From NCBI RefSeq assembly GCF_018420025.1, contig NZ_JAEDAM010000056.1:1-6786 (forward strand): a stretch of 6,786 nt of DNA, read 5' to 3'. The first letter of the stretch is position 1; each line of letters opens with the position of its first letter. This DNA is from Candidatus Vampirococcus lugosii (GTDB taxonomy: Bacteria > Patescibacteriota > Gracilibacteria > Absconditabacterales > Absconditicoccaceae). Positions 1 to 6,786 of the stretch are shown piece after piece. The notes under the pieces were generated by a model. That model saw only the letters and a program-made list of their open reading frames with translations. It was not told where the DNA came from and searched no databases. The position numbers and the translations under genes are program-made.

Positions 1-360
1 ATTAGATTTATTAGAATCATCTAAATTAGAATTAGTTTTATTAGAATCATCTAAATTAGAATTAGTTTTATTAGAATCATCTAAATTAGAATTAGTTTTA
101 TTAGAATCATCTAAATTAGAATCAGTTTTATTAGAATCATCTAAATTATTATTAGTTTTATTAGAATTATCTAAATTAGAATTAGTTTTATTAGAATCAT
201 CTAAATTAGAATCAGTTTTATTAGAATCATCTAAATTAGAATTAGTTTTATTAGAATCATCTAAATTAGAATTAGTTTTATTAGAATCATCTAAATTAGA
301 ATTAGTTTTATTAGAATCATCTAAATCAGAATTAGTTTTATTAGAATCATCTAAATTATT
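1..360. repeat. Tandem direct repeat, 30-bp unit x 12 copies (array may continue beyond the left edge); consensus attagttttattagaatcatctaaattaga
   Basis: Read directly: units start at 1, 31, 61 ... 331. Six copies are identical to the consensus; the others differ by 1-3 nt (units at 1, 121, 151, 211, 301, 331). There are no spacers between units. The period is a multiple of 3 and in frame with the minus-strand CDS. Confidence 0.95.
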
Positions 361-621
361 ATTAGATTCAGTTTTATCTTTTTTCAAAAATCAATTGATT
401 ATAGATTTAGTTTTATTTACTCATTTGTTTCATTCTTTTTTAAGATCATTTGTTATCTTTTCAAGATGTTCTTTTCTTTCTTGTGGCATATTATCATATT
501 TTTTTTCTACATAAGATATTAATGGCTTAAATAATCATTTTACAAATAATGGCATATCTTTTACTGTTTGTTTAAGATCATTTATGATTCTTTCTTTGTG
601 GCTTTTTTCTTCATTATTCAT
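1..621 (-). CDS. Hypothetical repeat protein, start in window and 3' end off the left edge: 87-aa K/E-rich N-terminal domain followed by at least 12 tandem 10-aa repeats (consensus SNLDDSNKTN)
   Basis: ATG at 621-619 with an in-frame TAA two codons upstream. The frame is open to position 1 when TGA is sense (4 in-frame TGA). Translation: MNNEEKSHKERIINDLKQTVKDMPLFVKGLFKPLISYVEKKYDNMPQERKEHLEKITNDLKKEGNKGVNKTKSIINGFLKKDKTESNNNLDDSNKTN... The N/K/D/E/I-rich composition matches the other genes in the window. No signal peptide or TM segment is visible. Caveat: plus-strand frame 2 is also open across the repeat (LDLLESSKLE..., stop at 512-514), but it gives an L/S/F-rich, antisense-looking product. 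Confidence 0.65.
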
Positions 622-820
622 TTTTTATAATTAATATTATTTATATATATAAATATATAATTATATTATTTTATTTTTAAATTTCAAGTTGTTTCAATTA
701 TTTTTTATAAACAAATATTAAATTATTGTTTTTCTTTGTCTATAATTAAATATATTTATTATTTTTTAATAATTTTAAGTTATTTTTTTGTATATTATGA
801 TACTGACAATATTTTTTTAT

Positions 821-848
821 TTGATTTTAATATTTTTTTATTTATAAT
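821..848 (+). promoter_or_regulatory. Candidate sigma70-like promoter for the 877-3306 gene (TTGATT -16 nt- TATAAT)
   Basis: ttgatt at 821-826 and tataat at 843-848, with a 16-nt spacer, about 29 nt upstream of the ATG at 877. In DNA this AT-rich such matches arise by chance, so this is weak support. Confidence 0.3.
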
Positions 849-876
849 TTTGAAATTTAAAATTAAGTAAAATGTA

Positions 877-3306
877 ATGAATTATAAAATATTATATATT
901 TCAACTTGAATTATTTTATTATTAACTTTAGTAGTTTTTTCATTTATTTATTTTTTTCAAGATAATCAGAAAGAACAAATATTAACGGATGTAAATATAC
1001 AAAAAGATATTGATTTAAATTTAGATTTACCATTTTTAAATTCAAATTATGAATTTAGTATAAAAAATTTATGAATATATTCAGAATCAAATTCTGAAAA
1101 ACAAAGAATTAAATTAGATAATTTTTATTATAAAATTAATAATTTTTGAGATAAATATGAAAATGATTTAATAAGTGATGTAGATATAATAAATAATGAA
1201 AAAAATATGTTTTTAAAAATATGAAAAAATTGATTTAATAAAGATTTTTTAAATTTTTTAAATTTTTTTAATTTAGATATATTAGAAAATATAGATAATA
1301 ATTCATATCTTTTGATACAAGAAATTAATAATATGGATTTTCAATATTTTGAAATAGATGATAATAAAAATAAATATTCTTACAATATAGATTGATTGTT
1401 TGATTTTGAAATATATTTTGATAATTGAAAAATTAAAGAGTTTAATTTTGATATTCCTATTATTAAATCATTTTTTAAAGAAAATAAAATATATTTTGAA
1501 TGAGAATTTGATAAAAAATGATTTTTTAAAAAAATTGATTCTAAATTACATTTTAATGAAGATTTAATGATAGATATGAAATTTGAAAATAATAAATTAA
1601 ATGCTATATTAAACATAGATTTAGCAGAAATAAATTTTGATCTTGATTTTATAAATTGAAAAATTAATTGAACTTGAAATATTATTCAAAATGATGAAGA
1701 AGTTTGAAAAGTAGAATTAAAATGAGAATATGAATGACTTGATTATTTTAATATATTAGGTGATTTAATAAGTTATGATGATACAGATGAACAAATTAAT
1801 ATAAAAATAAATTATGAAAATAATTTTTTGGATATAGAAGCTATTTCTGATAGAGATATTTTAAATCTAAAATGAGATTTAAATATTGGAAATAATTTTA
1901 ATATTGATATTTCTAGTAAATTATTTAGAAATAATGAACTTTTGGAAGAATATTTTAAATTTAAAGCTAAGAAAGAAAATAGTAATTTTTTGAGTAATTT
2001 TTATATAAAAGAAGAAAAAATTTATGATCTATCTTTGGATATAAAAGATAAATGAGATTGAAATGTAGAATTTAAAGTTCCAGATGAATATATAGAAAGT
2101 GATGAAATAAAATTACCAAAAATAAAAATATCATGAAATAGTAAATTAAAATTATTTTTTAATCTCCTGTTATTAAATTTTGAATTTTTAACAAAAATCT
2201 ACAATAGAGATTATTATATTCCAGATTATGATAAATCAAATCTTGAATTAGTTGATTATATTGAAGATCTTCCAAAAGAAGAAAATGCTATTTATGAATT
2301 AGTTGAATTTTGAAATTATATAGAAGAAAATTCAAAATCATATAGTGATATACAAGATATGTTTGATTATGAAAAATGAGTTGTGCCTTGAGATTTATTC
2401 CGTTCACGAAGTGATTTTTATTGAGATTATGATTTTGATATTGATTATGAAAATTGAGATAAACTTTATTTTGATGAAAATATATGAGAACTTTTATTAA
2501 ATTGATTAGAAAAATATAATGAAGTATTTGAATATTATTATAATAATGAAGAATTTAAACAAAATATAATTAAATTAAATAATATAATAAATAAATATGA
2601 ATATTTTCAACTTGATAAATCTTATACATATGATGATTATAATGATTTAATGCCAATACTATCATCACGGAGCTTTACTAGAAATATATTATGAGTTGCA
2701 ATATATGCTTGTAGTATATGAGATTATTGAACTTGTTTAAGATATATAGATTTAAATCAAAATATATGAAATTTTCTTTATAACTGACATTCTCCTAGTC
2801 CAGTAATATTAACTTGATCAACTATAAGCGAGGATACAATAAGAGGAATGTATTTAATTGTAAAAAGTTTTGAATTACCAGATTCTGTTTTAAATAATTT
2901 TAAAAAAATTATTAAAAAATATTATACTAAAAATAATATTAGTTTAAAAAATTTTATTAGATATAAATTTATTTTATTTAAAAATAGTTTAGATAAAATA
3001 TATGATGATATCTCTCTTTCATCTGAAGAAGAAAAGTTTTTATTATCAAAAGACTTTAATGAAGAAGAAACTTTAAGTGTATATTGATATTATTTATCAA
3101 AACATATTGATTGATATCATGATGAAGCAGTAGCTTTTTTAGAAGAGTATAAAAAAGATAAATTTAGAAAAAACTATATTTGAAGATATATGATTGATAA
3201 TTTTTCAACAACTTTAATATTACCTAATTATCCTACAATAGATGAAGAATTAAAAGATTTTAAAAATAAACTTATAGGAATAATTGATAATAAATTAAAG
3301 AAATAA
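877..3306 (+). CDS. Hypothetical 809-aa protein with an N-terminal transmembrane signal-anchor; large N/D/K/E/F/Y-rich, probably extracytoplasmic, domain; no recognisable family
   Basis: ATG at 877, TAA at 3304-3306. I read frame 1 codon by codon and found no TAA or TAG, with 35 in-frame TGA by hand count. The N-terminus MNYKILYISTGIILLLTLVVFSFIYFFQDNQ contains one hydrophobic helix. ORF-track entry 2848-3087 is an in-frame fragment of this gene. Confidence 0.85.
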
Positions 3307-3350
3307 TTTTATTTATATTAAATTATATAATAAAATATAACTTTTTATTC

Positions 3351-3379
3351 TTGACATTATTTTAATAATTATTATATAT
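3351..3379 (+). promoter_or_regulatory. Candidate sigma70-like promoter for the 3413-4804 / 4812-5906 gene pair (consensus TTGACA -35)
   Basis: ttgaca at 3351-3356, followed 16-17 nt later by tatata/atatat (3373-3379), about 35 nt upstream of the ATG at 3413. The -35 is an exact consensus, but the -10 lies in a (TA)n-like stretch and is ambiguous. Confidence 0.35.
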
Positions 3380-3412
3380 TATATATTTATATAATAATAT
3401 ATTTAATTTTTT

Positions 3413-4804
3413 ATGAAAGAATTTAATAATGTTTCTGATTGAATTCCTACAATTCCTTTTGTAGCAAATTACAATGTAGATAGTGAATCATTCAATAATT
3501 TCCAAGGTAAAGCTATGCAAGAATTAATATCTGATATTTCTTGATATGTTCAGAGAAGTATTTGATTATGAGTTATTCCTCAAGATTCTATTCATTTGGT
3601 AGCACATAATGTATGACAAGAATATTTATCTTATATATCTGATTTAAAATGAAAAAAATTAGATAAAGAACAAATAATTAAAATTACTGATATTAAATCA
3701 ACTTGTGATAAAATAATTTCACAAATAAATGAAGAAAAATATTTTAATTTAAACTTTATATCTACTGGTATAGCTCAAGATCTTATGTCTAATTTTTTAA
3801 ATTCTTCAGAAGATTTTTATCTTGAAAATCTTTGATTTGAAGACAAAATAGATAAAGCAAATTCAAAAGTATTTCTTAGAGAAAATTTTTCAGATTATAT
3901 GGTAAATTGACATATATTAGATACTAATAAACAAGATTGGATAGATGATTTGTATGATTATTTTGATTTTTATCAAAAAAAATGATTAAATTTAATTATA
4001 AGACTTGATAGATCAGTTTCTTGACTTTGATACAAAAAAATTTGTACATATAAAGATATAGAAGAACTTATATTATTATTTAATATAAATAAACATACAT
4101 TGACTGATAAGTTTTTGTTGGAAATATGTTTTGATTCTGATTCAATAATTTCTAGTCCAAGTTGTTTGGCTTATATAAATAAAAATAATGATGTTGATAC
4201 TTTTTCTTGTACTAATCAATTATTAAATTGAGCTACACATGAATGAAATGTTGTTATAAAAGATGATGAATATTTTGAAAATCTTCAAAATTTAATGAAA
4301 AAATTAACTAATAATATTTGATCTGAAATAAATGATAAATTATGAGTTATCTCATATTATTGAATTGATTTTATGCTTATAGATATTTCTTATTATGAAA
4401 ATATATATGATATAGTATGAAAAAATGTTGAAATTGTAAATGTTTATGGTAAAGATTATGCATTAATTGTTTGTGAGGTAAATCGAAGAATGACTTGAGC
4501 ATATTCATCAGCAATGATTAATAATCTTTATTTTAAAGATAAAGATAAAAGAATTGCAAATTATAATACTTTTGAGTACAATATTAATTCAAATGATAAT
4601 TTTGAACATATTCAAAATAAAATAATAATGAATTTAAAAAAAGAATGAATTTTATTTGATCCAACAAAAGATTCTTTTATGTTTGGAGTTTATCCTTTTA
4701 GTATACAAAAATGAAAAATACAAGTTGTAATAATTTCAAATAATTCTGAACATGAAAATGAAATTATAAAAGAATTAGAATCTATACTTTATAATTTAAA
4801 TTAA
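3413..4804 (+). CDS. Hypothetical 463-aa cytoplasmic-looking protein, no recognisable family
   Basis: ATG at 3413 with an in-frame TAA at 3404-3406 upstream; TAA at 4802-4804. Frame 2 read codon by codon has no TAA or TAG and about 20 in-frame TGA. Begins MKEFNNVSDGIPTIPFVANYNVDSESFNNFQGKAMQELISDISGYVQRSIGLGVIPQDSIHLVAHNVGQEY... and ends ...FGVYPFSIQKGKIQVVIISNNSEHENEIIKELESILYNLN. No signal peptide, P-loop or HExxH motif. Confidence 0.85.
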
Positions 4805-4811
4805 TATTAAA

Positions 4812-5906
4812 ATGACTTTTGTACTTGATGATATAATTAATACTACTCAAGATATGATAAAAATTCCTTCAATTTCTGATGATTTAATAAATTTGGAAAA
4901 AAATATAGATTATATTTATAATTTCTTTGTAGATACTAATTTGATTATTGAAAAAAAGTATTATAATAATAAACCAAATATTTTGGTAAAGAATTTTGAA
5001 TGAAAAAAGGCAGATATAGTATTAAACGGTCATATTGATGTAGTTGCTGGATCTGATGATAAACAATTTGAGCCATATATAAAATGAAATAAATTATATT
5101 GAAGATGATCTATAGATATGAAATGATGAATTTCTATAATTATGTATATAATGAAATATTTGGATAGTATATCTTATAAAGACAAAAAAATATCTTTAAT
5201 AATAACAAGTGATGAAGAAATAGGTTGATTTGATTGTGCTTACAATATTGCTAAAGATTGATATATATGAGATATTATTTTGATACCAGACTGATGATCA
5301 AGTACAAGAATTGTAAATACTCAAAAATGACTTAATTTGTTTGAAGTAGTTGCACAAGGAAAATCTTGTCATTCAAGTAGACCTTGGCTTGGTGATAATG
5401 CAATAAATAAAATTTTTAATTTATATAAAGATTTAAAGGAAACTTTTGAAAACAAAACAAAAAATAATCGATATTCTACAGTTAATTTAAATAAAATTCA
5501 ATGATGAAAAAGTATTAATGCTATTCCAAATGAATGTATAGCTAGTTTTGATATAAGATTTACTGAAGATTTTGATGATAGTTATGTAAGAGAGACTGTA
5601 AATAAATTAATTATCAATAATTCTTGTACTGTTATCAAATCAATTTTTTGATCTTGTCTTCATACTGATGAAAATGATAAAAATTTACAAAAATTTAAAT
5701 CAATAGCTTCTGATTTATCTTGATGAAAAGAAATAAATTTTGTTAAAGAACATTGATGATCCGATTGAAGATTTTTTGCACAATATTGATCAAAAATAAT
5801 ATTATATAGACCTGATTGAGATAATTTGCATACATTTGATGAATGGATTGATATTAATTCTTTTGAATTAATTTATAATTCGTATTTAAAATTTATACTT
5901 TCTTAA
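4812..5906 (+). CDS. M20-family metallohydrolase (ArgE/DapE/ACY1/CPG2-type peptidase/deacylase), 364 aa
   Basis: ATG at 4812, TAA at 5904-5906, about 22 in-frame TGA. With TGA=Gly the canonical M20 motifs appear in order. These are LNGHIDVV (metal His), KLYGRGSIDMKGG (metal Asp; 5097-5129), ITSDEEIGG (catalytic and metal Glu), and LIPDGG. They continue with QGKSCHSSRPWLGDNAINK, IQGGKSINAIPNECIASFDIRF and EHGGSDGRFF (C-terminal metal His; 5751-5771). ORF-track entry 4812-5003 is only its first 63 codons. Confidence 0.9.
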
Positions 5907-5946
5907 TTTTTATAAAAAAATAAAAATCAATTAAGATTTTTATTTT
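5901..5946 (+). terminator. Possible weak intrinsic terminator overlapping the peptidase stop codon
   Basis: tcttaatt (5901-5908) pairs with aattaaga (5929-5936) across a 20-nt A-rich loop, followed by tttttatttt (5937-5946). The stem is almost all A-T and the loop is large, so support is weak. Confidence 0.3.
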
Positions 5947-5964
5947 AATTAAAATATTTTAAAT

Positions 5965-5995
5965 AAAAAAATGCAAAATTGCATTTTATTTTTTA
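5965..5995. terminator. Bidirectional rho-independent terminator between the convergent peptidase gene (+) and tRNA operon (-)
   Basis: aaaatgca (5968-5975) pairs with tgcatttt (5980-5987) across a 4-nt loop. An A-tract lies upstream (aaataaa) and a T-tract downstream (atttttt), so a U-run follows the hairpin on either strand. The site lies 12 nt beyond the tRNA-Trp 3' end. Confidence 0.55.
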
Positions 5996-6006
5996 CAAAA
6001 AAAATA

Positions 6007-6079
6007 CAGGGGTGACAGGACTTGAACCCGCGACACACGGCTTTGGAGACCATTGCTCTACCAACTGAGCTACACCCCT
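6007..6079 (-). tRNA. tRNA-Trp (anticodon CCA), 73 nt, 3' CCA not encoded
   Basis: Reverse complement: AGGGGTG TA GCTC AGTTGGTA GAGC A ATGGT CTCCAAA GCCGT GTGTC GCGGG TTCAAGT CCTGT CACCCCT G. It has a 7-bp acceptor stem, a 4-bp D stem, GG in the D loop and a TTCAAGT T-loop. The anticodon loop CU-CCA-AA has U33 and A37. The sequence after discriminator G is TA, not CCA. Confidence 0.9.
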
Positions 6080-6082
6080 ATA

Positions 6083-6159
6083 TGGTGGGTTAGGAGGGAC
6101 TTGAACCCTCGACCTTGGGCTTAAGAGGCCCCTGCTCTAGCCAACTGAGCTACTAACCC
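6083..6159 (-). tRNA. tRNA-Lys (anticodon CUU), 74 nt plus encoded 3' CCA
   Basis: Reverse complement: GGGTTAG TA GCTC AGTTGGCTA GAGC A GGGGC CTCTTAA GCCCA AGGTC GAGGG TTCAAGT CCCTC CTAACCC A CCA. The acceptor, D and T stems are perfect. The anticodon stem has one G-A mismatch at its top (27:43). The anticodon loop is CU-CUU-AA. A 3-nt spacer separates it from the downstream tRNA-Trp. Confidence 0.9.
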
Positions 6160-6167
6160 AAATATAG

Positions 6168-6196
6168 TATATATTATATATACTGATTTATAACAA
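6168..6196 (-). promoter_or_regulatory. Candidate promoter for the tRNA-Lys/tRNA-Trp operon (TTGTTA -17 nt- TATATA on the minus strand)
   Basis: On the minus strand, ttgtta (6196-6191), a 17-nt spacer, then tatata (6173-6168), ending 8 nt before the mature tRNA-Lys 5' end. Alternative registers exist (ttgaat further upstream). The AT-rich context makes this weak. Confidence 0.25.
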
Positions 6197-6211
6197 AAAT
6201 TCAAGTATTTT

Positions 6212-6255
6212 TTAATAAATTTTCCTCTCTATGTAAAGAGAGGAAAATTTATTAA
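6212..6255 (-). terminator. Perfect 19-bp-stem / 6-nt-loop hairpin overlapping the stop codon of the 6252-6410 ORF; probable terminator or insulator between that ORF and the tRNA operon
   Basis: ttaataaattttcctctct (6212-6230), loop atgtaa, then agagaggaaaatttattaa (6237-6255); every position pairs. No clean U-run follows on either strand, so the terminator role is inferred from position only. The structure itself is certain. Confidence 0.45.
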
Positions 6256-6410
6256 CTATTATCTTTTACAAATTTTGAATTAATACTTGATTCTTGAAAA
6301 TATTTTCTTTGATAAAATTCTGATTTTTTTCATATATTAAATTGACTTACTGGTCTATGATATCACATTACTCTAGTTACAATTTGACATTTTGTTCTTT
6401 TCTCTTCCAT
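6252..6410 (-). CDS. 52-aa ORF matching only the C-terminal glycyl-radical segment of an anaerobic (class III) ribonucleotide reductase, NrdD-like; either an IS-truncated gene remnant or a stand-alone mini-protein
   Basis: ATG 6410-6408, TAA 6254-6252. Translation: MEEKRTKCQIVTRVMGYHRPVSQFNIGKKSEFYQRKYFQESSINSKFVKDNS. The stretch TRVMGY-x-RPVS-x-(F/W)N-x-GKK-x-EF-x-x-RK resembles, from memory, the NrdD C-terminus around the radical glycine (glycyl-radical fingerprint R-V-x-G-Y). That Gly (6365-6363) and the Gly of NIGKK are both TGA codons. An in-frame TAA lies 5 codons upstream of the ATG. The next roughly 140 nt upstream have stops in all frames, so no NrdD body or Zn-ribbon (CxxC...CxxC) precedes it. 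Confidence 0.55.
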
Positions 6411-6786
6411 TTCTCTATTATTTTAATAATATATAAAAATATAAGGCTAAAATATAATACATCTTGATTATATAAATACTTATATATTAGAAATATAATA
6501 AAATTTTTATTTAAATCAAGAGAAAAATGTTAACATATTATTAATCTTCTGCACCTAAATTAAAGAAAAAAGTGAATTTTGTTGATTCTGTAGCTGTTTT
6601 CTTTGATTTCTATTTCGGAAAAATTTTCAATTATGTAATATATATTCAACTACTTCTAACCAGGCATACATATAATAATTATTTAGTCTTTCAACTTCAC
6701 TTCTTAAATGTATTTTCTCTAAATTATATTCTTGTTTTAAATATTTATATGTTTCTTCTATTAACCATCTATAACTATATACTTTT
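6411..6786 (-). mobile_element. Partial insertion sequence (IS4/IS5-like); the inner terminus lies somewhere in 6411-6554 and the other end is off-window
   Basis: Inferred from the transposase 3' end plus about 140 nt of non-coding sequence before the next ORF. The terminal inverted repeat cannot be defined because the other IS end is not in the window, so the left coordinate is only a bound. Confidence 0.45.
6555..6786 (-). CDS. DDE transposase, C-terminal 76 aa (IS4/IS5-type, DDE_Tnp_1-like); 5' part off the right edge
   Basis: The minus-strand frame starting at 6785 gives KVYSYRWLIEETYKYLKQEYNLEKIHLRSEVERLNNYYMYAWLEVVEYILHNGKFFRNRNQRKQLQNQQNSLFSLI, ending in TAG at 6557-6555. It contains an exact Y-x2-R-x3-E-x6-K signature (YSYRWLIEETYKYLK). 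This is the conserved block carrying the third catalytic acidic residue of IS4-family transposases. One in-frame TGA (HNGKFF). Confidence 0.75.

Follow-up and report, generated by a model that had tools for sequence, protein, structure and literature searches.

NCBI translation table 25, the SR1/Gracilibacteria code (Campbell et al. 2013 and Rinke et al. 2013, both as cited in PMC8629427), is the closest described system to the locus reported here. For Absconditabacteria, UGA as glycine was reported together with CGA and CGG as tryptophan by Shulgina and Eddy (2021, eLife, PMC8629427). Among named genomes the closest is CP054059.1, that of the predatory Halorhodospira epibiont Candidatus Absconditicoccus praedator M39-6 (PMC9698310). 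The window, i.e. the whole stretch of DNA that was analysed, comprises 6,786 nt at 18.8% GC (a value for 6.8 kb, not for a genome). It resembles table 25 in reading UGA as glycine, in keeping UAA and UAG as stops and UGG as tryptophan, in coming from an AT-rich CPR genome, and in having its top matches in Absconditabacteria and Gracilibacteria. Our preferred reading, to which a probability of roughly 0.9 is given as a whole, code included, is that the window is a piece of the chromosome of an uncultured bacterium, extremely rich in AT, that belongs to the Absconditabacteria (candidate division SR1, CPR); the lineage is assigned from protein similarity and synteny.

Reading frames and gene content

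With the standard stops, the longest open reading frame in the three-gene region was 101 codons. With TAA and TAG as the only stops, frames of 809, 463 and 364 codons (g1, g2 and g3) were open from ATG at 877, 3413 and 4812, containing 35, 20 and 22 in-frame TGA codons, respectively (77 in total), no in-frame TAA or TAG, and a terminal TAA in all three. The longest TAA/TAG-free frame (811 codons) is not a product of chance, as shuffled sequences (n = 300) reached 139 codons at most and 88 on average; the off-frames of g1–g3 held 24–77 TAA each. TGA is a sense codon here, and the first-pass annotation, by which a sense TGA is required to keep these three genes open, was exact in coordinates, counts and TAA ends. 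The following features were located.

1–621, minus strand: g0, partial, cut by the left edge of the window; 4 TGA, no GGN
1–365: tandem repeat (period 30, 12.2 copies, 95% matches), the C-terminal decapeptide repeat NSNLDDSNKT of g0
877–3306, plus strand: g1, with a predicted N-terminal membrane helix; besides TGA, 0 TGG, 4 GGN, 1 CGA, 1 CGG, 1 CGT
3413–4804, plus strand: g2, predicted ATP-grasp-like ligase; besides TGA, 1 TGG, 4 GGN, 1 CGA
4812–5906, plus strand: g3, M20 metallopeptidase, putatively of DapE/ArgE type; besides TGA, 2 TGG, 5 GGN, 1 CGA
5097–5129, plus strand: M20 metal-site motif YGRGSIDMKGG in g3, with four TGA glycines (5100, 5106, 5124, 5127)
5751–5771, plus strand: HGGSDGR motif in g3, with TGA at 5754, 5757 and 5766
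6006–6080, minus strand: tRNA-Trp, anticodon CCA, A1:U72, discriminator G73 (ARAGORN; Rfam RF00005, 63.3 bits)
6083–6159, minus strand: tRNA-Lys, anticodon CUU (ARAGORN, Rfam)
6252–6410, minus strand: NrdD-like ORF, 52 codons, with the C-terminal glycyl-radical motif TRVM-G-YHRPVSQFNI-G-KKSEF, both glycines being TGA
6555–6785, minus strand: 3′ part of a DDE transposase gene (IS element), stop TAG, running off the right end

Membership of g3 in the M20 family is regarded as certain from its profile matches (PF01546, 80.9 bits at a cutoff of 24.6; PF07687, 70.4 bits at a cutoff of 21), while the score against TIGR01910 (177.1 bits) was below the cutoff of 217.6. For g2, direct ATP-grasp sequence matches were weak; the PDB matches of the AlphaFold model of its orthologue P0122 (pLDDT 55) were all ATP-grasp enzymes (best E 1.8e-9), and on this model the predicted product is ATP-grasp-like. 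Homologues of g1 consisted of two proteins (P0125 and P0126) that covered its C-terminal ~370 aa. The transposase part gave a weak PF01609 match (E 9.7e-4) and weak similarity to a DDE transposase of A. praedator.

Assignment of TGA to glycine

Glycine as the meaning of TGA, as opposed to stop or tryptophan, was supported by every test run, all code inference being comparative. Alignment of g3 with 84 trusted homologues (reliably translated, of normal Trp content) provided 21 TGA columns, over which the summed log2-odds were +54.9 bits for Gly, −13.8 bits for Ala and −81.7 bits for Trp. Gly was the commonest residue in 16 of these 21 columns, and Trp, the second worst of the 20 amino acids, made up 0–1% of every one. 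The Pfam M20 comparison proposed in the first-pass annotation ranked the readings in the same way: PF01546 and PF07687 scored 80.9 + 70.4 bits with G at TGA, 51.3 + 59.3 bits with X and 38.1 + 54.8 bits with W (151, 111 and 93 bits in total). Both M20 motifs stood where that annotation had placed them. The four TGA columns of YGRGSIDMKGG were 96%, 100%, 44% and 39% Gly among the 84 homologues, and the three of HGGSDGR were 76%, 20% and 25% Gly with Ala, Thr or Ser as the remainder; Trp was at 0% in both motifs.

Codon-level comparison with A. praedator CP054059.1 and the ENA contig k141_783641 gave 45 pairings of a window TGA with TGA, 21 with GGN, 18 with other codons and none with TGG. In g2, 16 of the 20 TGA codons were opposite Gly in the A. 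praedator orthologue, and in g1, TGA was opposite G in conserved blocks (e.g. ILgVAIYACSIgDYgTC = ILGVAIYSCHIGDYGTC). TGA provided 77 of the 90 glycine codons (86%) of g1–g3, close to the roughly 85% estimated beforehand, and GGC and GGG were unused. A search for tRNA-Gly(UCA) returned none in the window, in the two Logan contigs retrieved from the same organism (see below) or in five 21-kb loci of relatives.

The tryptophan codon TGG and the probable tryptophan codon CGA

The TGG-encoded residues of the motifs RPW, DEW, QDW, YRW and AWL, listed in the first-pass annotation, were all present, and the CCA anticodon of the tRNA-Trp was confirmed. Columns of the two g3 TGG codons were 76% and 37% Trp in the homologues, and TGG of the window was opposite TGG in 5 of 6 cases and never opposite TGA in the relatives; with the tRNA-Trp(CCA), this shows UGG to be retained as tryptophan. 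The codons that bear on tryptophan and arginine were located as follows.

2407–2409, plus strand: CGA in g1, opposite Y in one and N in the other of two distant homologues, where conservation is poor
2668–2670, plus strand: the only CGG, in g1, opposite K in one and H in the other of these homologues, leaning to Arg
3938–3940, plus strand: in-frame TGG
4484–4486, plus strand: CGA in g2 (CEVN-CGA-RMTG), proposed Trp
5385–5387, plus strand: TGG in g3 (RPW), a conserved Trp position
5469–5471, plus strand: CGA in g3, proposed Trp, at a conserved Trp position
5844–5846, plus strand: in-frame TGG

A second reassignment, missed in the first-pass annotation, was indicated by these alignments: CGA, too, very probably reads as Trp rather than Arg, judging from two informative codons. 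At the g3 CGA, the 84 homologues had W in 52, Y in 13, F in 11 and R in 1, and both relatives had TGG; among 360 columns this was one of three that were strongly dominated by Trp, the other two being the TGG codons of the window. The g2 CGA was opposite TGG in A. praedator and opposite CGA in the relative L004. The A. praedator orthologue of g2 has 2 Trp in 466 residues, which were opposite the TGG and the CGA of the window. In both g2 and g3, wherever Trp was strongly conserved, the window had TGG or CGA. If CGA is Trp, the near absence of TGG is explained.

The alternative that survives best is plain table 25, with CGA and CGG still read as Arg and the two CGA on Trp columns regarded as ordinary Trp-to-Arg substitutions. 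It includes the same assignment of TGA as the preferred reading, and the CGG opposite K and H and the g1 CGA opposite Y and N, in a variable region, agree with it. Pfam is nearly indifferent as well: at g3 residue 220 (CGA), M20_dimer favoured W over R by just +0.7 bits. Replacement of R by W at three CGA sites in an M3 peptidase of L004 changed the score by +7.2, +1.9 and −0.2 bits, a mixed result. The closest genome, that of A. praedator, has neither CGA nor CGG in 4893 codons and so gives no direct view of the reassignment in the neighbourhood of this lineage. Against this, the chance of both the g2 and g3 CGA falling on Trp was calculated at ~6e-5 (5 Trp-majority columns of 360; 2 Trp in 466), the reassignment is published for the same clade (PMC8629427), and Trp would drop to 0.18% of residues. 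AGA, moreover, is the normal Arg codon and was found on Arg columns; among 1639 codons, the Arg-type codons were 23 AGA, 3 CGA, 1 CGG, 1 CGT and 0 AGG. Ordinary substitution is thus considered unlikely, and CGA as tryptophan is preferred.

The "genetic code 25" of the first-pass annotation hence held for TGA as glycine; with CGA on Trp columns, table 25 probably falls short of the full code of the contig, and a table-25 translation would still misread 3–4 codons. Similarly, its composition of the 809-aa protein was reproduced (4.3% Trp and 0.5% Gly with TGA as Trp, 4.8% Gly with TGA as Gly), but its statement that the latter leaves no Trp would be wrong if CGA is Trp: the protein would then have one Trp, or two if CGG were also Trp, which the evidence here does not support. 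In the window, neither a tRNA(UCG) nor any tRNA with Trp identity elements and a UCG or CCG anticodon was found, and the matching Logan contigs held no tRNA(UCG) either. A more distant relative, L087, carries a tRNA(CCG) with A1:U72 and G73, which agrees with PMC8629427 and is not direct evidence for this organism.

The NrdD-like reading frame

The radical glycine of RVM-G-Y is encoded by TGA at 6365–6363 (minus strand), as had been noted beforehand. PF13597 scored 29.5 bits with G at TGA and 18.9 bits with W, and in about 86 of the 88 phage homologues compared, GGN stood at both TGA positions, which supports G. The ORF aligned to RIVGY...NKGK of an ANMV-1 NrdD-like protein and, judged by its homologues, is a member of a widespread phage family. 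No NrdD body was found upstream of the 52 codons, and the full catalytic barrel is absent. An NrdD enzyme was rejected as its identity, since the match covers the ~33 last profile positions only (530–562 of 562); the ORF is a relative of fragment size.

Most likely, the ORF is a copy of an nrdD 3′ end carried at a phage integration site. That the family of 52-aa glycyl-radical ORFs might serve, on its own, as a "spare part" for class III ribonucleotide reductase after oxygen damage is considered quite unlikely, and less likely than the extreme code state considered below; according to a 2026 review, a spare-part protein has not yet been found for any glycyl-radical enzyme except PFL (PMC13450708).

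Source of the contig

The top named matches were from A. praedator (46% identity for g3, 43% for g2), Gracilibacteria and Absconditabacterales. The orthologues of g2 and g3 lie in identical adjacent order in A. praedator, and this adjacency is kept in a second genome contig as well, in both cases near ribosomal and transcription genes; the Absconditabacteria/Gracilibacteria origin proposed beforehand is supported by these matches and by the gene order shared with A. praedator. No homologue of g1 was found in the syntenic locus of A. praedator. TGA is the major glycine codon there too (66% in the 21-kb locus); at only ~45% identity, the present organism would belong to a different genus or family, and the GC content of A. 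praedator is 31%, compared to 18.8% in the window. Two 6.2-kb Logan contigs matched the window DNA identically and were the only sequences retrieved from the same organism; they stop at window position 6569, as expected for a repeat boundary.

Derivation of the contig from a phage or another mobile element of a code-25 host, instead of from the cell, was also weighed. The closest relatives of the NrdD-like ORF (57–69% identity) are on IMG/VR viral contigs, several of which are themselves recoded with TGA as Gly, and the IS transposase and the tRNA genes adjoin this ORF. The element-like part is, however, confined to the right-hand 0.6 kb, genes for phage structural proteins, terminase or integrase were absent from the window, and g2–g3 are syntenic with the A. 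praedator chromosome and the second genome contig, so that a mobile origin is very improbable and a chromosomal fragment is preferred.

Discussion

In the preferred reading, the genes are translated by the known code of the Absconditabacteria lineage with UGA as glycine. UGA would presumably be decoded by a tRNA-Gly(UCA), and release factor 2 would be absent. UGG stays tryptophan and UAA stays a stop, as UAG apparently does too. The analysis shows that TGA is sense and encodes glycine, that TGG encodes tryptophan, which lineage the DNA comes from and that CGA lies on Trp columns; the tRNAs, the loss of release factor 2 and the meaning of CGG are inferred.

Reading UGA as Trp (code 4, as in Mycoplasma and Spiroplasma) shares with this locus a sense UGA in an AT-rich small-genome bacterium, some TGA sites of g1 lie among aromatic residues, and automatic annotation assigned code 4 to the contig; yet it has next to no likelihood, being refuted by the Trp content of the g3 TGA columns and contradicted by Pfam scores with W below those of the X-masked protein, by TGA never being opposite TGG whereas TGG pairs with TGG, by the invariant GRG and DEEIGG and the radical glycines that would turn into Trp, and by a tRNA-Trp with the anticodon CCA, not UCA. 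The public Logan gene calls, with W at all 77 TGA, are wrong in this respect, as the first-pass annotation had warned for code-4 annotation.

The locus differs from typical table 25 in that UGA is the dominant glycine codon in the window and not an extra one. The TGA share of glycine codons was 66–69% in the two closest relatives and 24–48% in three more distant ones. The window's GC content, for its 6.8 kb only, is below the range of 0.21–0.53 given for the Absconditabacteria and Gracilibacteria phyla and far below the 0.26–0.38 of the clade with CGA and CGG as Trp (PMC8629427). The window is like the code of that clade in having CGA on conserved Trp positions, in the rarity of CGA and CGG and in the predominance of AGA among Arg codons (23 of 28); unlike it, the single CGG lends no support to CGG as Trp. 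Rates per 10,000 codons were 18 for CGA, 6 for CGG and 18 for UGG, and the equality of CGA and UGG resembles the "advanced stage" genome GCA_002791215.1 (PMC8629427).

Strong AT mutational pressure has probably made UGA the main glycine codon, and with CGA very probably read as Trp, CGA would equal UGG in Trp codon frequency. Both reassignments are already published, and the contig would be a new, extreme member of a known code group. It is proposed only tentatively that this is the most extreme Absconditabacteria code state yet, in which, at ~19% GC, the reassigned codons nearly displace the canonical ones. If so, GGN and UGG would be heading to disuse, and if this holds genome-wide, the organism would be a natural case in which AT pressure has let reassigned codons overtake the original ones.

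Open reading frames and in-frame TGA

The GC content of the window was 18.8% over 6786 bp. Under the standard code, the longest ORF within the three-gene region comprised 101 codons; with TAA and TAG as sole stops, three co-oriented ORFs were obtained, listed here together with a short ORF on the opposite strand:

877–3306, plus strand: g1, membrane-helix protein, 809 codons, 35 in-frame TGA, TAA end
3413–4804, plus strand: g2, ATP-grasp-like ligase, 463 codons, 20 in-frame TGA, TAA end
4812–5906, plus strand: g3, M20 metallopeptidase, 364 codons, 22 in-frame TGA, TAA end
6252–6410, minus strand: NrdD-like ORF, 52 aa, with the NrdD glycyl-radical motif

Counting of all codons gave zero in-frame TAA or TAG in g1, g2 and g3, and 24–77 TAA per off-frame of the same genes. 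The longest TAA/TAG-free ORF measured 811 codons, against a mean of 88 and a maximum of 139 in 300 shuffles. Codon totals over g1–g3 were TGA 77, GGN 13 and TGG 3, and this recount reproduced all counts, coordinates and composition figures of the first-pass annotation. As sources of the 77 in-frame TGA on conserved glycines, selenocysteine, readthrough and pseudogenes were rejected.

TGA read as glycine

The first-pass annotation had assigned glycine to TGA (genetic code 25). Pfam profiles were scored on g3 under the alternative readings: TGA as Gly gave 80.9 and 70.4 bits, masking as X gave 51.3 and 59.3 bits, and Trp, the lowest, gave 38.1 and 54.8 bits, so that the Trp reading was worse than no information. 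Subsequently, g3 was aligned to 119 database homologues, of which the 84 with normal Trp content were retained, since many database relatives are mis-translated with code 4 (UGA as Trp). Among the 21 informative TGA columns, Gly was the commonest residue in 16, and the Trp share was 0–1% in all 21; summed log2-odds were +54.9 for Gly, −13.8 for Ala and −81.7 for Trp. At the two TGG columns of g3, the Trp share was 76% and 37%.

For a codon-level comparison, g2 and g3 were set against CP054059.1 (Ca. Absconditicoccus praedator) and the ENA contig k141_783641. Partners of window TGA in the two relatives were TGA (45), GGN (21), other codons (18) and TGG (0), and window TGG stood opposite TGG in 5 of 6 cases. 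Gly was found opposite 16 of the 20 g2 TGA in A. praedator, translated with NCBI table 25. In conserved blocks of g1, TGA lay opposite G in two partial homologues, e.g. ILgVAIYACSIgDYgTC versus ILGVAIYSCHIGDYGTC. The NrdD-like ORF scored 29.5 bits with TGA as Gly and 18.9 bits with Trp, and both of its TGA positions were GGN in about 86 of 88 viral-contig homologues. The glycine reading is thus borne out by g3 columns, Pfam scores, codon pairing, g2, g1 and the NrdD-like ORF and, judged by homology, is right. UGA = Gly is already known in Absconditabacteria, and the concept is not new here.

tRNA genes in the window were tRNA-Trp(CCA) and tRNA-Lys(CUU) only; a tRNA-Gly(UCA) was not found in five 21-kb loci of relatives.

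CGA as a probable tryptophan codon

With TGG as sole Trp codon, the Trp share of residues was 0.18%. The CGA and CGG codons of the three complete genes were compared with their homologues:

2407–2409, plus strand: CGA in g1, opposite Y/N in a variable stretch
2668–2670, plus strand: sole CGG, in g1, opposite K/H
4484–4486, plus strand: single CGA of g2, opposite Trp of A. praedator
5469–5471, plus strand: CGA in g3, column W 52, Y 13, F 11, R 1 (84 trusted homologues)

Two of the three CGA codons of complete genes hence occupy conserved Trp positions. Strongly Trp-dominated columns numbered 3 of 360 in g3, and the window codons there were TGG, TGG and the CGA at 5469–5471. The g2 orthologue of A. 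praedator contains two Trp in 466 residues, opposite the window's TGG and its single g2 CGA, and codon-level alignment placed window CGA opposite TGG of relatives. AGA codons fell on Arg columns in the g2/g3 homologue alignments. For the other codons of g3, no convincing non-standard meaning was obtained, the flagged cases being 1–4 columns or I/V exchanges.

Arg as the meaning of CGA was scored against Trp at two places, positive values favoring Trp: with a generic Pfam profile the g3 CGA came out close to neutral (+0.7 bits), and an M3 peptidase in L004, the locus of the second relative, gave mixed values at its three CGA sites (+7.2, +1.9 and −0.2 bits). A tRNA with anticodon CCG was located in one of the five 21-kb loci, L087 (19405–19477), from a more distant relative at 34% GC; its A1:U72 pair and discriminator G73 are Trp-type, which agrees with Trp as the meaning of CGG there.

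In Absconditabacteria, CGA and CGG have been reported as Trp codons besides UGA = Gly (Shulgina and Eddy, eLife 2021, PMC8629427); in that data set AGA serves as the principal Arg codon, CGA/CGG are seldom used and GC spans 0.26–0.38 (PMC8629427). The window fits this code for CGA, a reassignment that is absent from table 25. From the alignments, we put the probability that CGA is read as Trp in the window organism at roughly 0.8. As a complete code, the proposed code 25 consequently holds for TGA and probably fails for CGA, which would encode Trp, given the conserved Trp positions in g2 and g3.

Public gene calls

The top match of each gene was the window's own protein in code-4 translation, from Logan gene calls. 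Two Logan contigs of 6.2 kb each, SRR13241708_193 and SRR13241709_724, were identical to window 303/334–6569, and their code-4 calls place tryptophan at 77 glycine positions; the earlier warning against code-4 annotation is literally true of them.

Of the 120 best M20 homologues, about 20 (e.g. the database proteins P0003, P0007, P0011 and P0028) contained 3–7% Trp and 2–4% Gly. Here code-25 proteins were deposited in code-4 translation, which indicates widespread mis-translation of the clade in public protein collections. A table-25 gene call is probably still wrong at CGA. Since code-4 calls err at 77 positions and table 25 probably at CGA, a custom table is needed for annotation, homology search and structure prediction on the window organism.

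Lineage and gene neighborhood

The next-best named matches belonged to Ca. Absconditicoccus praedator (46% for g3, 43% for g2), a cultivated predatory SR1 bacterium (PMC9698310); further next-best g2/g3 matches were metagenome proteins, a Gracilibacteria bacterium and an Absconditabacterales bacterium. The adjacency of g2 and g3 was kept in A. praedator and the ENA contig, where the pair is surrounded by ribosomal and transcription genes:

Window, 3413–5906: g2–g3 pair
L003 (A. praedator locus), 10001–12524: conserved adjacency
L004 (second relative), 10001–12510: conserved adjacency

Best protein matches and synteny identify the contig as a piece of chromosome from an undescribed Absconditabacteria relative, as anticipated by the earlier placement in an Absconditabacteria/Gracilibacteria lineage.

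For g1, no homologues were retrieved by word-indexed search and two partial ones (P0125 and P0126, matching the C-terminal ~370 aa) by exhaustive search; no g1 homologue was present in the syntenic loci of relatives. Only three database relatives of g2 were found among 5.8 billion proteins. A model of a g2 orthologue was of low confidence (pLDDT 55); its top PDB matches were without exception ATP-grasp ligases. The pairing of an ATP-grasp-like ligase with an M20 deacylase recalls known ligase/deacylase combinations, LysX/LysK for example.

The contig ends carry the following features:

1–365: tandem repeat, 30 bp, 12.2 copies, 95% identical
6555–6785, minus strand: DDE transposase 3′ fragment (IS), TAG end, right end of window

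Translated, the repeat yields NSNLDDSNKT decapeptide units in the C-terminal part of a partial minus-strand gene at the left end, and public assemblies break inside it. The transposase fragment is weakly similar to a DDE transposase adjoining the syntenic locus of A. praedator, and the Logan contig end at 6569 is consistent with a multi-copy IS. The assembly breaks at both ends are thus probably due to the tandem repeat on the left and the IS fragment on the right.

NrdD-like ORF and viral relatives

A sequence search of the 52-aa ORF against PDB gave zero matches. In IMG/VR, 348 related stretches were found; nearly all of the best 80 were stand-alone short ORFs (loci L089–L179), and the family matches PHROG 4132 (function unknown). 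Phages targeting a gene's 3′ end for integration classically carry a replacement 3′ end at attP. Among nine tested ORFs that directly follow the short ORF downstream, five (in L113, L124, L126, L151 and L169) encoded a convergent tyrosine integrase, 0.15–1.1 kb away, and in at least 11 loci the short ORF lay at the extreme end of the viral contig. Convergent integrase and contig-end position suggest that the short ORF is most likely an attP-borne phage copy of the nrdD 3′ end, and the window ORF would then most likely represent one junction of a phage integration into nrdD. A GrcA-like spare part for class III RNR, a role described as an open question (PMC13450708), is less likely in view of the intact short-ORF family on phage contigs and the integrase convergent with it. 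An IS-truncated remnant was downgraded, since the family members are short but intact and occur on hundreds of phage contigs.

Several of the IMG/VR contigs, at 26–35% GC, use TGA as sense (L089–L094, L102, L104, L106, L107, L110, L111 and L125): almost no standard-code ORF of ≥150 codons was present, but with TGA admitted as a sense codon the coding share was 65–100%. A metallophosphoesterase of L090 has TGA at its invariant glycines (DxH..G, GDxxD-G, G-NHD, G-H); L110 encodes a portal protein. Open only with TGA as sense, and with TGA at the L090 glycines, L089–L094 and similar contigs look like code-25 (TGA = Gly) phages or elements of Absconditabacteria/Gracilibacteria.

Codon usage and implications

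The TGA share of glycine codons was 0.86 in the window, against 0.66 and 0.69 for its two nearest relatives (31% and 28% GC) and 0.24–0.48 for three more distant relatives (34–40% GC). Across the clade, TGA dominance accordingly varies by degrees with GC, and the window stands at the extreme end. Its GC of 18.8%, measured on 6.8 kb only, lies below the 0.21–0.53 quoted for these phyla (PMC8629427).

As UGA = Gly (2013) and CGA/CGG = Trp (2021) were both published for the clade, there is no conceptual novelty; what is added are the probable CGA = Trp reading, public annotation shown to be wrong and the extreme codon usage. The runs SRR13241708 and SRR13241709 are a possible source for assembling a very AT-rich Absconditabacteria genome. 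The contig pushes the known GC range downward and illustrates how far AT pressure can go in favouring reassigned codons, a point of relevance to codon-capture models.

What the first reader, a model, noticed from the sequence alone, without database searches (positions are those of the whole stretch)
6252..6410. Stand-alone 52-aa ORF that is only the glycyl-radical tail of a class III ribonucleotide reductase
The ORF encodes MEEKRTKCQIVTRVMGYHRPVSQFNIGKKSEFYQRKYF... As far as I can recall the family consensus, this matches the last roughly 40 residues of NrdD, including the RVxGY radical site and the following PVS.(W/F)N.GKK.EF..RK block. It lacks the catalytic barrel and the Zn-ribbon that normally precede that tail. 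Upstream are an in-frame TAA, about 140 nt with stops in every frame, and then the 3' end of an IS transposase. There are two readings. (a) An IS insertion cut off the 3' end of nrdD and this is a remnant that happens to keep an ATG. (b) It is expressed as a detachable radical-domain 'spare part', analogous to GrcA/YfiD for pyruvate formate-lyase, which to my knowledge has not been described for NrdD. The fragment keeps an intact frame, a start codon and a strong downstream hairpin. The radical glycine itself is a reassigned TGA codon.
Basis: partly seen in the sequence, partly recalled or inferred. Interest (0 to 1): 0.7.

Follow-up and report, generated by a model that had tools for sequence, protein, structure and literature searches.

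The report
Separate radical subunit of split anaerobic RNR
This 52-codon gene is not debris left by a jumping gene: it is an intact member of a large, unstudied family of tiny proteins that carry the radical-bearing glycine of the anaerobic ribonucleotide reductase on a polypeptide separate from the enzyme body.

Summary
A 52-aa ORF lies on the minus strand (6410..6252). It matches only the last ~35 positions of NrdD profiles, and both glycines are TGA codons, the usual Gly codon in this code-25 genome (Candidatus Vampirococcus lugosii).

The ORF is not an IS-cut remnant. In 79 of 79 related genomes with room to look, and in 69 of 78 metagenome loci found through the small ORF itself, nrdD is split. 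A large gene (ATP-cone, barrel, Zn ribbon) stops just before the glycyl loop. A separate 50-90 aa ORF supplies that loop, and nrdG follows. The two pieces abut at the same profile position (large to 650, small from 649, of 684). The split also occurs in Cupriavidus necator H16, C. metallidurans, Ralstonia, Bradyrhizobium and Sulfuricurvum.

It is not a GrcA-like spare either, because the large protein has no glycyl loop of its own.

In V. lugosii the large gene is intact but sits at another locus, so the small protein must act in trans. Whether V. lugosii has nrdG could not be checked.

About 290 viral contigs carry orphan copies, often beside lysis genes.

I found no paper describing a split class III RNR.

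The parts
6252..6410 (-). 52-codon gene plus TAA stop. It encodes the glycyl-radical loop subunit ('NrdD-small') of a split class III ribonucleotide reductase.
   Evidence: Translation. Pfam NRDD E=4e-7, profile positions 530-562 of 562. NCBIfam NF006126 positions 649-683 of 684. It keeps all 21 columns that are invariant in a 23-member family alignment. dN/dS is 0.22 against the L002 orthologue.
6363..6365 (-). TGA codon for Gly16, the predicted radical glycine in RVMGY
   Evidence: It aligns with the Gly of RIVGY in Thermotoga maritima NrdD (4COI residues 614-646).
6330..6332 (-). TGA codon for Gly27 in the conserved FNIGKK block
6212..6255 (.). 19-bp perfect hairpin that starts right after the stop codon; a likely bidirectional terminator
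   Evidence: 1 terminator-like site found against 0.2 expected. (-23.7 kcal/mol, z=-7.4, none of 200 shuffles folds as well).
6411..6554 (-). 144-nt AT-rich spacer between the transposase stop and the ORF. It holds a weak sigma-70-like site (TTGATT at 6519-6514, TATATT at 6497-6492). It has no NrdR box and no remnant of an nrdD 3' end.
   Evidence: The promoter match is not above chance (3 found, 7.2 expected).
6555..6785 (-). 3' end (76 codons plus TAG) of an IS4/IS701-type DDE transposase gene; the contig ends inside the IS
   Evidence: Pfam DDE_Tnp_1 E=1e-3 and NCBIfam IS701/IS4 models at E=4e-5 to 1e-3. YREK signature. Two independent Logan assemblies of the same read sets both break at window position 6569, as expected at a repeat boundary near 6540-6569.
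6083..6159 (-). tRNA-Lys(CUU), the downstream neighbour; it occupies the position where nrdG lies in relatives
6006..6080 (-). tRNA-Trp(CCA)

Best explanation
The ORF encodes the small, radical-bearing subunit of a two-polypeptide class III (anaerobic) ribonucleotide reductase.

In this NrdD lineage (NCBIfam NF006126 / PRK08270 type) the gene is split between the Zn ribbon and the glycyl loop. The large protein carries the ATP-cone, the ten-stranded barrel with the thiyl-radical cysteine, and the Zn ribbon. The 50-90 aa protein carries only RT.CE..TRVMGYHRPVS.FN.GKKSE.

Inferred mechanism: the activase NrdG abstracts the C-alpha hydrogen of Gly16 on the small protein. The loop then docks into the barrel of the large protein, next to the finger-loop cysteine, and completes the active site.

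In V. lugosii the usual operon (large, small, nrdG) has been scattered. The large gene sits at another locus, and the small gene sits here between an IS copy and two tRNA genes. The small protein must therefore find its partner in trans.

Shown here: the homology, the exact complementarity of the two pieces, conservation of the split across hundreds of genomes, and the intactness of both V. lugosii genes. Inferred: assembly, activation by NrdG, and activity.
For: 1. Complementary profile coverage. V. lugosii NrdD-large (P0142, 709 aa) matches NF006126 up to position 650 of 684, TIGR02487 up to 549 of 581, and NF006127 up to 595 of 631. The window ORF matches NF006126 649-683, TIGR02487 549-579 and NF006127 595-629. 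Against T. maritima NrdD (4COI) the large protein aligns to residue 612 and the small family from residue 614.

2. Synteny. The order large, small, nrdG appears in L001, L002, L087-L092. It appears in 79 of 79 GTDB loci with room to look, with nrdG downstream in 76 of 79. It appears in 69 of 78 small-centred metagenome loci.

3. The two ORFs are translated independently. Gaps run from a 4-nt overlap to more than 300 nt, in all three relative frames. Each small ORF has its own ATG and some have their own Shine-Dalgarno sequence (AAAGGAGGT in L001). The N-terminal leaders vary.

4. Family size. 1051 clusters at 50% identity score E<=1e-10, and the best 150 are all 53-146 aa long.

5. Cultured bacteria. 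The split occurs in C. necator H16 pHG1 (676-aa large, 66-aa small, then nrdG), C. metallidurans CH34, Sulfuricurvum kujiense and 132 Ralstonia replicons. The nrdDG genes of H16 are reported as needed for anaerobic growth (PMC2864759, citing Siedow 1999).

6. V. lugosii itself. NrdD-large scores 1008 bits against NF006126 (cutoff 548) and has 45 in-frame TGA Gly codons. The small ORF keeps every invariant family position, and dN/dS is 0.22. Its closest relatives are operonic small ORFs of code-25 genomes, not viral ones.
Against: - No experiment known to me shows that the two polypeptides assemble, or that the radical sits on the small one.
- nrdG of V. lugosii could not be looked for.
- No NrdR box lies upstream of the ORF, although 32 of 44 relatives have such boxes upstream of the large gene.
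- There are no expression data.
- The promoter match is at chance level.
- The V. lugosii paper describes the organism as scavenging nucleotides from its host (PMC8080830), so the reductase could be on its way out.
- An AlphaFold model of the small protein alone is uninformative (pLDDT 63, mostly coil).
Confidence: 0.8

Rival explanations
1. Relic. The ORF belongs to the split-NrdD small family but is no longer used in V. lugosii. The operon was broken up by rearrangement, and the small gene has simply not decayed yet.
For: The gene is unlinked from the large gene and from any nrdG. It lies next to an IS. It has no NrdR box. The organism is described as dependent on host nucleotides.
Against: The ORF is intact, with the same length and start as its orthologue. 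Every invariant residue is kept. dN/dS is 0.22. The 709-aa partner gene is intact. A strong terminator follows the ORF. The pairwise dN/dS cannot isolate the terminal branch, so recent loss of constraint is not excluded.
Confidence: 0.12
2. GrcA/YfiD-type spare part. The small protein replaces the oxygen-cleaved glycyl domain of an otherwise complete NrdD.
For: It is a stand-alone glycyl-radical peptide. Orphan copies on viral contigs, with no nrdD or nrdG nearby, recall T4 Y06I. The literature notes that spare parts for other glycyl radical enzymes may exist (PMC8683613).
Against: The partner NrdD has no glycyl loop to be replaced, in V. lugosii and in all 79 relatives examined. There is no Gly_radical (PF01228) match; only NRDD matches. 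The closest relatives of the window ORF are operonic, not viral.
Confidence: 0.04
3. IS-made remnant. An insertion sequence severed the 3' end of a once-continuous nrdD, and the fragment kept an ATG by chance.
For: An IS transposase gene ends 144 nt upstream, in the same frame.
Against: Relatives without any IS have the same separate ORF with the same start. V. lugosii nrdD-large ends on its own stop codons at a different locus, which shares no sequence with this IS. The spacer has no similarity to nrdD tails.
Confidence: 0.02
4. One protein made by recoding. The large and small ORFs are joined during translation by frameshifting, read-through or bypassing.
For: The gaps are short in many operons, and some ORF pairs overlap by 4 nt.
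Against: All three relative frames occur. Gaps reach hundreds of nucleotides. The small ORFs have their own start codons and Shine-Dalgarno sequences, and their leaders vary. In V. lugosii the two genes are on different contigs.
Confidence: 0.01

Closest known systems
Canonical single-chain class III RNR NrdD with activase NrdG (phage T4, E. coli, T. maritima 4COI/4U3E, Prevotella copri 8P23)
   Same: The catalytic barrel, finger-loop cysteine, Zn ribbon, RVxGY glycyl loop and radical-SAM activase are all present. The large and small proteins together cover the NrdD profiles end to end.
   Different: [quoted passage not shown] The Zn site stays on the large chain. The buried glycine loop and the C-terminal tail form a separate 6-8 kDa protein. 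In P. copri these are one rigid-body domain, residues 676-739 (PMC11226230).
GrcA/YfiD of E. coli and Y06I of phage T4 (autonomous glycyl radical cofactors for pyruvate formate-lyase)
   Same: Each is a small stand-alone protein that carries only a glycyl-radical loop, is presumably activated by the parent enzyme's activase, and works by docking into a barrel that lacks a functional loop.
   Different: GrcA is homologous to the PFL C-terminus (Pfam Gly_radical), not to NrdD. It rescues a parent enzyme that normally has its own loop. Here the parent never has one, so the small protein is constitutive, not a repair part.
Split class II RNR NrdJa/NrdJb of Pseudomonas aeruginosa
   Same: An RNR catalytic chain is divided into two adjacent genes that must reassemble (PMC4860495, PMC9669993).
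   Different: That enzyme is a different class (adenosylcobalamin-dependent). NrdJb carries Zn-finger and IscU-like domains for re-reduction, not the radical site. The split point also differs.
PHROG phrog_4132 (phage protein family, function unknown)
   Same: The window ORF (E=3.8e-6) and the prophage-borne orphan small ORFs (E=1e-8) match its positions 116-163 of 179.
   Different: The family has no annotation. The phage copies lack an adjacent nrdD or nrdG, and the window ORF groups with cellular operonic copies.

Membership tests
Class III RNR catalytic protein NrdD (Pfam NRDD PF13597; NCBIfam TIGR02487 / NF006126) | Glycyl-radical loop RVxGY followed by the P..(F/W)N.GK block at the C-terminus | tested here: met
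   RVMGYHRPVSQFNIGKK. Pfam NRDD 29.5 bits against a gathering score of 26.2, profile positions 530-562 of 562. Matches to five NCBIfam NrdD models, each only at their last ~30 positions.
Class III RNR catalytic protein NrdD (Pfam NRDD PF13597; NCBIfam TIGR02487 / NF006126) | Ten-stranded alpha/beta barrel with the finger-loop cysteine, on the same polypeptide | tested here: not met
   The ORF is 52 aa and covers only the last ~35 profile positions. NCBIfam whole-protein scores are 14-25 bits against cutoffs of 326-585. The barrel is on a separate protein, P0142, encoded at another locus.
Class III RNR catalytic protein NrdD (Pfam NRDD PF13597; NCBIfam TIGR02487 / NF006126) | Zn ribbon immediately before the glycyl loop | tested here: not met
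   The ORF has one Cys (C8) and no CxxC. The ribbon (CPIH...CPKC) is at the C-terminus of P0142.
Class III RNR catalytic protein NrdD (Pfam NRDD PF13597; NCBIfam TIGR02487 / NF006126) | Partner radical-SAM activase NrdG | not testable with these tools
   nrdG follows the small ORF in 76 of 79 genome loci and 65 metagenome loci. The V. lugosii genome itself could not be searched. In the window, tRNA genes occupy that position.
Split-NrdD small subunit (family defined here; no Pfam or NCBIfam model) | Stand-alone 50-90 aa ORF with the core R(T/Q).C...TRVMGY.RP....N.GK | tested here: met
   All 21 invariant columns of alignment A1 are kept. The best hits are 26 other 52-90 aa proteins at E=1e-15 to 1e-7.
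Split-NrdD small subunit (family defined here; no Pfam or NCBIfam model) | The genome encodes an NrdD body that stops after the Zn ribbon and lacks the glycyl loop | tested here: met
   P0142 / L086 ends ...CPKCDEEKGYKNV TAA TAG, and its profile coverage stops at 650 of 684.
Split-NrdD small subunit (family defined here; no Pfam or NCBIfam model) | Located directly between nrdD-large and nrdG | tested here: not met
   In the window the ORF lies between an IS and tRNA-Lys. The large gene is on another contig, followed by a lipoprotein gene. About 9 of 78 metagenome loci are likewise unlinked.
Autonomous glycyl radical cofactor GrcA/YfiD (IPR011140) | Homology to the PFL C-terminal glycyl radical domain (Pfam Gly_radical PF01228) | tested here: not met
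   The Pfam scan at E<=1 returns only NRDD.
Autonomous glycyl radical cofactor GrcA/YfiD (IPR011140) | Coexists with a parent enzyme that has its own glycyl domain, which it replaces after oxygen cleavage | tested here: not met
   The parent NrdD-large lacks the loop in V. lugosii and in all 79 relatives examined. A second, fused nrdD in V. lugosii could not be excluded.
IS-truncated gene remnant | Shorter than intact orthologues, with the missing part adjacent across the IS | tested here: not met
   The length and start match the L002 orthologue. The large gene is complete elsewhere. The spacer has no nrdD similarity. What lies across the IS itself could not be read, because the contig ends there.

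The most novel reading that the evidence does not exclude
The small protein may be an exchangeable 'radical cartridge'. NrdG would activate the free 6-kDa peptide, which then plugs into the NrdD body. After oxygen cleaves the chain at the glycyl radical, only this peptide needs to be remade. Phages appear to exploit this. About 290 IMG/VR contigs carry orphan copies without nrdD or nrdG, and many of these copies lie just downstream of holin, endolysin and spanin genes. Such copies could re-arm the host reductase during infection. If so, this would be the first glycyl radical enzyme with its radical on an obligately separate subunit, and the first spare-part system for a ribonucleotide reductase. 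It appears undescribed, even though it occurs in model bacteria such as Cupriavidus necator H16 and Ralstonia solanacearum.
Probability: 0.35. Interest if true: 0.8.

Novelty: new variant of a known kind. Interest (0 to 1): 0.6.

Why it matters
Glycyl radical enzymes are taught as single chains whose C-terminal domain must swing out of the barrel to meet the activase. A natural, widespread version with that loop on a separate 6-8 kDa protein bears on three things.

- **An experimental handle.** Activation and docking could be studied as separate steps, in cultivable hosts such as C. necator, Ralstonia and Sulfuricurvum.
- **Annotation.** RefSeq gives the gene symbol nrdD to the small ORF and a generic name to the large one. 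Many records leave the small ORF unannotated, and surveys that require a glycyl loop in NrdD would misjudge these genomes.
- **Oxygen tolerance and phage biology.** The split suggests a cheap repair route after oxygen damage. It also suggests a new kind of phage auxiliary gene.

For V. lugosii, the finding means that an episymbiont described as a nucleotide scavenger probably still makes its own deoxyribonucleotides.

Tried and rejected
- **Extending the contig.** The window is the whole contig. V. lugosii is not in genome contigs. Exact look-ups of P0001 and P0142 failed. Only Logan contigs of the same reads were found, and they break at the IS.
- **Remnant of the nrdD tail in the 144-nt spacer.** tblastn with 82 large-protein tails gave only chance-level hits, on the wrong strand and inside the transposase gene.
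- **Shared IS sequence between the window and the V. lugosii nrdD-large contig.** None was found.
- **NrdR boxes near the ORF.** None were found; the single core match in the window is at chance level.
- **PDB search with the peptide alone.** It found nothing. The family profile found only T. maritima NrdD, at E=1.4.
- **AlphaFold on the small family alone.** The model had low confidence, so no fold search was run.
- **Rfam on 5900-6786.** It found only the two tRNAs.
- **Phage-type orphan ORFs in E. coli genomes or isolated phages.** There was no match.
- **Literature.** Nine full-text searches and ten papers gave no description of a split class III RNR. Siedow et al. 1999 (PMC93980), the paper most likely to mention the small ORF, is not held.
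- **Recoding, intein or intron explanations.** These were rejected on frame, gap and start-codon evidence.

Full report
**What is in the window**

The window is a complete 6786-bp contig with 18.8% G+C. One search identifies it as Candidatus Vampirococcus lugosii, an Absconditabacteria (SR1) episymbiont that reads UGA as glycine (PMC8080830). The code is confirmed in the window itself. The M20 peptidase gene spells its GRG..DMKGG and HGGSD motifs with TGA. TGA supplies 80-90% of the glycine codons in four genes of this organism.

The flagged ORF is on the minus strand, 6410..6252. It scores above Pfam's gathering threshold for NRDD, but only against profile positions 530-562 of 562. It also matches the last ~30 positions of five NCBIfam NrdD models.

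On the same strand, upstream of the ORF, lie:
- an in-frame TAA;
- a 144-nt spacer;
- the last 76 codons of an IS4/IS701-type transposase gene with a YREK signature.

Downstream lie a 19-bp hairpin (z=-7.4), tRNA-Lys and tRNA-Trp.

**The ORF belongs to a large family of stand-alone proteins**

A search of 5.8 billion proteins returned only short proteins. There were 26 clusters of 52-90 aa, with the core TRVMGYHRPVSQFNIGKKSE almost invariant, on contigs of up to 495 kb. An exhaustive profile search of 1.84 billion representatives found 1051 clusters at E<=1e-10, and the best 150 are all 53-146 aa long.

**Genomic context explains the family**

In every context first examined, the small ORF lies directly after a large nrdD gene (593-734 aa) and before the activase gene nrdG. 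The large gene ends a few to about 30 residues after the second Cys pair of the Zn ribbon. L001 ends ...YCPKCDEEILTRKEKELVLN*, followed by AAAGGAGGTaacaATG.

A scan of one genome per species, using the V. lugosii large protein as query, gave 80 loci. They come from Gracilibacteria, Absconditabacteria, Peregrinibacteria, Magasanikbacteria, Uhrbacteria, Nomurabacteria and others.
- All 79 loci with room downstream have the glycyl motif in a separate ORF.
- nrdG follows on the same strand in 76 of 79.

That sample was chosen through the large gene, so I repeated the survey through the small ORF in metagenomes.
- 69 of 78 loci with room have the large gene ending within ~360 nt upstream. Its match always ends at query positions 702-708.
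- 65 loci have both the large gene and nrdG.

**The two pieces are exactly complementary**

| Reference | V. lugosii large protein (P0142) matches up to | Small ORF or family matches from |
|---|---|---|
| NF006126 (684 positions) | 650 | 649-683 |
| TIGR02487 (581) | 549 | 549-579 |
| NF006127 (631) | 595 | 595-629 |
| T. maritima NrdD (4COI) | residue 612 | residues 614-646, including RIVGY |

The profile figures come, and the 4COI figures. In Prevotella copri NrdD the Zn site, the glycine loop and the C-terminal tail form one glycyl radical domain, residues 676-739 (PMC11226230). The split therefore runs through that domain.

**Recoding is excluded**

Gaps between the two ORFs range from a 4-nt overlap to several hundred nucleotides. 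All three relative frames occur. Each small ORF has its own start codon and a variable leader.

**The split is not confined to uncultured bacteria**

A tblastn search of plasmids and chromids found the small ORF in 161 records. These include 132 Ralstonia replicons, Bradyrhizobium, Paracoccus, Allochromatium and Cupriavidus.
- In Sulfuricurvum kujiense, RefSeq annotates a 704-aa 'ribonucleoside triphosphate reductase', a 58-aa 'nrdD' that overlaps it by 4 nt, and then the activase.
- In C. necator H16 pHG1 the order is a 676-aa large gene, a 142-nt gap, a 66-aa small ORF, then nrdG.
- C. metallidurans CH34 has the same layout. Its genome paper lists NrdDG as Rmet_5137 and Rmet_5139, skipping the gene in between.

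The same paper cites Siedow et al. 1999 for the finding that nrdDG of H16 is essential for anaerobic growth. If so, a split operon is functional in vivo. I could not read the 1999 paper.

**The situation in V. lugosii**

The organism has a large nrdD (P0142, 709 aa, 1008 bits against NF006126, cutoff 548) on a different, 13,960-bp contig. I recovered that locus from a Logan assembly of the original reads (L086).
- The gene ends ...CPKCDEEKGYKNV TAA TAG.
- It is followed by 103 nt and then an unrelated Gly-zipper lipoprotein gene.
- No small ORF, nrdG or IS lies nearby.
- It shares no sequence with the window's IS.

Two independent assemblies of the reads break at window position 6569, which marks the IS as a repeat. 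The spacer between the IS and the ORF holds no trace of an nrdD tail. So the IS did not cut this ORF off a longer gene. Instead, the operon has been dispersed, and the small gene now stands alone.

The small gene looks functional.
- It has the same length and start as its closest orthologue.
- It keeps all invariant residues.
- dN/dS is 0.22 with dS at 1.47.
- Its closest relatives are operonic small ORFs of code-25 genomes, not viral copies.

Some evidence points the other way.
- No NrdR box lies upstream, although relatives have such boxes upstream of the large gene in 32 of 44 cases.
- The promoter match is at chance level.
- I could not test for nrdG in this genome.

**Mechanism**

The best-supported reading is a two-subunit class III RNR. 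The small protein carries the glycyl radical and docks its loop into the barrel of the large protein. NrdG acts as activase. These steps are inferred from homology and from the established mechanism of NrdD and other glycyl radical enzymes. None has been shown for the split form.

The comparison with GrcA/YfiD holds for how the protein would work: a free glycyl-loop protein is activated and then inserted into a barrel. It does not hold for what the protein is. It shows no PFL-type homology. It also does not back up a resident loop, because the partner has none.

**Literature**

Full-text searches and ten papers turned up several related systems.
- The split class II enzyme NrdJa/NrdJb is described.
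- A 2021 paper states that only two PFL spare parts have been validated, and that spare parts for other glycyl radical enzymes may exist.

Nothing described a split class III enzyme. Neither Pfam nor NCBIfam has a model for the small protein. PHROGs holds a matching family of unknown function, phrog_4132. The searchable library covers only open-access papers, so I put the chance that the split is truly undescribed at a little over one half.

**An unexpected side result**

Nine of the small-centred metagenome loci are orphans, and five of them lie in phage lysis modules. A scan of IMG/VR found 290 viral contigs that encode a relative. Of the best 80, 78 have neither nrdD nor nrdG within 4 kb. 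In at least 41 of them the ORF sits just downstream of holin, endolysin and spanin genes. These phage copies are the best candidates for a true spare part or auxiliary radical subunit. Their hosts are unknown, and they have no match in E. coli genomes or isolated phages.

**Verdict**

The feature is real. It is an intact member of a widespread but apparently uncharacterised variant of a very well known enzyme. The IS is a neighbour, not the cause.

Noticed in passing
L176-L255 (IMG/VR), L097, L143, L151, L157, L174 (metagenomes): About 290 viral contigs carry orphan NrdD-type glycyl-loop ORFs with no nrdD body or nrdG within 4 kb. In at least 41 of the best 80, the ORF lies just downstream of a holin, endolysin and spanin cassette, a typical position for a phage moron or auxiliary gene. 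Both these ORFs and the window ORF match PHROG phrog_4132 (function unknown). These are candidates for a phage-supplied spare radical subunit. Hosts are unknown.
   Followed up: partly
L086:2337-2777 (V. lugosii contig with nrdD-large): The 146-aa Gly-zipper / 17-kDa-antigen lipoprotein gene downstream of nrdD-large has 15 Gly codons, none of them TGA. In nrdD-large, 45 of 55 Gly codons are TGA. The lipoprotein gene also has 38% G+C and a strong Shine-Dalgarno sequence. It looks recently acquired from a standard-code organism, possibly the gammaproteobacterial host.
   Followed up: partly
L093, L095 (RefSeq records NC_014754.1, NZ_CP039289.1); L094 (NC_007974.2): PGAP gives the gene symbol nrdD to the 58-66 aa small ORF and a generic product name to the 676-704 aa catalytic protein. 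In many Ralstonia and Cupriavidus records no feature is listed under the small ORF, though the plasmid gene table is incomplete. The C. metallidurans genome paper skips the intervening gene (Rmet_5137, Rmet_5139).
   Followed up: partly
upstream of nrdD-large in L002, L006-L083: Tandem NrdR boxes (ACACTATATATAGTGT-like, ~32-33 bp apart) precede the large gene in 32 of 44 CPR loci examined. None is seen in the 103 nt available upstream of the V. lugosii large gene, or upstream of the window ORF. This suggests that NrdR control has been lost in V. lugosii.
   Followed up: partly
L089:6183-6419, L090:5690-5926: Some split operons insert a 78-aa glutaredoxin-like gene between the small ORF and nrdG, with rhodanese and flavodoxin genes nearby. 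This hints at a thiol-based reductant for this NrdD subtype.
   Followed up: no
small-ORF family, position 8 of the window ORF (codon at 6389-6387): A cysteine eight residues before the radical glycine (RT.CE..TRVMGY) is nearly invariant in the family. The large protein's Zn ribbon reads C-x2-H ... C-x2-C rather than CxxC...CxxC. The small protein's Cys might complete the metal site and anchor the subunit. This is speculation and was not tested.
   Followed up: no
window 1-624 (-): A partial ORF running off the contig end encodes about 13 tandem copies of a 10-residue unit (NLDDSNKTNS). Both Logan assemblies also break inside this repeat, at positions 303 and 334.
   Followed up: no
L182 (IMG/VR contig, 25% G+C): This viral contig carries a small ORF whose open frame reads through a TGA just upstream of the conserved core. 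It may be a phage of a TGA-recoded (code 25 or code 4) host.
   Followed up: no
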